From contig JAVVGF010000001.1 in assembly GCA_032249235.1 (NCBI GenBank), forward strand, positions 64,001 to 128,000: 64,000 nt of DNA, in the 5' to 3' direction. The notes below the pieces were generated by a model. The model did no database searches. It was not told where the DNA came from and was given only the letters and a program-made list of their open reading frames with translations. Made by a program: the position numbers and the translations under genes. This document shows, one piece after another, positions 1 to 64,000 of the stretch. This DNA is from Thermoproteota archaeon. GTDB lineage: Archaea > Thermoproteota > Thermoprotei > Gearchaeales > Gearchaeaceae. The stretch's first letter is position 1, and each line of letters opens with the position of its first letter.

Positions 1-538
1 CTAAAAGTTTCTCAGCAGTCTTAACACCTACTCCAGGTAAGCTTTGAAGAATGTACAATTGCCAATCTTTTATGGTTTCTAGTTTATGCGGTTTTCCTTT
101 AACTAAAGGATAATACCCATGACCGTATTTCTTTTGTTCTTGTTTGGCTATCAAAGAAATGAATTCTGCAGTTTCTTCTTTATTTTCAGCATGGAATAAT
201 TTAATGTCGAAATCTAATATTAAAGAAACTAAAGCTCCTCTTAATACGTTTAAATTATCTAATATTAACGGTAGCTCCGAATAATCTCCTTCTATTATGA
301 TTATAGGGACTTCATATGCTTCCTTTAATCTAGAACTTTGGTCAAATAATCTTCCATCATAAATTGACTTGACAAAATCTTTTAGAGTTTTTCTTTCTAT
401 AGCAATCTTATCTGATATCAAATAATCACCGACTGGCAATTGTCTAAATTTTATGCTAACTCCTTTTTTTACAAGCAATTCAGGTATTTCAGAAGCTCTT
501 TCTCTTTCATCTACTATAACAAGAGGCTTTTCGCTCAT
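1..538 (-). CDS. xpf: XPF/ERCC4 structure-specific endonuclease, short crenarchaeal type (3' end runs off the window)
   Basis: Hand translation from ATG at 538: MSEKPLVIVDERE...VGDYLISDKIAIERKT..DF..SIYDGRLFDQ...LQSLPGVGVKTAEKLL; ERKxxxD nuclease motif plus HhH. Not in the ORF track. Confidence 0.9.
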   Translation of the reverse strand, partial: MSEKPLVIVDERERASEIPELLVKKGVSIKFRQLPVGDYLISDKIAIERKTLKDFVKSIYDGRLFDQSSRLKEAYEVPIIIIEGDYSELPLILDNLNVLRGALVSLILDFDIKLFHAENKEETAEFISLIAKQEQKKYGHGYYPLVKGKPHKLETIKDWQLYILQSLPGVGVKTAEKLL

Positions 539-1101
539 GCAAGGGTTATGAAATTATGTATGATTTTTAATCCAAATTGGGTATGTTCAACTTCAGGATG
601 GAATAATACACCATAAACTTTTCTCTTAATGTGTTTTGCAGCTTCTATATGACCTTTTTCAGCATATGCTAATATCTTGAATTCTTTAGGTAACTCGCTA
701 ACAGTATCATTATGGCTCTCCCATGCTAAGAAAACTTCTGGTATTCCTTCAAATAATTCATTTTTTTCTTTAACTATGACTTTTTGCGGTCCGAATGCAG
801 GTTGAGTTCTAGTTAATTTACCGCCATATGCTAAAGAAATAGCTTGGAAGCCTAAACATATGCCCAATACTGGTTTATCTTTGGTAAATAATAACTCTTT
901 AATAACCTTTAATTCTTCGCTATTATTCTCTAGCCTTGCGGGGCCGCCTCCTATTATTATCGAATCATATTCTTCGATTTTATCCAGAGTTTTTTCTACC
1001 AAAGGCATCAACTCTGCATAATAACCTAATTCCTTGACTCTTCTTAAGATCAAATGATTATATTGCCCACCCGGTCCTAAGATAGCAATTTTTTTATTCA
1101 T
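535..1101 (-). CDS. guaAA: GMP synthase glutamine amidotransferase subunit A
   Basis: GQYNHLI, GICLG (catalytic Cys) and FHPE motifs; adjacent to subunit B. Confidence 0.93.
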   Translation of the reverse strand: MNKKIAILGPGGQYNHLILRRVKELGYYAELMPLVEKTLDKIEEYDSIIIGGGPARLENNSEELKVIKELLFTKDKPVLGICLGFQAISLAYGGKLTRTQPAFGPQKVIVKEKNELFEGIPEVFLAWESHNDTVSELPKEFKILAYAEKGHIEAAKHIKRKVYGVLFHPEVEHTQFGLKIIHNFITLA

Positions 1102-2281
1102 ATTCTATTGTAGCAGGCGGTTTAGGTGTTATATCATAGTAAACTTGTGTTATTCTTTTATCTTTCATAACTTCATCAACTATGTTTTGCAATAATTTGA
1201 TATCAACATCAGGAACGCTTGCTGTCATGAAATCACTAGTCTTTACAGCTCTTATTACTATTGCATACTTTCCTGCAGGTCTAGGTTCTGAAACCATAAT
1301 AGCTATTCTTGTATAATTTTTCAATATTTTAGGAAAGGCCTTGACTATTTCGTCTTTAACTCGTAACAATAATTCTGTTTCTTTATAATAAATTCCTAGC
1401 ATTTTAGAATATACTCTACTATCACCTTTAATTCCTGTTACTTTTTCATAAAACTCAAACGTTTTAAATCCTCTACCTCCGATTCCTGTAATGTTCTTTA
1501 CTTCTTTAATTAAATCACTTATCTCTTTAGAAGTTGTCATCCTAGGCTTTTTAAATATAGCTAGGAAACTTTGCGAAGCATCTATTTTCATTAGTAAATC
1601 TTCACAAAGCGCTGTAACATTCTTTAAAGCTTTCAACTTTTCTAATTCGAATTCGCCTACACATCTAACTAGCAATCCTGGGCCAGGAAATGGTTGTCTT
1701 TCTCTAATTTCTTCAGGAATTTTAAGATATTTAGCCAATATTCTAACTTGATCTTTATATAAGTTTGCAAGCGGTTCTATTAAATTAAAGCCATATTTTA
1801 ATTCAGGTTTTATTCCTATTTGAGTTAGTACATTATGCTGAGTTTTTATACCTCCAGTTGTTTCAATCCAATCAGGTGCTATAGTTCCTTGTACTAAAAA
1901 ATCCGCATTTTCTTCTTTTACTAATTTTGCTAATGTTTCATAGAATAGTTCCCTAAATATTTTTCTTTTCTCTTCTGCATCGCTTTTTCCTAGCAAGGAA
2001 TTATAAAACAATTCACTTACATCATGGACCTTAACTTGCAATCCCATGCTTTCAAGCAATGATTTCACTTTTTCTATTTCTCCTTCTCTCATGAAGCCTG
2101 TATCGATGATATAAGCTTTGACTTTATCTCCTACAGCTAGCCATGTTAAGTATGCAGCAACAGTACTATCTACACCACCAGATACTGCGGCTAAAACATT
2201 TTTATCTCCGATAATTTTCCTGAGTGAATTTATTAATTCATCAACAAACTCTTCTATATTTTTATCGTAAATTTTCATCAT
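1094..2281 (-). CDS. guaAB: GMP synthase ATP pyrophosphatase subunit B (elongated C-terminal domain)
   Basis: SGGVDS PP-loop, IKTQHNV, QPFPGPGL and C-terminal YDITPKPPATIEYE. Confidence 0.93.
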   Translation of the reverse strand: MMKIYDKNIEEFVDELINSLRKIIGDKNVLAAVSGGVDSTVAAYLTWLAVGDKVKAYIIDTGFMREGEIEKVKSLLESMGLQVKVHDVSELFYNSLLGKSDAEEKRKIFRELFYETLAKLVKEENADFLVQGTIAPDWIETTGGIKTQHNVLTQIGIKPELKYGFNLIEPLANLYKDQVRILAKYLKIPEEIRERQPFPGPGLLVRCVGEFELEKLKALKNVTALCEDLLMKIDASQSFLAIFKKPRMTTSKEISDLIKEVKNITGIGGRGFKTFEFYEKVTGIKGDSRVYSKMLGIYYKETELLLRVKDEIVKAFPKILKNYTRIAIMVSEPRPAGKYAIVIRAVKTSDFMTASVPDVDIKLLQNIVDEVMKDKRITQVYYDITPKPPATIEYE

Positions 2282-2336
2282 CTTATTTTATTTGCTTTTA
2301 AATATTTTTGTTATTTAAAGGAGTTTTGTAACACAT

Positions 2337-3224
2337 TTATATTGTAGTAACTATTACTTCGTTTTCCGTTATGATTACTGTATGTTCTTCTTGTGCTACA
2401 ATTCCTCTATTTTCCTCAACTAAAACGTTGTATCCTATTATTTCTCCTTTTTCTACCTTATCCATGATTACATCTTTTATTTTTTTCAAGTCATATTCAG
2501 GATACCATCTTAAAGAAAAAGGCAAGTTGTATCTTTGTTTCCAAATTTTATTGAAAAATTCTTCAATGGTTTTATCTTTGTGCTTTATTGATTTTTTTAA
2601 AGAAAATATCCTAATATTATCTGAATCATATACGTATCCTTTTCCTAGAGTTAAGAAAGGTTCTATTGCATATACTTCGCCAGCTTTCATTACAATTTCA
2701 ATTCCATCATCATAATTCGGTATGCTTTTACCCGCATGAAGCAAATACCTTTTAATCATATGTCCTGAGAGATTTTTAATTGTTTGAAAACCATATAATT
2801 TCGCTGTATTTTCTACAATCTTACCTATTTTATTCGTTGTAATACCTGGCTTAATGTTTTGAATTGCATTCATTAGAGCTTTTTTAGTTGCATCTACGAG
2901 TTTTTGCATTTTATCATCTAAAGCAATTGTGGTTGCTGCATCAGCTATATAGCCCTCAATATGAACTCCTACATCTACTTTGACGATTGCGTTCTTGGGT
3001 ATTATGCGTTTATCGTATGGCTCGGCTGTATCATGAGCTGCAATCTCGTTTATTGAAATATTACATGGAAAAGCGAGTTGGCCACCATTAGATAAAATGA
3101 AATTTTCAATTAAATTACATAATTCAAGAATTGGCATATCTTCATGTACTTTATTCCTTGCGAGCTCAAGCGCTTTAGAAGCAATTTTCCCAGCTTCTAA
3201 ATAATACTTTATCTCTTCTTGCAC
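2337..3224 (-). CDS. map: Methionine aminopeptidase type II
   Basis: AFPCNIS, DVGVHIEGYIADAA, LSGH, AIEPF and EEHTV metal-binding motifs. Confidence 0.95.
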   Translation of the reverse strand: MQEEIKYYLEAGKIASKALELARNKVHEDMPILELCNLIENFILSNGGQLAFPCNISINEIAAHDTAEPYDKRIIPKNAIVKVDVGVHIEGYIADAATTIALDDKMQKLVDATKKALMNAIQNIKPGITTNKIGKIVENTAKLYGFQTIKNLSGHMIKRYLLHAGKSIPNYDDGIEIVMKAGEVYAIEPFLTLGKGYVYDSDNIRIFSLKKSIKHKDKTIEEFFNKIWKQRYNLPFSLRWYPEYDLKKIKDVIMDKVEKGEIIGYNVLVEENRGIVAQEEHTVIITENEVIVTTI

Positions 3225-3234
3225 AACGATAATG

Positions 3235-3255
3235 TTTTTAAATTGCTATTAATAA
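3235..3255. promoter_or_regulatory. Back-to-back divergent TATA boxes for rpoD (+) and map (-)
   Basis: TTTTTAAA at 3235-3242 is 26-33 nt upstream of the rpoD ATG; TTATTAAT (minus strand, 3248-3255) is 24-31 nt upstream of the map GTG; the spacing fits leaderless archaeal promoters. Confidence 0.5.
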
Positions 3256-3267
3256 TTTGTTATTCAC

Positions 3268-3867
3268 ATGGAAGTTGAGATATTGAAGAAAGATGACATA
3301 ACATTGGAAATTAAAGTTAGCGATGTCTCTCCTCAATTCATGAATTTGTTAAGACGTTGTTTGATAGCAAGGGTTCCAACTATAGCAATAGATGATGTAA
3401 TAATTCTTGAAAATTCTTCAATAATGTATGATGAAATGTTAGCTCATCGCTTAGGATTGATTCCTTTAAAAGCAGATATATTATCTTTGAAAGAAGATAC
3501 TGTTGCATATTTTAGATGTGAAGTCGCCGCAGAAGAAGGCGATAGAATGGTATATTCAAAAGATTTGATTCCTTCAGATCCTAATATTATTCCTGCCTAT
3601 GATACAATACCAATTGTAAAGTTGGCTAAAGGGCAAAAAGTATCATTTGAAGCAGTTGCAAGGGTTAAAAAAGGATATCAACATGCAAGATTTCAACCTG
3701 TCTCAGCTTGTGCATATAAGCAGCTAGATGATGGTAGCACATTTATCTTCAGATTTGACTCAACTGGAATAAGCGAACCTGAAAAAATATTACTCAAAGG
3801 TATTGAAGTAATACTGGAAACTTATGATGATATGTTGAAATCTTTAGATAAATTGAAAAATGGTTAA
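3268..3867 (+). CDS. rpoD: DNA-directed RNA polymerase subunit D (Rpo3), short form
   Basis: NLLRR..IARVPTIAIDDV, DEMLAHRLGLIPL, IPIVKLAKGQ, HARFQP; precedes rpl18e. Confidence 0.95.
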   Translation: MEVEILKKDDITLEIKVSDVSPQFMNLLRRCLIARVPTIAIDDVIILENSSIMYDEMLAHRLGLIPLKADILSLKEDTVAYFRCEVAAEEGDRMVYSKDLIPSDPNIIPAYDTIPIVKLAKGQKVSFEAVARVKKGYQHARFQPVSACAYKQLDDGSTFIFRFDSTGISEPEKILLKGIEVILETYDDMLKSLDKLKNG

Positions 3868-4225
3868 AAGAACAGGACCTACAAATCCATTATTGAGAAA
3901 AGAAATTAGATTCCTTTATGAAAGTTATAAGACTCATGGAGCACCGATTTGGAAGGCTGTTGCAGAAAAGTTAAGTGTTAGAAAGCGTTCAAGGGTAGCT
4001 GTTAATGTAATTAAATTAAATAAGCTTACGAGTAATAACGATATGGTAGTTGTTCCAGGTAAAGTGTTAGGCTTCGGTTTTATTGATCATCCTATAATTG
4101 TTGCAGCATATAGTTTTTCTAAAAGTGCAAAGGAAAAAATAGAAAAAGCAGGTGGTAAATGTTTAACGTATAGCGAAATGATAAAGTTAAATCCTAAGGG
4201 AAATAATGTTAAGTTCATAACATGA
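3860..4225 (+). CDS. rpl18e: 50S ribosomal protein L18e
   Basis: TGPTNP, VVVPGKVLG, AKEKIEKAGG; conserved operon position. Confidence 0.96.
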   Translation: MVKRTGPTNPLLRKEIRFLYESYKTHGAPIWKAVAEKLSVRKRSRVAVNVIKLNKLTSNNDMVVVPGKVLGFGFIDHPIIVAAYSFSKSAKEKIEKAGGKCLTYSEMIKLNPKGNNVKFIT

Positions 4226-4668
4226 GCGTTGCAACTGAAGTTTTATACGTTGACGCGAGCGACCAAATTTTAGGTAGATTAGCTTCGCATGTAGCCAAGC
4301 TACTCTTGAATGGTTACAAAGTTATTGTTTTCAATGCTGAAAAAGCTGTTATTTCTGGCAATAAGGCGAGAATTGTAGAAAGGTTTAGAGAAAGATATGC
4401 CAGAAGGACTTTGAAAAATCCTGAAAAGCTAGGACATAGAGAACCTAAAACTCCGCACGGTATAGTTAGAAGAGCTATAAGAGGTATGCTTCCTCATAAA
4501 AAACCTAGAGGAAGAGAAGCTTTCAAAAGATTACTCGTATATTCTGGAATTCCTTCTTTACCTGCAAATGCAAAAATAATCAAATTCGAGGATGCAAGTG
4601 TTTCAAAATTAGGTAGAGGTTATGTTTATTTAGGAGAAATAGCTAAAATATTCGGCTGGAAGGGCTGA
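4222..4668 (+). CDS. rpl13: 50S ribosomal protein L13 (uL13)
   Basis: ILGRLASHVAK, RRAIRGMLP. Confidence 0.96.
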   Translation: MSVATEVLYVDASDQILGRLASHVAKLLLNGYKVIVFNAEKAVISGNKARIVERFRERYARRTLKNPEKLGHREPKTPHGIVRRAIRGMLPHKKPRGREAFKRLLVYSGIPSLPANAKIIKFEDASVSKLGRGYVYLGEIAKIFGWKG

Positions 4669-5075
4669 TGTCGCAAATTGTAATCGCTACAGGGAAAAGG
4701 AAAACTGCAGTAGCTAGGGCATATTTGAAATATCCTGGAAGAGGAAGGATTTTGATAAACAAAAAGCCTTTAGAATTAATTGAACCTTGGCTTGTTAGGA
4801 ATACGATAGAAGAACCTTTATTATTTATTAGCGATCAATTAAGATCTTCTATAGATATTATTGTTAACGTCAAAGGAGGAGGTGTTATGGGTCAAGCCCA
4901 AGCTACTAGAATGGCTATAGCAAATGCTTTAGTTCAATTCACAAAATCAGAGGAGCTTAGGCAAGCTTATTTAGCTTATAATCCTGCTCTTTTGAAAGGT
5001 GATCCTAGACAAGTTGAACCTAAAAAGCCAAGAGGCAAAAAAGCAAGAGCTAAAAGGCAGAAATCTTATAGATAA
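4668..5075 (+). CDS. rps9: 30S ribosomal protein S9 (uS9)
   Basis: GKRKTAVARA, GGGVMGQA, C-terminal QKSYR. Confidence 0.97.
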   Translation: MSQIVIATGKRKTAVARAYLKYPGRGRILINKKPLELIEPWLVRNTIEEPLLFISDQLRSSIDIIVNVKGGGVMGQAQATRMAIANALVQFTKSEELRQAYLAYNPALLKGDPRQVEPKKPRGKKARAKRQKSYR

Positions 5076-5078
5076 AAT

Positions 5079-5351
5079 ATGCTAGTACCTGTTAGATGTT
5101 TTACATGTGGTTATCCAATTGCAAGATTTTGGGATGAATATAAAAGAAGAGTAAGTAATGGAGAGCAGCCTGGAGATGTTTTGGACAGTCTTGGAATTAA
5201 AAGATATTGTTGTAGAAGGATGTTTCTCTCAACTTATGAATATATTGATGAATTTTTAATCTATTTCAGACCTCAAGAAGTAAAAGAAGCTAGTGTTAAG
5301 CAATTCCGTGAGGAAGCAGAAACGAGGAGGAGAAGAAGGAAAGAAAGTTGA
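5079..5351 (+). CDS. rpoN: RNA polymerase subunit N (Rpo10) with charged C-terminal extension
   Basis: PVRCFTCG...RYCCRRM zinc motif. Confidence 0.96.
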   Translation: MLVPVRCFTCGYPIARFWDEYKRRVSNGEQPGDVLDSLGIKRYCCRRMFLSTYEYIDEFLIYFRPQEVKEASVKQFREEAETRRRRRKES

Positions 5352-6586
5352 CTGCTATTAAAGACATAAATTTAAGAATAATTTTTGATAGTAGAGGAGA
5401 TAAAACTGTAGAAGCTGAAGTAATTACAGAAGAATCAAGAGGAATAGCTTCTTGTCCTTCTGGTGCTAGTAAAAGTAGTTATGAAGTTGAAACTATACCA
5501 AAAAGAGGTTTAGAAGAAGCAATTAAAGATTTTATAAGAAACGTTAAACCAAAACTTTTAGGACTTGATTCGAGTAATCAAGAGGAAATCGATAAAATTT
5601 TATTGGAAAGCGACGGCACGCAAAGATTAGAAAATTACGGAGCAGCTATAATTTTGTCAGTATCAATTGCAAATTTAAAAGCAGCATCTATTGCAATCAA
5701 CAAGAAAGTCTTTGAAAAGTTAAATGAAAAAGATCAATATTCTTTACCTTTACCTATAGGTAATATTATTGGTGGAGGTAAGCATGCAAAAGGTAGATCA
5801 ATAGACATTCAGGAAATATTAGTTTTTTGTAATAATGCAAACAATATAAGTGAAGCAATAGAAGCCAACATTCTAATGCATAGAAAACTTTTCAAATTAT
5901 TGTCCATTAATGACCCATATTTTGCAGGAGGTAAAAATGATGAAGGAGCTCTTGTAACTAGAATGCCTCTTAAAAAAATTTTGAGTTTAGTAAATCAAGC
6001 TAGAAAAGAAATGCATGAAGAAAAGGGATATGAAATCTTGTTAGGTTTAGATATTGCGGCTTCTTCTTTATGGGATGGTAAAAGATACGAATATCCATTA
6101 GAAAAACTTTCTTTAAACGAAGAAGAACAATTAAATTTCATGCTTGATTTAATCAATGATTTCAATATATTTTATCTTGAAGATCCTTTCCATGAGGATT
6201 CGTTTGAATATTTTTCAGAATTAACTTCTAGAAATCCTAACATTCTAATTGTAGGAGATGATTTATACGCTTCAAATGAAGATAGATTAAAGATAGGCAT
6301 TGCTAAAAAAGCAAGCAATGGTGTTATAATAAAACCTAATCAGGTTGGTTGCGTAACTAAGATATTACGTGCTATCAATTTAACTATTAATAATGGAATT
6401 AAACCTATAGTTTCCCATAGATCTGGAGAAACAGAAGATGTATTCATTTCTCATTTAGCTGTAGCTTTCGATGCTCCTTTAATAAAAACTGGTACTCTTG
6501 GAGGGGAAAGAATATCTAAATTAAATGAATTGATTAGGATTTCTGAATTTTTGAAAGATAGAGCAAGATTGAATAAACTTAAATAA
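5348..6586 (+). CDS. eno: Enolase
   Basis: DSRG, PSGAS, LDIAAS, LEDPF, VGDDL, IKPNQ and SHRSGETED. Confidence 0.95.
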   Translation: MTAIKDINLRIIFDSRGDKTVEAEVITEESRGIASCPSGASKSSYEVETIPKRGLEEAIKDFIRNVKPKLLGLDSSNQEEIDKILLESDGTQRLENYGAAIILSVSIANLKAASIAINKKVFEKLNEKDQYSLPLPIGNIIGGGKHAKGRSIDIQEILVFCNNANNISEAIEANILMHRKLFKLLSINDPYFAGGKNDEGALVTRMPLKKILSLVNQARKEMHEEKGYEILLGLDIAASSLWDGKRYEYPLEKLSLNEEEQLNFMLDLINDFNIFYLEDPFHEDSFEYFSELTSRNPNILIVGDDLYASNEDRLKIGIAKKASNGVIIKPNQVGCVTKILRAINLTINNGIKPIVSHRSGETEDVFISHLAVAFDAPLIKTGTLGGERISKLNELIRISEFLKDRARLNKLK

Positions 6587-6609
6587 ATGAATAAAAGAAT
6601 AAATCTTCA

Positions 6610-7248
6610 ATGTCTGATTTAGGCTCAGAATTTAAAAAAGAAGAACAATTAATATTAGCACCTACAGAGTTATACATCGAGGCAACTTTACCTTTAGGTA
6701 CAAAGTTCAAATCGAAATACATGAAAAACTTCATTTATAGAACTAGACCTGAAGGTATTCACATAATAGATGTTAGAAGTATTGATGAAAGAATAAGAAT
6801 TGCAGCAAAGTTCATCTCTTACTATGAAAGTGATAAGATATTAGTTGTTGCTTCAAGACCTTTTGCAATAAAACCAGCTACCGTGTTCGCGAAGCTAATA
6901 GGTGCTAAAGCTATTACTGAAAGATTTTTGCCAGGCACATTAACAAATCCAAGTTTAGGTACATATGGAGAAATTGAATTATTATTTCTAAACGATCCTT
7001 ATCAAGATTCGCAAGCTCTAGATGAGGCTACGAAAATAGGTATACCAGTTGTTGCACTTTGTGATACAGAGCATTCATGTGAAAACGTAGATTTAGTGAT
7101 ACCTTGCAACAATAAAGGAAGAAGAGCGTTAGCTACTGTTTATTGGCTCTTGGCAAGACAGGTCTTGAGAGAAAAGAAAATAATACAAAGCCCTGAACAA
7201 TTCACATATTCTATAGAAGATTTCGAAACAGAGTTAGTAGAAGCTTAA
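6610..7248 (+). CDS. rps2: 30S ribosomal protein S2 (uS2)
   Basis: RFLPGTLTNP, IPVVALCDT, IPCNNKGR. Confidence 0.96.
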   Translation: MSDLGSEFKKEEQLILAPTELYIEATLPLGTKFKSKYMKNFIYRTRPEGIHIIDVRSIDERIRIAAKFISYYESDKILVVASRPFAIKPATVFAKLIGAKAITERFLPGTLTNPSLGTYGEIELLFLNDPYQDSQALDEATKIGIPVVALCDTEHSCENVDLVIPCNNKGRRALATVYWLLARQVLREKKIIQSPEQFTYSIEDFETELVEA

Positions 7249-7253
7249 AAAAA

Positions 7254-7550
7254 TTAACTTAATTCTTTTTCAGTTGTTCTCCTTTTAACTGCTTTATCGA
7301 ATATAATCCAATTGTTATACCATTCTTCGTTTTCTTTTTTCAATAAAGTTAAAGCGTGTTTCATCAATTCTTTTGAAGTAATTTTTTCAGTTTTATTTTC
7401 AAGCAATTTTCCAATAACGATGAATGTAATCCTTCTAGCAACTTCTAAACTAGCTCCTGTTTTTAAAATACTAACGGTTAATTTTTCAGGTATGAAGTCT
7501 TCTTCGCTACCATCTCGTTTTATTACTTTTATATTAAATAGATACATCAT
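7254..7550 (-). CDS. Stand-alone ATP-cone domain protein
   Basis: N-terminal VIKRDGSEEDF..EKL..SI ATP-cone signature; 98 aa. Confidence 0.8.
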   Translation of the reverse strand: MMYLFNIKVIKRDGSEEDFIPEKLTVSILKTGASLEVARRITFIVIGKLLENKTEKITSKELMKHALTLLKKENEEWYNNWIIFDKAVKRRTTEKELS

Positions 7551-7577
7551 TTTATTATAAATTATAAATTTTTAAAT

Positions 7578-8432
7578 ATGATGATAAGAAAACCTGCTGT
7601 TGCTGGATACTTTTATGAAAAAGATAAAGAATCGCTATTGAGACAAATTGAAGACTGTTTTAAGCATTCTTTCGGGCCTGGCGAAATAAAATACTTTTCC
7701 AGTTCAAAGGAGTTAAGAATACCTGCTTTTATCGTTCCGCATGCAGGCTATATGTATAGCGGGCCTGTAGCAGCTCATGCATATAAATTACTAGCAGAAA
7801 CTGAGAAGCCAGATACTGTAATAATACTTGGTCCAAATCATACAGGTTATGGTGAATTGGTTTCAGTAATGAATGAAGGAGAATGGGAAACCCCATTAGG
7901 TAGGGTAAAAATAAATCAAGAAATAGCTAATAAAATTCTAGCATCATATAAATTAGCAAGGGCTGATGCTTACGCTCATCTTTACGAGCATTCAATCGAA
8001 GTTCAGCTACCTTTTCTACAATATGTATTGAAGGATTTCGATTTCGTTCCGATATGTATTATGCTCCAAACAGCAGAAGTAGCAAGAGAATTAGCAAAAG
8101 TTTTGCACCAAATTTTAAAAGATTATAATGCAATTGTTCTTGCTTCAACGGATTTGAATCATTATGAGAATAATGAGATTACTTATAAAAAAGATGCCTA
8201 TGTAATTGAATATGTTCAAAAACTAGATGGCGACGGCCTTTTTAAAATCATTGAAGAAAAGGACATTTCCATGTGCGGGCCTTGTCCTGCTGCTACTGTT
8301 TTGAATTATTGCAAGATGAGAAATATTGAGGTTGTTAGAATATTAAAGCATGCTACATCAGGAGACATTGAAGGTAGAAAATCAAGCGTCGTAGGTTATC
8401 TTTCTGTTGCCTTTGAAGCTAAAAAGCTTTGA
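7578..8432 (+). CDS. MEMO1 family protein (AmmeMemoRadiSam protein B-like)
   Basis: RKPAVAG.FY, PHAGYMYSG, GPNH, EHSIEVQLPFLQ, STDLNHY, SMCG. Confidence 0.92.
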   Translation: MMIRKPAVAGYFYEKDKESLLRQIEDCFKHSFGPGEIKYFSSSKELRIPAFIVPHAGYMYSGPVAAHAYKLLAETEKPDTVIILGPNHTGYGELVSVMNEGEWETPLGRVKINQEIANKILASYKLARADAYAHLYEHSIEVQLPFLQYVLKDFDFVPICIMLQTAEVARELAKVLHQILKDYNAIVLASTDLNHYENNEITYKKDAYVIEYVQKLDGDGLFKIIEEKDISMCGPCPAATVLNYCKMRNIEVVRILKHATSGDIEGRKSSVVGYLSVAFEAKKL

Positions 8433-9402
8433 CACCTTCTTCTACAATGCTTGTTTCGAAAACCATTTTTGCTTTTTTACTCATCGCTTCTTTAACTGGT
8501 TCTAAACGATCTTTATCTACCAACGCATACATAACTCCGCCTTTACCTGCTCCTGTTAATTTAGCTCCATAAGCACCTTTTTTTCTTGCAATGTTCACGA
8601 GCAAATCGATTTTGAATGTTGATAATCCTAATGCTGAAAGTAACTCATGATTTATGTTGATTAATCTTCCTGCATTGAGCAAATCTTCATTTTTAAAATA
8701 ATCAACTAGCTTCATAGTTAATGCTCCTGCAGATGTATATAATGGATTGATAATTTCTGGATACGTTTTTTTAAGATTTAACACTTCTTCAACTATTTTT
8801 CCAGTAGGCATTCTTTTTCCTGTATATGCTAATAAGAAAATAGCTTTCTCACTTTTCTTCAGCAACACTGGCTTTTCTCCTTTTTTATAAAGTATCATTC
8901 CTCCGAATGTACTAATTGTAATATCTATTCCTGAGGGATTTTTATGAACAATTCTTTCAGCTTCAAATGCAGCTTTCCATATTAATTCTTTGTTTATTTC
9001 AAAGCCTAAAGCTTTCATAACTGCAGCAGCTGTAGCTACAGAAACTGCAGCAGATGAACCTAAGCCTGCAGAAGGAGGTATCTTTGATTCGATGTATATT
9101 TCCATACCAGTGTTCGCATTTATAAAGTCCATAATCTTCCTAGTAACTCTTAAAATAGGTCTAAGCATCTTTTTCGTCTTCTCCTTACCTGTATAATCAA
9201 TTATTCTCTCATTTAACGTGCTTTTAATTACATGCCTTCTATTATCCAAATCAATGCTCTCTATTCTTATTGCATTTTCATAACTTTCTTCTGCGATGAC
9301 TTCAGCATATAAATTAATTGCCGCAGCTATTGCTGGCTCTCCTTCTACAACGAAATGTTCTCCTGCTATTATGATTTTCGATGGTGCAATTGCTTTAGCC
9401 AC
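8419..9402 (-). CDS. mvk: Mevalonate kinase
   Basis: APSKIIIAGEHFVV, PPSAGLGSSAA GHMP motif, PSGID, KLTGAGKGG; adjacent to isopentenyl phosphate kinase. Confidence 0.92.
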   Translation of the reverse strand: MAKAIAPSKIIIAGEHFVVEGEPAIAAAINLYAEVIAEESYENAIRIESIDLDNRRHVIKSTLNERIIDYTGKEKTKKMLRPILRVTRKIMDFINANTGMEIYIESKIPPSAGLGSSAAVSVATAAAVMKALGFEINKELIWKAAFEAERIVHKNPSGIDITISTFGGMILYKKGEKPVLLKKSEKAIFLLAYTGKRMPTGKIVEEVLNLKKTYPEIINPLYTSAGALTMKLVDYFKNEDLLNAGRLININHELLSALGLSTFKIDLLVNIARKKGAYGAKLTGAGKGGVMYALVDKDRLEPVKEAMSKKAKMVFETSIVEEGVKAF

Positions 9403-9432
9403 GTTTTAAAAATACAATAAAAGATTAAATCA

Positions 9433-10227
9433 TTGACTACTTTTTCTCATGTGGAAAGCATCGTAATAAAATTGGGCGGATCAGTCATAACTTATAAAGA
9501 TAAGCCTTTAACTGCGAGGATTAACGATATAAACAGGCTTTCGAGAGAAATCGCAGAAGTGCTTGCTGATGTTAGATTGTGCATCGTTCATGGAGGAGGC
9601 AGTTTTGGTCATTACATTGCAAAAAAATATTCAATATATTCTGGAATTCCTCGTATTAAAATAGGTCTTTCCATACTTGAACTCGAAATGCGAAGATTAA
9701 ATTTGATCATAGCAGAATCTATGATAAATCATGGAATACCTGTATTACCTTTTTCTCCTTCAAATATTATCCTAACTAAAGAGAGAACAATATCTCAATT
9801 CTTTAAAGATTCGATCTTGAAGGCTATTGAATGGGGTTATGTACCTTTAATCTATGGAGATTACGTATTCGATGAAGCTTATTCCTGCATAATCTATTCT
9901 GGTGATCAGTTAAGTTTAGAATTATGCAAATTAATGAATGCGAAGAAAATAATTTTTTGTTTAGATGTTGCAGGAGTTTATGATAAAGATCCGAAAAAAT
10001 ATAATGATGCTAGATTGCTCAAAGAAATCAATCATGAAGATATCCCTAAACTTTTAGGAAATATGAGTAAAGGGGAAGATGTTACAGGAGGAATCTACAA
10101 TAAAATAAGTGTAGCTTATGAAGCAGCAAAATTAGGAATAAAATCAATTTTCATCAATGGTCTTTCGCATAATTTATTACAAAGGGTAATTTTAGGAAAA
10201 GACTTTGTTGGGACGATAGTATATTAA
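9433..10227 (+). CDS. ipk: Isopentenyl phosphate kinase (start may be GTG at 9451)
   Basis: KLGGSVIT.K, VHGGGSFGH, SGD, DVTGG; isoprenoid cluster. Confidence 0.92.
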   Translation: MTTFSHVESIVIKLGGSVITYKDKPLTARINDINRLSREIAEVLADVRLCIVHGGGSFGHYIAKKYSIYSGIPRIKIGLSILELEMRRLNLIIAESMINHGIPVLPFSPSNIILTKERTISQFFKDSILKAIEWGYVPLIYGDYVFDEAYSCIIYSGDQLSLELCKLMNAKKIIFCLDVAGVYDKDPKKYNDARLLKEINHEDIPKLLGNMSKGEDVTGGIYNKISVAYEAAKLGIKSIFINGLSHNLLQRVILGKDFVGTIVY

Positions 10228-10255
10228 TTTAAAGCTTATTTTTGAATAGAATAGG

Positions 10256-11215
10256 ATGAACGATCTAAAAGATTATGCAGAAAAAATTACAAAATTTCTA
10301 GTAAACTACTTATCAGAATTGCATCCTGAAATTTTAAAGAATTCATCATCTCACATAATAATTTCAGGAGGAAAAAGATTGAGACCATATCTTTTGCTGA
10401 AAGTCGCTGAAAGCTATGGTTGCAATATAAATGAAATTATGTATGCTGCAATTTCTGTAGAATTGATACACAATTTCAGTTTAGTTCATGACGACATAAT
10501 GGATAATGATCAATTCAGACATGGTAAACCAACTGTCCACGTTGCTTATGGTATACCTTTCGCCATACTTGCAGGTGATACTTTGTTCTCTTTGGCTTTT
10601 AACGCAATTAGAAGATTAAAGATAACTAAAGAAAAAAAGCTTAGATTATATGATGAGCTATCTTTAGCTACGCTTAAACTATCAATAGGACAAGCTTATG
10701 ATATGTATTTATCATCATCGAAAATTTTTAGCGAAAGGCTTTATTATGAAACTGTTAAGAACAAAACTGCTGCGCTCTTTGAATGCAGTGCAGTAATGGG
10801 CGCTATATTAGGCGGAGCTAAAAAAGAAGAAATAGAAAATTTGAGAAGAGCAATTCGTTATGCAGGAATTGCTTTTCAAATCAAAGATGATATTTTAGGA
10901 GTATTTGGAGATCCAAAAGTAACTGGGAAGCCTGTAGGTAACGATGTAAAAGAAGGCAAGAAGACTTTAATTACGATCTATGCTAGCAAAAAAGTCAAAG
11001 ATAGACTGTTCAATTTCTTAGGAAATAGGGATGTAAAAGAGGAAGATTTAAAAAATTTCATAAGGGAACTTAAAGAAATAGGCGCTTATGAATATGCATT
11101 GAACAAAGCTAAAAAATTCGAAAATATGGCTTTCTATTATTCAAAACGCATAAATCAAAAATTAAATAATTTCCTAAATTCCTTCATATCTTTCTTAGTA
11201 GAAAGGGAGTTTTGA
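10256..11215 (+). CDS. Geranylgeranyl diphosphate synthase (polyprenyl synthetase)
   Basis: GGKRLRP, HDDIMD (FARM), FQIKDDILG (SARM), GKPVGND. Confidence 0.92.
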   Translation: MNDLKDYAEKITKFLVNYLSELHPEILKNSSSHIIISGGKRLRPYLLLKVAESYGCNINEIMYAAISVELIHNFSLVHDDIMDNDQFRHGKPTVHVAYGIPFAILAGDTLFSLAFNAIRRLKITKEKKLRLYDELSLATLKLSIGQAYDMYLSSSKIFSERLYYETVKNKTAALFECSAVMGAILGGAKKEEIENLRRAIRYAGIAFQIKDDILGVFGDPKVTGKPVGNDVKEGKKTLITIYASKKVKDRLFNFLGNRDVKEEDLKNFIRELKEIGAYEYALNKAKKFENMAFYYSKRINQKLNNFLNSFISFLVEREF

Positions 11216-12990
11216 TGGAAGAAGAATTAAAAGATTTAATTTTCAGAAAAGCTTTATCGAATGCTTATAAGCATGAAGGTAAAGCTAGCAAAGATGCTGT
11301 AATAAGAAAAGTTATATTCTTAAAACCAGAATTGAGGCAAAGGATAAGAGAAATCATTCCTTTAATAGAAAAAATCATAGCAGAAGTTAATTCTCTTTCT
11401 TTAGAAGAACAATATAATTATCTTTTAGCTAAGTATCCTGAAGAATTGAAAGAAGAGAAAATAGAAGCCAAGCGCTTTGAGCTACCTGAGCTAGAAGGTG
11501 CTGAATTAGGAAAAGTCGTAACGCGTTTTGCTCCTAATCCAGATGGCCCTTTGCATATTGGTAATATAAGGGCTATGCTATTGTCTCATGAATATGCAAG
11601 AATCTATAAAGGCAAGTTCATTTTAAGGCTTGAAGATACCGATCCTAGAACTAAGAAACCTTTGCTTCATATTTTCAAAGACGAGAAAAAAGATTATGAA
11701 TACATATTAAGAGACTTAGAATGGTTCGAAGCTTATCCTGATGAAATTTATATTCAATCCGACCGCTTGAAAATCTATTATAACATAGCTGAAGAAATGT
11801 TCAAAAAGGGTATTCTTTATGTTTGTTTTTGTAATAAAGAAGAAATTGCTAAAAATAGAGCCATAGGTAAAGCATGTGTTCATAGAGAAAGAGAATTGGA
11901 GAAAAATTTGAGCGATTTCGATAAGATGATCGAAGGAGCATATTTAAATGAAAATGCAGTCGTAAGGATTAAAACAGATCTTTCTCATCCTGATCCAAGT
12001 GTTAGGGATTGGATAGCCTTCAGAATGATAAATCCTAAAGAATATCCTCATCCAAGATTGGATTCGATAATTTCTTATTTGGGTCATTTACCTTACCTAT
12101 GGCCTACCTATAACTTCGCATCAACAGTAGATGATCATTTGATGGGCATCACGCATATTTTCAGAGCTAAAGAACATATGGGAAATACTATAAAACAATC
12201 CTATATTTACAAAGCTATGGATTGGAAGCAACCATATACAATACATTATGGAAGGATAAAATTCGAAGGTGTTGTTTTATCAAAGAGCAAAATAATTGAA
12301 GGGATGAAGAAAGGAATTTATGAAGGATTTCATGATGTCGACTTAGCTACGATAATATCTTTTAGAGAAAGAGGTTTTCTTCCTAGATCGATAAAACAAC
12401 TCATATTAGAGATGGGTACAAAGCCTGTTGAAGCTAAAATTAGCTTCGAAAACTTGCATGCTATAAATAGGAAAATAATTGATCCTATCGCTGATAGATA
12501 CTTTTTCGTCAAAGAACCTGTTTTAGTAAAAATAAAACTTGAATTACCTCAAAAAATTAAAAGACAACTGCATCCTTCAAGACAAGAATTTTTTGAATTC
12601 CAAATAATTCCAGAAAATGGCTATGCGAATATTTTCTTGGATAGAAATGATTTGAAAGAAGATTTTGAAGTTAGGTTAATGGAACTAGGAAATTTCAGAA
12701 TAATTAAAAGAGATTCATTTTATGAAGGTTTTCCTTTAGAAGATCAATCATTAGAATATGCAAGAGAAAAGAAATTGAAGTTAATTCAATGGGTATATCA
12801 AGGATATTCTTTAGATTGCGAAGTAAAAGTTCCTTCGTATATTTTCGGTAAAAAAACTATAACAGGTAAAGTAGAAGCCCAAATTGAAAAACTCAAGCCT
12901 AATACTTTTGTTCAATTTGTGAGATATTTCTTTGCTAAGTTTCATAGCATTAATGAAAAGGTTGCTCGTTTTTATTATTTGCATGATTAA
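11212..12990 (+). CDS. gltX: Glutamate--tRNA ligase
   Basis: TRFAPNPDGPLHIGN, LRLEDTDP, LSKS; C-terminal QFVR. Confidence 0.96.
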   Translation: MMEEELKDLIFRKALSNAYKHEGKASKDAVIRKVIFLKPELRQRIREIIPLIEKIIAEVNSLSLEEQYNYLLAKYPEELKEEKIEAKRFELPELEGAELGKVVTRFAPNPDGPLHIGNIRAMLLSHEYARIYKGKFILRLEDTDPRTKKPLLHIFKDEKKDYEYILRDLEWFEAYPDEIYIQSDRLKIYYNIAEEMFKKGILYVCFCNKEEIAKNRAIGKACVHRERELEKNLSDFDKMIEGAYLNENAVVRIKTDLSHPDPSVRDWIAFRMINPKEYPHPRLDSIISYLGHLPYLWPTYNFASTVDDHLMGITHIFRAKEHMGNTIKQSYIYKAMDWKQPYTIHYGRIKFEGVVLSKSKIIEGMKKGIYEGFHDVDLATIISFRERGFLPRSIKQLILEMGTKPVEAKISFENLHAINRKIIDPIADRYFFVKEPVLVKIKLELPQKIKRQLHPSRQEFFEFQIIPENGYANIFLDRNDLKEDFEVRLMELGNFRIIKRDSFYEGFPLEDQSLEYAREKKLKLIQWVYQGYSLDCEVKVPSYIFGKKTITGKVEAQIEKLKPNTFVQFVRYFFAKFHSINEKVARFYYLHD

Positions 12991-13042
12991 AAAATAATGC
13001 TTAAATACCCTGTATTATGTTTAAATTATTACTGATCTAAGC

Positions 13043-13456
13043 ATGTCTAGCAAAAAACCTATGTATGTGAGATTTGAAGTGAGCCCAGATTTATACAGTA
13101 AAATATATGATTTCGTTAGACAATGTAGAGAAACAGGTAAAATAAAGAAAGGAGTCAATGAAACGACGAAATCTGTTGAAAGAGGCTTGGCAAAATTTGT
13201 GATAATAGCTGAAAACGTAGATCCACCTGAAATCGTTGCACACTTACCTCTGATTTGTGAAGAGAAAGGAATCCCATACTTATATGTCGAAGATAAGAAG
13301 AAACTCGGAGAAGCTGCAGGAATTAATGTAGCAGCTTCTTCTGTTGCTATTTTGGATATAGGCAATGCGAAGAGCCTATATGATGAACTATTAAGTAAAT
13401 ATTCCGAATTTAGAGCTAAAGTTGTACCACAAGAAGCTAAAGCAGCTAAGAAGTAA
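13043..13456 (+). CDS. rpl7ae: 50S ribosomal protein L7Ae (eL8)
   Basis: [25 protein letters not shown]. Confidence 0.97.
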
Positions 13457-13671
13457 TGAGTGAAAAACAAGAAGCTACACCTGCAGAAGTAATAGAAATA
13501 TTAGGTAGGACTGGAGTAGGAGGAGAAGTTACACAAGTCCGGGCTAGAATACTTGAAGGAAAGGATAAAGGTAGAGTGCTAACTAGAAATGTAATGGGTC
13601 CAGTAAGAGTTGGAGATATATTAATGCTTAGAGAAACTGAAAGGGAAGCTAGGAAATTAACTACAAAGTAA
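13456..13671 (+). CDS. rps28e: 30S ribosomal protein S28e
   Basis: [33 protein letters not shown]. Confidence 0.97.
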
Positions 13672-13856
13672 TGGTAACCGAATACATTTGTAGTTTTTGC
13701 GGTTCAAAGTTCGATAAATCAAGAGGTATTACTTACGTTAAAAAAGATGGAACTATACTTAGATTTTGTTCAAGTAAGTGTAGAAAAAATAAAATGCTTA
13801 ACAGAAATCCCGCAAAACTTAAGTGGACAGCTTTTTATCCAAGGTCTTCTAAATAA
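13671..13856 (+). CDS. rpl24e: 50S ribosomal protein L24e
   Basis: CSFCG...FCSSKC, RNP.KLKWT. Confidence 0.96.
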   Translation: MVTEYICSFCGSKFDKSRGITYVKKDGTILRFCSSKCRKNKMLNRNPAKLKWTAFYPRSSK

Positions 13857-13877
13857 AATTTAATTATTTTTGAATTC

Positions 13878-15629
13878 ATGAGAATAAGACAGCCTATATT
13901 AGTAGTACTAGGTCATGTAGATGCAGGAAAAACTTCATTGTTAGATAAAATTAGAGGTACTGCTGTTCAATTGAAGGAAGCAGGTGGTATAACGCAACAT
14001 ATTGGTGCTTCTTTTTTACCTATTCAAGTTATTGAAAAAATAGCTCATGATCTGATTCAAAAATATAAAATAAAATTAACTATACCTGGAGTTTTAATAA
14101 TCGATACTCCTGGTCATGAGATATTCTCAAATTTGAGAAAAAGAGGAGGATCTGTTGCAGATATGGCTATATTAGTTGTTGATATTCAAAAAGGATTTGA
14201 AAAACAAACATACGAAAGCGTTGAAATCCTTAAGCAAAGGAAAGTTCCTTTTGTTGTAGCCTTGAATAAACTTGATAGATTTGAAGGATATAAAGCAGAG
14301 AAAGAATTTTCTTTTCTTAGTTCTCTTTCAAAACAAACTGAATGGGTAAAAGAAAAATTAGATGAAAGGATTTATGAAATCGTAAGCATTTTAGCAAAAC
14401 TAGGATTCGAAGCTGAAAGATTTGATAGAGTTAGAGATTTTTCGAAGCAAGTAGCTATAGTTCCGACAAGTGCCATTTATGGAATCGGTATTGCAGAATT
14501 GTTGCTCGTTGTTAGCGGAATATGTCAAAACTATCTGAAATCAAGCCTTGCTTATACTGAGGGACCTGCACAAGGTGTTGTTCTAGAAGTTAAGGAAGAA
14601 CATGGATTAGGTACAACTATAGATGCAATAATTTACAATGGAATTCTTAAAAAGAATGATACAATTGTCCTTGCTTCTCTTAACGGTATAATCACAACGA
14701 AAGTAAAAGCATTGTTATTACCAAAGCCTTTAGATGAAATGCGTGCTCCTGAAGATAAGTTCAAGAATGTAGAAGAAGTCGTCGCTGCAGTAGGAGTAAA
14801 AATAGTAGCAAGCGATCTAAATGATGTCATTGCAGGTTCTCCTTTATATGTAGCTACGCCAGAAAATTATGAGAAGATAAAGAAATTGGTAGAAGAAGAA
14901 ATTGAGAGTTTAAGAATTAAATCAGACATAACAGGCGTTGTTGTAAAGACAGATACTTTGGGAAGTTTAGAAGCTTTAACTGGTTATCTTAAATCAATGG
15001 GAATACCGATTAGAAGTGCCGATATAGGACCTGTAACTAAAAAAGATGTTTTCGAAGCGTACTTATCAAAGGAAATGAACGCTGTATATGGTGTGATATT
15101 AGCTTTCAATGTCAAAGTTCTCCCGGAAGCAGAAGAAGAAATAAATTCTAAGAAAATTAAGCTAATTAAAGAAAACGTAATCTATAGATTAGTTGAAGAA
15201 TATCTTGAATGGTCGAAGAAAATTAAAGAAGAAGAAAAAAATGAATTGAAGAAGAAGTTGCCGACTCCTGCTATAATAAAAGTTCTTCCAGGCTATGTAT
15301 TTAGAAGAAGTGATCCTGCAATAATAGGCATTGAAGTCGAATTGGGTAAAATAAAGCCAGGTTTAATTCTTATGAATAAAAACAAAAAAATTTTAGGTTC
15401 GATATTGCAAATTCAAGATCAAGGTAAACCTATACCTGAAGCTGTAAAAGGAATGCAAGTAGCGATTTCAATAAAAGGGGAAGCTTTTGTGGGTAGGAAT
15501 TTATTTGAAGGAGAAGAACTTTTCTCTGTTATACAAAGAGATGAGGCTAAAATCTGGCTTGAGAAGTTAAAAGATGAATTAAATGAAGAGGAAATAAAAT
15601 ATTTGGAAAGATGCATAAGAGAAGGCTAA
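13878..15629 (+). CDS. infB: Translation initiation factor aIF5B (IF-2)
   Basis: GHVDAGKT, EAGGITQHIGA, IDTPGHE, NKLD. Confidence 0.96.
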   Translation: MRIRQPILVVLGHVDAGKTSLLDKIRGTAVQLKEAGGITQHIGASFLPIQVIEKIAHDLIQKYKIKLTIPGVLIIDTPGHEIFSNLRKRGGSVADMAILVVDIQKGFEKQTYESVEILKQRKVPFVVALNKLDRFEGYKAEKEFSFLSSLSKQTEWVKEKLDERIYEIVSILAKLGFEAERFDRVRDFSKQVAIVPTSAIYGIGIAELLLVVSGICQNYLKSSLAYTEGPAQGVVLEVKEEHGLGTTIDAIIYNGILKKNDTIVLASLNGIITTKVKALLLPKPLDEMRAPEDKFKNVEEVVAAVGVKIVASDLNDVIAGSPLYVATPENYEKIKKLVEEEIESLRIKSDITGVVVKTDTLGSLEALTGYLKSMGIPIRSADIGPVTKKDVFEAYLSKEMNAVYGVILAFNVKVLPEAEEEINSKKIKLIKENVIYRLVEEYLEWSKKIKEEEKNELKKKLPTPAIIKVLPGYVFRRSDPAIIGIEVELGKIKPGLILMNKNKKILGSILQIQDQGKPIPEAVKGMQVAISIKGEAFVGRNLFEGEELFSVIQRDEAKIWLEKLKDELNEEEIKYLERCIREG

Positions 15630-15660
15630 AATTTTTAAATGGTAGCTAAGAATAAAGTTT

Positions 15661-16008
15661 ATGCCTGAATTCAAGGTCGTCGTTTCAAATCCTAAAGATG
15701 GATCTTCAAAAACTATTGAAGTCAAAGATCCGCAGGCAAGAGCATTGATAGGTCTAAAAATCGGAGATGTTTTTGATGGGATGATAATTGGCTTAAAAGG
15801 TGTGAAGCTGAAGATAACAGGAGGTTCAGATAGATCTGGTTTTCCAATGCTTCCTGGAATACCTGGCTCTGTTAAGAAAAGCATAATACTAAGTAGAGGA
15901 ATAGGTATGAAATCAAAAAAATATACAAGAAAGAGGAAAACAGTAAGAGGGAATACAATAAGCGAGGATACTGCCCTCATAAATACCGTTATTGTTGAAC
16001 AGACATAA
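15661..16008 (+). CDS. rps6e: 30S ribosomal protein S6e
   Basis: LKITGGSDRSGFPM, RKRKTVRG. Confidence 0.96.
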   Translation: MPEFKVVVSNPKDGSSKTIEVKDPQARALIGLKIGDVFDGMIIGLKGVKLKITGGSDRSGFPMLPGIPGSVKKSIILSRGIGMKSKKYTRKRKTVRGNTISEDTALINTVIVEQT

Positions 16009-16057
16009 TAGCTCAATCCTTTGTTTTAATAAAAGAAATTCTGGTCCTTACAGAAAT

Positions 16058-16087
16058 GAAAGCGCTGTCCTTTAGGGCGGAGGTCAG
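16058..16087 (+). mobile_element. Putative IS200/IS605-family right-end remnant (hairpin followed by TCAG)
   Basis: GC-rich GAAAGCGCTGTCC-TTTA-GGGCGG-AGGTCAG in an AT-rich spacer; resembles the recalled 3' end of archaeal tnpB elements (...CCGCCCTTTAGGGCGGGGAGGAGGTCAG); no tnpA or tnpB nearby. Confidence 0.5.
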
Positions 16088-16169
16088 ATTAAGCAATTTA
16101 AACGACTTGAATAAGCTGTTTCTATAATTTTAGTTTAGTTTTAAATTCTTGTTAATTAGATTAAGAAAT

Positions 16170-17426
16170 GTGTTTGAAGAACTCGGTCAGCCTAAAATTA
16201 ATATTGGAACATTAGGTCATGTAGATCATGGAAAAACTACATTAGTTCATTCTTTAACAGGCGTTTGGACATCAAAATATTCTGAAGAAATAAGAAGAGG
16301 TATGACAATAAAATTAGGATATGCAACTGCTGTTATAATGAAGTGTCCTCGTTGCTTACCTCCAGATAGTTACCAAACTTATGCTTTATCTAATAACGGA
16401 AAATGTATTCATTGTGGTTCAGATTTGATACCTATAAGGAAGGTTTCATTCGTTGATTGTCCAGGTCATGATATGTTAATTGCTACAATGCTATCTGGTG
16501 CTGCTGTAATGGATGCTGCTGTGTTAGTCATCGATGCTACTGTTCCATGCCCTCAACCTCAAACAAGAGAACATTTAAAAGCTATGGAAATCATAGGTCT
16601 TAAAAACATTATAATAGTTCAAAATAAGCTCGATGTCGTAACTAAAGAAAGAGCAATGGAAAATTATAAAGAAATAAAAGACATGATCGCTTCTACATTT
16701 CTTGCAGATATAAATCCGCCTGTTATTCCTGTTTCAGCTCTTCATAAAGCAAATTTAGATTTATTGATTGAAGGCTTTGAGACATATTTCCACACACCTG
16801 TCAAAGATGAAACTTCGAATCCTTTAGTATATGTAGTGAGATCTTTTGATGTAAACAAACCAGGAACAAAATATAATGAGATAAGAGGAGGCGTGATAGG
16901 AGGTTCAATAATAAAAGGAAAGTTGAAAGTAGGAGACGAAATCGAAATAAAACCTGGATTCAGAGTTAAAAAAGAAGGTAAAATAGTCTATGTTCCTCTC
17001 ACAACAAAAGTAGTAAATCTAAAAAGTGATGATTTGAATTTAAAAGAAGCAGTAGCAGGTGGTTTAATAGGTATTGAAACAGAGCTTGATCCATCGATTG
17101 CAAAAGGAGATCAATTAGTAGGTAATGTTGTAGGATTGGTAGGAAAAACACCCCCAGTATGGAATTCTTTAAGAATAAATTACACACTTTTTGATGTAGT
17201 AGTAGGTATTAAAGAGCCAATAAAAGTCGAGCCTATAAAACCTAAAGAAGAACTTGTTTTGAACGTAGGGCCTGCAAGAACAATAGGCATTGTAACTTCT
17301 GTTAAAAATGATTCTTTAACGATTAATTTATCTATACCAGTATGTGCTGAATTGAAAACGAAAGTAGCGATAAGCAGGAAAATAGCTGGTAAATGGAGAT
17401 TAGTAGGTTATGGTGAAATCATATGA
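16170..17426 (+). CDS. eif2g: Translation initiation factor aIF2 subunit gamma (start placed at GTG 16170; the ORF track starts at 16149)
   Basis: NIGTLGHVDHGKTT, RGMTIKLGY, zinc knuckle, DCPGH, PQPQTREH, QNKLD, WRLVGYG. Confidence 0.95.
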   Translation: MFEELGQPKINIGTLGHVDHGKTTLVHSLTGVWTSKYSEEIRRGMTIKLGYATAVIMKCPRCLPPDSYQTYALSNNGKCIHCGSDLIPIRKVSFVDCPGHDMLIATMLSGAAVMDAAVLVIDATVPCPQPQTREHLKAMEIIGLKNIIIVQNKLDVVTKERAMENYKEIKDMIASTFLADINPPVIPVSALHKANLDLLIEGFETYFHTPVKDETSNPLVYVVRSFDVNKPGTKYNEIRGGVIGGSIIKGKLKVGDEIEIKPGFRVKKEGKIVYVPLTTKVVNLKSDDLNLKEAVAGGLIGIETELDPSIAKGDQLVGNVVGLVGKTPPVWNSLRINYTLFDVVVGIKEPIKVEPIKPKEELVLNVGPARTIGIVTSVKNDSLTINLSIPVCAELKTKVAISRKIAGKWRLVGYGEII

Positions 17427-17800
17427 GATATTTTTTCTTAGATACGAGTTTCATACTATCTTTAATTGAAAAAGGAAAAGACCTGGTTAATTTGAGTCAA
17501 GATTATTTAAATGAATTACTTATCCCTGCTACTTCACTTTCTGTAATAAAAGAGTTAGAAAATCTATCTAAGAATAAAAGTTATGAAAGGAAGGTTAATT
17601 TAGCTAAGCAAATAATTTCAAAATACAAAATATTCGAAGATGATTCCCAAAACGCCGATGAGAGCCTATTAGAGCTTTGCAAAAAGTATAATGGAATTCT
17701 TGCTACTGCAGATATTGAACTTCTAAACAGAGCACTGGAAAAGGGTATAGCTGTGATGTTTTTAAAACATGGAAGAAAGCTTGTTTATTTTGAGAGTTAA
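17423..17800 (+). CDS. PIN-domain protein (Fcf1/Utp24-like, conserved next to aIF2-gamma)
   Basis: FLDTSF, ELE, ADE, ATAD acidic PIN residues; conserved position. Confidence 0.8.
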   Translation: MRYFFLDTSFILSLIEKGKDLVNLSQDYLNELLIPATSLSVIKELENLSKNKSYERKVNLAKQIISKYKIFEDDSQNADESLLELCKKYNGILATADIELLNRALEKGIAVMFLKHGRKLVYFES

Positions 17801-17854
17801 TTATTTAAACAAATACTCTTTAAATATTAACTCACTAAACTGAAGTGAGTTAAG

Positions 17855-18418
17855 TTGTTCAGGATAGTTAATGCAAAGGCTACTATAGCCATACCTGCAA
17901 ATTCGCTTAGACCTAAAATAGATCTAGACAAATTGCTTTTAGATTTAGCTAGAGAAGAATATGAAGATCGATATATTGAAGGCATAGGATATGTAATTGC
18001 AGTTACATCTGCTAAATCTCCTAGATTTGCTACAGTATTTCCGAGATCAGGTAATTTATATACTGAAGCAGAAATGGAAATGCTTGTTTGGTATCCATTG
18101 CTTAAAGAAGTAATCTATGCAGAAGTTGTAGATGTTAGAGAATTCGGAGTATTTTTACAAATAGGTCCAATTGAAGGATTGGTGCATATTTCACAAGTAT
18201 TGGATGACTTCGTTAGCTATGATAAAAGAGGAGCAAGAATATTGGCTAAGAAAACTAAGAGGATTTTGAATAAATTTGATGACGTAAGAGCTAGAATAAT
18301 ATCTGTAAGTTCAGGTCAATCTGAATCTTTTAAGCTTGCCTTTACGATGAGACAGCCTTTCTTAGGTAAACTTGAATGGATAAAAGAAGATTTGGAAAAA
18401 ATAGCTAAAAAGAAGTGA
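17855..18418 (+). CDS. rpoE1: RNA polymerase subunit E' (Rpo7)
   Basis: EFGVF..IGPIEGLVHISQV, TMRQPFLGKLEWI. Confidence 0.95.
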   Translation: MFRIVNAKATIAIPANSLRPKIDLDKLLLDLAREEYEDRYIEGIGYVIAVTSAKSPRFATVFPRSGNLYTEAEMEMLVWYPLLKEVIYAEVVDVREFGVFLQIGPIEGLVHISQVLDDFVSYDKRGARILAKKTKRILNKFDDVRARIISVSSGQSESFKLAFTMRQPFLGKLEWIKEDLEKIAKKK

Positions 18419-18419
18419 C

Positions 18420-18629
18420 ATGGTGAGAAAAGCAAGCTATGGCTACAAAGCATGTATTTCTTGCAAGATGTTAGTAGATAAGAAAGAAAAAATCTGCCCT
18501 AATTGTGGAAGTAAAGATTTCTCTGATGAATGGAGTGGAATGATAATAATATTTAATGTCAAAGAATCTCAACTTGCTTCAATCTTAAATATCAAGAAAG
18601 AAGGTATGTATGCAATCAAAGTCAGATAA
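18420..18629 (+). CDS. spt4: Transcription elongation factor Spt4 (RpoE'')
   Basis: ACISC...CPNCGS...WSG...GMYAIKV. Confidence 0.95.
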   Translation: MVRKASYGYKACISCKMLVDKKEKICPNCGSKDFSDEWSGMIIIFNVKESQLASILNIKKEGMYAIKVR

Positions 18630-19185
18630 ATTATTATTTTTAAAGAAAGCTAAGAAAGAAAGACTTTTTTATTTAAGATCCAATGCTAAATTTAAGTCCT
18701 TAAGAAAAAAATTGAAAAAAACTCTAGGTATGCTAATACCTTTAGAACATCCTTATTCTACAGATTATTTGAAGGAATTAATTTCTTTTCTTAATCCTTC
18801 CCAAATAATAACAGTAGGTGATAAGATAACTTTCTTAGCTATCGAAAGAGGAATAAAGCCTGATCTTGCTATTATTGACAATAAAGTTGAGAGGGAAGAT
18901 TTTATCTTCGAAGCTAGAAAATATTTTAAAAAGATTATTGAAACAGAAAATCCTCCAGGAATGATAACTAATGAAGCCTATGAAAAGATAAAAATTGCAA
19001 TAAAAGATACTGGGAATTTAATAGAAGTTAAAGGTGAAGAAGATCTACTGACTTTGTTAGCTATTAAGGAGAGCAAAATCAATGCACTTGTAATATACGG
19101 AGTGCCTAATTTGGGCATTTCGGTCGTTTATTGCACAAAATATAAAAAGGATTATGTCGATAAGATATTCTTAAGAGGAAGATAA
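18610..19185 (+). CDS. DUF359 family GTP-dependent dephospho-CoA kinase (start uncertain)
   Basis: TVGD, IIDNKVER, NPPG.I, GEEDL, YGVP; conserved spt4-DUF359-rps24e order. Confidence 0.85.
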   Translation: MQSKSDKLLFLKKAKKERLFYLRSNAKFKSLRKKLKKTLGMLIPLEHPYSTDYLKELISFLNPSQIITVGDKITFLAIERGIKPDLAIIDNKVEREDFIFEARKYFKKIIETENPPGMITNEAYEKIKIAIKDTGNLIEVKGEEDLLTLLAIKESKINALVIYGVPNLGISVVYCTKYKKDYVDKIFLRGR

Positions 19186-19186
19186 A

Positions 19187-19552
19187 ATGTCAATAAGCAA
19201 CATGAATATACTATTCCAATTTCAAAACCCCTATTTAAATAGGACAGAATATTTTCTTGAATTAAATCTTTCAGAAAAGAAGATTTTAATGAGGAATGAA
19301 TTGAGAGAGATATTATCAAAACAATTCAATAAACCTCCTGAACTGATTATAATTAGAAGAATTAGATATGAATATGGTGGCTTACGTGCATATGCAGATG
19401 TTAGGGTTTATGAGGATAAAGAAAGTTTGAATATTGAACCCAAGCATATAATCTTAAGACATTTAAGTAAAGAAGAGAGATCAAAGATAATAGAAGAGAT
19501 GAAGAAAAAGAGATTAGAAGCTAAAAAAGCTAAAGAGGTATCTAAGAAATGA
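19187..19552 (+). CDS. rps24e: 30S ribosomal protein S24e
   Basis: [14 protein letters not shown]...EPKHIILR; operon position. Confidence 0.88.
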
Positions 19553-19716
19553 GCGTTATACATAAACTTTACGATATTGATTATTCTACAGGTAAAGTAA
19601 AGAGGAAAAATAAAAAATGTCCTAGATGCAACGTATTCATGGCAAGACATAATAATCCTCCTAGATGGGCTTGTGGTAAGTGCGGCTATACAGAGTTCAT
19701 TCCAGTTAAGAAATAA
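19549..19716 (+). CDS. rps27ae: 30S ribosomal protein S27ae (eS31), 55 aa
   Basis: Hand translation [55 protein letters not shown]; below the ORF-track length cutoff. Confidence 0.95.
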
Positions 19717-20702
19717 TGAATATTTTGGGCATAGAGAGCACTGCGCATACAATTGGTGCTTCAGTAGTCAATGAAGAAGGAATAATATCCAATGTAAATT
19801 CTGTTTACATCCCTCCTAAAGGAAAAGGAATACATCCTAGAGAAGCTGCTATACATCATAGCGAAGAAGGTCCAAGAGTAATAAAGGAAGCTTTAGAAAA
19901 AGCAGGCCTGAAGATAAATGATATCGATGCGATAGCGATTAGCTTAGGTCCAGGTTTAGGCCCTTGCTTAAGAACAGGAGCAACTTTAGCTCGTTTTTTA
20001 TCTCTGAAATTTAATAAAGATCTAGTACCGGTAAATCATGCAATTGCCCATATAGAAATAGCTAGATATTTATGCAAAAAAGAAGATCCTTTAGTTGTTT
20101 ATATTGCAGGCGGAAATACAATAATTTCTACATTTGTAGAAGGAAGATATAGAATATTCGGAGAGACTCAAGATATTGCACTAGGTAATGCTATTGATTA
20201 TTTCGGAAGGATTATAGGTGTAGAATATCCAGAGCTAATAAATGTTGAAAAGCTAGCTATGAAAGGAGAGAAAATTCTTGAGCTTCCATTACCTGTTAAA
20301 GGGCAAGATGTATCATATTCTGGCTTGTTGACTGCTGCTTTGAAATTGATAAAAGAAGGATACAAAATTGAAGATGTTTGTTTAAGCTTTATTGAACATG
20401 CTTATGCTGCACTTTGTGAATCTGTTGAAAGAGCACTAGCATATACTGGCAAGAAATCTATTGTTTTAACAGGAGGAACGGCAAGATCCTTGATATTGAA
20501 AGAAAAATTAAAACTTGTAGCGAGTGAACATAATGCAGATTTTTCAGTCGTTCCTTCAGAATATGCAGGAGATAATGGTGCAATGATTGCTTATACTGGT
20601 TATTTAGCATATAAATCAGGTGTTAAAATTAAAGTTGAAGAAAGTTTTGTGAAACCATTTTGGAGGATAGATGAAGTCGATATACCTTGGCGTTCAAGCT
20701 AG
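19716..20702 (+). CDS. kae1: KEOPS t6A synthase Kae1
   Basis: LGIESTAHT, GIHPREAA.HH, GPGLGPCLR, VNHAIAH, GDNGAMIA. Confidence 0.96.
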   Translation: MNILGIESTAHTIGASVVNEEGIISNVNSVYIPPKGKGIHPREAAIHHSEEGPRVIKEALEKAGLKINDIDAIAISLGPGLGPCLRTGATLARFLSLKFNKDLVPVNHAIAHIEIARYLCKKEDPLVVYIAGGNTIISTFVEGRYRIFGETQDIALGNAIDYFGRIIGVEYPELINVEKLAMKGEKILELPLPVKGQDVSYSGLLTAALKLIKEGYKIEDVCLSFIEHAYAALCESVERALAYTGKKSIVLTGGTARSLILKEKLKLVASEHNADFSVVPSEYAGDNGAMIAYTGYLAYKSGVKIKVEESFVKPFWRIDEVDIPWRSS

Positions 20703-21343
20703 ATTATTTAATAAAGAAAGGAGCTGAAGCTGAAATTTGGAAAGGTAAATGGTTTAGTATCAATTCTGTTTATAAGATTAGAAAAAGCAAGCCTTGGAGG
20801 CATCCTTTACTTGATAAATTAATTCTAGAGAAAAGAACGATTAAAGAAGCGAGGATAATGTATCATGCTTTTGAAAATAATATAGATGTTCCCTTCATCT
20901 ATGACGTAAACATATCGAAGAATACAATAGTTATGGAATTTGTCGAGGGAATAACTTTGAAAGAACTGATGGAAGCGAAGGATTCAAGAATCTTTATTTT
21001 ATGTGAAAAGTTAGGAAAGCTTGTTGCAAATCTTCATGAGGCATCGATAGTTCATGGTGATTTAACACCTTCGAATGTCATATTAAGGAATGAAGGTGGT
21101 CTTTGCATACTAGATTTTGGCCTTGCAAATTTCAGCAATAGGATAGAAGATATGGGAGTAGATTTGCATTTATTTCTTCGGTCTTTAGAAAGTAGCTTCA
21201 GTTCTTTAACTCATGAATGTTTTCAAAGTTTCATAAAAGGATATAGTCATTTTAAGCATTATAATGAAGTTTTAGAAAAAGTCAAAGAAATTAGAAGAAG
21301 AGGTAGGTATGTTTTGGAAAGGAGAATTTCAAGAAAGATTTGA
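20687..21343 (+). CDS. bud32: KEOPS kinase Bud32
   Basis: KGAEA, HGDLTPSN, DFGLA, C-terminal RRRGRY. Confidence 0.95.
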   Translation: MAFKLDYLIKKGAEAEIWKGKWFSINSVYKIRKSKPWRHPLLDKLILEKRTIKEARIMYHAFENNIDVPFIYDVNISKNTIVMEFVEGITLKELMEAKDSRIFILCEKLGKLVANLHEASIVHGDLTPSNVILRNEGGLCILDFGLANFSNRIEDMGVDLHLFLRSLESSFSSLTHECFQSFIKGYSHFKHYNEVLEKVKEIRRRGRYVLERRISRKI

Positions 21344-21883
21344 ATACCATTCTGCAAACTTACTCACCGCTTTGCTTCTATGTGAAATTTCATTCTTTTC
21401 TTCAACACTCATTTCACCGTATGTTTTGAAATGATTTTGTGGTATGAATATTGGATCGAAACCCCATCCTAAGCCTTTAATGTTTTCAGAAATTTTTCCT
21501 TCTACTTCACCTGTGAATATTTTTTCTATAATTTGATCTTTATAAGCGATTACTGTTTTAAATGTAGCCTTTCTATTCTTTTCATCTTTCATTAATTTAA
21601 TTATTCCTTCATTTCCTATCGTTTTATAAGCATATGAAGTATAAGGACCTGGAAATCCTTTTAAAGCTTCGATGAATAATCCTGAATCTTCGATTATAAG
21701 TGGTTTTTTTAAAATTTGAAAAGCTTGTCTTGCGCAATATAAAGCGATTTCTTCTAGATCATCTGCTTGAATTTCATAAATATCTAAATCAAATGCTTCT
21801 AGTTCAATATCATATTTTTTAAGAATTAAGCTGATTTCTCTTATCTTGTTTTCATTGCCTGAAATTAGCGTGATCCTTTTCAT
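21329..21883 (-). CDS. rdgB: XTP/dITP diphosphatase (Ham1/RdgB)
   Basis: SGNENK, EDSGL, GFPGPY, GFDPIF, SHR. Confidence 0.95.
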   Translation of the reverse strand: MKRITLISGNENKIREISLILKKYDIELEAFDLDIYEIQADDLEEIALYCARQAFQILKKPLIIEDSGLFIEALKGFPGPYTSYAYKTIGNEGIIKLMKDEKNRKATFKTVIAYKDQIIEKIFTGEVEGKISENIKGLGWGFDPIFIPQNHFKTYGEMSVEEKNEISHRSKAVSKFAEWYSNLS

Positions 21884-21916
21884 AAGTTTATTAATAAGAC
21901 CATATCTATTTCAACT

Positions 21917-22357
21917 ATGCGAAGAGGTAGGGAAAAAGGAAAATCTCATTCGACAAGGCCTTCATCTAGAGATGAAGCTTTAATCGCTGAATTAGATACT
22001 GAAAATATTAAAAATAGAATTATAGAGCTAGCAAAAAAAGGAATTCCTCCTTCAAAAATAGGAATTATCTTAAGAGATGAAGAAGGAGTTCCTTTAGTAA
22101 AGCATGTTTTCGGTAAAAAGTTGGTTCAACTCTTAAAAGAATGGGGTCTTGCACCACAAATACCTGAAGACTTGCAAAATTTGATCAATAGAGCTAATAA
22201 TGTAATTGAGCATTTAAAAGAACATCCTAAAGATTATAGAGCTAAAAGAGGTCTTGAAGAAATAATATCTAAGATCAATAGACTTGCTAAGTATTATAAA
22301 AGAGAAGGAATATTACCTCCAAATTGGGAACACGGTCTTAAAATTCCAAAAACATAA
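21917..22357 (+). CDS. rps15: 30S ribosomal protein S15 (uS15)
   Basis: GKSHSTRP, IGIILRD, IPEDL, SKINRLAKYYK. Confidence 0.96.
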   Translation: MRRGREKGKSHSTRPSSRDEALIAELDTENIKNRIIELAKKGIPPSKIGIILRDEEGVPLVKHVFGKKLVQLLKEWGLAPQIPEDLQNLINRANNVIEHLKEHPKDYRAKRGLEEIISKINRLAKYYKREGILPPNWEHGLKIPKT

Positions 22358-23694
22358 TGCTAAATGAGATAAATTCAAAATTTGAAAACATATCGAGTTT
22401 TTTCGAAGAAGATTTTCTTCCATTTTTAATAGTAGCGCATTATGATGCAGATGGCTTGATATCTTCTTCTATTTTAGCTAAATTATTATTCAACGAAAAA
22501 ATTCCCTTTGTTTTAAGGATATCTGAAAATCTAAAACCGAATGAATTGCTCGAATCTGCTTTTTCTAAAATAATAATTCTAGACTTTCAGTTAAAAGAAG
22601 ATTTAGCAAAGATAGGTGAGGAAAAAAGGATTTTAGTAATAGATCATCATCCAATTAAAGGAGATAAAGAAAAAGTGAACTTGATCCATCCTTCAATTTT
22701 TGGATATGAGAATGAATTCGATGCATGTAGCTCTACTCTTTCTTATTTATTAGCAAAGCATTTCGATGATTCATTCATTGATTTAGCTCCTTTTGTAATT
22801 TGTGGAATGCTTGAAGATAGACATGATAGAGAAGAGAAAAGAAGCTTTAGAGGTTTGAATAAAATAGTTTTAGATGAAGCTGAAGAGGCTGGATTGATAA
22901 ATAAAAAAGAAGGATTGATTAGTTATTGTGAATTCAATGAACCTTTATACAAAGTAGTTTCTTTAATGTTCGATCCATTTATGCCAAATATCTTTTCATC
23001 CAAAGAAAGGACAATAGATTTTCTTAAAGCTTGTGGAATTAGCGAATCTTTAATTAATAAGAATTTCGAAGAATTGAATGAAAAAGATCATGCAGAGATA
23101 TCTCAAAAAATCGCAATTAAGCTCTTAAATGAAGGATTTAAAGCTGCCAAAGTTGAGCGAATTTTTGGTATGAATTATGAATTGCTCGTATATAGCAAAT
23201 CGAAAAATTTACGATTAATAGGTAAATCAATAGATTATTTAGCGAGATCTTTGAATTATGAAGGTTTCATCGAAGCTCTATTTAATGATAAGCTATATAG
23301 ATTCAACTTCAACCAGTATTTTGATGAATGTGTTTCTTTTATTTCTAAGATATTTTTACCTTTATTTCAAGAAAAAAGAATTAAAGAATACAAAAAATTC
23401 GTTCTTCTCAAATTTGAAGGAAAAATCGATAGATTTGTTGGATTGTTCGCAAATTTGATATCTGCTTCAAATATAACAAAACGTGTAGTTGCTGTTTCTT
23501 CTGAATTCAGCAAAGATGAATATAAAATATCTTTCAGGGCTGAAGAAGGATCTAAATATGATTTGGGCTCGATTGTTTCGAACATTGCGAAAAATTATCA
23601 AGGATCTGGAGGTGGCCATAGTTCTGCGGCAGGCGCAATAATTCCTAAAGATTATCTTGAAGATTTTTTAGAAGAGTTCGATAATGCCTTATAA
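22357..23694 (+). CDS. DHH-family phosphoesterase (archaeal RecJ/Cdc45-like)
   Basis: HYDADG, IDHH, C-terminal DHHA1 GGGH..AAG; rps15-DHH-pcc1-rps3ae context. Confidence 0.85.
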   Translation: MLNEINSKFENISSFFEEDFLPFLIVAHYDADGLISSSILAKLLFNEKIPFVLRISENLKPNELLESAFSKIIILDFQLKEDLAKIGEEKRILVIDHHPIKGDKEKVNLIHPSIFGYENEFDACSSTLSYLLAKHFDDSFIDLAPFVICGMLEDRHDREEKRSFRGLNKIVLDEAEEAGLINKKEGLISYCEFNEPLYKVVSLMFDPFMPNIFSSKERTIDFLKACGISESLINKNFEELNEKDHAEISQKIAIKLLNEGFKAAKVERIFGMNYELLVYSKSKNLRLIGKSIDYLARSLNYEGFIEALFNDKLYRFNFNQYFDECVSFISKIFLPLFQEKRIKEYKKFVLLKFEGKIDRFVGLFANLISASNITKRVVAVSSEFSKDEYKISFRAEEGSKYDLGSIVSNIAKNYQGSGGGHSSAAGAIIPKDYLEDFLEEFDNAL

Positions 23695-23917
23695 GACAAG
23701 AATATTGCTAAAGATATCCTTCGACTCAATAAATACAGCAAGCAATGTATTATCTTCTTTAAGTCCAGATAATTTGAATATTCCTCAAGATCTTTACTTA
23801 AATTTCTTTCAGGAAGGAAACGAATTAATAATAGAAGCTAGAAGTGAAAACATAAAAAGATTGAGATCTACATTAGAAGAAATTTTAGTTTTGATTTCTT
23901 CTTTAGAAAAACTTTAA
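23684..23917 (+). CDS. pcc1: KEOPS subunit Pcc1-like protein
   Basis: SLSPDN, I.A....RLRST pattern, size and conserved position. Confidence 0.8.
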   Translation: MPYKTRILLKISFDSINTASNVLSSLSPDNLNIPQDLYLNFFQEGNELIIEARSENIKRLRSTLEEILVLISSLEKL

Positions 23918-23943
23918 ATTGAATTCAATAATTAAGAAAGATT

Positions 23944-24528
23944 ATGAGTACTAAAGCTGTCAAGAAGGCACCGCCAAAAATCTTCAATGTCCATGTAGAT
24001 GGTGTTTTCAAAGATAAAATCGCAGGTCAAATTTTGGGAAGAGAGCCAAGCCATATTTTGAAAAGAACTGTAGAAACCACTCTTGCTGAACTTTTCGAAG
24101 ATTACACGAATTTATATTACCAATATGTTAAGTTAAAATTCCAGATCATCAAAGTAGATGGTACAGAAGCTTATGCAAAGTTCAAAGGTTATGAGCTTAC
24201 TAGAGACTATGTGAGGAGTTTAATAAGAGTAGGTACTTCAGCAGTATATGCTATTTATGATGTTGATACAACAGATAACATAAAATGCAGAATACAAACC
24301 CTTGCAATTACTGCTAAACGTGTTTCTCATTCAAAAGAAAGTTTGATAAGAAAATGCATTTGGAAAGTTTGTGAAGAAAAGCTATCTAATTTAAGCTTAG
24401 ATGATCTAGTTCAATATGTTTGCTTAGGTAAGCTTTCTGCAGATATTTTGATAGAAGCAAAGAAAATTTATCCACTTAAAAAAGTTGAAGTTATTAAAAT
24501 TAAAGTATTAACGCCCTATCTTATTTAG
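23944..24528 (+). CDS. rps3ae: 30S ribosomal protein S3Ae (eS1)
   Basis: RTVETTL, KLKFQI, ELTRDYVRSLIR, KKIYPLKKVEV.KIK. Confidence 0.95.
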   Translation: MSTKAVKKAPPKIFNVHVDGVFKDKIAGQILGREPSHILKRTVETTLAELFEDYTNLYYQYVKLKFQIIKVDGTEAYAKFKGYELTRDYVRSLIRVGTSAVYAIYDVDTTDNIKCRIQTLAITAKRVSHSKESLIRKCIWKVCEEKLSNLSLDDLVQYVCLGKLSADILIEAKKIYPLKKVEVIKIKVLTPYLI

Positions 24529-25723
24529 CAGCTACAATTTTTATTACATCTCTATGCTTCAATACATACTCTGCACCAATTCTTTGTTTGTTTTTAACAT
24601 CTATTGCATAGATGAAATTTTTACCCAAATCTGTATGAATCATATAAGCTAGTTCTCTTGCAGTGGTATCGCTAGGAACTAAGAAAACGTCAGGCAAAAC
24701 ATTTCCTTGATGATCAGTTAGTCTGTTTTGATCTTCGACAGGGAATACCGCAATGTAATTTAGGAGCTTGAAATAACATACTTCTAAAGCTTCCTGAACA
24801 CCTGTTGAACCAAATTTCTTCAATACGTTTTCTCTAATATAATTTAAAACTGCAAGCCTTTTTTCATCGATATTCTTAAGTATCTTAAAATCAGAATTTC
24901 CAGGCATATAATCGATAATTCCTAAATCGGCAGCTTTTCTTAAAGCTAATTCCGCTTCTGCAGATACTGGAATTACTATTCTATCTTTCATTTCATTCTT
25001 AATCCTTTCGTAATTTATCCAAGACGAAGGTAAATCAATTTTATTAGCCGCAATCAAAATAGGTTTAGCTTCTTTAATTAACAAGCTTACAAATAATTTC
25101 AAATCATCTTCTTTCCATTCTTTAGGATTTTTGTTCATTTTTTGAACTGTTCTCATAATGTGTTTCCTTTTAATTGAAAAGCCGCTTAGTTTTCTTTCTA
25201 AGAAATCAACAATCTTAGAAGATTCTTCATAGATAAGCTTCCTCATCTCTTTCTCAAAATCTTCCTTTAAATGCGAAAATACCCACATAGTTATCTCTTC
25301 CTCAATAAACTTGATATCTTCTAAAGGATCATGTGTTCCAGGCTTAACTATTCTTCCTTCAAAGTCAGTAGAACCAGATGTATCGACGACATGTATTAAT
25401 GCATCGCTCCTTCTTAATTCATCTAAAAATTTATTACCTAAACCTTTTCCTTTCCATGCTTCAGGAACAAGACCTGCAACATCAATAATTTCTATGGGTA
25501 CGTATCTTGTACCATTAATACAAATTGAATTCCTTGGATTATCTTGAACTCCGAGTTCTTTGCAAACGCATTTGACTCGCACGTAACCTATTCCTTTGTT
25601 TGGTTCTATGGTTGTAAAAGGAAAAGGAGCAATTTTTACATTCAGTTTAGTAATAGCGCTAAAAAAAGTACTTTTACCTACGTTTGGTTTACCTATTATA
25701 CCGATTAATGGCATCCAATGCAA
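24521..25723 (-). CDS. ychF: YchF/OBG-family ATPase with TGS domain
   Basis: GKPNVGKSTFF, PFTTIEPN, DVAGLV, GLGNKFL, ANKID, IHTDL. Confidence 0.92.
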   Translation of the reverse strand: MHWMPLIGIIGKPNVGKSTFFSAITKLNVKIAPFPFTTIEPNKGIGYVRVKCVCKELGVQDNPRNSICINGTRYVPIEIIDVAGLVPEAWKGKGLGNKFLDELRRSDALIHVVDTSGSTDFEGRIVKPGTHDPLEDIKFIEEEITMWVFSHLKEDFEKEMRKLIYEESSKIVDFLERKLSGFSIKRKHIMRTVQKMNKNPKEWKEDDLKLFVSLLIKEAKPILIAANKIDLPSSWINYERIKNEMKDRIVIPVSAEAELALRKAADLGIIDYMPGNSDFKILKNIDEKRLAVLNYIRENVLKKFGSTGVQEALEVCYFKLLNYIAVFPVEDQNRLTDHQGNVLPDVFLVPSDTTARELAYMIHTDLGKNFIYAIDVKNKQRIGAEYVLKHRDVIKIVAAK

Positions 25724-25827
25724 TTATTTCAATTTTCACTTAAAATGATATTTGAGGATTATGCATGAATGAGAGCTACTTCAACCATCATAGTTTAAAT
25801 TTTTAAATGTTCTCTTCTTTTATCCTT

Positions 25828-26763
25828 ATGTTCAATGTACTAATCTGCGATCCTATTTCAATAAATTGTGTTGAAAAATTGAAAGAAGAAAAATTCAACG
25901 TCATCTTCAAGCCTAATATTACAAGGGAATTGTTAATTGAAGAAGTTAAAGATAAAGATGCCTTAGTTGTTAGAGGAAGAACAAAGGTTGATGCTACCAT
26001 CATGGATAATGCAACAAAATTGAAAGTTATAGTTAGAGCTGGTGTAGGTTTAGATAATATAGATCTTCAATATGCTCAAATGAAGGGCATTGAAGTTTTC
26101 AACACACCAGAGGCAGTCACTAACGCTGTTGCCGAATTAACAATTTGCTTTATTATATCATTATTACGAAATGTTCATAAAGGAAATTCTTCTCTTAAAA
26201 AAGGAGAATGGATTAAAAATCTTCTCATAGGCAGCGAGTTAAAGAGTAAAACTGTAGGGATTCTAGGTTTTGGTAGAATAGGTATGGAAGTAGCTAAGAA
26301 ATTAAAAGCTTTTGATTGTAGAATTTTATGTTACAGTAGGACAGATAAAAGTGAAATTGCAAAGAAGATAGGCGTCGATTTCACTAATGATTTAGACTAT
26401 TTATTAAGGGAGTCTGATATACTAACCGTTCACTTAACTCTTAATAATGAAACTTATAAGTTCTTGAATAGAGAGAGATTGGCCAAGATGAAAAAAGGAG
26501 CATACTTGATCAACACTTCAAGAGGCGCAATTATTGATGAAGAAGCCTTATTAGAAGTATTAGAGAATGGGCATTTAGCAGGCGCAGCCTTAGATGTATT
26601 CGAATATGAACCTCCTCAAACAGAAATTGAAAAAAGATTATTGAGATTAGAAAATGTTTTAGTTACCCCACATATAGGTGCTCAAACTAAAGAAGCGATG
26701 GAAAAAGAAGGTGAAGAGGTTGCTCGAATATTAATAGATTACTTTAAGAAGATTAAAATATGA
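25828..26763 (+). CDS. D-2-hydroxyacid dehydrogenase (D-3-phosphoglycerate dehydrogenase-like, no ACT domain)
   Basis: RAGVGLDNID, GFGRIG, INTSRG, ALDVFEYEP, TPHIGAQT; start placed at the second Met. Confidence 0.88.
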   Translation: MFNVLICDPISINCVEKLKEEKFNVIFKPNITRELLIEEVKDKDALVVRGRTKVDATIMDNATKLKVIVRAGVGLDNIDLQYAQMKGIEVFNTPEAVTNAVAELTICFIISLLRNVHKGNSSLKKGEWIKNLLIGSELKSKTVGILGFGRIGMEVAKKLKAFDCRILCYSRTDKSEIAKKIGVDFTNDLDYLLRESDILTVHLTLNNETYKFLNRERLAKMKKGAYLINTSRGAIIDEEALLEVLENGHLAGAALDVFEYEPPQTEIEKRLLRLENVLVTPHIGAQTKEAMEKEGEEVARILIDYFKKIKI

Positions 26764-26784
26764 GAAAATTGAGATGATTAGTTA

Positions 26785-27231
26785 ATGGGTCTAGCAAAAT
26801 ACAGCAAACTGATAAAGAAGGTCTATGAAAATGAATTTAAGTTGAGATTAGCTGAATGGAGGAAACAACCTACTGTAGTTAAACTCGAGCATCCTACTAT
26901 AATTTGGAAAGCAAGGATGTTGGGATATAAAGCAAAGCAAGGGATTATAGTAGTAAGGGTGCGTGTAAGGAAAGGAAAATTTTCAAGACAAAGACCTAAA
27001 ACTGGAAGGAGACCTAAAAGGATGGGGACGACGAGATTAACTATAAAGAAAAGTCTAAGATTGATTGCAGAAGAAAAAGCTCAAAGAAAGTTTCCTAATA
27101 TGGAAGTATTGAACTCTTATTATGTAGCTGAAGATGGAATGTATAAATGGTATGAAGTTATTTTAGTCGATCCATATAGCACGAGTATAAAAAAGGATAA
27201 GAGTTTGAATTGGATATATAGAGGAGAATAA
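26785..27231 (+). CDS. rpl15e: 50S ribosomal protein L15e, N-terminal core only (148 aa)
   Basis: LGYKAKQG, RVRVRKG, GRRPKRMG, PNMEVLNSYYVAEDGMYKWYEVILVDP; stops before the RGLTSAG arm. Confidence 0.93.
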   Translation: MGLAKYSKLIKKVYENEFKLRLAEWRKQPTVVKLEHPTIIWKARMLGYKAKQGIIVVRVRVRKGKFSRQRPKTGRRPKRMGTTRLTIKKSLRLIAEEKAQRKFPNMEVLNSYYVAEDGMYKWYEVILVDPYSTSIKKDKSLNWIYRGE

Positions 27232-27656
27232 TGGCGCAAGTACCTGAAATAGATGCAGAAAAGCTTGAGTTTGAGGAATTAAGGAAGAAGCTTGTAGCAT
27301 ATGTAAAAACTAAAGAAGGTAAGAAAAGGAAAGCTAGAGGTTTTAGCAGAGATGAATTAAAAGCTGTTAATCTAACTCCTAAGCAGGCATTGAAGCTTGG
27401 AATACCAGTAGATATAAGAAGAAAAACTTCTTATGAAGAAAACATTAGCATTTTGAAAAGCATTGATTTAAAAAGGCTTGAGCAGCTTGCTAAGAAATAT
27501 TTGAAGAAGAAAAAGAAGAAAGTAAAAGGTAAGCATAGAAAGAGAGTATTTAGAGGCTTGACTTCTGCTGGTAAGAAAATGCGAGGTCTTAGAAAAGATA
27601 AACTAATCAATACACACAAGTATAAGTGGAAGAAAAAGAGAAAATGGGAAAAGTAG
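27231..27656 (+). CDS. rpl13e: 50S ribosomal protein L13e fused to the C-terminal arm of L15e
   Basis: RGFSRDELKAVNLT...LGIPVDIRRKTSYEEN (eL13) followed by KHRKRVFRGLTSAGKKMRGLRK...KYKWKKK (eL15 tail). Confidence 0.88.
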   Translation: MAQVPEIDAEKLEFEELRKKLVAYVKTKEGKKRKARGFSRDELKAVNLTPKQALKLGIPVDIRRKTSYEENISILKSIDLKRLEQLAKKYLKKKKKKVKGKHRKRVFRGLTSAGKKMRGLRKDKLINTHKYKWKKKRKWEK

Positions 27657-27853
27657 CTAAGGGAATTAAATGTAGCGTTATAGGTTGTAATAAGGAAGCT
27701 GAGAAATCTCTTTCTTCACAAAGAGCTTCATTAGCTACTTCTTTGAAGTTTGCTTTGAATTCAAGGCAAGTATACTTATGTAAAGAGCATTATAAAATCT
27801 GGAAGAAAGAAACGAAAGAAATTAGGGAAATTGAAAGAGCTGGATGGGAATAG
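27644..27853 (+). CDS. Small basic zinc-finger protein of unknown function (C-x4-C...C-x2-H)
   Basis: MGKVAKGIKCSVIGCNKEAEKSLS...YLCKEHYKIWKK; overlaps both neighbours. Confidence 0.75.
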   Translation: MGKVAKGIKCSVIGCNKEAEKSLSSQRASLATSLKFALNSRQVYLCKEHYKIWKKETKEIREIERAGWE

Positions 27854-28874
27854 CTTAGAAGAACTTTGTATTGTTTTAATCGGAGACTATCCAAGCTTAG
27901 CTGAAAAGGAAGTACTTTATTCTTTAGATTCAGCTGGTTTTTATTATGAATATATTGAAACTAGAGGATTATTGCTCATTTTGAAAACATATGAATTCGT
28001 GGTACCTTATCTTGTTTGGAGATGTGCGAAAATAAGACATGTATCGAAATTAATATTTAAAGGAAAAATTGAAGAAATCAAAAATCTTGAAAAAATTAAT
28101 CTAAATATCAAAGGTAGCTTGGCAGTAAGGATACATTCTTACGATAGAGAATATAAGCAAATAGTGAGAGATTTGGAAAGAAAAATAGGTTCTTATTTCT
28201 ATTATAAAGGCTATAAAATAGATTTAACTAATCCTTCTAACTTAATCACTGGCTATATTAAGGATGGATTAATTTATTTAGGAATACATTTAGCAAGCAC
28301 TAATCGAAAGCTTTTATTTTCAAGAAGACCAAGCAAGAAGCCCGCCTTTCATCCTTCATCTATGATGCCTGAAAATGCTAGGTTAATGGTAAATTTAGCT
28401 AAAGCTCCTTTGAATGAATTATTTGTTGATCCTTTTTGTGGAGTAGGAGGCATCTTGATAGAAGCAGCTTTCATTTCTCAACATTGTATAGGAATAGATA
28501 TAGATAAGAAAATGTTAAAGGGTTGTAAGATTAACGTTAACTATTACGGATTGTATAATGTTGACTTAATTCAAGCTGATGCTCTTAAAATACCTTTAAG
28601 AAGAATTAATAGCATTGCATGTGATACACCATATGGAATTGCTTCTTCTTTGAAGAAGCGTGAACATGAAAAGCTTGTATATGATTTCTTAAGAAACTTG
28701 AAAGAATATGGTAAGTTAAGAATATGCATTGCAACAACTCTAGAAAATCTAGAACCTGAAGGATTTAAAATAATTTTGAAATATCCTCAAAAAGTTAGAG
28801 AATCATTAATAAGATGGCTTTACGTTTTAGAGCTATATGATAGAGATCGTTTTCTTGGGTACATCGGGGAGTAA
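27831..28874 (+). CDS. THUMP-domain tRNA G10 N2-methyltransferase (Trm11/TrmG10 family)
   Basis: FHPSSM.P..AR.MVNL, DPFCGVGGILIEA, DTPYG. Confidence 0.85.
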   Translation: MKELDGNSLEELCIVLIGDYPSLAEKEVLYSLDSAGFYYEYIETRGLLLILKTYEFVVPYLVWRCAKIRHVSKLIFKGKIEEIKNLEKINLNIKGSLAVRIHSYDREYKQIVRDLERKIGSYFYYKGYKIDLTNPSNLITGYIKDGLIYLGIHLASTNRKLLFSRRPSKKPAFHPSSMMPENARLMVNLAKAPLNELFVDPFCGVGGILIEAAFISQHCIGIDIDKKMLKGCKINVNYYGLYNVDLIQADALKIPLRRINSIACDTPYGIASSLKKREHEKLVYDFLRNLKEYGKLRICIATTLENLEPEGFKIILKYPQKVRESLIRWLYVLELYDRDRFLGYIGE

Positions 28875-29739
28875 ACCAACAAAACATAGAGGGCTACCTT
28901 CAATTGCTTTGATATTCGATGGTGATATTTACTTATTAGATTGTGGTGAAGGCACGCAAAGACAAATTTTAAATTCAGGTCTTAATTCTAACAAAATAAA
29001 ATGCGTTTTTATTTCCCATTTGCATGGTGATCATTGGTTTGGTCTTCCAGGTTTAATTTGGAGTACTGGTTTAGACATGAGAAAGGAAGATTTAGTAGTA
29101 TATGCTCCAAAAAGGTTTTCAGAAATTTTTTCAACTTTAGATGAATTTTTGCATCCTTATAGACTTTATAAAGTAATCATAAAAGAAATTGAAGAAGGAT
29201 TGATATATGAAGATAAGAAGATTGAAGTTTATGCAATGAAAGCAAAACATAGCGTTGAAAGTTATTCTTTCAAAATAAAGGAAAAGGACAGACCTCCTAA
29301 AGTATTAAAAGATAAGCTAAAAGAGCTAAACATTCCTGAAGGGCCTCATTTAAGAAAACTGAAAGCAGGATATCCAGTAAAGTTGCCGGATGGAAGAATG
29401 ATATATCCTGAGCAAGTTTTAGGAGAACCGAAAAAAGGAAAGATCATTGTTTATAGTGGTGATACTGCACCAAATGAATCATTGATTGAATTTGCTAAAG
29501 ATGCTGATGTATTAATTCATGAAGCCACTTTCAGCGATGAAGAAGAAGCGATGGCTAGAGAATCGAAGCACTCAACAAGTAGAGATGCTGCGAGAATTGC
29601 TAAGAAAGCAAATGTAAAATTATTGATCTTAACACATGTAAGCGCTAGATATAAAAGTCCTGATTTATTATTAGCTCAGGCTAAAGAAGAATTTGAAAAT
29701 GTAATTATTGCTCAAGATTTCTCTCGCTTTCAGATTTAG
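28837..29739 (+). CDS. rnz: Ribonuclease Z
   Basis: FLGTSG, DCGEGTQRQ, SHLHGDH, GP exosite, YSGDT, HEAT, THVSARY. Confidence 0.96.
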   Translation: MIEIVFLGTSGSKPTKHRGLPSIALIFDGDIYLLDCGEGTQRQILNSGLNSNKIKCVFISHLHGDHWFGLPGLIWSTGLDMRKEDLVVYAPKRFSEIFSTLDEFLHPYRLYKVIIKEIEEGLIYEDKKIEVYAMKAKHSVESYSFKIKEKDRPPKVLKDKLKELNIPEGPHLRKLKAGYPVKLPDGRMIYPEQVLGEPKKGKIIVYSGDTAPNESLIEFAKDADVLIHEATFSDEEEAMARESKHSTSRDAARIAKKANVKLLILTHVSARYKSPDLLLAQAKEEFENVIIAQDFSRFQI

Positions 29740-30145
29740 CAGTTTTATATGCTTTTGGTAACGGTGCAATCATATCGATGATTTTCATTGGATCATCTGA
29801 AATGATTTTTATTTCTATCGCACCAAGTGGAGCTTCACCTGCAATTGTTACGAAAGAAATTCTATTCATGTATGCAGCTTGCTTATTTAATTTAAAGCTT
29901 AAGGAATTATTTTCTATGCTTCTCTCAAGAATACTTCTTGCAGTTAGTTCTATCCTTTGTTTCTTTATCAAATTTGCAATTTTATTCAAAGACTTGAGAG
30001 AATAAGACTTCGCAACATAATATTTTGAACCTAATTCTTCTATCAATTCTATTTTTTCGAAATCGAAAACATTTTCTAACGCAATCCTAACTTTTCCTTC
30101 ATCTTCTGTAGGCTTTATTTCTACTTTAGCTATTATTTCAAGCAT
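29705..30145 (-). CDS. DUF54/UPF0201 RNA-binding protein
   Basis: PTEDE.KV..AL.N, LNKQAA, PLG.I. Confidence 0.88.
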   Translation of the reverse strand: MLEIIAKVEIKPTEDEGKVRIALENVFDFEKIELIEELGSKYYVAKSYSLKSLNKIANLIKKQRIELTARSILERSIENNSLSFKLNKQAAYMNRISFVTIAGEAPLGAIEIKIISDDPMKIIDMIAPLPKAYKTAKSESERNLEQ

Positions 30146-30650
30146 TTAATATCTTCTTCAAAATATCTAAAAATTGCTTTCTTAAATCTTCTTCTGTTCC
30201 TTCATTAACGATCATGTAATCAGCTATAGCTATAACATTTCCTATACCTAAAGAAAGTTCTCTTTCGTCTCTCTTTTTAAATTCTTCAAAATTATCAGGA
30301 TCATCATTCCTTTTCCTATTTAATGCTCTTTTGAATCTAGTTAAAGGGCTTGCATGTATTGCAATGAGATAAACTTCTCCAATGGTTTTGAAATATTCTA
30401 CTTCTTCAATATTCCTTATTCCTTCAACTATGACATCTTTATTTAGCTTTTTTATCTCTTCTCCACAAATTCTTGCTATTGCATCTCTTCCATGTTTTTC
30501 TCTTATTTCAAATATTAGCCTTGCTGTATCATGACCTAACTCCCTAACCTTATCTCCCATGCTAATGACATGTATTCCTAGCTCTTTTGCAAAGCTTGAA
30601 GCTAATGTTTTACCTGCCAAAGGCATTCCAGTAATGCAAATTATTTTCAT
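30138..30650 (-). CDS. UPF0200 nucleotide-kinase-like P-loop protein
   Basis: TGMPLAGKT, MGD.VRE, EGIR, RD.RELSLG, ADYMIVNEG. Confidence 0.85.
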   Translation of the reverse strand: MKIICITGMPLAGKTLASSFAKELGIHVISMGDKVRELGHDTARLIFEIREKHGRDAIARICGEEIKKLNKDVIVEGIRNIEEVEYFKTIGEVYLIAIHASPLTRFKRALNRKRNDDPDNFEEFKKRDERELSLGIGNVIAIADYMIVNEGTEEDLRKQFLDILKKILNA

Positions 30651-30693
30651 CTTATTCGGTTAAATTTTAATTATACATATTTAAAAATAGATA

Positions 30694-31239
30694 ATGCGCT
30701 GTTTCATAGCTATTGATATATCAAATCCTAATACACTTGAGAATTTAGCTAGGATGGCTAATTTATTCAATCTAGCTGGTGTTAAACCTGTTGAGAAAGA
30801 GAATTTGCATATAACGCTTAAATTCTTGGGAGAAATATCAGAAAAGATTGTTCAAGAATTGATATCCAAGCTTGATGAAGTCAAATATAAGCAATTCGAA
30901 GTTAGAGTAGCAGGCATAGGAGCTTTTCCGAATATGAGAAGACCAAGAGTTATTTGGGCTGGAATAAAGGAAGGACATCAGGAACTAATACAGCTTGAAT
31001 CTTTAATTGAACATGCATTACAAGATTTAAAACTAAGAATAGAAGATGAAAGGTTTCATCCGCATGTAACCTTAGCGAGAATAAAAGATAATCGAAGCAT
31101 AATGCAAGTTTTAGAAATAATTAATTCTAATTTAGATCAAGAATTCGGGAAATTCGAAGTTAAAGATTTCGCATTGAAACAAAGTACTTTAACTTCAAGA
31201 GGTCCTATTTATAGCGATATTAAAAGGTTCAATCTATGA
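30694..31239 (+). CDS. thpR: RNA 2',3'-cyclic phosphodiesterase (2H family, LigT-like)
   Basis: Two HxT motifs: HITLKFLG and HVTLAR. Confidence 0.93.
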   Translation: MRCFIAIDISNPNTLENLARMANLFNLAGVKPVEKENLHITLKFLGEISEKIVQELISKLDEVKYKQFEVRVAGIGAFPNMRRPRVIWAGIKEGHQELIQLESLIEHALQDLKLRIEDERFHPHVTLARIKDNRSIMQVLEIINSNLDQEFGKFEVKDFALKQSTLTSRGPIYSDIKRFNL

Positions 31240-32591
31240 GTATTGAAGAAATAATAGAGAAAGCAAAGGAAAAAACTAGCATAAGTCATGAAGAAAGAGA
31301 AAGATTGAATGAAGTAGTAAAAGAAGTAATTGAAAAGCTTGAAGAAAAAAAGAAAGAATTGAACTTAGATCTAATAATAGAAGTCCACGGTTCTTTTGCA
31401 CATGATACATGGCTTAGCGGAGATAAAGATGTAGATATATTCGTTTTGAAGAGGAGCGAGGAAGTTATTGAAGAGGCGATGAAACTTGCAAAATCGACTT
31501 TTAAAGATTATGTTGAAAAATATGCTGAACATCCTTATGTTACAGTGTTTTATAAAGGATATAACTTCGATATCGTTCCTGCTTACTTATTAGAAAAAGG
31601 AGAAAAAATAAAAACTGCTACAGATAGAAGCAGATTGCATACTTTATATTTGAAAGAGGTCTTGAATGATGAACTTAGAAAGGAAATTAGATTGCTTAAA
31701 TTATTCCTTAAGACGCTCGATCTTTATGGTGCAGAAATAAAAACAGGAGGAATGTCAGGTTATCTTTGTGAATTATTAATTGTTCATTATCGTAGTTTTC
31801 TTAATTTAATAAGATCTGCTATAAATTGGAAGCCATACAAAACTATCATAGGAGAATGGAAAGGGCCGCCTGAGCCTTTAGTCGTTGTTGATCCTGTGGA
31901 TTCTACAAGAAATGTTGCATCTTCTTTCAAAAGAGTTGAGGATTTCAAATATGCATGTATTTTATTCTTAGAAAATCCTTCTTTAAGATTCTTCGAAGGT
32001 AGGAAATATAGCTCTCAAATTGAATTAGCTTTAGATATTTTTGAAAAAAGAGGAACCGAAGTTTTAGTTATTGAAATTGAATATCCAAAAATTCCTCCAG
32101 ATCAATTTTGGGGTGAAATTAAAAGAGCAGAGCGAAGTTTAAACAATTTCTTACAAGTATATGATTTTGAGATTTTAGATTCTTTAACTTATTCTGATGA
32201 AGAAAAAGTTGCTGCAATAATTTTGGAATTGCGATCTAAAGAATTGAAAGAATTGAGAACTTTAGTAGGACCTCCGCTTAGCGAGTTGAAGAATGTGAAA
32301 TCTTTCATAAAAAAACATTCACTTGAACCGATCTTTTTAAGAAATGGAAGACTTCATGTTTTGACAAAAAGAAAGATAAGCTCTTTCAATGAAGCTTTCA
32401 ACAAATGGATAGTTACTCAATCATTACCTAAGGACTTAATTTATCCTTTGAAAAATGCTAAAATATATTCAGCTCAAGAAGCTAATGATAAGGGAATAAA
32501 AAGGAGAATATTCGATTTGGCATTCAAGGATTTTTGGTGGGTAAGAGAAGATCTGATAAAGCATTACAATATAGTTTTTGATGAGATTTGA
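31236..32591 (+). CDS. cca: CCA-adding enzyme (class I)
   Basis: GSFAHDTWL..DKDVDIF, YAEHPY, GAEIKTGG.SGYLCELL, DPVD..RNVA. Confidence 0.95.
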   Translation: MSIEEIIEKAKEKTSISHEERERLNEVVKEVIEKLEEKKKELNLDLIIEVHGSFAHDTWLSGDKDVDIFVLKRSEEVIEEAMKLAKSTFKDYVEKYAEHPYVTVFYKGYNFDIVPAYLLEKGEKIKTATDRSRLHTLYLKEVLNDELRKEIRLLKLFLKTLDLYGAEIKTGGMSGYLCELLIVHYRSFLNLIRSAINWKPYKTIIGEWKGPPEPLVVVDPVDSTRNVASSFKRVEDFKYACILFLENPSLRFFEGRKYSSQIELALDIFEKRGTEVLVIEIEYPKIPPDQFWGEIKRAERSLNNFLQVYDFEILDSLTYSDEEKVAAIILELRSKELKELRTLVGPPLSELKNVKSFIKKHSLEPIFLRNGRLHVLTKRKISSFNEAFNKWIVTQSLPKDLIYPLKNAKIYSAQEANDKGIKRRIFDLAFKDFWWVREDLIKHYNIVFDEI

Positions 32592-33291
32592 AGAACTCAT
32601 TTGCTATCCAAAATTCTCTAAAGAAGAATTCGAGAAAAGATATGCCGAGCTGAAATCTTTAGGAATTGAAGAATTAGTTGAAGGAGGGAGAACAATCATT
32701 TCAGGCTATAAAATTTTGGGTAAAGGAACTACAAGCTTAGTCATTAAAGCAATTTATAAAGGAAAAAATGTAGCCTTGAAAATAAGGAGAACTGATTCGA
32801 ATAGAGAATCGATGTATGAAGAAGCAAAAATTCTTGAAATGCTAAAGAATAAAAATATTGCTCCTGAACTATTTGCCTATTCAAAAAACTTCATAGTTAT
32901 GGAATACCTTGAAGGTAGGAATATCGACGAATTCATTATGAATGCAAATAGTATAGAATTAATTAAGGCAATTAAAAAACTAATTGAGCATTGCATAATA
33001 CTAGATAAGCTAGGAATAGATCATGGAGACTTGAGCATTGCATCTGATCATGTAATAGTTTATGATGATGAAGTAAGAATTATCGATTTCGAATCTGCAA
33101 GCTTGAATAGAAAGCCGCAAAATTTAACAAGCATAATTTCTTACTTATTTTTATCAAAGAAACCTTTTTCAAATAAACTACTTGAAGCCTTTAACTTAAG
33201 TAGAATTGAAGTATTAGAGTTTGCAAGAGAATATAAAAAAGGAAATATTGAACCTATAATGTTTCTAATCAGAAAACTAGAAAACTATTAG
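32578..33291 (+). CDS. RIO-like Ser/Thr protein kinase
   Basis: LGKGTTS, ALKIRR.DS, DHGDL, IIDFESAS. Confidence 0.85.
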   Translation: MMRFEELICYPKFSKEEFEKRYAELKSLGIEELVEGGRTIISGYKILGKGTTSLVIKAIYKGKNVALKIRRTDSNRESMYEEAKILEMLKNKNIAPELFAYSKNFIVMEYLEGRNIDEFIMNANSIELIKAIKKLIEHCIILDKLGIDHGDLSIASDHVIVYDDEVRIIDFESASLNRKPQNLTSIISYLFLSKKPFSNKLLEAFNLSRIEVLEFAREYKKGNIEPIMFLIRKLENY

Positions 33292-33309
33292 GATAATTTA
33301 TTAAGAAAT

Positions 33310-34089
33310 TTAGCGAAATTTTTGCATGTTTCTTTTCTCTATTCTTCTTCCAAAATAAATAGTTCCTTCATACAAAGCATATATTGGAATCAACAAAGGT
33401 ATTACGCTAAGAAAAGTTGGATCTGGGCTTATTAAACCTGCAATGAATGCTATTATCAAGTATAGCAGAATTCTATTCTTAGATAAAGTTCTTGTGCTCA
33501 GGATTCCGACTTCAATTAAAGGTAAAACAAAGGTTGGTAAAGCGAATAACAATCCTCCCAAAATCACCATTAAAACTACGATATTTATGAAATCATTTAG
33601 ATTGATGAATAACGCAATATTTAAAGGATAATATAGAAAGATTAGAGCTCTGAAAGTAAGAGGTAATACAATTATGATAGTATAGATCATGCCAGCAATA
33701 TATAACAAAGAGAATGGCATGAGGTATTTTTTAATTACAGCCTTTTCTCTTCTGTATAAAGCAGGAGAAATGAAAGCATATATTTCTCTAAACGCAACAG
33801 GTATTGTTATTGCTAGAGATAAATACAAAGCCATTTGTAATATAGCGAAAAGAGGAGCAGTAACAGATGTTACAATAAGCATCGATTCAGGAGGTAGATA
33901 CGCTTCTTCCATTTTTCTAATTATCCAAAAAATCAAGGTATCATAGAACAAAATGCTCGAGCCCTTTATTCCAAAAGGATTAGGACTAGGAATTGCTAAG
34001 AATGCAATTAATGAAGCTATGAATATTACAATTATCCTTTTTATTCTTTTAGCAAGTTCATCGATATACTTCCAGATTTCTGGTTCCAT
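33310..34089 (-). CDS. tatC: Twin-arginine translocase subunit TatC
   Basis: EL..R, FISPALY..EK, ISPDP, LYE; multiple TM helices. Confidence 0.9.
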   Translation of the reverse strand: MEPEIWKYIDELAKRIKRIIVIFIASLIAFLAIPSPNPFGIKGSSILFYDTLIFWIIRKMEEAYLPPESMLIVTSVTAPLFAILQMALYLSLAITIPVAFREIYAFISPALYRREKAVIKKYLMPFSLLYIAGMIYTIIIVLPLTFRALIFLYYPLNIALFINLNDFINIVVLMVILGGLLFALPTFVLPLIEVGILSTRTLSKNRILLYLIIAFIAGLISPDPTFLSVIPLLIPIYALYEGTIYFGRRIEKRNMQKFR

Positions 34090-34127
34090 TACGAATATAC
34101 ATATATTACCTTATTCATTATTATGTT

Positions 34128-34457
34128 ATGGATTTGATATATAATGCTTGGGGGCCAACTGAATGGATATTGTTAATTTTCATACTATTAATACTATTTG
34201 GTTCAAGGAAAATTCCTGAAGTTGCTAGAAGCTTAGGAGAAGCTGTTAGAGAATTCAGAAAGGCGATGAGCGAAACAGAACAAGCTACTAAGCAGATGGT
34301 TCAACAGGAATATAAAGAAAGAGTTGTAAGCGAAAGAAGTGATGATCCTTTAATTGATTTAGCTAAAAGAAAAGGTATAAATGTTGAAGGTAAAAGCAGA
34401 GTTCAAATTGTCGAAGAATTAGCTAAGAAAATAAGAGAAGAGGAATCTACTTCTTAG
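34128..34457 (+). CDS. tatA: Twin-arginine translocase TatA/E
   Basis: GPTEW...LFGSRKIPEVARSLGEAVREFRKA. Confidence 0.92.
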   Translation: MDLIYNAWGPTEWILLIFILLILFGSRKIPEVARSLGEAVREFRKAMSETEQATKQMVQQEYKERVVSERSDDPLIDLAKRKGINVEGKSRVQIVEELAKKIREEESTS

Positions 34458-34866
34458 TTTTGTTCAAAATCTCAACGATTAATTTTTCAAGTGCTGTAAC
34501 ACGCTCTTTAATTTCATTTATACTCTTCTCATTATTTGCATTCTTTGAATTCAGTTCTTTAATGAGTTCGTAAGTAACTAAAATTTCGTTATTCATTTTC
34601 TTTAAATTATTGATCAGCTCGTCTGTATATTCTTTGACATTTCTTCTTAGCGAATCTTCAATGTTCCAAAATATGAAATAAGAAGTCGCAACAATTGAAA
34701 TGATGATTGCAAGGAATACATGAACTCCTCCAAGCTTTTGCGATATATCTGAAAGTGAATATTGAGGTAGCGAAAGGATATAAGATAGTATTATAATCGT
34801 TATGAAGAAAGCAAATATAGCTACTAAGCCTGTCAATATTGACCTAATTATCGTTGAAGTGCTCAT
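34447..34866 (-). CDS. Hypothetical membrane protein (two TM helices plus C-terminal coiled coil)
   Basis: Two hydrophobic stretches followed by a heptad-like E/K/N-rich tail; fills the gap between tatA and purB. Confidence 0.65.
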   Translation of the reverse strand: MSTSTIIRSILTGLVAIFAFFITIIILSYILSLPQYSLSDISQKLGGVHVFLAIIISIVATSYFIFWNIEDSLRRNVKEYTDELINNLKKMNNEILVTYELIKELNSKNANNEKSINEIKERVTALEKLIVEILNKTKK

Positions 34867-34933
34867 GTAATTGCAATATCATATACGAATATAAATTTCA
34901 CAGTAATATAATGAAAATTCATTAATAACACAT

Positions 34934-36283
34934 ATGTCTTGTCCAGTTTATTCAAGATACGCCACAAAAGAAATGCTATCGATATTCAGCGAGGAAGCAA
35001 AAATTGAAAGATGGTTAAAAGTTGAAGCTACTTTAGCTAGAGCTCAAGCTGAACTAGGAATGATACCCAAAGAAGCTGCAGAGGAAATAGCTAAGAAAGC
35101 TAATTTGAAATTTGTTAAAATCGAGAGAATTAAAGAAATTGAAAAAGAAATTGACCATGATCTATTAGCTGTAGTTAATGCATTAGCTGAAGTATGTGAA
35201 AAGGATTATGGAAGATTTGTACATAAAGGCGCAACGAGCTATGACATCGAAGATACTGCATGGGCATTAGCATTCAAAGATGCCTTAAATTTAATAAAGA
35301 AGAGATTAGAAGAATTATTGTCAATTTTGCTAAGAAGAGCAAGGGAAAATATAGATTTGGTATGCATAGGGAGAACTCATGGACAACATGCTTTGCCTAC
35401 AACTTACGGAATGAAGTTTGCTCTATGGAGCTATGATATTTATAGGATTCTTCAAAGACTTGATTTCTTTTTAGAATTGGATATACTTGGAAAAATGAGT
35501 GGTGCTGTAGGAACAATGGCTGCTTTTGATGAAAAAGGAATTGAATTACAATCTAAAGTTATGGAATTATTAGGAATGAAACCTGCTTTAATATCTAATC
35601 AAGTAGTTCAAAGAGATGCTTTTGCTGATATCATATATCTTGTTGCCTTGACTTCTTCTTGTTTAGAAAAGATAGCAAAAGAAATAAGGAATTTGCAAAG
35701 AACTGAAATAGCAGAAGTAATGGAACCTTTTCATACTAAACAAGCTGGTTCTTCAACAATGCCGCACAAAAGGAATCCGCATAGATCAGAAAGAATTTGT
35801 AGCTTAGCTAGATATCAAAGAGCACTAGTTCAAGTAGCTTTAGAAAATATAAGCTTAGAACATGAAAGAGACTTGACGAATAGTGCAAATGAAAGAATAA
35901 TGCTTAGTCATTCATTCATGTTATTAGATTTTATGTTAAAAGAAATGATCGAGATAATTTCTGGTCTTGAAATAAATTATACAAACGTTAAAAAGAATTT
36001 GGAACTCTTGAATGGAATTTATATGGCTGAGCGTGTAATGCTAAAGCTTGTTGAAAAAGGACTTTCAAGAAATGTAGCATATAACTTAGTTAAAGATTTA
36101 GCTATAAAGTCTTATCAAGAAAATTTGAATTTTGCAGAGGAACTTGCAAACAATGAAATTATAAGAAATTATTTAACGCAACAAGAAATAAAAGATCTTT
36201 TAAATCCTTATACATACATAGGTCAAGCAAAAAAGATTGTAGAAAATGTAATTTCAGAAATTGAGAAAAAATTGAAAAATTAG
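34934..36283 (+). CDS. purB: Adenylosuccinate lyase
   Basis: H.GATSYD, GRTHGQHA, GSSTMPHKRNP, HERDLTNS. Confidence 0.96.
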   Translation: MSCPVYSRYATKEMLSIFSEEAKIERWLKVEATLARAQAELGMIPKEAAEEIAKKANLKFVKIERIKEIEKEIDHDLLAVVNALAEVCEKDYGRFVHKGATSYDIEDTAWALAFKDALNLIKKRLEELLSILLRRARENIDLVCIGRTHGQHALPTTYGMKFALWSYDIYRILQRLDFFLELDILGKMSGAVGTMAAFDEKGIELQSKVMELLGMKPALISNQVVQRDAFADIIYLVALTSSCLEKIAKEIRNLQRTEIAEVMEPFHTKQAGSSTMPHKRNPHRSERICSLARYQRALVQVALENISLEHERDLTNSANERIMLSHSFMLLDFMLKEMIEIISGLEINYTNVKKNLELLNGIYMAERVMLKLVEKGLSRNVAYNLVKDLAIKSYQENLNFAEELANNEIIRNYLTQQEIKDLLNPYTYIGQAKKIVENVISEIEKKLKN

Positions 36284-36288
36284 CAAAT

Positions 36289-36828
36289 CTAAGTTTTCCA
36301 AACTATACTACATCCAAACGGTCTAGTTATTGGTTCTTGGATATCTTTACCTTCTAATAATGAATCTAAAGCTTTTCTAAGATCGTTGCTCTTAACTAAA
36401 CTAGGATTTCTATTGTCATCAATCCTTCCTTGATATCTAAGTTGCCTTTTTTCATCAAAGACAAATACATGCGGAGTGCATATAGCTCCTAACTGTTTAG
36501 CTAATTCCTGAGATTCGTCTTTCAAATAAGGGAAATTATAGCCTTTTGCAATAGCTCTCTTTTTCATTTCTTCAATATTTTCATCATATCCTGCATTTGA
36601 ATTTATCGCAATTACTTGAACGCCCTTGTTTCCATAATCCTTTTGGATTTGAATGATTCTATCTTCATAATCTCTATAAACTGGACATTTGTTTGAAGCA
36701 AATATAAGAACCAAGATTTTCTTATCCTTGAAATCTACTTCGCTTATTTCTTTTCCATAAATATCTTTTAGTTTAAAGCTAGGCATCGAATCTCCTATTT
36801 TCATTTTGAAAGATGGAGAAACGCTCAT
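36289..36828 (-). CDS. Thioredoxin-fold/AhpC-TSA family protein
   Basis: SNKCP, AINSN, FPYL.DESQ, A.CTPH, YQGRIDD, GCSI.W. Confidence 0.88.
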   Translation of the reverse strand: MSVSPSFKMKIGDSMPSFKLKDIYGKEISEVDFKDKKILVLIFASNKCPVYRDYEDRIIQIQKDYGNKGVQVIAINSNAGYDENIEEMKKRAIAKGYNFPYLKDESQELAKQLGAICTPHVFVFDEKRQLRYQGRIDDNRNPSLVKSNDLRKALDSLLEGKDIQEPITRPFGCSIVWKT

Positions 36829-36863
36829 AGTAATATTTTTAATTTGCTGTGTTTATTTGTTTT

Positions 36864-37205
36864 ATGGCTTTATCTACTGTGCCTTTGGATAAAGTAAAGA
36901 AGGACATCGTAAGTATTTTGAAAAGCTTAGGAATAGATGCAGAAGAAGTTGCTTCTTGCATTGCAAACATAAAGAAAAGAAAGGGGTATACTACATATAT
37001 CTATTCACATGAATATGCTTCTTTAGAATCAAGATTAAGGGCGTTTATCGAAGATGTTGAATATAAACAATTAAAAAGCAAAGTATATGTTTGGTCTGAA
37101 TATGAAGGTCAATACAGATATGTTCAAGTTGGATACTTTTTACCGAAAACAGATGAAGGTTTAACGCAGCTTGTTGTTCTTACTGTAGGCGTAGCGCAAG
37201 CATAA
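36864..37205 (+). CDS. Hypothetical protein
   Basis: Open frame filling the gap with typical codon usage; start placed at ATG 36864 (the track starts at 36849); no family recognised. Confidence 0.6.
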   Translation: MALSTVPLDKVKKDIVSILKSLGIDAEEVASCIANIKKRKGYTTYIYSHEYASLESRLRAFIEDVEYKQLKSKVYVWSEYEGQYRYVQVGYFLPKTDEGLTQLVVLTVGVAQA

Positions 37206-38328
37206 ATGTCAAAGTTAAGATAGAAGAAATGACCAAAGCAGCAAGAGATAGCAAATAAGGATAGAAAATACCAAAGTTTAATAAAATTCCTGAAAAGCTT
37301 GCTCCAATAGCAACACCTGCTAAAGTAAAAATCTGTAATATCCCGCTTGCAGTACCTCTTCCCTCTTGACCTACAGATGAAACTATATAACTAGATGTCA
37401 AGAAAGCAAATCCTAAGGCTATACCCCAGATCGGAGATGCAACAATTAAATATAAGTTTATGTTCGTAATCATTACTAAATTAGCGATTAAGCCTATAAT
37501 TGAGGCTATTAAAAGAGAAATTAATGGATTCTTTCTTTCGCATATATAGCTGGATAAGAAGTATGCAGGTATACCAACTAGTCCTGAAATAGTTAGAAAT
37601 ATTCCAACATATGCTCCTGCAGTTTCTTTTTTAAGGTTGAGTAATTGTTGAAGTGTCAAGCCTAGGCTTCCTGTTATAACACCGTTGAATAAATAAACAG
37701 AAAACATTGTAAGGAATGCGGGAATTAACAATTTAGAATTTAGCTTAACCTGCCTAACGGAATCAGGCAATCTAAATCCTGCAACTTCTTTTATTCTTTG
37801 GGCATAAATTAGATAAAACGTTATTAGATGAATTAATATCAGAATAACAAAGACATATCTAAAACCTAAGTATAGCGTAGTAAAAGAGGATAAGAGTGCT
37901 CCTATTACGACGCTTATTGAAATTAAGCTATAGAACAATGAAAGAGGATAACCTCTTTTCCTGAATTGATCACCTATAATAGCTATTGCAGAGGGGAATA
38001 TGATCGAATCGAAGAATGCATGTACAGATCTAGCTATAATCAATAGTGAATAATTGAAAGCTAAAAAATATATCAAGAAGGCTATGATATCGCCTGGTAT
38101 GGCTATCATTAAGGCTTTTCTTCTTCCAATTCTATCGACTAAGTATCCCAAAGGAAAACTTACAAAAATGGCTACAATGGAATATAGTCCTGCAATGAAG
38201 CCTGCAATAGCAGAACTTGCACCTAATTGAGATGCATACGTAGAAATAATGGGAGAGATCATAGAAGTATCTATAATGCTAGCAAATCCTAGAAAAGCGA
38301 TGATTGGTAATATTCTCTGTGTCTGCAT
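37180..38328 (-). CDS. MFS transporter
   Basis: About 12 hydrophobic segments; GYLVDRIGRR motif A. Confidence 0.9.
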   Translation of the reverse strand: MQTQRILPIIAFLGFASIIDTSMISPIISTYASQLGASSAIAGFIAGLYSIVAIFVSFPLGYLVDRIGRRKALMIAIPGDIIAFLIYFLAFNYSLLIIARSVHAFFDSIIFPSAIAIIGDQFRKRGYPLSLFYSLISISVVIGALLSSFTTLYLGFRYVFVILILIHLITFYLIYAQRIKEVAGFRLPDSVRQVKLNSKLLIPAFLTMFSVYLFNGVITGSLGLTLQQLLNLKKETAGAYVGIFLTISGLVGIPAYFLSSYICERKNPLISLLIASIIGLIANLVMITNINLYLIVASPIWGIALGFAFLTSSYIVSSVGQEGRGTASGILQIFTLAGVAIGASFSGILLNFGIFYPYLLSLAALVISSILTLTFMLALRLQ

Positions 38329-38391
38329 TATCTACATCTTCTTTGTTTTAAAATTAATAAATGACTATATTCAGGAATATACAACTTAATA

Positions 38392-40104
38392 CTAATAGCC
38401 AGGTATATCTAATTTTAATAAGCTTTTTTCATAGTAATCCTTTATTTCTTTTGTAAACTCCTTATAATCTATGATATTTAGTATAGCAGGTAGTCTTATA
38501 GCTTCACCATATACAAGAGCCTCTTTTCTTTTTAAATTTGAAATGACAGGAATGAACAAATTTTGAAATTTTAATCCGCGTGTGCATGCTTCAATATCTT
38601 TTTCACTGGTTAATGTGAAAATGAAATAATTCCAAAGCATTGCTAAAACATCTTCATGAATTTGCGAAGGTCTTTGATCAATTATGCAAAGAACAATACC
38701 TCTTTTCCTTAGTTCTCTTGCAATGTTTCCAAATGCGGTTTTGTAATAAAGTTCGCCAGATAAAAACTTATGAGCTTCTTCAAGGAAAATAATCAATTTA
38801 TACTTGAGCTGTTTGCCTTCCATTATATCGCTTATAGCTCTCTGCCATATCTTTTTAGATAAAAGATGTGCGATCAACGTATAAACTCTTGCATCATCTC
38901 CATATCTTCCAAAGCTTATTATAATGCTTCTTTCGCCTTTAAATAGCTCCTCTACGATTTCTTTCACACAATCTTTCTTATTTGGATTTAAGAATTCATA
39001 TCTTCTTAATTGATTTAATCTAACTTTTCCTGATCTAAATGACTGTACAGCTCCAGCTCCTAGCTTTTGTATCTCTTCTTCAATTTTACCTTCTAAATAT
39101 GCTTTCCTCTTTTCAAAATCTTCTCTATTTTCAAAAAATCCCAACAAATACAATATCCAAGTATGATCCTTTTTGTAAATTTCATCTCTCAGAACGCTAT
39201 CCTTTTCGAATATTTGATTGATTATTCTTCTGTAGCTACCTAAATAATCTATGAATGCATCTGACAAATTCAAATTTTCTTTTAAAATTTCTATATCTTC
39301 CATTGTGAGCTCTTTAGGGTCAATCGTAAATTCTTCTAAACCAAACTCTCTAGCTAAAATCGAATCAGGTGTATATACTTTAAAATCGTTCTTAAAAAGC
39401 AATCCAACACCATCTGCATAGTCGTTACCATGCATATCTTTTACTTTTAGCCCATACTCGCTATGCATATCGAATATTAAAAGCTTCGTTTTCTTATCTT
39501 GATCATGAAATCTATTCGTTAAAATAATCAATGAAGCTAAGATATTGCCTAAATGAGTCTTACCTGTCCCAGATTTTCCAAATATACCGAAGGATCCTCT
39601 AGTTATTAATTCAACGTTAATGGGTATTTTAACCTTTAAGTCTAATTCTTTTATTGCATGCTTTGTATATCCTATGCCCCAACTTGTCTTATTATCCATT
39701 TTTCCATAGAAATTCTCTATATCTTCCTCTTTCGGTAAATAAATTCTACTTTCATGTACAGGAATTGTATCTACTTCTTCAACACTACTTTGGTTTGTTT
39801 GAGCTAAAGGTATTATTAAAAATGAAGTTGAAAACTTACCTAAATTACTATAGGTCTTTATAGTCGTTTCAGCAATTTTTTTGCTTTCTCCTTCTTTAGC
39901 TAGTTGTTTAGCTAATTCACTAGCTTTATCTGAACCTGATGAATGGAAGATCTCGGCTACTAAACCCAAATATTTTCTCTTTGCACCTTCAACTACTATC
40001 AATGAGTTTGTTGCAATATCTTCTGTTAAGTTATAATCCTTTAATTGAGCAGTTAACCCACGTGTAGAGCTTGCATCAACTATATAAGCGAATTCTTTAT
40101 CCAT
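38392..40104 (-). CDS. herA: HerA/FtsK-family ATPase (DUF87), bacterial-like subgroup
   Basis: N-terminal HAS-barrel-like region, Walker A GKSGTGKT, FDMHSEY, Walker B FLEEAH, IARELRK arginine finger, DQRPS. Confidence 0.88.
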   Translation of the reverse strand: MDKEFAYIVDASSTRGLTAQLKDYNLTEDIATNSLIVVEGAKRKYLGLVAEIFHSSGSDKASELAKQLAKEGESKKIAETTIKTYSNLGKFSTSFLIIPLAQTNQSSVEEVDTIPVHESRIYLPKEEDIENFYGKMDNKTSWGIGYTKHAIKELDLKVKIPINVELITRGSFGIFGKSGTGKTHLGNILASLIILTNRFHDQDKKTKLLIFDMHSEYGLKVKDMHGNDYADGVGLLFKNDFKVYTPDSILAREFGLEEFTIDPKELTMEDIEILKENLNLSDAFIDYLGSYRRIINQIFEKDSVLRDEIYKKDHTWILYLLGFFENREDFEKRKAYLEGKIEEEIQKLGAGAVQSFRSGKVRLNQLRRYEFLNPNKKDCVKEIVEELFKGERSIIISFGRYGDDARVYTLIAHLLSKKIWQRAISDIMEGKQLKYKLIIFLEEAHKFLSGELYYKTAFGNIARELRKRGIVLCIIDQRPSQIHEDVLAMLWNYFIFTLTSEKDIEACTRGLKFQNLFIPVISNLKRKEALVYGEAIRLPAILNIIDYKEFTKEIKDYYEKSLLKLDIPGY

Positions 40105-40759
40105 GTTTATTTATTTTCAATGCTTTTTCAAATGCTCTATTCACAGAATCTATGAGATCTCCAAGATAGTTTTCTTCCAAATTATTATGTAGCGTTCTTA
40201 AAAGTATGTACATTTCCTCTTCATTAAAATATTTCATAAGATTTCTAAAATAAACTTCGAGAAAATAATTGAATAAGTTCCTTTCGTCGCTTGGCAAAGT
40301 GTTATATATAATCGGTATATAACGAATTCCTTCTTCATTTATCAAATGCATATCCCTTATCAATTCCTTATCAGGAATAAAAACGAGATCATGGATAAGT
40401 GGGATTTTATTAGGTCTTCCTTGTTTTATTCCATTACTATCTACATATGCTACTATAATAGCTCCGCATGTTATAGCGAATTTATCAAGAATGTCTTTAT
40501 AATCCATACCTAATTCTTCTCTCTTTCTTCTTAATGGTTTTAGTCTATCAGTAAGAGGGATTAAAGGCTCGATTGCTTGAGACGTAACAATTCCGATATG
40601 AATTTCATCTCCTGCTAGAGCTGCTACAAATGAAGAATAATCTGGAATGTGATAGAAATCATAAAGTTGGAATTCAAAATACTTATGTTGTGCTTTTAAT
40701 ATTTCTCCTATTGCTTCCTTTGATTCTTTACTCTTGAATATTTCAACCCAATTTTTCAT
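40097..40759 (-). CDS. Stand-alone HAS-barrel domain protein
   Basis: IGEI...P.YSSFV...IGIV...IVAY...QGRP...P.IHDLV pattern; sits between nurA and herA with overlapping codons. Confidence 0.65.
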   Translation of the reverse strand: MKNWVEIFKSKESKEAIGEILKAQHKYFEFQLYDFYHIPDYSSFVAALAGDEIHIGIVTSQAIEPLIPLTDRLKPLRRKREELGMDYKDILDKFAITCGAIIVAYVDSNGIKQGRPNKIPLIHDLVFIPDKELIRDMHLINEEGIRYIPIIYNTLPSDERNLFNYFLEVYFRNLMKYFNEEEMYILLRTLHNNLEENYLGDLIDSVNRAFEKALKINKHG

Positions 40760-41874
40760 ATTATTCTTAACAGTTTTCTTTCAAGCTTTTTGCTCATCTT
40801 AACAGGATATATACCAGGAAGTTCCTTATCTAGCATGCTTAAAATGAATCTTTTTTCTCTTTCAGATAAATAAGCTTGTTCATGTGCTCTTTCCATGCAA
40901 TATGGATAACCGCCGCCTATTATGCTTTGTAAAAACACGATTTTGCTTATTTCATCTACCATGTTTTCAAGTTCTTCAGGAATTTCTACACGAAGTACGT
41001 TTCCTTCAGATACTTTAATGTAAAACGTATAGATTGTTTTATTAATCAGAGTGCATGGTAAGTTTTCAATCTTCAAAAGAGGGCTTCTTTGACCCACTTT
41101 AAGGATCTTATCGAAAAGTTGTTTATCGCTGATCTTTATTTCCTCTAGCTTGGTATCTTTATTAAGGAAATTTATAAAAGGTCTAGCCATACTATAAAAG
41201 ACTGCAATAGGATAAGTTCCTTTTTTAATCATCAAGTTTATGTTTTCAAATAATTTCTCCATTATTTTTTCAATAACATTTTCTTTCATGCTAGCAAGAA
41301 AACTGGAAGATAAACTTTCATCTAAGAAAACGTAGGAGCCTTTTATATCTATCCTTTTGCTAATTTCTTCAATTATATTTGCATATTCCTCCAATCTTAA
41401 ATATTGTAGAATCCAAGAAGAAATCCTGCTTTCCTCGATTATTTCCTCAACTTTTTTCTTTGTATAAAACTTTGGAATGCTCTCTTCTAGGTATTGATTT
41501 TTTTCATAATCGTAGAAGAAATAGCCAATATTTATTAAGATGAAATAAGGCGTGATATGATGAGAAGTCATTTCGCTAGTATCTAATGCAAGTACTTTTT
41601 TATTCCTTATTCTATCGAAAGCCCATCTATTTTCGCTCAGATTTTGATTTATGTTAGTTATATCAATGCAATTCTTGAATTTGATCCCCTCAACTGGATA
41701 AGCAAACTCCTTTCTTTTATCCTTGATAAGCCAACTCTCTAATGCTTCATCCTTAAATTCAAAATAAGCTTTTTTAAGTCTATCAAGAACATTTTTCTCA
41801 AGTTCCATATCTTCAATTAAATCTGAGCTTACTTTCTTAATCACTTTTATAATTAAAGCTTGATTCAGCATCAA
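40756..41874 (-). CDS. nurA: NurA-family nuclease
   Basis: ALDTS..SHH...LINIG, FLDESL, RVEIP, GYPYCMERAHEQA. Confidence 0.82.
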   Translation of the reverse strand: MMLNQALIIKVIKKVSSDLIEDMELEKNVLDRLKKAYFEFKDEALESWLIKDKRKEFAYPVEGIKFKNCIDITNINQNLSENRWAFDRIRNKKVLALDTSEMTSHHITPYFILINIGYFFYDYEKNQYLEESIPKFYTKKKVEEIIEESRISSWILQYLRLEEYANIIEEISKRIDIKGSYVFLDESLSSSFLASMKENVIEKIMEKLFENINLMIKKGTYPIAVFYSMARPFINFLNKDTKLEEIKISDKQLFDKILKVGQRSPLLKIENLPCTLINKTIYTFYIKVSEGNVLRVEIPEELENMVDEISKIVFLQSIIGGGYPYCMERAHEQAYLSEREKRFILSMLDKELPGIYPVKMSKKLERKLLRII

Positions 41875-41901
41875 TCTAAAATGAACAAATCAATATTTAT
41901 G

Positions 41902-42431
41902 TTAGCTTTTTTTCAAAACTTTAATTAGCTCATTATATAGCTCATTAAAAATTCTGTTCCAGTTTTCTCTTGTTAAAAAGATCAATTTCTTTTCTCCTAT
42001 AACCATGTTCGCGTAGTTCAAATATTTTCTATGCAATGTTGCAAGCAAATGTTTTTCAGACCTTAATATTTTTTCAATAGTTATTTTAAAATTAATGCTC
42101 ATGAATTCCATTGCACCAATTTCATCACAAACAATTAAATCGCTTTCATTTAATGCTCTCTCTAAAGCTTTTACACCTATTTCTTCTAAATCTTTTAGGT
42201 TTATTATATAAGCGCCAAACTTAGGTCCTTGGAATATTTGTTCTTTTGATGCCAAAATTCCCTTTTCATTATATTTCAAATCTAGAATGCTAAAGCCTAT
42301 TCTTGTATTATTTTTTCTTATTTCCTGCGTTACGAATCCATCATATTTTATTCCTTCAGTCTTTAGTTTCTCTATCAAGTTAAGTATTAATGTAGTTTTA
42401 CCTGATCCAGGCTCGCCTGTTATTAACCATT

Positions 42432-42441
<10 letters not shown>
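41902..42441 (-). CDS. Nucleoside-triphosphatase (THEP1 family)
   Basis: TGEPGSGKTT, GF.TQEIR...RIGF, DEIGAME. Confidence 0.92.
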
Positions 42442-43574
<1,133 letters not shown>

Positions 43575-43581
43575 CTAATTG

Positions 43582-44388
43582 CTAATTCTCATTTAATATA
43601 ATATCTTTTATTTTTTTAGCCAACTCTTCGTTATTCGTAACAAGAACAGCAACTCTCTTATTTTCTAGAATACTTACTTTATTTAAATCATCATTTAAGA
43701 TTTCAACATATCCTCCTGCATTTTTAACCATGAACATTCCTCCTACTATATCAAGTAATCTTACTCTAGGTGTAGGAACAATGAATGCATCTAACTTTCC
43801 TGATGCAACGTATGCTAAATCTAATGCTATTGCTCCGAAAAACCTAATATATCTAATAGCTTCGAGTATTTTATTCAAAGTCTTACCATATATAATGGTT
43901 TCTTTCGTCAGCTTAACATCAATGCTCGCAATTACTTCATTTAGATCAACTGTCTTAGAAGTCTTAACCTCTTTACCGTTTAGATAAGTTTTATTACCGT
44001 CTGAAATGAACATATCTCCACGAATTAAGTCAATAGTTCCCGATATTATAATATCTTGAAATCTTTCTCCTTTTGCTAATACTAATGTAGTTGCACAAAA
44101 TGGTAAGTCTCTAAAGGTATTGGTGCTTCCATCTACAGGATCAACGATTGCAATTCCTTCCCCATAACCTTCAATTATTCCTTTTTCTTCTGACAAAATT
44201 TTACCTACTTTATCTTTTAATTCGTTGATAATGACCTCTTCAACATATTCATCAAAATAAAGCGTTATGTCACCTCCATATCCTTTTTTAATCTTTTCTT
44301 TGAACTTTTGAGACTGTTTTACTTCATGGAACGCATTATATGCTTTATTCAATATATTTTCAGCCAGCTCAATGTAATTCATATGCAA
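43582..44388 (-). CDS. Inositol monophosphatase / fructose-1,6-bisphosphatase family protein
   Basis: SEE.G, DPVDGSTN, R..GAIALDL..VA.G, D..GG. Confidence 0.88.
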   Translation of the reverse strand: MHMNYIELAENILNKAYNAFHEVKQSQKFKEKIKKGYGGDITLYFDEYVEEVIINELKDKVGKILSEEKGIIEGYGEGIAIVDPVDGSTNTFRDLPFCATTLVLAKGERFQDIIISGTIDLIRGDMFISDGNKTYLNGKEVKTSKTVDLNEVIASIDVKLTKETIIYGKTLNKILEAIRYIRFFGAIALDLAYVASGKLDAFIVPTPRVRLLDIVGGMFMVKNAGGYVEILNDDLNKVSILENKRVAVLVTNNEELAKKIKDIILNEN

Positions 44389-44420
44389 GACTTATAAGAA
44401 TTCTTAACTCTATATAAATT

Positions 44421-44903
44421 GTGCTTCCTGAAGCAATAGAAAAACTTTTTGAAGAAGCTCTAGTTGCTGAGTTCGCAACTATAGATCATCATGGTATAAT
44501 TCATGTTCATCCAATGTTACCTTTGTATAAAAAAGGTCAAGGATATTTGGTTTTCACTTCAAGCATTTTATTCAGTAAGAAAGTAGAGTACATAAGAGAA
44601 AATCCAAAAGTCTCTGTTTTCTTCAATAATGAAGCAGGTGTTAGAACTAAAGAATATTTTCCAGTCTTAGTCAAAGGTTTAGCAAGCTATGATGATTCAG
44701 ATATCCATGAAAAATGGATGAAATATTTAGATTTATGGAAAAGAAAAGAACCATACATTGGTAAGTTATTAAAACAGAGATTTGCATTGCCTCTTTTCTG
44801 GGAAAGAGTGATCATAGAAGTAAAACCTATCAAGATTTATGCATGGAGGAATGGAGCTATAAATGAAGAACCAATAGTAATCGATGCTGAAAATGAGATT
44901 TGA
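44421..44903 (+). CDS. Pyridoxamine 5'-phosphate oxidase-like split-barrel protein
   Basis: EFATID..G..H..P, KVEYIRENPKVSV, V.VKG.A, R.IIEV.P.K...W. Confidence 0.8.
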   Translation: MLPEAIEKLFEEALVAEFATIDHHGIIHVHPMLPLYKKGQGYLVFTSSILFSKKVEYIRENPKVSVFFNNEAGVRTKEYFPVLVKGLASYDDSDIHEKWMKYLDLWKRKEPYIGKLLKQRFALPLFWERVIIEVKPIKIYAWRNGAINEEPIVIDAENEI

Positions 44904-46227
44904 AGATCTAATTAAATATATAAAAGAAAATTTCAAGGAGAAGCCATCAATCCATTTCATAGATGAAGATGGATTTCCTATAGCATATGCTGTAGATGTA
45001 GAGATATCGCATGAGATAATAATCAAAACTCCAAAATATTTGAATATTAAGGATAAAGAAGTAAATCTCGTCTTCAATCATATAACCGAGATTCCTAGCG
45101 GCGGTTATACTGATAGGAGATATATTGTAATAAGGGGTAAAGTTCAAGATATCGAAGGGAATTTAGTATTAAAACCAACTAAATATTACAATTGGGATGA
45201 AAAACAATTACCATTCGTTAGCTATTGCGAAAAGAACGTAAACAGAGCCAAAGAGTATCTAGAGAATTTATCTAAGTTGAAAGGAAAGCCTGTAAAACCA
45301 AAAATCGGAGGCTTTTGGTTGATATTCAAAACGATAAGGTTACCTTTCTTAATTGCAAGTATAATTCCTGCTCTAATAGGAATAATGATCGCTATCAACG
45401 AAGGTTTCATAGATATAATTTCTGCATTTTTGATCGTAGCAGGCGTAGCTATAATACATGCGGCATTGAATGTTGCGAACGATTATCATGACCACATAAC
45501 AGGAGCTGATGTGATCAATTTAACACCTACTCCTTTTTCAGGAGGCTCTAGAGTAATTCAACATGGTCTTATTGAACCTTCAACTTCCTTCAAGATCTTT
45601 TCATCTCTTTACATCGCTGGAATAGCAATAGGATTATACTTCACTCTATTAAGGGGCATTTGGGTTCTAATAATATTAAGCATAGGAGTTTTCATAAGCT
45701 ATTTCTATAGTGCAAAGCCTTTGAGATTCGCAGAAAAAGGATTGGGAGAAATAATGGTAGGAATAGGTTTCGGTCCAATAATAACACTAGGTTCATATGT
45801 AGCGATGACAGGTAAGCTATCTCTCATTCCTTTATTAGTTTCGATACCTATAGGTACACTTATAGCTTTAATATTATATGTCAACGAAATACCTGATAGA
45901 GAATGGGATATTAAAGCAGGAAAATTAACTTTAGTTGCAAGAATGAAAAAAGAAAAAATAGCCAAAGGCTATTTGATCGGGATAATAATTACTTATCTTT
46001 CTTATGTATTATGTCTATTTTTAAGAGCATTACCAATTTATTCTCTTCTTGTTTTAGCATTGTTACCTTTGGCAATCAAAGTCTATAAAGGAATAAAATC
46101 TGGATATCATGATCCATATTCGATGATTCCAGTATGCGCGACACATATAAGCTTTTATATCTATTTTGCTCTCCTAGTATTGCTTTCTTTAATTTTAAAT
46201 CTTATGTCGGTTAATTTACCACTTTAA
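44884..46227 (+). CDS. UbiA/MenA-family prenyltransferase with an N-terminal soluble domain of about 140 aa
   Basis: RLPFL.AS, NVANDYHD...GAD, PFSGGSRVI, Y.A.P....GLGE, NEIPD..WD..AGK.TL; hydrophobic C-terminal two thirds. Confidence 0.85.
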   Translation: MLKMRFEDLIKYIKENFKEKPSIHFIDEDGFPIAYAVDVEISHEIIIKTPKYLNIKDKEVNLVFNHITEIPSGGYTDRRYIVIRGKVQDIEGNLVLKPTKYYNWDEKQLPFVSYCEKNVNRAKEYLENLSKLKGKPVKPKIGGFWLIFKTIRLPFLIASIIPALIGIMIAINEGFIDIISAFLIVAGVAIIHAALNVANDYHDHITGADVINLTPTPFSGGSRVIQHGLIEPSTSFKIFSSLYIAGIAIGLYFTLLRGIWVLIILSIGVFISYFYSAKPLRFAEKGLGEIMVGIGFGPIITLGSYVAMTGKLSLIPLLVSIPIGTLIALILYVNEIPDREWDIKAGKLTLVARMKKEKIAKGYLIGIIITYLSYVLCLFLRALPIYSLLVLALLPLAIKVYKGIKSGYHDPYSMIPVCATHISFYIYFALLVLLSLILNLMSVNLPL

Positions 46228-46228
46228 G

Positions 46229-46302
46229 TGGGGTCGCCAGGATTTGAACCTGGGACCACGCGGTCCCAAGCCGCGCATTCTACCAAGCTAAACTACGACC
46301 CC
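46229..46302 (-). tRNA. tRNA-Pro (TGG)
   Basis: Cloverleaf GGGGTCG/CGACCCC, anticodon arm CGCGG-CTTGGGA-CCGCG, T-loop TTCAAAT; CCA not encoded. Confidence 0.95.
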
Positions 46303-46356
46303 TTAATTTTTTTAAATAAAGACCAATTTTAATTTTTCTTCATCAATAAAAGATTT

Positions 46357-47391
46357 GTGATCACTAAGATAATCAAAGTCAATCCTTTAAACTTCACAAA
46401 AGATGAAATTAAGGAGGCAATAGAATTAATAAGAAACGGTGAACTTGTAGCTTTTCCTACCGAGACAGTCTATGGATTAGGAGCTGATGCGACTAATTCA
46501 AATGCAGTCAAAAAAATATTTTTTACAAAGAGAAGACCTTTAGATAATCCTGTAATTGTTCACATCTCTGATTTGAATAATCTAATAAACGTAGCCTTAG
46601 AAGTGCCTGAAGAAATCTTTGATTTAGCAAGAAAATTCTGGCCAGGACCTTTAACTTTTGTTCTTAAAAGAAATCCCTCAATAGCTCCTGAAGTTTCAGC
46701 AGGCTTAGATACAGTTGCTGTTCGTTGTCCTGCACATCCAGTAGCTCTTGAATTGATCAAATCTTCAGAAAAGCCAATTGCTGCGCCTAGTGCAAATAAA
46801 GCAGGCAAACCTAGTCCTACTAGAGCTGAGCATGTGCTTGATGATTTCAAAGATGAAATTCCTCTAATAATAGATGCTGGAAGCACAATTTATGGTGTTG
46901 AATCAACAGTTATTGATGTTACAAAAAAACCTCCTGTTCTTTTAAGACCTGGCGCAATGCCAATTGAAGAAATAATGAAATATATCGGCGAGATTCATAT
47001 ACCTGAATTTGTAAGAGGACTAGGTAAATTTGAAGGTCCTGCATTATCTCCTGGCTTGAAATATAGACATTATTCGCCTGAGAAACCTTTAATTTTGGTC
47101 GAAGGAGAAGACAAACTCAATGCTCTAAAGAAACTGTTAGAAGAATACAAGAATGCAGGTTTAATACTTACGAAAGAAACTGCAAATTTCTTTAAAGATC
47201 AAAAAGAGCTAATAATTATAGGTAGCAAAGATAATCTTTTTGAAATCGCATTCAATCTATTTTCTTCCCTAAGAGAAATGGATAAAAGGAATATCGATGT
47301 AATAATCATCGAAGGGGTTGAAGAAAAAGGAATTGGTTTAGCTATCATGAATCGCTTAAGAAAAGCTGCGAGCAAAATAATAATAAGCTAG
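46357..47391 (+). CDS. sua5: Threonylcarbamoyl-AMP synthase Sua5
   Basis: VAFPTETVYGLGA, K.RP.DNP, PGPLT, APSAN, PG.KYRHYSP. Confidence 0.96.
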   Translation: MITKIIKVNPLNFTKDEIKEAIELIRNGELVAFPTETVYGLGADATNSNAVKKIFFTKRRPLDNPVIVHISDLNNLINVALEVPEEIFDLARKFWPGPLTFVLKRNPSIAPEVSAGLDTVAVRCPAHPVALELIKSSEKPIAAPSANKAGKPSPTRAEHVLDDFKDEIPLIIDAGSTIYGVESTVIDVTKKPPVLLRPGAMPIEEIMKYIGEIHIPEFVRGLGKFEGPALSPGLKYRHYSPEKPLILVEGEDKLNALKKLLEEYKNAGLILTKETANFFKDQKELIIIGSKDNLFEIAFNLFSSLREMDKRNIDVIIIEGVEEKGIGLAIMNRLRKAASKIIIS

Positions 47392-48344
47392 TGAAAGTTT
47401 CTAACATCATGAAATACATAACTTTAGAAAGTCTTGATGTAAAAGTTTCAGCTATAGGTTTAGGATGTTGGCAATTCGGAGATCCTAATTGGGGCTGGAG
47501 TAGTGAACTGAATGAAGAAAAAGCAATTAAGATTATTCAAGAAGCCTTCAATTTAGGAGTCAATTTCTTTGACACTGCAGAGATTTATGGCGAAGGTATT
47601 TCAGAACAAGTGTTAGGAAAAGCGTTGAAGGGAATAAGGGATGAAGTTGTCATAGCTACAAAAGTTGCTCCTTTTCATTTAAGATACAAAGACGTAATCA
47701 AAGCTTGTGAAGGAAGTCTTAAAAGGTTGAATACGGATAGGATAGACTTATATCAGATCCATTGGCCTCACAATTATATTCCTTTAAGAGAAACTGCAAA
47801 AGCATTGGATGAATTATATCTTCAAAACAAGATTAGAGCTGTAGGCGTAAGCAATTTTCCCGTCCCTATGATAAGAGAATTGAAAAGATACTTGAAGCAT
47901 GCTCCGCTAGTATCGAATCAAGTTCAATACAATCTCATTGAAAGATTAGCAGAAAAGGAAATCATAAGATATTGCAAAAGAATGAAAATGATCATAATAG
48001 CTTACAGTCCTTTAGCGCAAGGATTGTTAACAGGAAAATATAACTTAACAAACATTCCTACAGATAATATAAGAAAAGGTAAAGCGTGGTTCAAAAAAGA
48101 AAATTTTGAAAAGATAATGAATGTATTAAAGGAACTTGAAATCATAGCTAAGAAGTATGAGAAAAAGCTCAGTCAAATTGCTCTAAATTGGATCATTTCG
48201 CATTCAAATACGATAGCCATACCTGGAGCTAAAAGCATTGAGCAGCTTAGAGAAAATATTGAAGCTGGAAATTTTCAGCTTAAAAGAGAAGATTTCAGAT
48301 ACATCTCAAAGCTTACAGAAAATTTAGAATTAGACTATTTTTAA
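47391..48344 (+). CDS. Aldo/keto reductase
   Basis: GLGCWQ, FDTAEIYG, ATK, DLYQIHWP, GVSNF, AYSPLAQG, IPGAK. Confidence 0.93.
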   Translation: MKVSNIMKYITLESLDVKVSAIGLGCWQFGDPNWGWSSELNEEKAIKIIQEAFNLGVNFFDTAEIYGEGISEQVLGKALKGIRDEVVIATKVAPFHLRYKDVIKACEGSLKRLNTDRIDLYQIHWPHNYIPLRETAKALDELYLQNKIRAVGVSNFPVPMIRELKRYLKHAPLVSNQVQYNLIERLAEKEIIRYCKRMKMIIIAYSPLAQGLLTGKYNLTNIPTDNIRKGKAWFKKENFEKIMNVLKELEIIAKKYEKKLSQIALNWIISHSNTIAIPGAKSIEQLRENIEAGNFQLKREDFRYISKLTENLELDYF

Positions 48345-48371
48345 ACTTTTTAGTCTCTTTATTTATTTTTA

Positions 48372-50249
48372 TTGTTTATGAAACTCAAATTCATTAGTGG
48401 TTGTTCAGCTGGAAAGCCAAATTTGTTATTGCTAGTTAAAGATAATGGAAAATCTGCTGTTTTCGATTGTGGTTTTCAAAACGAAATGCCAGATTTCAGC
48501 AAAATAGAAGGCGAAGTCGAAGAAATATTCATAACACATGCGCATGCAGATCATATAGGCGGTCTAACAATTCTCAAAAGGATGTTTCCTAATGCAAGAA
48601 TATTCATGAGCGAACCTACTATTGAGATAGGTAAAATTACAATTAGTAGCTTAGAAATTAAGAGCAAATACAAGATACCTATGAATGAAATCGAAGAAGT
48701 TATGAGCGATGTTGAAACGATAAGAGATGGAATTATTTTAAAATTCGACGATTATAAGGTATTACCGATATATGCAGGACATTTGTTAGGTGCATTGTCT
48801 TATTTGATAAAATTTGATTCTCATACTTTACTCTACACAGGAGATATAAGCATTTCAGAACTTCCTCTTGCGGGGAAATTTGAATTAGCACAAAGCAACA
48901 TCGACTTGATAATTTCTGAGAGTAACTTTAGTTTAGGCTTAGATACTTTTAGGTCTTCATTGGAGAAAATTTCGCAAATAATTGCTTCTGCAATAAAAGT
49001 TAAAGGAAGAGTTGTTATGCCTTTGCCTGCAGCAGGAAGAGCACAAGAGATAGCTGTTTATTTATCTTACAAGATGCTAGCAGGAGAAATTCCGCATACT
49101 ACAATATATGTTGATGGAAGCGTCAAAGATGTGATGCGAGTTTATGATAAATATTCATCCAATTTAAGAGGATATTTAAGTGAATATTATACAAAAGTGC
49201 GTTCTGCAGGTTTGATAAAACTTGTCTCGGATGATATGAGAAAAGAATTAGTTAGAAATGAAAGGCCTTTCATCGTGCTAACTACATCTGCGAATCTAAA
49301 ATATGGACCGAGCGTTTATTATGCAGAGGAAGTTTTTCTTGATGAAAATTCATTAATCTTATTCACAGGTCGTGTTGATGAAAAAACACTTGCAAAGAAA
49401 ATTCTATATTCAAAAAAAGGTGAGCTAGTTGAGTTTCGTGGAGTAGCTTTAAGCAGGAAATGCAATGTTCAAATGAATGAATTAAATGAACACGGAAATG
49501 CAACTGATCTAATTGAAATGGTAAATAAAATTTCTTCAAAATCAATCCTGCTTACACATGGCAATGATGTTGTGAAACAATACTTAATGCAGTATTTTCT
49601 AAAAGAGAATTCAAGATTTTCGGTATTTGATCCTTTAGAAGGAGATTTTATTAACTTAAATTTGTTATTTTCCATAGTTAAATCACAGAAAAAATTTGAT
49701 GACGAAGAGTTTTTTGAAGCCTTATTGGAGAGAATTATAGAATCGATAAGAATCGAATATGATAAAGGTAAAATCCTTACGCGCGATTTTATAGAAGAAT
49801 TGCTGAGCAAGAACGATATATTATATGAAATACGTAATATAGAAAAAGCAAAACAACTATTTTTCATCGCATTTAGATATGGGGTTAAATATTCATACAA
49901 AAATCACAAAATAGATTTCAAATTCGTAAGCGATCTCATGGAAATCATCTCAGAAATCATCTCAGAAATTCTCGGTAAAAGTGCTTCGAATAAACTCTTC
50001 AACCAATTGAATGAGACCTCACCAAAATTCTTTAAGAATCTCGTTTTAAAAGGAGGGACGATGAAAGCTAACTTGGGCGTAGAAATAATTTCCTTAGAAA
50101 ATCTGAAAGAGATATTGAATGATTTCGAAACCAATTTCTCTAGATTTGGAATTAAGGCCCCTTCTATTAGCGAAATTAAAAAGCTCTGTGAGCAAGAATT
50201 GATCATCGATAATTCACTTAGGAATAATTATTTGAGAGTATTCGGTTAA
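48372..50249 (+). CDS. Metallo-beta-lactamase beta-CASP nuclease with long C-terminal extension
   Basis: DCG, THAHADH, AGHLLG, YTGD, ESN, GRAQE, NEH and THG motifs. Confidence 0.85.
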   Translation: MFMKLKFISGCSAGKPNLLLLVKDNGKSAVFDCGFQNEMPDFSKIEGEVEEIFITHAHADHIGGLTILKRMFPNARIFMSEPTIEIGKITISSLEIKSKYKIPMNEIEEVMSDVETIRDGIILKFDDYKVLPIYAGHLLGALSYLIKFDSHTLLYTGDISISELPLAGKFELAQSNIDLIISESNFSLGLDTFRSSLEKISQIIASAIKVKGRVVMPLPAAGRAQEIAVYLSYKMLAGEIPHTTIYVDGSVKDVMRVYDKYSSNLRGYLSEYYTKVRSAGLIKLVSDDMRKELVRNERPFIVLTTSANLKYGPSVYYAEEVFLDENSLILFTGRVDEKTLAKKILYSKKGELVEFRGVALSRKCNVQMNELNEHGNATDLIEMVNKISSKSILLTHGNDVVKQYLMQYFLKENSRFSVFDPLEGDFINLNLLFSIVKSQKKFDDEEFFEALLERIIESIRIEYDKGKILTRDFIEELLSKNDILYEIRNIEKAKQLFFIAFRYGVKYSYKNHKIDFKFVSDLMEIISEIISEILGKSASNKLFNQLNETSPKFFKNLVLKGGTMKANLGVEIISLENLKEILNDFETNFSRFGIKAPSISEIKKLCEQELIIDNSLRNNYLRVFG

Positions 50250-50288
50250 AATTAGATTAATAAGATTTTCCTTATTTTAAATAAATTA

Positions 50289-50390
50289 GCGGGAGTCATC
50301 TAGCCTGGCTATGATGCCGGACTCATAATGCAAAGCCGGGGCAGGCATGCGTGGAATCCGGTGTCCCGGGTTCAAATCCCGGCTCCCGCA
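50289..50390 (+). tRNA. tRNA-Met (CAT), probably elongator, with a 28-nt anticodon-loop intron
   Basis: GCGGGAG/CTCCCGC acceptor stem; CCGGA-CTCATAA-TCCGG anticodon arm restored by removing 28 nt (50328-50355 or 50329-50356); CCGGG-TTCAAAT-CCCGG T arm. Confidence 0.88.
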
Positions 50391-50426
50391 TACGTTTATT
50401 ATTCTAATAGTCTATTCTAATCATAA

Positions 50427-51460
50427 ATGAAGATTGCAATAATAGGCGCAGGACTGCAGGAGCTAATTGTGCATATTGGGCTGCAAAAGAAGGTCATGAG
50501 GTAATCTTATTCGAAAGAAACAAAACATTAGCTCATAAACCTTGTGGGGAAGCTGTTTTTAAAGAAGCTTTCGATTACGTTCCTATAAAACCTGAAGGAT
50601 CTAAATGGTATTTAAATTATGTACACAAGGCTGAAATTTACTTTGATAATAAACTGATCATTGAAGTCGATACAAAACCTTTTGAAGGTTTTATAGTAAA
50701 TAAAAGGATGTTCCTTGAAGAACTTGTAAATGAAGCGAAGAATGAGGGTGCTAAATTAAAATTAGGTGAAGAATTCAATGAAAAAGAAAATTATGATTTA
50801 ATAATCGATGCTGGAGGATTTGCTTCTACATATGCAAGAAGGAAAGGCTTACCTTATCATGGCTATAAGCTAGCGCCTGCAATTTGTGGTTATGGAAGGT
50901 CGAATAAAATCAAGGAAGATACATTATACTTCGAAGTTTATAGTTTCGGCTATGCATGGATATTCCCTTACGGTAAAAATTATTGCAATTTCGGAATTGG
51001 AGGGCATACTATTTTTAAAGAGGAGTTGCTCGTTAATCTAAAGAGATTTCTAAAATCGAGATGAATTCTAAGCTTGAAGGAGCAGGCTTTCCTTCATATG
51101 GTCTTTAGAAAAATTAAGTATAGGTAACATAAGAGTTGCTGAGACTCTGCAGGTATGGTAATGCCTATAAGCGGTGAAGGGATAAGATTTGCATTGTATG
51201 CTGGAAAGATATGCTACAAAGATGATTATGAAAAATTATTTTCAGAGAAATATGGTAAAAATCTGAAGGAAGGTAAGAAGATACTTGATTTATGGCTAAG
51301 CTTAAATCAAGATGAGCAAAAAGAATTATTGAAGAGCTTAGATCCTAAAATTTTACCAAGAATTTTTCTTGAAGGATATAGACCTAATTTGATGGAGGCT
51401 TTGAAATTGGTTGTAAAGCCAAACATATTGAAGAAATCGATTAAGCATTTTATTAAATAG
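50427..51460 (+). pseudogene. Geranylgeranyl-reductase-like FAD-dependent oxidoreductase with four -1 frameshifts
   Basis: Reconstructed MKIAIIGAG(P)AG...KPCGE...GYAWIFP...VA(G)DSAGMVMPISGEGIRFAL; frame breaks at about 50454, 51050, 51103 and 51141. Confidence 0.8.
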
Positions 51461-51475
51461 AAGCATAATAACTTC

Positions 51476-52447
51476 ATGGTTGGTTGGGTTGACATATTGA
51501 CTGCAAAGCAGGCTCATTTTTTTAAACATTTTATAGATAGATATAAACTCCTTGCTACTACAAGGCAATATAGCGAAAGTCTTGCAGCTATAAATTTTCT
51601 GAATATAAAATGTGATGTAATAGGTAAGCATGGCGCAAATGTATTAGAAAAGCTAATTAACAGCATTGAGAGAAGCTATGCATTATTGAAATGGTTTTTA
51701 GATAAAAAACCAAATTTTTTAATTTCGCATGGAAGCGTTGAAGCAACAAGGATAGCATTTCAAGCAGGAATTCCAATATTTGATTTCAATGATACACCTG
51801 AATCTATATTTGTTGCTAGACTTACAGCTCCTTTGACTACTTTAATGATCGTACCAAAAGATTGTGGTGAAGGCTTTAGAAAGTATGGTGCTCAAAATGT
51901 GATAGAATATGATGGATTAACACAAGTAACTTGGTTAAAGAGATATAAATATGACATTGAGATTGTTAAAAAATTGAATTTGGACGAGAATAAAATCACT
52001 GTCATAGTAAGAGAACCCGCTTATTTAGCTTCACATATAGAATCTGATTCATTACATTTCAAGAGAATTGTGAGCATGCTTAAGGAATTTTCCGATGAGA
52101 TAAATCTCATTGAAATTGAAAGATACAAAGGAAAGTTCATAGACGTTCCTTCGTTGTTGAATAAAGCAGATATAGTAATTGCAACAGGCACAATGGTAGG
52201 TGAAGCAATAGTGAGCGGTGTTCCTTTGGTTATTGATTATTTTCCAGTATTACAAAGTATGTATAAGCGCTTTTATAAAGAAGAATTCTTTTTGCATAGC
52301 ACAAACTTAGAAACAATTATTTCGCATGTAAAGAATTTCATAAGGGATCCTAAAAAAAGAAGAGAACCTATGTATTACAAAATGGAAGATCCGTTAGATA
52401 TATTCGATGAAATAATTCGAGAAAAATTCCCTAATTTGCTTGAATGA
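51476..52447 (+). CDS. DUF354 family protein (predicted glycosyltransferase-like)
   Basis: WVDILT.KQ..FF, TTR.Y, IGKHG, SHGSVEA.R.AF..GIP..FND.P, GTM..EA..GVP. Confidence 0.8.
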   Translation: MVGWVDILTAKQAHFFKHFIDRYKLLATTRQYSESLAAINFLNIKCDVIGKHGANVLEKLINSIERSYALLKWFLDKKPNFLISHGSVEATRIAFQAGIPIFDFNDTPESIFVARLTAPLTTLMIVPKDCGEGFRKYGAQNVIEYDGLTQVTWLKRYKYDIEIVKKLNLDENKITVIVREPAYLASHIESDSLHFKRIVSMLKEFSDEINLIEIERYKGKFIDVPSLLNKADIVIATGTMVGEAIVSGVPLVIDYFPVLQSMYKRFYKEEFFLHSTNLETIISHVKNFIRDPKKRREPMYYKMEDPLDIFDEIIREKFPNLLE

Positions 52448-53412
52448 AAATAAAGATAATTGGAGGAGAAACTTTAGGTACGAGAAGTTTATCTAGCTTT
52501 ATTGAATGTAGCGATATAAGGATACTTATTGATCCAGGTGTTGCATTAGGTCCTAGATTCAACCTTTTACCCCATCCTATTGAATATGAGAATTTAATGA
52601 AAACGAGGAAGGAAATAGAAAGTTATGCCATGGAAAGCGATGCTGTTTTTATATCTCATTATCACTATGATCATTTCACTCCTTTTTGGAGAGAAATAGA
52701 TAATTTATGGACCTTTGCAGACTTAAGGAGTGCAGAGAAAATATACAAGAATAAGCAGGTATTCATCAAAGATCCTTTTAATAACATAAATGAAAGTCAA
52801 AAGTCAAGAGCAAGAGAATTTTTACCTAATTTGAGAAATGTTGCTAAAGAAGTTAGAATAGCTGATTTTAAAGAATACAAAATAGGTAATACAAAGTTAG
52901 TATTTTCAAATCCTCTTCCTCATGGTGAAGACAATACTCCATTGGGTAAAGTTTTAATGTTATGCATTGAAGATAAAGGTGAGAAGTTTTTATTTGCTAG
53001 TGATGTTGAAGGTCCTATAAGCGAGAAAGTATTCGAAGAAATAGTCAGAATGAAACCTAATTATATGCTCATTAGCGGCCCTCCTTTATATCTTTTAGGT
53101 ACTAAGCTTTCTCATAATAATTTCCAAAAGGCAATCGATAATTTATCCAGACTTTTAAAACATGTAGATATAATAATTTTAGACCATCATTTTCTGAGAA
53201 GCCATGAATCATTGAATTACATAAAGAAACTTAAAGAAACAGCAGATAATTATGGTTCGATGTTGATGACTATTGCTGAATTTAATAATATGGAGATAAA
53301 AATGCTCGAAGCATATAGAAAAGAACTTTATAGAGATAAGCCACCTAGTGAAGAATTCATTGAATGGACTAGAAAAAAGAATGGGATACCTCCTATTTCA
53401 TATAAAAAATAA
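52444..53412 (+). CDS. UPF0282 metallo-beta-lactamase-fold protein
   Basis: E.LG.RS, IDPGVALGP, SHYHYDH, PHG, SDVEGP, DHH..R. Confidence 0.85.
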   Translation: MKIKIIGGETLGTRSLSSFIECSDIRILIDPGVALGPRFNLLPHPIEYENLMKTRKEIESYAMESDAVFISHYHYDHFTPFWREIDNLWTFADLRSAEKIYKNKQVFIKDPFNNINESQKSRAREFLPNLRNVAKEVRIADFKEYKIGNTKLVFSNPLPHGEDNTPLGKVLMLCIEDKGEKFLFASDVEGPISEKVFEEIVRMKPNYMLISGPPLYLLGTKLSHNNFQKAIDNLSRLLKHVDIIILDHHFLRSHESLNYIKKLKETADNYGSMLMTIAEFNNMEIKMLEAYRKELYRDKPPSEEFIEWTRKKNGIPPISYKK

Positions 53413-53737
53413 AATTTATGTTAAGATTATTACTAAATTATGATTTAATAATTAAAGCTTTTTAAAAGTTTAGTAATGAATATACTTAAGTACGCTGGAT
53501 ATGCCTGTGAAAATGAATTGTTAGCTTTGCTATAACTCGATAGGATAAAAGTTATTAAGCCTAGCAAACCGATAATTCACGTTTTAAAAGAGAGAATGTC
53601 AAATCTTTTAATCTAACTGATCAAAAAGCTTAAGGAGTTTGGGTTAATAATCTCTATAACTAAATGCGATATTCAAAGTTTCGGAAAACTTTATTAAGAA
53701 TAAGGCTTAAATTAAGGGAATCCTTAGCTATTAAAGC

Positions 53738-54073
53738 ATGAGCGGTAAAATAAAGATTCAAAATCTACCAGCGGAGCTAAGGAGAAAAGGCTTAGAGGAA
53801 AAGCTGGCAGCGATCTATAAAAAGAATGATATAGTGTTTATGGCTATTTTCGGTTCCTTTGTTGGAGGATAGCAAAATAGAAAAAGCGATATTGATATAG
53901 CCATCGAATTTGATCGAGATAGCCAAAAGAGTCTTATTGATTTAGTCAGAATAGAAAATGAACTAAGAAAGATATTTAAAAGAAAGGTCGATCTCATAAT
54001 TTTCAGTAGTTTAAGCCCATATATAATAGAAGATGTAAAAAAAGAAATGAAACTCATTTATGAGAAGAGATGA
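53738..54073 (+). pseudogene. MNT (minimal nucleotidyltransferase) antitoxin with an in-frame TAG
   Basis: MSGK...AIFGSFVGG*QNRKSDIDIAIEF...RKVDL...LSPYI; TAG at 53870-53872 at a position where Glu is usual. Confidence 0.85.
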
Positions 54074-54250
54074 AGCTTACTTAAAACATATTCTAGATGC
54101 GATTTCTAACATAGAGAGATTTACAGAAGGTTTGACTAAAGAAGAATTTTTTAGAAACGTAGAGAAGCAATATGCTGTCTTAAGGGAGCTTGAGATAATT
54201 GGTGAGCATCTAAGAATTTAAACAAAGAGCTAAAAGCGCGAATAACTTGA
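54060..54250 (+). pseudogene. HEPN (DUF86/HepT-like) toxin, frameshifted and truncated
   Basis: MRRDEAYLKHILDAI..IERF...QYAVLRELEIIGE, then a -1 shift into ASKNL; the C-terminal RX4-6H region is absent. Confidence 0.82.
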
Positions 54251-54279
54251 ATTCTTTTTTACTGAAAATCGTAATTCGA

Positions 54280-54352
54280 TGGGCCCAATGGGATTCGAAC
54301 CCATGCCATTGGCTCCGAAGGCCAACGCTCTATCCAGCTAAGCTATGGGCCC
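54280..54352 (-). tRNA. tRNA-Arg (TCG)
   Basis: GGGCCCA/TGGGCCC acceptor stem; TTGGC-CTTCGGA-GCCAA anticodon arm; ATGGG-TTCGAAT-CCCAT T arm. Confidence 0.93.
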
Positions 54353-54430
54353 ACTAATATAAATTTTCAATAGAACTCGGCTTAAATTTAACAATTTATT
54401 AATCAGAATAGCTATTAAGACTTATTAGTA

Positions 54431-54751
54431 ATGAACTTAAGAAAAGACATTCTCTTTCATAATACTGTAGATGTTTGGATCAATTTTTGTGAAGCTTATA
54501 ATATAGATTGGGATAATGTAGAAGCTTATTTATCATTCATAAATTTCTTATCTTCTAAAGGAGTCAAAATGAACCCCATGAATCTTTGTATAAAAGAAAC
54601 AGGAGGTTTATATCAAAGAGGCAAGAAAAAAGCCGATTTCTTGGATAAACTCAGTAAATTGAAAATATCTAGACCTGTATATACTATAAAGCTTGATCAG
54701 AATTTAGAAAGTATACTCAATGAATATTTCAAATCTTTAGTTAAGAAATGA
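54431..54751 (+). CDS. Hypothetical protein coupled to srp54
   Basis: 106-aa ORF with an ATGA overlap into srp54; no family recognised. Confidence 0.65.
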   Translation: MNLRKDILFHNTVDVWINFCEAYNIDWDNVEAYLSFINFLSSKGVKMNPMNLCIKETGGLYQRGKKKADFLDKLSKLKISRPVYTIKLDQNLESILNEYFKSLVKK

Positions 54752-56058
54752 GTTTCTTAAAAGACTTTTCCAAATCCCTTTTAGATGCGATAAATAAGCT
54801 TAGAGGAAGTACAGGTGATGAAGCTGCATTAAAAGAATTCATTAGAGATATACAACGAATTCTCTTAAAAGCTGATGTAAATGTTAACATTGTACTTGAA
54901 ATAAGTAAAAAACTTCAAGAAAAAATCAAAGAAGAACCTCCTCAAGGCTTTACGAGGAAAGATCTAATTTTAAAAGAACTTTATGATAGCTTGATTGAAA
55001 TTTTAGGAGGAAGAACAAAGCATAGATTGCAACTAAATCCTGATTCTTTAAATGTAATAATGCTAGTTGGAATTCAAGGTAGTGGTAAAACTACTACAGC
55101 TGCAAAATTAGCTTATTATTTAAAAAACAGGAACTACAAAGTAGGTTTGGTATGTGCAGATACCTATAGATTGGGTGCTTATCATCAATTGAAGCAATTA
55201 GCTGAGAAGATAAATGTCCCTTTTTATGGCGAACCTGATGCTAAAGATTCTATAGAATTAGCATTAAAAGGCATCGAAGCACTTTCAGATAAATGCAATG
55301 TAATAATCGTAGATACTGCAGGAAGACATAAGAACGAACAAGCTTTGATAGAAGAAATGAAGCTAATGGCGAGCAAAATCAATCCTACGCATGTCATTCT
55401 AGTAATAGATGCGACAATAGGTCAAGCTGCATATAATCAAGCTAAAGCTTTTAATGAAGCAACGAAAATAGGAAGTATAATATTAACGAAGCTAGATGGT
55501 TCTGCAAAAGGAGGAGGCGCAATAAGCGCTGCCAAAGCTACGAATTCAAGAGTTATCTTCGTAGGATTAGGAGAAAAAATTGAAGAATTTGAAGAATTCG
55601 ATCCTGTTTCTTTCACTAATCAACTTCTTGGATTAGGAGATATTGATCTTTTATCTAGAAAGATAGAAGAAGCAAGGATTGAGCAAAAAATTAAAGCCGA
55701 AAAATTCATGCGTGGCGAATTCAATTTAAAAGAATTAGTTGAACAAATAAAGGAATTCAGAAAGCTAGGGCCTTTAAGTAAGTTGTTAAGTCTTCTTCCA
55801 GGTTTTTCTATCGAACTTCCTGAAGACGCTTTAAAAGAAGCTGAAAAGAACTTGGATAAATGGGAAGCAATAATTAATTCAATGACTAAGGAAGAAATTG
55901 CAAATCCTAAAATCATAGATAAAAGCAGAGCGCGAAGAATTGCAAGAGGCTCTGGTACTGATGTCAAGGATGTAGAAAAACTTTTAATGGCATATAATAT
56001 GATGAAAAGAAATGTTAAACGTTTAAAAAGACTGGGCTTTAATGTCCCAATTAAATAA
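54748..56058 (+). CDS. srp54: Signal recognition particle protein SRP54
   Basis: GIQGSGKTTT, DTYR, DTAGR, TKLDGSAKGGGA, M domain IINSMT..E, RIARGSG. Confidence 0.96.
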   Translation: MSFLKDFSKSLLDAINKLRGSTGDEAALKEFIRDIQRILLKADVNVNIVLEISKKLQEKIKEEPPQGFTRKDLILKELYDSLIEILGGRTKHRLQLNPDSLNVIMLVGIQGSGKTTTAAKLAYYLKNRNYKVGLVCADTYRLGAYHQLKQLAEKINVPFYGEPDAKDSIELALKGIEALSDKCNVIIVDTAGRHKNEQALIEEMKLMASKINPTHVILVIDATIGQAAYNQAKAFNEATKIGSIILTKLDGSAKGGGAISAAKATNSRVIFVGLGEKIEEFEEFDPVSFTNQLLGLGDIDLLSRKIEEARIEQKIKAEKFMRGEFNLKELVEQIKEFRKLGPLSKLLSLLPGFSIELPEDALKEAEKNLDKWEAIINSMTKEEIANPKIIDKSRARRIARGSGTDVKDVEKLLMAYNMMKRNVKRLKRLGFNVPIK

Positions 56059-57301
56059 CCTAATTTTAAATAAAGCATCAGAAATAATAGAAAGATACAA
56101 TATTTGTCCAATTTGTCTGGGAAGATTGTTCTATAATAATGAAAAAAAATCCATCTTAAAATTTTCAAAGATATTGTATATAAACTTAAATAAAGATTTT
56201 AAATATATTTTTTCAAAAAATAAAAAGTGTTATCTATGTAACAATTTTTTCTTTAATTTATTTAAAGTAATAAATTGGATTGTTGATAGAGTAGAATTTT
56301 ATGAATTTTATAGCCTTAATTTTGGTACTAGAATACCAGAATATTTAGTTATTAGAGAAGATTATATTCGTTCAAAGTATGAAATAAATGGTGGACTATC
56401 ATTAAAAAGTTTTATTAATACACATATTTCAAAAATTTTATCGAGAATTTTAAATAGAAAAATTGATTCAAAGAATCCTGATTTAAAAGTAATTTATGAT
56501 TTGGAAAAAAGTTCTCTAGAGATCATCCCTTCAAATGTATACATATATGGAAGATACTTAAAGCTAAAAAGAGGTATTAGGCAAACAAGACAATATTGCA
56601 AGTTTTGTAAAGGAAGCGGATGTAGCGAGTGTAGCTATACAGGCTTTACGAACGATCCTTCGATTGAAGGTTTTTTATTAAAAGAATTCAGAGATCGATT
56701 TTTGGGAGAAGTTAGCATATTTCATGCAGCTGGAAGAGAAGATTTGGATGTCATCACCGTTAACACAGGAAGACCTTTCGTAATTGAAGTGCGTAGACCT
56801 TTGAAAAGAAAAATAAATCTAAAGGAATTAGAAGAATTTTTAAATAAAGTAAATGAAGGTTATGTTTTGATTAAAAACTTATGTTATGTTGATAGGAAAA
56901 TTATGGAAAAAATTAATGTATTTTCAAAATACGATGAGAAAACCTACAGATTAGTAGTGAAGTTCAATGGAGAAATTGATGAAGATGCGCTTAGGAAAAT
57001 AGAAGAAGAGCTAAGAAATCGAGTTATAATTCAAAGAACACCTTTACGAGTTCTCTATAGGAGAGTAGACAAATACAGATATAAGATGGTCTATGATGTG
57101 AAAGCGAATAAAATTGGAGAAAATCTAGTTGAATTCATAATTAGGTGCCAAGGAGGTCTTTATGTTAAGGAACTCGCTCATGGAGATCAAGGAAGAACAC
57201 AACCTAGCATTTTTTCAATCACAGGAATTCCTTTAGAAATAATATCTTTGGATGTTATTTCTGTTGCACCTGAACTTGAGAAGAGACTAGAGATTGGTTA
57301 G
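56042..57301 (+). CDS. pus10: tRNA pseudouridine 54/55 synthase Pus10
   Basis: C..CLGR, GRY.K..R.I.QT, HAAGREDLDV, GRPFV.E, Q.TP.RV..RR, GLYVKEL.HGD.GRT.PS. Confidence 0.94.
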   Translation: MSQLNNLILNKASEIIERYNICPICLGRLFYNNEKKSILKFSKILYINLNKDFKYIFSKNKKCYLCNNFFFNLFKVINWIVDRVEFYEFYSLNFGTRIPEYLVIREDYIRSKYEINGGLSLKSFINTHISKILSRILNRKIDSKNPDLKVIYDLEKSSLEIIPSNVYIYGRYLKLKRGIRQTRQYCKFCKGSGCSECSYTGFTNDPSIEGFLLKEFRDRFLGEVSIFHAAGREDLDVITVNTGRPFVIEVRRPLKRKINLKELEEFLNKVNEGYVLIKNLCYVDRKIMEKINVFSKYDEKTYRLVVKFNGEIDEDALRKIEEELRNRVIIQRTPLRVLYRRVDKYRYKMVYDVKANKIGENLVEFIIRCQGGLYVKELAHGDQGRTQPSIFSITGIPLEIISLDVISVAPELEKRLEIG

Positions 57302-57587
57302 AAGTTGCTTTATATTTCATTATATGTTCTTTCGTTGTGATTATTTGCTTAGTTTTACTTCCTAGTTTAACTTCTATTATGTATGCTTTTCCTCTTTTAC
57401 CTATTATTTTACCCACCATTCCTTGATATCTTTTATGAGGTGCTGTGCTCATGTTGATTGGATTTATATTAATATGTACAAGCTCTCCTATTTCGTATTC
57501 TATCATATATTGTGATAAGCCTTTTCTCATTCTCCTTTTCGAAAATAGCTTTCTCATTCTTTTTCTATATCCTTTCGTTGCTGGCAT
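57255..57587 (-). CDS. rpl21e: 50S ribosomal protein L21e (inverted relative to its neighbours)
   Basis: KGYR...RKL..K, G..V.I.I.P, PHKRYQG.VG.I..KRG.AY, EH. Confidence 0.93.
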   Translation of the reverse strand: MPATKGYRKRMRKLFSKRRMRKGLSQYMIEYEIGELVHININPINMSTAPHKRYQGMVGKIIGKRGKAYIIEVKLGSKTKQIITTKEHIMKYKATSNQSLVSSQVQVQQK

Positions 57588-57640
57588 GGTTATTAAATAG
57601 ATAGATATACTTTTATGCTTATTAGTTTAATTAACTTAGA

Positions 57641-57958
57641 ATGAAGATCATCTTTTACAAGGATATTACAATGCATGAAGCTTTAGAGATATTGGAAAAA
57701 AGGCTAGCTGAAGAAAATGTCAAAGAAAATCAAAAGAAAATGTATGATTATCTTAAAAAATTCTCGAGTTTAAGTGCAGATAAAGCGAGAGCTTTGGTTG
57801 AAAAACTTGTTACTGAATTTAATGTTCCTAGATCTGATGCTGTTCAGATGGTCAACATGATGCCAAGTAATGTTGAAGAATTGAGGAATATAATTCAAAG
57901 TGATAGATATTACACTACTGAGGAACTTCAAAAAATTTTGAAAGTTCTTAAAGAATAG
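57641..57958 (+). CDS. rpoF: RNA polymerase subunit F (Rpo4)
   Basis: YL.KF..L, AVQ.VN.MP...EELR; rpl21e-rpoF-DUF655 context. Confidence 0.9.
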   Translation: MKIIFYKDITMHEALEILEKRLAEENVKENQKKMYDYLKKFSSLSADKARALVEKLVTEFNVPRSDAVQMVNMMPSNVEELRNIIQSDRYYTTEELQKILKVLKE

Positions 57959-58585
57959 TTGATGTCTGGTTTTATTAAGAAAAGATTTTATTATGAAGAA
58001 TTCGCAATAATATTAAGCTATAATATACCACAAAAATTTATAAAAGAGAAGAGGCAACAGCTCTATTTTCCTCGATTAAAGGAAGTTTATTCACAGGCTA
58101 TAGGCAAAGATTATTATACTTTATTAGAGATTGTTTCAGATCCGACAATTGTGCTTCAAAAAGGAGAAATGGTATATATTGGCAAAGGAAGTCCTAAAGT
58201 TAAAAGAGTCAGTGCTAGATTGATTTATGATGAACTATCTGATGATGCAAAACTATTCCTCGATGAGGCTTTGAGGAGATTAGTGAAAGAGAATGAGAAA
58301 AAATTCGTAGATTTTTTCAACAATGCTGGGCCTTTGTCTCCTAGAGCACATGCTCTTGAGATGCTTCCCAGAATAGGTAAAAAGACAGTTGAGAAAATAC
58401 TCATCGAAAGAAATATAAAATTTTTCGAAAGTTATGAAGACATTAAAAAAAGAGTTGGCATATCAAATCTTGAAGATATAATTTTTGAAAGATTAAAGAT
58501 TGAAGTAACATCGAAAGAAAAACTCAATTTCTATCTATTTGCTAAAGGTGTACAAAACACAATTGAAGAGAGAACCTCTATATAA
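57959..58585 (+). CDS. DUF655 family RNA-binding protein
   Basis: QAIG..Y.TLLE, FVDFFN.A.P...R.H.LE.LP.IGKK, FES..DI..R. Confidence 0.9.
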   Translation: MMSGFIKKRFYYEEFAIILSYNIPQKFIKEKRQQLYFPRLKEVYSQAIGKDYYTLLEIVSDPTIVLQKGEMVYIGKGSPKVKRVSARLIYDELSDDAKLFLDEALRRLVKENEKKFVDFFNNAGPLSPRAHALEMLPRIGKKTVEKILIERNIKFFESYEDIKKRVGISNLEDIIFERLKIEVTSKEKLNFYLFAKGVQNTIEERTSI

Positions 58586-58666
58586 TCCTTATGCAATGTT
58601 TCATAATTTTTGTTCTCATTAAAAAGAAAAGATTTATAAAGGATTAAGAGAAGTAGCTATGTAAAA

Positions 58667-59095
58667 ATGGATAAAATAAAATTTGCACTAGCGTGTCTGG
58701 CAGTACTAGCATTGTTCATATCTTTCAGTGGGCAAGCTTTACCAATATATGGCTTATCTACAATCTTAGGTACGATAATCATCATATCTACAACATTGAT
58801 AACTACAACAATCGTCTCTACGACAATAATAAGCTCAGTATTGATGGGTAGCAATGCTACAGTTTTGTTAAGTCCTTATTTCGCAGCATATAATACAGGA
58901 ATATACATGGCTCAAATTTTAATAGCCTTAGGCACAATAGCATCTCTTATTTATATGGAGCTCACAAATCCGCATGCTGTAGGTAAAATTGGAAATAAGG
59001 CATTGGAGCTTAGAAGAGTGTTGCTTCCATTTGCAGCAATTACAGTGTTAATATTCTTTATAACGTTCATAGTAAAAGTAATTCTAGCCTTATAA
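58667..59095 (+). CDS. Hypothetical membrane protein with a Thr/Ile/Ser-rich segment
   Basis: Signal-like N-terminus, STTLITTTIVSTTIISS and two C-terminal TM helices. Confidence 0.65.
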   Translation: MDKIKFALACLAVLALFISFSGQALPIYGLSTILGTIIIISTTLITTTIVSTTIISSVLMGSNATVLLSPYFAAYNTGIYMAQILIALGTIASLIYMELTNPHAVGKIGNKALELRRVLLPFAAITVLIFFITFIVKVILAL

Positions 59096-59107
59096 TAAAT
59101 AAAATTT

Positions 59108-59497
59108 TTATTTAATTCTAGAAATAAACTTATATCCCAGTACTTCCCATACTTCTACTTCCATCCCTGCAGCGAGTTTATCTGCTAATTCTTGTGGTTT
59201 ACTTACTTCATAAAATTCGTATGTTTTCAAATCCATCAATTGAACTGTATCTTTACCAACGTTTATTACCTGTGCAAATTTTTTATCTATTATTGGGATA
59301 TTAACTTGAGCATCTGAAGGGACAGTTAATACTTTCTTAGTATTATCTATTATGCTAACCCCAACGATTCTTACTTTGGTAGAACCATGTTTTCCTGTTT
59401 TAGATTTTTCAACTTCTACAACTCTACAAGGTACATCTTCAATAACTATATATGAACCTTCTTTAATTGAACCTGCCTCAGCTATTTTTACGCTCAT
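59108..59497 (-). CDS. eif5a: Translation factor aIF5A
   Basis: KSKTGKHGS hypusine loop, VQLMD..TYE. Confidence 0.96.
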   Translation of the reverse strand: MSVKIAEAGSIKEGSYIVIEDVPCRVVEVEKSKTGKHGSTKVRIVGVSIIDNTKKVLTVPSDAQVNIPIIDKKFAQVINVGKDTVQLMDLKTYEFYEVSKPQELADKLAAGMEVEVWEVLGYKFISRIK

Positions 59498-59555
59498 ATG
59501 CTATAGATTGAATTGAAATTTATATAAATTATTTTATTTCAAATAAAAAACATAT

Positions 59556-60365
59556 TTGGGCATGCAAATAGGACTAATATCGAAAAAGGATAACAATTCA
59601 ATTTTGACTGTAAATAAATTAATAGAATTACTTAGAGGTCATACGATTTATTTTGACGAAGAATTGGCTTCTTTGCTTAATAAAAAGGAAATCATCGATT
59701 ATGCTAATCATTTGGATTTAATAATATGGGTTGGAGGCGATGGAACTTTACTAAAGTACGTCAACAAAATAAAAAAATTCGGAGCAAGCCTATTAGGTAT
59801 AAAAACGGGCGGCGTAGGTTTCTTATGCGAAATAAGTCCTGAGGAAATCGATCAATCTTTTAAACTATTATTTGAAGGAAAATATTATTTAGAGAATAGA
59901 AAATTACTAGAAATATCTCATGATAAAGAGGTATATTTTGCGTTGAATGAAGTTTTTGTATCAAATTCTGAAATAGGAAAAACTTCAAAATTTTTGGTAT
60001 TGAAAGACAGTGTAGAAATATTCAAAGGCAAATGTGATGGTATTATCGTCGCTACAAGCCTTGGCTCAACAGCTTATATAGCTAGTCGTGGAGGCCCTAT
60101 AGTAGATCCATCTTTAGATGTTTTGATTTTAGATCCTGTAAATCCTTTAAAATGGGGCTCAAGATTTATGATATTACCATTTGATTCATCGCTTGAAATA
60201 ATATCTGAAAAAGACTATAATTTGATTATAGACGGGAATATTATTAAAGCAAGTAAAAAACATGAATCAGTTAAAGTTAAGGGTTCGAATGAGCATTTTA
60301 AATTTGTTCGTTTCAGAAAAAGCTTCTATGAAAAAGTGAGAAAAAGAGTAATACTCGATGTCTGA
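59556..60365 (+). CDS. nadK: NAD kinase
   Basis: GGDGTLL, G.GFL, ALNE, DGIIVAT..GSTAY..S.GGP. Confidence 0.93.
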   Translation: MGMQIGLISKKDNNSILTVNKLIELLRGHTIYFDEELASLLNKKEIIDYANHLDLIIWVGGDGTLLKYVNKIKKFGASLLGIKTGGVGFLCEISPEEIDQSFKLLFEGKYYLENRKLLEISHDKEVYFALNEVFVSNSEIGKTSKFLVLKDSVEIFKGKCDGIIVATSLGSTAYIASRGGPIVDPSLDVLILDPVNPLKWGSRFMILPFDSSLEIISEKDYNLIIDGNIIKASKKHESVKVKGSNEHFKFVRFRKSFYEKVRKRVILDV

Positions 60366-60846
60366 AACAATCTATATTGCAGATTCAAGCTTCTTTATCG
60401 AAGATCATAATATAAAAATAGAAGAAATCCATACTACAGAGAGTGTAATTCAAGAGTTGAAAAGTCTAAAAGCCAAGTTGAAGTTTGAAGCCTTTTCTCC
60501 CTTTGTAATTTTCCATAAACCATCTGAAGAGTCGATAAATAAGATAAAAGAAATTGCTAAAAATCATGGCGAAATTTCTTTGTCTCAAGTTGATGTTGAG
60601 ATTTTGGCAATAGCTCTTGATCTTTCAAAATCTAAAAACGTAGTAATATTAAGTGATGATTATTCAATACAAAATATTTGCAAATATTTAGGTATTGAAT
60701 GTAAAGGAATATCAAAGAAAATCATTAAGAAAAAGATAAAATGGGAGTTATATTGCAAGATTTGCGGAAACAAATTACCATCTTCAGCAATTACATGTAT
60801 CTATTGCGGAAGTAAAGATGTCGCTAGAAGACCTTCATCAGATTAA
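60358..60846 (+). CDS. nob1: NOB1-family PIN endonuclease with zinc ribbon
   Basis: ADSS, V..EL, LS..D..ILA.A, SDDYSIQN, CKIC...CIYCG. Confidence 0.88.
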   Translation: MSETIYIADSSFFIEDHNIKIEEIHTTESVIQELKSLKAKLKFEAFSPFVIFHKPSEESINKIKEIAKNHGEISLSQVDVEILAIALDLSKSKNVVILSDDYSIQNICKYLGIECKGISKKIIKKKIKWELYCKICGNKLPSSAITCIYCGSKDVARRPSSD

Positions 60847-61963
60847 AGCGCCGCAATGGCTAATTCAAATATTTAGAAAATCTTTTAATGATGAATATAT
60901 TGAAGTATTGAAAAGTCTGCTAAAACCTACTTGGAAATATTATTTAAGAGTTAATTCTTTAAGAAGTGAAACCGATGAAATTATTAAATTGCTCAAAGAT
61001 GATGGTATAGTTGCTATTAAAGATGATTTAGTCGAAGATGCAGTTTATATTGAGGGATATGAAGAGCTTAATCCTCTTCTCCTCGAATCTTTAGTAATAG
61101 CTAAAATAGATGCTGCAGAGAGCACTTCTGAAGGAGCAGATCTATACAGACCAGGCACTATTTCGATTAAAAATGCTGAAAAAGGCTCCAAGGTAAGCAT
61201 CGTAACTCCTGATCTAGCAGTAGCAGCTGAAGGGATATTGATGATGGATGAGAAAGAATTCAAGAATTCCAAGAAAGGATTGGTTGTGAAAAATACTAAA
61301 CCGAAGTTCAAGAGGTCTTCTGTACATAACTTAAAAGCATTCCAACAAGGACTTATATATCCTCAATCCTATCCTTCAATTTTAACAATACATGAATTAG
61401 AACCGAAAGAAAATGAAACCATCGTTGATATGTGTGCTTCCCCTGGAGGAAAGTTATCACATATTATTCAGATGACTAAAGGTAAAGCTAAAATAATCGC
61501 ATGCGATAAATCTCATTCTAAAATTAACAAAATCAAAGATACGCTAGCACGCTTAGGTTTTCCTGAACCATTCTTATTGAAATGTGATTCAAGATACCTA
61601 GATTTAATTTTAGGTAAAGAGATAGCAGATAAAATCACACTCGATCCTTCTTGTTCAGACTTAGGTTTAAGACCTAGAATTACTTTTAATATACCTAAGA
61701 AAAATCCTAAAGACTATTCAGAGTTTCAAAAACAGTTGCTTAGGGCTGCATATAATTTACTGAAAAAAGGGGGTATTCTTTGTTATAGCGTTTGTACAGT
61801 AAGCTATGAAGAAACTTATGAAATTTACAACTATGCTATAGAGGAATTAAAAATGGAAGCTTTACCTTTAAAATTTACTGATGAAAAAGAGTCAATTCAT
61901 CTTTTCAATCCATATAAAGAAGATACTCCTGGATATGCGATTTTTAAACTTAAGAAAATTTAG
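60818..61963 (+). CDS. PUA-containing RsmB/NOP2-family RNA m5C methyltransferase (NSUN6-like)
   Basis: RVN.L, PUA region GADLYRPG, DMCASPGGK, DPSCS, YSVCT. Confidence 0.88.
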   Translation: MSLEDLHQIKAPQWLIQIFRKSFNDEYIEVLKSLLKPTWKYYLRVNSLRSETDEIIKLLKDDGIVAIKDDLVEDAVYIEGYEELNPLLLESLVIAKIDAAESTSEGADLYRPGTISIKNAEKGSKVSIVTPDLAVAAEGILMMDEKEFKNSKKGLVVKNTKPKFKRSSVHNLKAFQQGLIYPQSYPSILTIHELEPKENETIVDMCASPGGKLSHIIQMTKGKAKIIACDKSHSKINKIKDTLARLGFPEPFLLKCDSRYLDLILGKEIADKITLDPSCSDLGLRPRITFNIPKKNPKDYSEFQKQLLRAAYNLLKKGGILCYSVCTVSYEETYEIYNYAIEELKMEALPLKFTDEKESIHLFNPYKEDTPGYAIFKLKKI

Positions 61964-61998
61964 ATAAGTTTATACATTTTGTCAAAGAAGTCTTCTCA

Positions 61999-63711
61999 AT
62001 GAGTGAAAGAATTCGAGGTAATGCTTGGAAAATAAAATGGAATTCATGGAGCAAAGAAGCTTTTGAAAAAGCAAAGAGAGAAAATAAGCTAGTGCTTTTA
62101 AGCTTAGCTGGAGTTTGGTGTCATTGGTGTCATGTCATGGATGAAACAACCTATTCTGATGAAGAAATAATAAGTCTGATAAACGAAAACTTCATACCAA
62201 TAAGAGTTGATGTTGATGAAAGACCTGACATTAGCGAGAGATATAATTTTGGCGGCTTTCCTACCTTTGCATTTTTAACGCATGAAGGGGATGTAATAAC
62301 AGGAGGAACATACGTTCCTCCTGCTCAGTTCAAGGAGATAGTTAAAGAAATGATAGAATTGAACAAAAAAGGAGATATTAAAGATTTAATTGCTTCTTCA
62401 GTTTCAAAGAAAAGTGAAATAAGAAAGGCTAATCCGAATGAAAAGATCATATGGGATGTTGTTGATATACTTATATCTTATTTTGATGAAAGTTATGGTG
62501 GTTTTGGAATAGAACCTAAATTTCCTATTTCTGATGCTATACTATTCTTAGAAAACATGTATAGCATTACTAAGAAAAATGGCTTCAATGTAATGGTTAA
62601 GAAGACTCTTGAAGGTATGTTGAATGGAATTTATGATGAAATTGAAGGCGGCTTCTTTAGATATAGTGTTACAAGAGATTGGAAAAATCCTCATTATGAA
62701 AAAATGCTGGAAACAAATGCTAATTTGCTACTCTGTTATGCATATTACTATTATCTAAGCGGTGAAAGAAAATATAAAGATGTTGTTGAGAAAACTGCAA
62801 ATTATTTAATAAAAAACTTGAGAGATAAAGATACAGGATTGTTTTATAGCAGTCAAGATGCTGATGAAGTTTATTATTCATTAAATTTAGAAGAAAGAAA
62901 GAAAAGAAATCCTCCTTACATCGATAAAAACATATATTCATGTAAAAATTCTCTTTGTGCAATTTCTTTCTTGAAATCTGGAATATTATTAAACAATGAA
63001 GATTATATTAATATAGCATTAGAGGTATCAAAAAAATTATACAATGAATATTTAACCAAAGAAGGAATTTTACATTCAAAAAATTTAAATATTTCTTATT
63101 TAGATGATAATGTTTTATTTCTAGATTTATTGCTCAATCTTTATAGTTATTATTTAGATGAAGAATATCTAGAAAGGGCTAAAAATATTGCTGACATAAT
63201 AGTAAAGGAATATATCGATTCAAATGGTTTGCTCAAAGATAGAAAACCAAGCGAAGATTCTTTAGGTTTGCTAAAAGAACCCTATCATCCTCTTAATGAG
63301 AATTCTCTTGCTGCTAAAGATCTCTACATACTTGGAGAGCTTATAAGCGATGAGAATTTAAAAAAGATTTCACAAGAAATAACTTCAATTTTATCTGCAA
63401 ATTACGCAAGCTATAGCTTATTCGCTTCTTCTTTTGCAAATTCTTTATTATTTTTATTAAATCCTATTGAAATTAGACTTGTTTTCAGCAATAAGGATGT
63501 TGCTAAAAATATAATCAAAGAGAACAAGTTAATTCTCGATCCTCTTGTTTATATAAAGTATATAGATTTTAACTCTGAAGATTCAAAGCGAGAATATAAC
63601 AAAGAAGGAATCTATGTGTGTAAAGGAACGTTATGTTATCCTCCTGTTTATACTTCTGATGAACTAAACAAGCTAATGGAGAAGATCTTAAAAGAAAGTT
63701 TGAAGTTTTAA
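61999..63711 (+). CDS. DUF255/YyaL-like thioredoxin-domain protein
   Basis: WCHWCHVMD..TY, VD.DERPD, GGFG..PKFP, GGFFRYS, PHYEKML, SQDAD. Confidence 0.9.
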   Translation: MSERIRGNAWKIKWNSWSKEAFEKAKRENKLVLLSLAGVWCHWCHVMDETTYSDEEIISLINENFIPIRVDVDERPDISERYNFGGFPTFAFLTHEGDVITGGTYVPPAQFKEIVKEMIELNKKGDIKDLIASSVSKKSEIRKANPNEKIIWDVVDILISYFDESYGGFGIEPKFPISDAILFLENMYSITKKNGFNVMVKKTLEGMLNGIYDEIEGGFFRYSVTRDWKNPHYEKMLETNANLLLCYAYYYYLSGERKYKDVVEKTANYLIKNLRDKDTGLFYSSQDADEVYYSLNLEERKKRNPPYIDKNIYSCKNSLCAISFLKSGILLNNEDYINIALEVSKKLYNEYLTKEGILHSKNLNISYLDDNVLFLDLLLNLYSYYLDEEYLERAKNIADIIVKEYIDSNGLLKDRKPSEDSLGLLKEPYHPLNENSLAAKDLYILGELISDENLKKISQEITSILSANYASYSLFASSFANSLLFLLNPIEIRLVFSNKDVAKNIIKENKLILDPLVYIKYIDFNSEDSKREYNKEGIYVCKGTLCYPPVYTSDELNKLMEKILKESLKF

Positions 63712-63732
63712 TACTTAAAAATAATATTTATT

Positions 63733-64000
63733 GTGCAAGAATATAAGTGGTGGAAAAACAATTTTCCTATAATCGAGATTAAGAAAGCCAAATCTATTTT
63801 ACATGAGTTTAAAACTGTTGAACTCGTAGATTATGGACTTGCTATTAATCCTTACATCGGATGTCAACATAGATGCTTGTATTGTTATGCAACATACGAA
63901 TGGGCTCCAGATTTTTATGATAAGATATATGTGAAGGAGAATGCGGATAAAATCCTCAAAGTTGAGCTACCTTTACATGGAATTAGCACTCCCGTAATGA
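63733..64000 (+). CDS. Radical SAM protein, spore photoproduct lyase-like family (partial, runs off the window)
   Basis: Hand translation from GTG 63733 contains INPYIGCQHRCLYCYA (CxxxCxxC) and IYVKEN. Confidence 0.85.
   Translation, partial: MQEYKWWKNNFPIIEIKKAKSILHEFKTVELVDYGLAINPYIGCQHRCLYCYATYEWAPDFYDKIYVKENADKILKVELPLHGISTPVM

What the first reader, a model, noticed from the sequence alone, without database searches (positions are those of the whole stretch)
26785..27656. Split ribosomal protein eL15: its C-terminal rRNA-binding arm is fused onto eL13
Seen: rpl15e stops at 148 aa (…DPYSTSIKKDKSLNWIYRGE*). The next gene starts by a TAATG overlap and encodes a full eL13 core (RGFSRDELK…GIPVDIRRKT), a helical poly-Lys linker, then from 27531 KHRKRVFRGLTSAGKKMRGLRK…THKYKWKKK. 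Known: eL15 is normally about 195-215 aa and the RGLTSAG.K.RGL motif directly follows the conserved W in archaea and eukaryotes; crenarchaeal eL15 continues with KYKWKKK; eL13 and eL15 lie near each other in the large subunit. Inference: rpl13e was inserted into rpl15e, so the eL15 arm is now delivered by eL13. I know of no description of this domain swap, and it would be a strong lineage marker.
Basis: partly seen in the sequence, partly recalled or inferred. Interest (0 to 1): 0.88.

Follow-up and report, generated by a model that had tools for sequence, protein, structure and literature searches.

The report
eL15 arm carried by eL13
This archaeon's ribosomal protein eL15 lacks its usual C-terminal RNA-binding arm, and the arm is instead encoded at the end of the neighbouring eL13 gene, an old rearrangement shared by a whole class of archaea rather than peculiar to this genome.

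Summary
rpl15e (26785-27231) encodes only the eL15 core. The overlapping next gene (27231-27656) encodes an eL13 core, a Lys-rich linker and the eL15 C-terminal arm. Profile coordinates are complementary: PF00827 15-151 on the first gene and 152-188 on the second.

It is not an artefact. No other copy exists in the genome, and independent contigs bridge the junction without indels.

It is not a marker of this lineage. All 22 sampled genomes of the window's class have eL13+arm, against 0 of 139 sampled elsewhere in the phylum. In a separate sample of a second class, 44 of 151 genomes also have it. Public records titled Pyrobaculum, Thermoproteus, Caldivirga and Thermofilum carry it. So does the eL13 chain of the solved P. 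calidifontis ribosome, 9E6Q. Aeropyrum, Pyrodictium and Sulfolobus keep the arm on eL15.

What is special here is gene linkage. Only the window's order in its class, plus four genomes of the second class, keep the two genes adjacent, probably a relic of an ancestral rpl15e-rpl13e pair. Nine literature searches found no description. That the arm occupies the canonical eL15 site is inferred, not shown.

The parts
26785..27231 (+). rpl15e, core only (148 aa plus TAA stop); it ends four residues after the conserved NWI motif and has no C-terminal arm
   Evidence: PF00827 191.1 bits covering profile positions 15-151 of 191; NF003269 212.4 bits (cut-off 178) covering 15-153 of 196; 64% identity to residues 25-154 of A. 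pernix eL15.
27221..27226 (+). GAGGAG, a Shine-Dalgarno-like hexamer 4 nt upstream of the rpl13e ATG, inside the end of rpl15e
   Evidence: Read directly from the sequence. Its function is inferred and was not tested.
27229..27233 (+). TAATG stop/start overlap joining the two genes. ORF2 lies in the +2 frame relative to ORF1.
   Evidence: In the seven other same-order genomes examined, a candidate start in the eL13 frame overlaps the eL15 stop or lies at most 13 nt after it, with varying geometry.
27231..27656 (+). rpl13e::arm fusion gene (141 aa plus TAG stop)
   Evidence: best PDB match is the 157-aa eL13 of P. calidifontis (9e6q_AH), aligned over query residues 31-138, E 3.2e-18.
27306..27464 (+). 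eL13 core (residues 26-78 of ORF2)
   Evidence: NF008914, positions 22-74 of 83, E 1.2e-16. PF01294 37.8 bits, above the 24.9 cut-off.
27465..27521 (+). Helical, Lys-rich linker between the eL13 core and the arm (residues 79-97)
   Evidence: the region is poorly conserved in alignment A1. The boundaries are approximate.
27522..27653 (+). eL15 C-terminal arm (residues 98-141 of ORF2), with the RVFRGLTSAGKKMRGL motif and a THKYKWKKK-type continuation
   Evidence: PF00827 positions 152-188; NF003269 positions 152-191; matches residues about 153-190 of eL15 chains in archaeal and eukaryotic ribosome structures; 74% identity to A. pernix eL15 residues 154-184.
25807..26763 (+). Upstream neighbour, a D-2-hydroxyacid dehydrogenase family gene (synteny marker, not part of the ribosomal pair)
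   Evidence: PF02826 and PF00389; a homologue lies directly upstream of rpl15e in five class-level relatives whose rpl13e is unlinked.
27644..27853 (+). Downstream small ORF (69 aa from the ATG at 27644), overlapping the end of rpl13e::arm; context only
   Evidence: conserved in the same position in seven other genomes of the order; no Pfam family.

Best explanation
The locus is a tightly coupled two-gene unit for two separate large-subunit proteins. One is an arm-less eL15 (core only). The other is an eL13 whose C-terminus carries, after a Lys-rich linker, the rRNA-binding arm that canonical eL15 bears at its own C-terminus.

The arrangement is ancient and conserved. It is the normal state of the whole class to which the window belongs, and of part of a second class of the same phylum. 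It most likely arose in an ancestral linked rpl15e-rpl13e pair by moving the roughly 150-200 bp arm-coding segment from the 3' end of rpl15e to the 3' end of rpl13e. The window's order still keeps the two genes adjacent and translationally coupled. Other orders of the class have since separated them.

Functionally, the arm is inferred to bind the same rRNA site as in canonical ribosomes, delivered by the neighbouring protein eL13 instead of eL15.

Shown: the domain composition, the exact complementarity of the two genes, the absence of an intact eL15, the conservation and the distribution.

Inferred: two polypeptides in this organism, the site occupied by the arm, the direction of the rearrangement and its mechanism.
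For: Domain complementarity:
- Pfam and NCBIfam place the core on ORF1 and the arm on ORF2 with abutting profile coordinates.
- The two ORFs align to abutting parts of A. pernix eL15.
- With the arm alone as query, the hits are the eL13 of P. calidifontis and residues about 151-193 of eL15 chains from Pyrococcus, Thermococcus, Haloarcula, S. acidocaldarius and eukaryotes.

No intact copy in the genome.

Real DNA: independent contigs bridge the junction without indels.

Conservation in the class:
- 39 of 41 relatives have a PF00827 match, and all 39 have a core match plus a separate arm-only match.
- In 15 of 15 class-level loci read, the arm is the C-terminus of an eL13 frame.
- 23 of 23 eL15 sequences of the class lack the arm motif. 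The 6 sequences from the other class in the same listing have it.
- A profile of 19 eL13+arm proteins matches full length in 22 of 22 class genomes and in 0 of 139 others in the phylum sample. In about 55 of those 139 the arm part instead hits the 3' end of the eL15 gene, with E down to 3e-22.

Homology of the arm: it is colinear over about 55-60 residues with eL15 arms from other genomes of the phylum outside the window's class (alignment A4).

Separate proteins:
- The genes are unlinked in 29 of 29 class genomes outside the order.
- The PDB holds separate eL13 (157 aa) and eL15 (189 aa) chains for P. calidifontis.
- The stop/start geometry varies among the eight linked cases.

Ancestral linkage, in the second class (my reading of coordinates; sequences read):
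- 16 genomes have full eL15 followed within 300 nt by short eL13.
- 4 have eL15 core followed by eL13+arm.
- 10 have arm-less eL15 followed by arm-less eL13.

Flanking synteny: the window's upstream neighbour travels with rpl15e in 5 class-level relatives, and a downstream gene travels with rpl13e::arm in 3.

Neighbourhood in the ribosome:
- eL13 and eL15 are both domain-I binders of yeast 25S rRNA (PMC12825303, passages read).
- Their extensions are described as assembling together on uL4 in eukaryotes (PMC7804294, passages read).
Against: - No tool here could read coordinates of 9E6Q, so the position of the eL13-borne arm in a ribosome was not checked.
- Many lineages of the phylum have arm-less eL15 and no detectable arm anywhere: about 84 of 139, and an arm-less 151-aa eL15 was read in one genome of family f16. 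The arm is therefore dispensable in some ribosomes and need not keep its canonical role.
- The window's arm is truncated compared with class relatives. It ends after the KWKKK stretch and lacks the ...KKRHEA... end.
- Two-protein trees did not resolve whether the window's order is basal in its class. Family f1 sat on a long branch away from f2, against the taxonomy. 'Adjacency is ancestral' therefore rests on synteny and outgroup comparison only.
- ORF2 misses NCBIfam's curated cut-off for L13e (60.1 against 96 bits).
- ORF2 only just reaches Pfam's cut-off for L15e (27.1 against 27).
- No direct evidence of expression: contigs from an RNA library cover parts of both genes, but the tool warns that this does not show transcription.
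Confidence: 0.85

Rival explanations
1. The eL13-borne tail is homologous to the eL15 arm but no longer does the canonical job. It binds elsewhere, is disordered, or serves assembly only, and the canonical arm site is empty or filled by rRNA or another protein.
For: About 84 of 139 phylum genomes outside the class have arm-less eL15 and no detectable arm, so ribosomes of this phylum can do without it. The window's arm is shortened at its C-terminal end. In other orders of the class eL15 has gained new basic C-terminal tails.
Against: The core motif of the arm is among the best conserved parts of the fusion protein. F107, T111, G114, R118, G119, H129 and K132 are invariant in the 19 sequences of alignment A1. 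That argues for a conserved binding partner. eL13 and eL15 bind the same rRNA domain in yeast.
Confidence: 0.12
2. One polypeptide is made: recoding (a frameshift or read-through at the TAATG) produces an eL15core-eL13-arm chain, so the protein is an eL15 with eL13 inserted.
For: The genes overlap by one base. An A-AAA-AAG heptamer lies in frame at about 27187-27193 (read).
Against: A -1 shift at that heptamer meets a stop after two codons (reading). The stop/start geometry differs in each of the eight linked genomes: candidate starts overlap the eL15 stop by up to 20 nt or follow it by up to 13 nt. The genes are unlinked in 29 of 29 class genomes outside the order. The PDB lists separate eL13 and eL15 chains. 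A start codon and a GAGGAG hexamer precede ORF2.
Confidence: 0.03
3. Assembly or sequencing artefact, or a decaying pseudogene: a chimeric join or frameshift error created the apparent split.
For: The window comes from a metagenome-type assembly of 18 contigs, 91% complete.
Against: A 6214-bp contig from another run spans the whole region. A 717-bp strain-variant contig with 11 substitutions and no indels spans the junction and the arm. The same architecture is found in three same-genus and five other same-order genomes, and class-wide in complete single-contig genomes.
Confidence: 0.01
4. Chance or convergent similarity: the tail of ORF2 is merely a basic low-complexity extension that resembles the eL15 arm.
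For: The region is Lys/Arg-rich. The single-domain Pfam score is borderline (27.1 bits).
Against: The profile coordinates are exactly complementary in two independent libraries. Identity to A. pernix eL15 is 74% over 31 residues. The arm part of profile A1 hits eL15 3' ends at E down to 3e-22. The sequences are colinear over about 55-60 residues. eL15 has lost precisely this segment in the same genomes.
Confidence: 0.01
5. A recent event specific to this lineage.
For: The TAATG-linked arrangement is confined, within the class, to the window's order.
Against: The fusion itself is present in all 10 families of the class that were sampled. It is present in 56 public records of Pyrobaculum, Thermoproteus, Caldivirga, Thermofilaceae and others, and in 44 of 151 genomes of a second class.
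Confidence: 0.02

Closest known systems
Canonical eL15 (Ribosomal_L15e, PF00827; NCBIfam NF003269). Examples: A. pernix K1 (225 aa, P0035) and PDB chains 8hku_L15E, 4v6u, 6skf, 1jj2 and yeast 60S.
   Same: ORF1 is a clear orthologue of the core (64% identity to A. pernix; 191 bits to Pfam). The tail of ORF2 is the orthologue of the C-terminal arm.
   Different: Here the family domain is divided between two genes, and its last 40 or so profile positions are fused to another ribosomal protein.
Short archaeal eL13 (NCBIfam NF008914/PRK12277, 83 positions; Pfam PF01294). Seen here as 70-110-aa frames in records titled Acidilobaceae, Pyrodictiaceae, Nezhaarchaeales and others.
   Same: Residues 26-78 of ORF2 match profile positions 22-74 of 83 (E 1.2e-16). 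The conserved core motifs are shared (alignment A1).
   Different: ORF2 is about 60 residues longer because of the linker and the eL15 arm. It scores below NCBIfam's equivalog cut-off (60.1 against 96 bits).
eL13 of Pyrobaculum calidifontis in the solved ribosome (PDB 9E6Q, 9E71, 9E7F, chain AH, 157 aa; bioRxiv 10.1101/2024.11.12.623245)
   Same: It has the same core+linker+arm architecture and aligns to ORF2 over residues 31-138 (E 3.2e-18). Its eL15 partner (189 aa) aligns to ORF1 only up to about residue 146.
   Different: It has a longer arm end. The deposit calls the chain simply eL13, and the main text of the preprint has no occurrence of eL13, eL15, L13e or L15e (term search). Its supplements could not be opened.
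Linked rpl15e(full)-rpl13e(short) pairs in a second class of the phylum (for example loci L069-L075)
   Same: Same gene order, strand and tight spacing.
   Different: The arm is still on eL15, and eL13 ends in a Lys-rich tail. This looks like the state before the transfer.
Linked eL15core-eL13::arm pairs in that second class (G262, G274, G278, G330; loci L206, L208, L198, L207)
   Same: Identical architecture and linkage to the window. For G278 (L198), PF01294 plus PF00827 positions 153-181 on one protein.
   Different: A different class. Whether the origin is shared or independent is unresolved.

Membership tests
eL15 (Pfam PF00827 Ribosomal_L15e; NCBIfam NF003269) | Whole-protein score above the curated cut-off | tested here: met
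   ORF1 scores 191.1 bits against a cut-off of 27, and 212.4 bits against a cut-off of 178.
eL15 (Pfam PF00827 Ribosomal_L15e; NCBIfam NF003269) | One polypeptide covers the whole domain, including the C-terminal arm (profile positions about 152-190) | tested here: not met
   ORF1 stops at profile position 151 (Pfam) or 153 (NCBIfam). Positions 152-188 (Pfam) or 152-191 (NCBIfam) are on ORF2.
eL15 (Pfam PF00827 Ribosomal_L15e; NCBIfam NF003269) | Single copy and the only eL15 of the genome (orthologue, not a paralogue fragment) | tested here: met
   only these two matches in the 91%-complete genome.
eL13 (Pfam PF01294 Ribosomal_L13e; NCBIfam NF008914) | Score above the curated cut-off | tested here: inconclusive
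   Pfam: 37.8 bits against a cut-off of 24.9, met. NCBIfam equivalog: 60.1 bits against a cut-off of 96, not met although E is 1.2e-16.
eL13 (Pfam PF01294 Ribosomal_L13e; NCBIfam NF008914) | Relatives are experimentally placed as eL13 in a ribosome | tested here: met
   The best PDB hit is 9e6q_AH, 'Large ribosomal subunit protein eL13' (E 3.2e-18). Eukaryotic eL13 chains follow.
eL13::eL15-arm fusion (architecture seen class-wide; not a curated family) | eL13 core and eL15 arm in one frame, together with an arm-less eL15 in the same genome | tested here: met
   G000 behaves like the other 21 class genomes sampled.
eL13::eL15-arm fusion (architecture seen class-wide; not a curated family) | The arm occupies the canonical eL15-arm site on 23S rRNA | not testable with these tools
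   PDB coordinates cannot be read here.

The most novel reading that the evidence does not exclude
Ribosomal-protein extensions are portable modules. Starting from an ancestral rpl15e-rpl13e operon, the conserved eL15 rRNA-binding arm was moved onto the neighbouring protein eL13 at least twice independently, once in the stem of the window's class and at least once in a second class. It was lost altogether in other lineages. The window's order preserves the post-transfer operon as a living record of how the transfer happened, for example by tandem duplication of the arm-rpl13e segment followed by loss of the redundant pieces.

The three states (arm on eL15, arm on eL13, no arm) would then be rare genomic changes usable to test deep branching in this phylum. 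One example is the separation of the Pyrobaculum/Thermofilum-type lineages from the Sulfolobus/Aeropyrum-type lineages.
Probability: 0.45. Interest if true: 0.72.

Novelty: new variant of a known kind. Interest (0 to 1): 0.58.

Why it matters
Ribosomal proteins are among the most conserved genes known, and their long extensions are thought to co-evolve with the rRNA they thread into. Here a conserved extension has changed carrier protein while keeping its sequence. That implies the site of binding matters, not the protein the arm hangs from. It also implies that neighbouring ribosomal proteins can exchange modules.

There are practical consequences:
- eL15 and eL13 are used as phylogenetic markers and in genome-completeness sets. 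Profile models and annotation pipelines treat the short eL15 and long eL13 of these archaea as ordinary. One close homologue is named only 'ribosomal protein L13e'.
- Alignments that concatenate eL15 will mix non-homologous C-termini.
- The three character states could serve as rare genomic changes for deep archaeal phylogeny.
- A solved structure (9E6Q) already exists in which the structural prediction can be checked at once.

Tried and rejected
**Complex prediction.** I submitted the eL15 core (alignment A2) with eL13+arm (alignment A1). The verdict was 'no answer': score 0.26 against a mark of 0.32, and the controls were not run. This is evidence neither for nor against binding.

**Phylogeny.**
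- I built a maximum-likelihood tree of concatenated eL15 core and eL13 core with 34 taxa and 212 columns. G013 and G019 were dropped because my motif search did not find their eL15.
- A second tree had 38 taxa and 210 columns. G134, G279, G201 and G304 were dropped for the same reason.
- Deep nodes had 19-66% bootstrap support. Family f1 sat on a long branch apart from f2, against the taxonomy, and G135 was misplaced.
- The trees therefore answer neither whether the window's order is basal nor whether the fusion arose once or twice.

**Search for an intermediate with arms on both proteins.** The only candidates were G256 and G252. On reading them, G256 has a full eL15 plus an eL13 with a helix-hairpin-helix tail. 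G252 and G294 have Lys-rich eL13 tails without the arm motif. No genome with both arms was found among those examined.

**Extra PF00827 matches outside the class.** These hit other profile regions at E 0.01-0.09 and are spurious.

**Frameshift idea.** The in-frame A-AAA-AAG heptamer near 27187 leads to a stop after two codons in the -1 frame (reading). Rejected.

**RNA evidence.** Contigs from a metatranscriptome library cover 27036-27218 and 27332-27510. The tool states that this does not show transcription, so it is not used as evidence.

**Literature.** Nine full-text searches found no description of an eL15 arm on eL13. The terms combined eL13/eL15 or L13e/L15e with Pyrobaculum, calidifontis, Crenarchaeota, Thermoproteales, Bathyarchaeia, fusion, C-terminal and 9E6Q.

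Papers in which I read only the passages around my terms:
- 10.1101/2024.11.12.623245
- PMC9932298
- 10.1101/2021.01.31.429008
- PMC7804294
- PMC3082918
- PMC12825303

Subscription journals are not in the library.

Full report
**1. What is in the sequence**

Two ORFs lie head to tail on the + strand.
- ORF1 is 26785-27231, 148 aa.
- ORF2 is 27231-27656, 141 aa.
- The stop of ORF1 and the start of ORF2 share one base (TAATG at 27229-27233).
- A GAGGAG hexamer sits 4 nt upstream of the ATG.

Pfam gives these matches:
- ORF1 matches Ribosomal_L15e at 191.1 bits. The match covers only profile positions 15-151 of 191.
- ORF2 matches Ribosomal_L13e at 37.8 bits (cut-off 24.9), residues 30-107.
- ORF2 residues 99-135 match Ribosomal_L15e positions 152-188 at 27.1 bits (cut-off 27).

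NCBIfam repeats the picture independently:
- The L15e model covers positions 15-153 on ORF1 and 152-191 on ORF2.
- The 83-position archaeal L13e model covers positions 22-74 on ORF2, at E 1.2e-16. That score is below the curated equivalog cut-off.

Comparison with the 225-aa eL15 of Aeropyrum pernix K1 agrees:
- ORF1 aligns to residues 25-154 at 64% identity.
- The ORF2 tail aligns to residues 154-184 at 74% identity.

The canonical protein is cut at one point, and the two pieces sit on either side of an eL13 core.

**2. It is real and it is the only copy**

- The window's genome is 91% complete in 18 contigs. It has no other L15e or L13e match.
- A 6214-bp contig from another public run spans 26500-27900 with five substitutions.
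- A 717-bp contig of a strain variant spans 27077-27793 with eleven substitutions. No insertions or deletions were reported in either.
- One further run is near-identical but may be the source of the window, so I do not count it.
- Contigs from an RNA library cover parts of both genes. The tool warns that this does not prove transcription.

**3. It is the rule in the whole class, not a peculiarity of this genome**

Among 41 genomes of the window's genus, family, order and class, 39 have a PF00827 match. All 39 have two matches: a core (profile positions 1-17 at the start to about 151-176 at the end; one reaches only 137) and a separate arm-only match (about 139-157 to 186-190). The two genomes without any match are 91% and 81% complete.

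Further checks in the class:
- I read the arm loci of 15 class-level relatives. In 15 of 15 the arm is the C-terminal end of a frame with the eL13 core.
- All 23 eL15 sequences of the class that I extracted lack the arm motif. Some stop just after the core. Others carry an unrelated basic tail. The six sequences from another class in the same listing have the arm.
- A profile built from 19 eL13+arm proteins (A1) was run on 161 genomes of the phylum that are at least 85% complete. It matched over its full length in 22 of 22 genomes of the class and in 0 of 139 others.
- Outside the class, eL13 is a 70-110-aa core-only frame. In about 55 of the 139 (my count from the table) the arm part of the profile hits the 3' end of the eL15 gene instead, with E down to 3e-22. 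In the remaining 84 or so no arm was found at E <= 0.01.

Public records with names:
- Records titled Pyrobaculum (including P. oguniense TE7 and sp. WP30), Thermoproteus, Caldivirga, Thermofilum/Thermofilaceae and Infirmifilum carry the full-length fusion. These are 56 of the 80 loci returned.
- The Protein Data Bank holds it too. The eL13 chain of the P. calidifontis ribosome (9E6Q, 9E71, 9E7F) is 157 aa and aligns to ORF2 through the arm. The eL15 chain of that entry aligns to ORF1 only to about residue 146.
- Canonical, arm-bearing eL15 is found in S. acidocaldarius (8HKU), Pyrococcus, Thermococcus, Haloarcula and eukaryotes, and in A. pernix and Pyrodictium delaneyi.
- The tool does not name the window's class. 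I infer from these records and from recalled taxonomy that it is the class holding Thermoproteales and Thermofilales.

**4. The arm is homologous, not a look-alike**

Alignment A4 shows that the eL13 tails of the class are colinear with eL15 arms from other genomes of the phylum outside the window's class over about 55-60 residues. The shared stretch includes the RVFRGLTSAGKK-RGL motif, a THKYKWKKK-type stretch and a ...KKRHEA-RGAR end.

The window's family has a shortened version that ends after the KWKKK stretch. Alignment A3 shows the junction. ORF1 ends four residues after the conserved NWI, and the ORF2 arm starts where the full-length proteins continue.

**5. What is special about the window: linkage**

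Within the class, the two genes are adjacent only in the window's order.
- Nine of the ten same-order genomes with matches, the window included, have them adjacent. In the tenth the two matches are on different contigs.
- In 0 of 29 genomes of other orders are they adjacent. The closest are 12 kb apart.
- In the eight linked cases that I examined base by base, a candidate start in the eL13 frame overlaps the eL15 stop or follows it within 13 nt. The frames differ and the geometry varies. That fits translational coupling of two proteins and not a conserved recoding site.

**6. A second class shows the same thing, and the likely starting point**

The search for related loci also returned eL13+arm genes in records titled Candidatus Hecatellales, Bathyarchaeia and Bathyarchaeota. 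Their genomes have arm-less eL15.

I sampled 151 genomes of that class, at least 70% complete.
- 44 have core and arm in one frame. I read eleven of them.
- Three other long matches turned out not to be arms.

Reading the coordinates together gives these linked arrangements:
- 16 genomes have a full-length eL15 followed within 300 nt by a short eL13.
- 4 genomes (G262, G274, G278, G330) have exactly the window's arrangement, eL15 core followed directly by eL13+arm.
- 10 genomes have an arm-less eL15 followed by an arm-less eL13.

So rpl15e-rpl13e linkage is widespread and accompanies all three states. That makes an ancestral linked pair the most economical starting point.

Flanking synteny in the window's own class agrees. 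The 2-hydroxyacid-dehydrogenase gene upstream of the window's rpl15e is also directly upstream of rpl15e in five relatives whose rpl13e has moved away. A gene 2 kb downstream of the window's rpl13e is next to rpl13e::arm in three relatives of family f8.

**7. How it probably happened and works (inference)**

The derived order, core followed by eL13-arm, differs from the presumed ancestral order, core-arm followed by eL13, by the position of one segment of about 150-200 bp.

One route keeps function throughout:
- A tandem duplication of the arm-plus-rpl13e segment gives core-arm, eL13-arm and eL13.
- The redundant first arm and the last eL13 copy are then lost.

I found no intermediate with both arms.

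Whether the transfer happened once or independently in the two classes is open. Two points make two events somewhat more likely to me (about 60:40):
- Parsimony on the recalled species tree.
- The long arm end (...KKRHEA-RGAR) is shared by the window class's eL13 arms and the eL15 arms of the out-of-class genomes aligned in A4. It is absent from the second-class eL13 arms that I read.
My two-protein trees could not test this.

Functionally, the strong conservation of the arm motif on its new carrier (invariant columns in A1) argues that it still binds a conserved partner. eL13 and eL15 bind the same 25S rRNA domain in yeast, and their extensions are reported to assemble together on uL4. I therefore expect the arm to occupy the canonical pocket. 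I could not check this, because no tool here reads PDB coordinates. The complex prediction gave no verdict.

**8. Comparison with what is known, and novelty**

Each half belongs to a textbook family. The combination is already present, unremarked, in public genomes, in precomputed Pfam annotations (PF00827 plus PF01294 on the same proteins) and in a deposited ribosome structure.

Nine full-text searches found no paper that describes an arm-less eL15 or an eL13 carrying the eL15 arm.

I therefore rate it as a new variant of a known kind: a gene fission and fusion among ribosomal proteins. It is real and conserved, of moderate to good interest for ribosome evolution and for archaeal systematics, but it is not specific to this window. 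The window's own contribution is that it preserves the linked, overlapping form.

**9. Verdict**

- Observation: confirmed.
- Interpretation: partly supported. The split and fusion are right. The 'lineage marker' claim is wrong in scope. The mechanism and the binding site are unproven.
- Confidence in the main explanation: 0.85.
- Interest: 0.58.

Noticed in passing
window 27644-27853 (+): A small ORF (69 aa from the ATG at 27644) overlaps the last 13 nt of rpl13e::arm. It has a Cys-x4-Cys ... Cys-x2-His pattern and no Pfam or NCBIfam family. Homologues sit in the same position after rpl13e::arm in seven other genomes of the order. It could be a zinc-binding partner or a small ribosome-associated protein.
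   Followed up: partly
Phylum sample (for example family f11, 22 genomes; f16, L084:1453-1908): Many lineages have an eL15 of about 150 aa that stops at the core, and no arm anywhere at E <= 0.01. In f11, 22 of 22 genomes also lack any eL13 match. The f16 eL15 read is 151 aa. The conserved arm has apparently been lost outright several times.
   Followed up: partly
L004-L023 (eL15 of other orders of the class): Where rpl15e and rpl13e are unlinked, eL15 has acquired an unrelated basic, probably helical, C-terminal tail of about 30-45 aa. In the window's order eL15 ends right after the core.
   Followed up: no
L191:935-1330 (-), genome G256: An eL13 of the second class carries a C-terminal helix-hairpin-helix domain (PF14520, E 1.9e-5; score 25.5 bits, below the 27-bit cut-off) instead of an arm or a Lys-rich tail. 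The eL15 of that genome is full length.
   Followed up: partly
Protein P0005: A close homologue (71% identity, 138 aa, PF00827 plus PF01294) is named in NCBI as 'ribosomal protein L13e [Geobacterales bacterium]'. That is a bacterial organism label on an archaeal-type ribosomal protein, so the label is probably wrong.
   Followed up: no
window 26785-26830; In the window's family the eL15 N-terminus is divergent. Pfam matches start at profile position 10-15, against 1-2 in other families, and the family sits on a long branch in both trees.
   Followed up: no
window 24521-25723 (-), 27831-28874 (+), 28837-29739 (+): The neighbours are an Obg-like GTPase with a TGS domain, a UPF0020-type (RNA) methyltransferase and a tRNase Z-like metallo-beta-lactamase. 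The methyltransferase and the tRNase Z are also close to the rpl15e-rpl13e pair in a genome of the second class, locus L072.
   Followed up: partly
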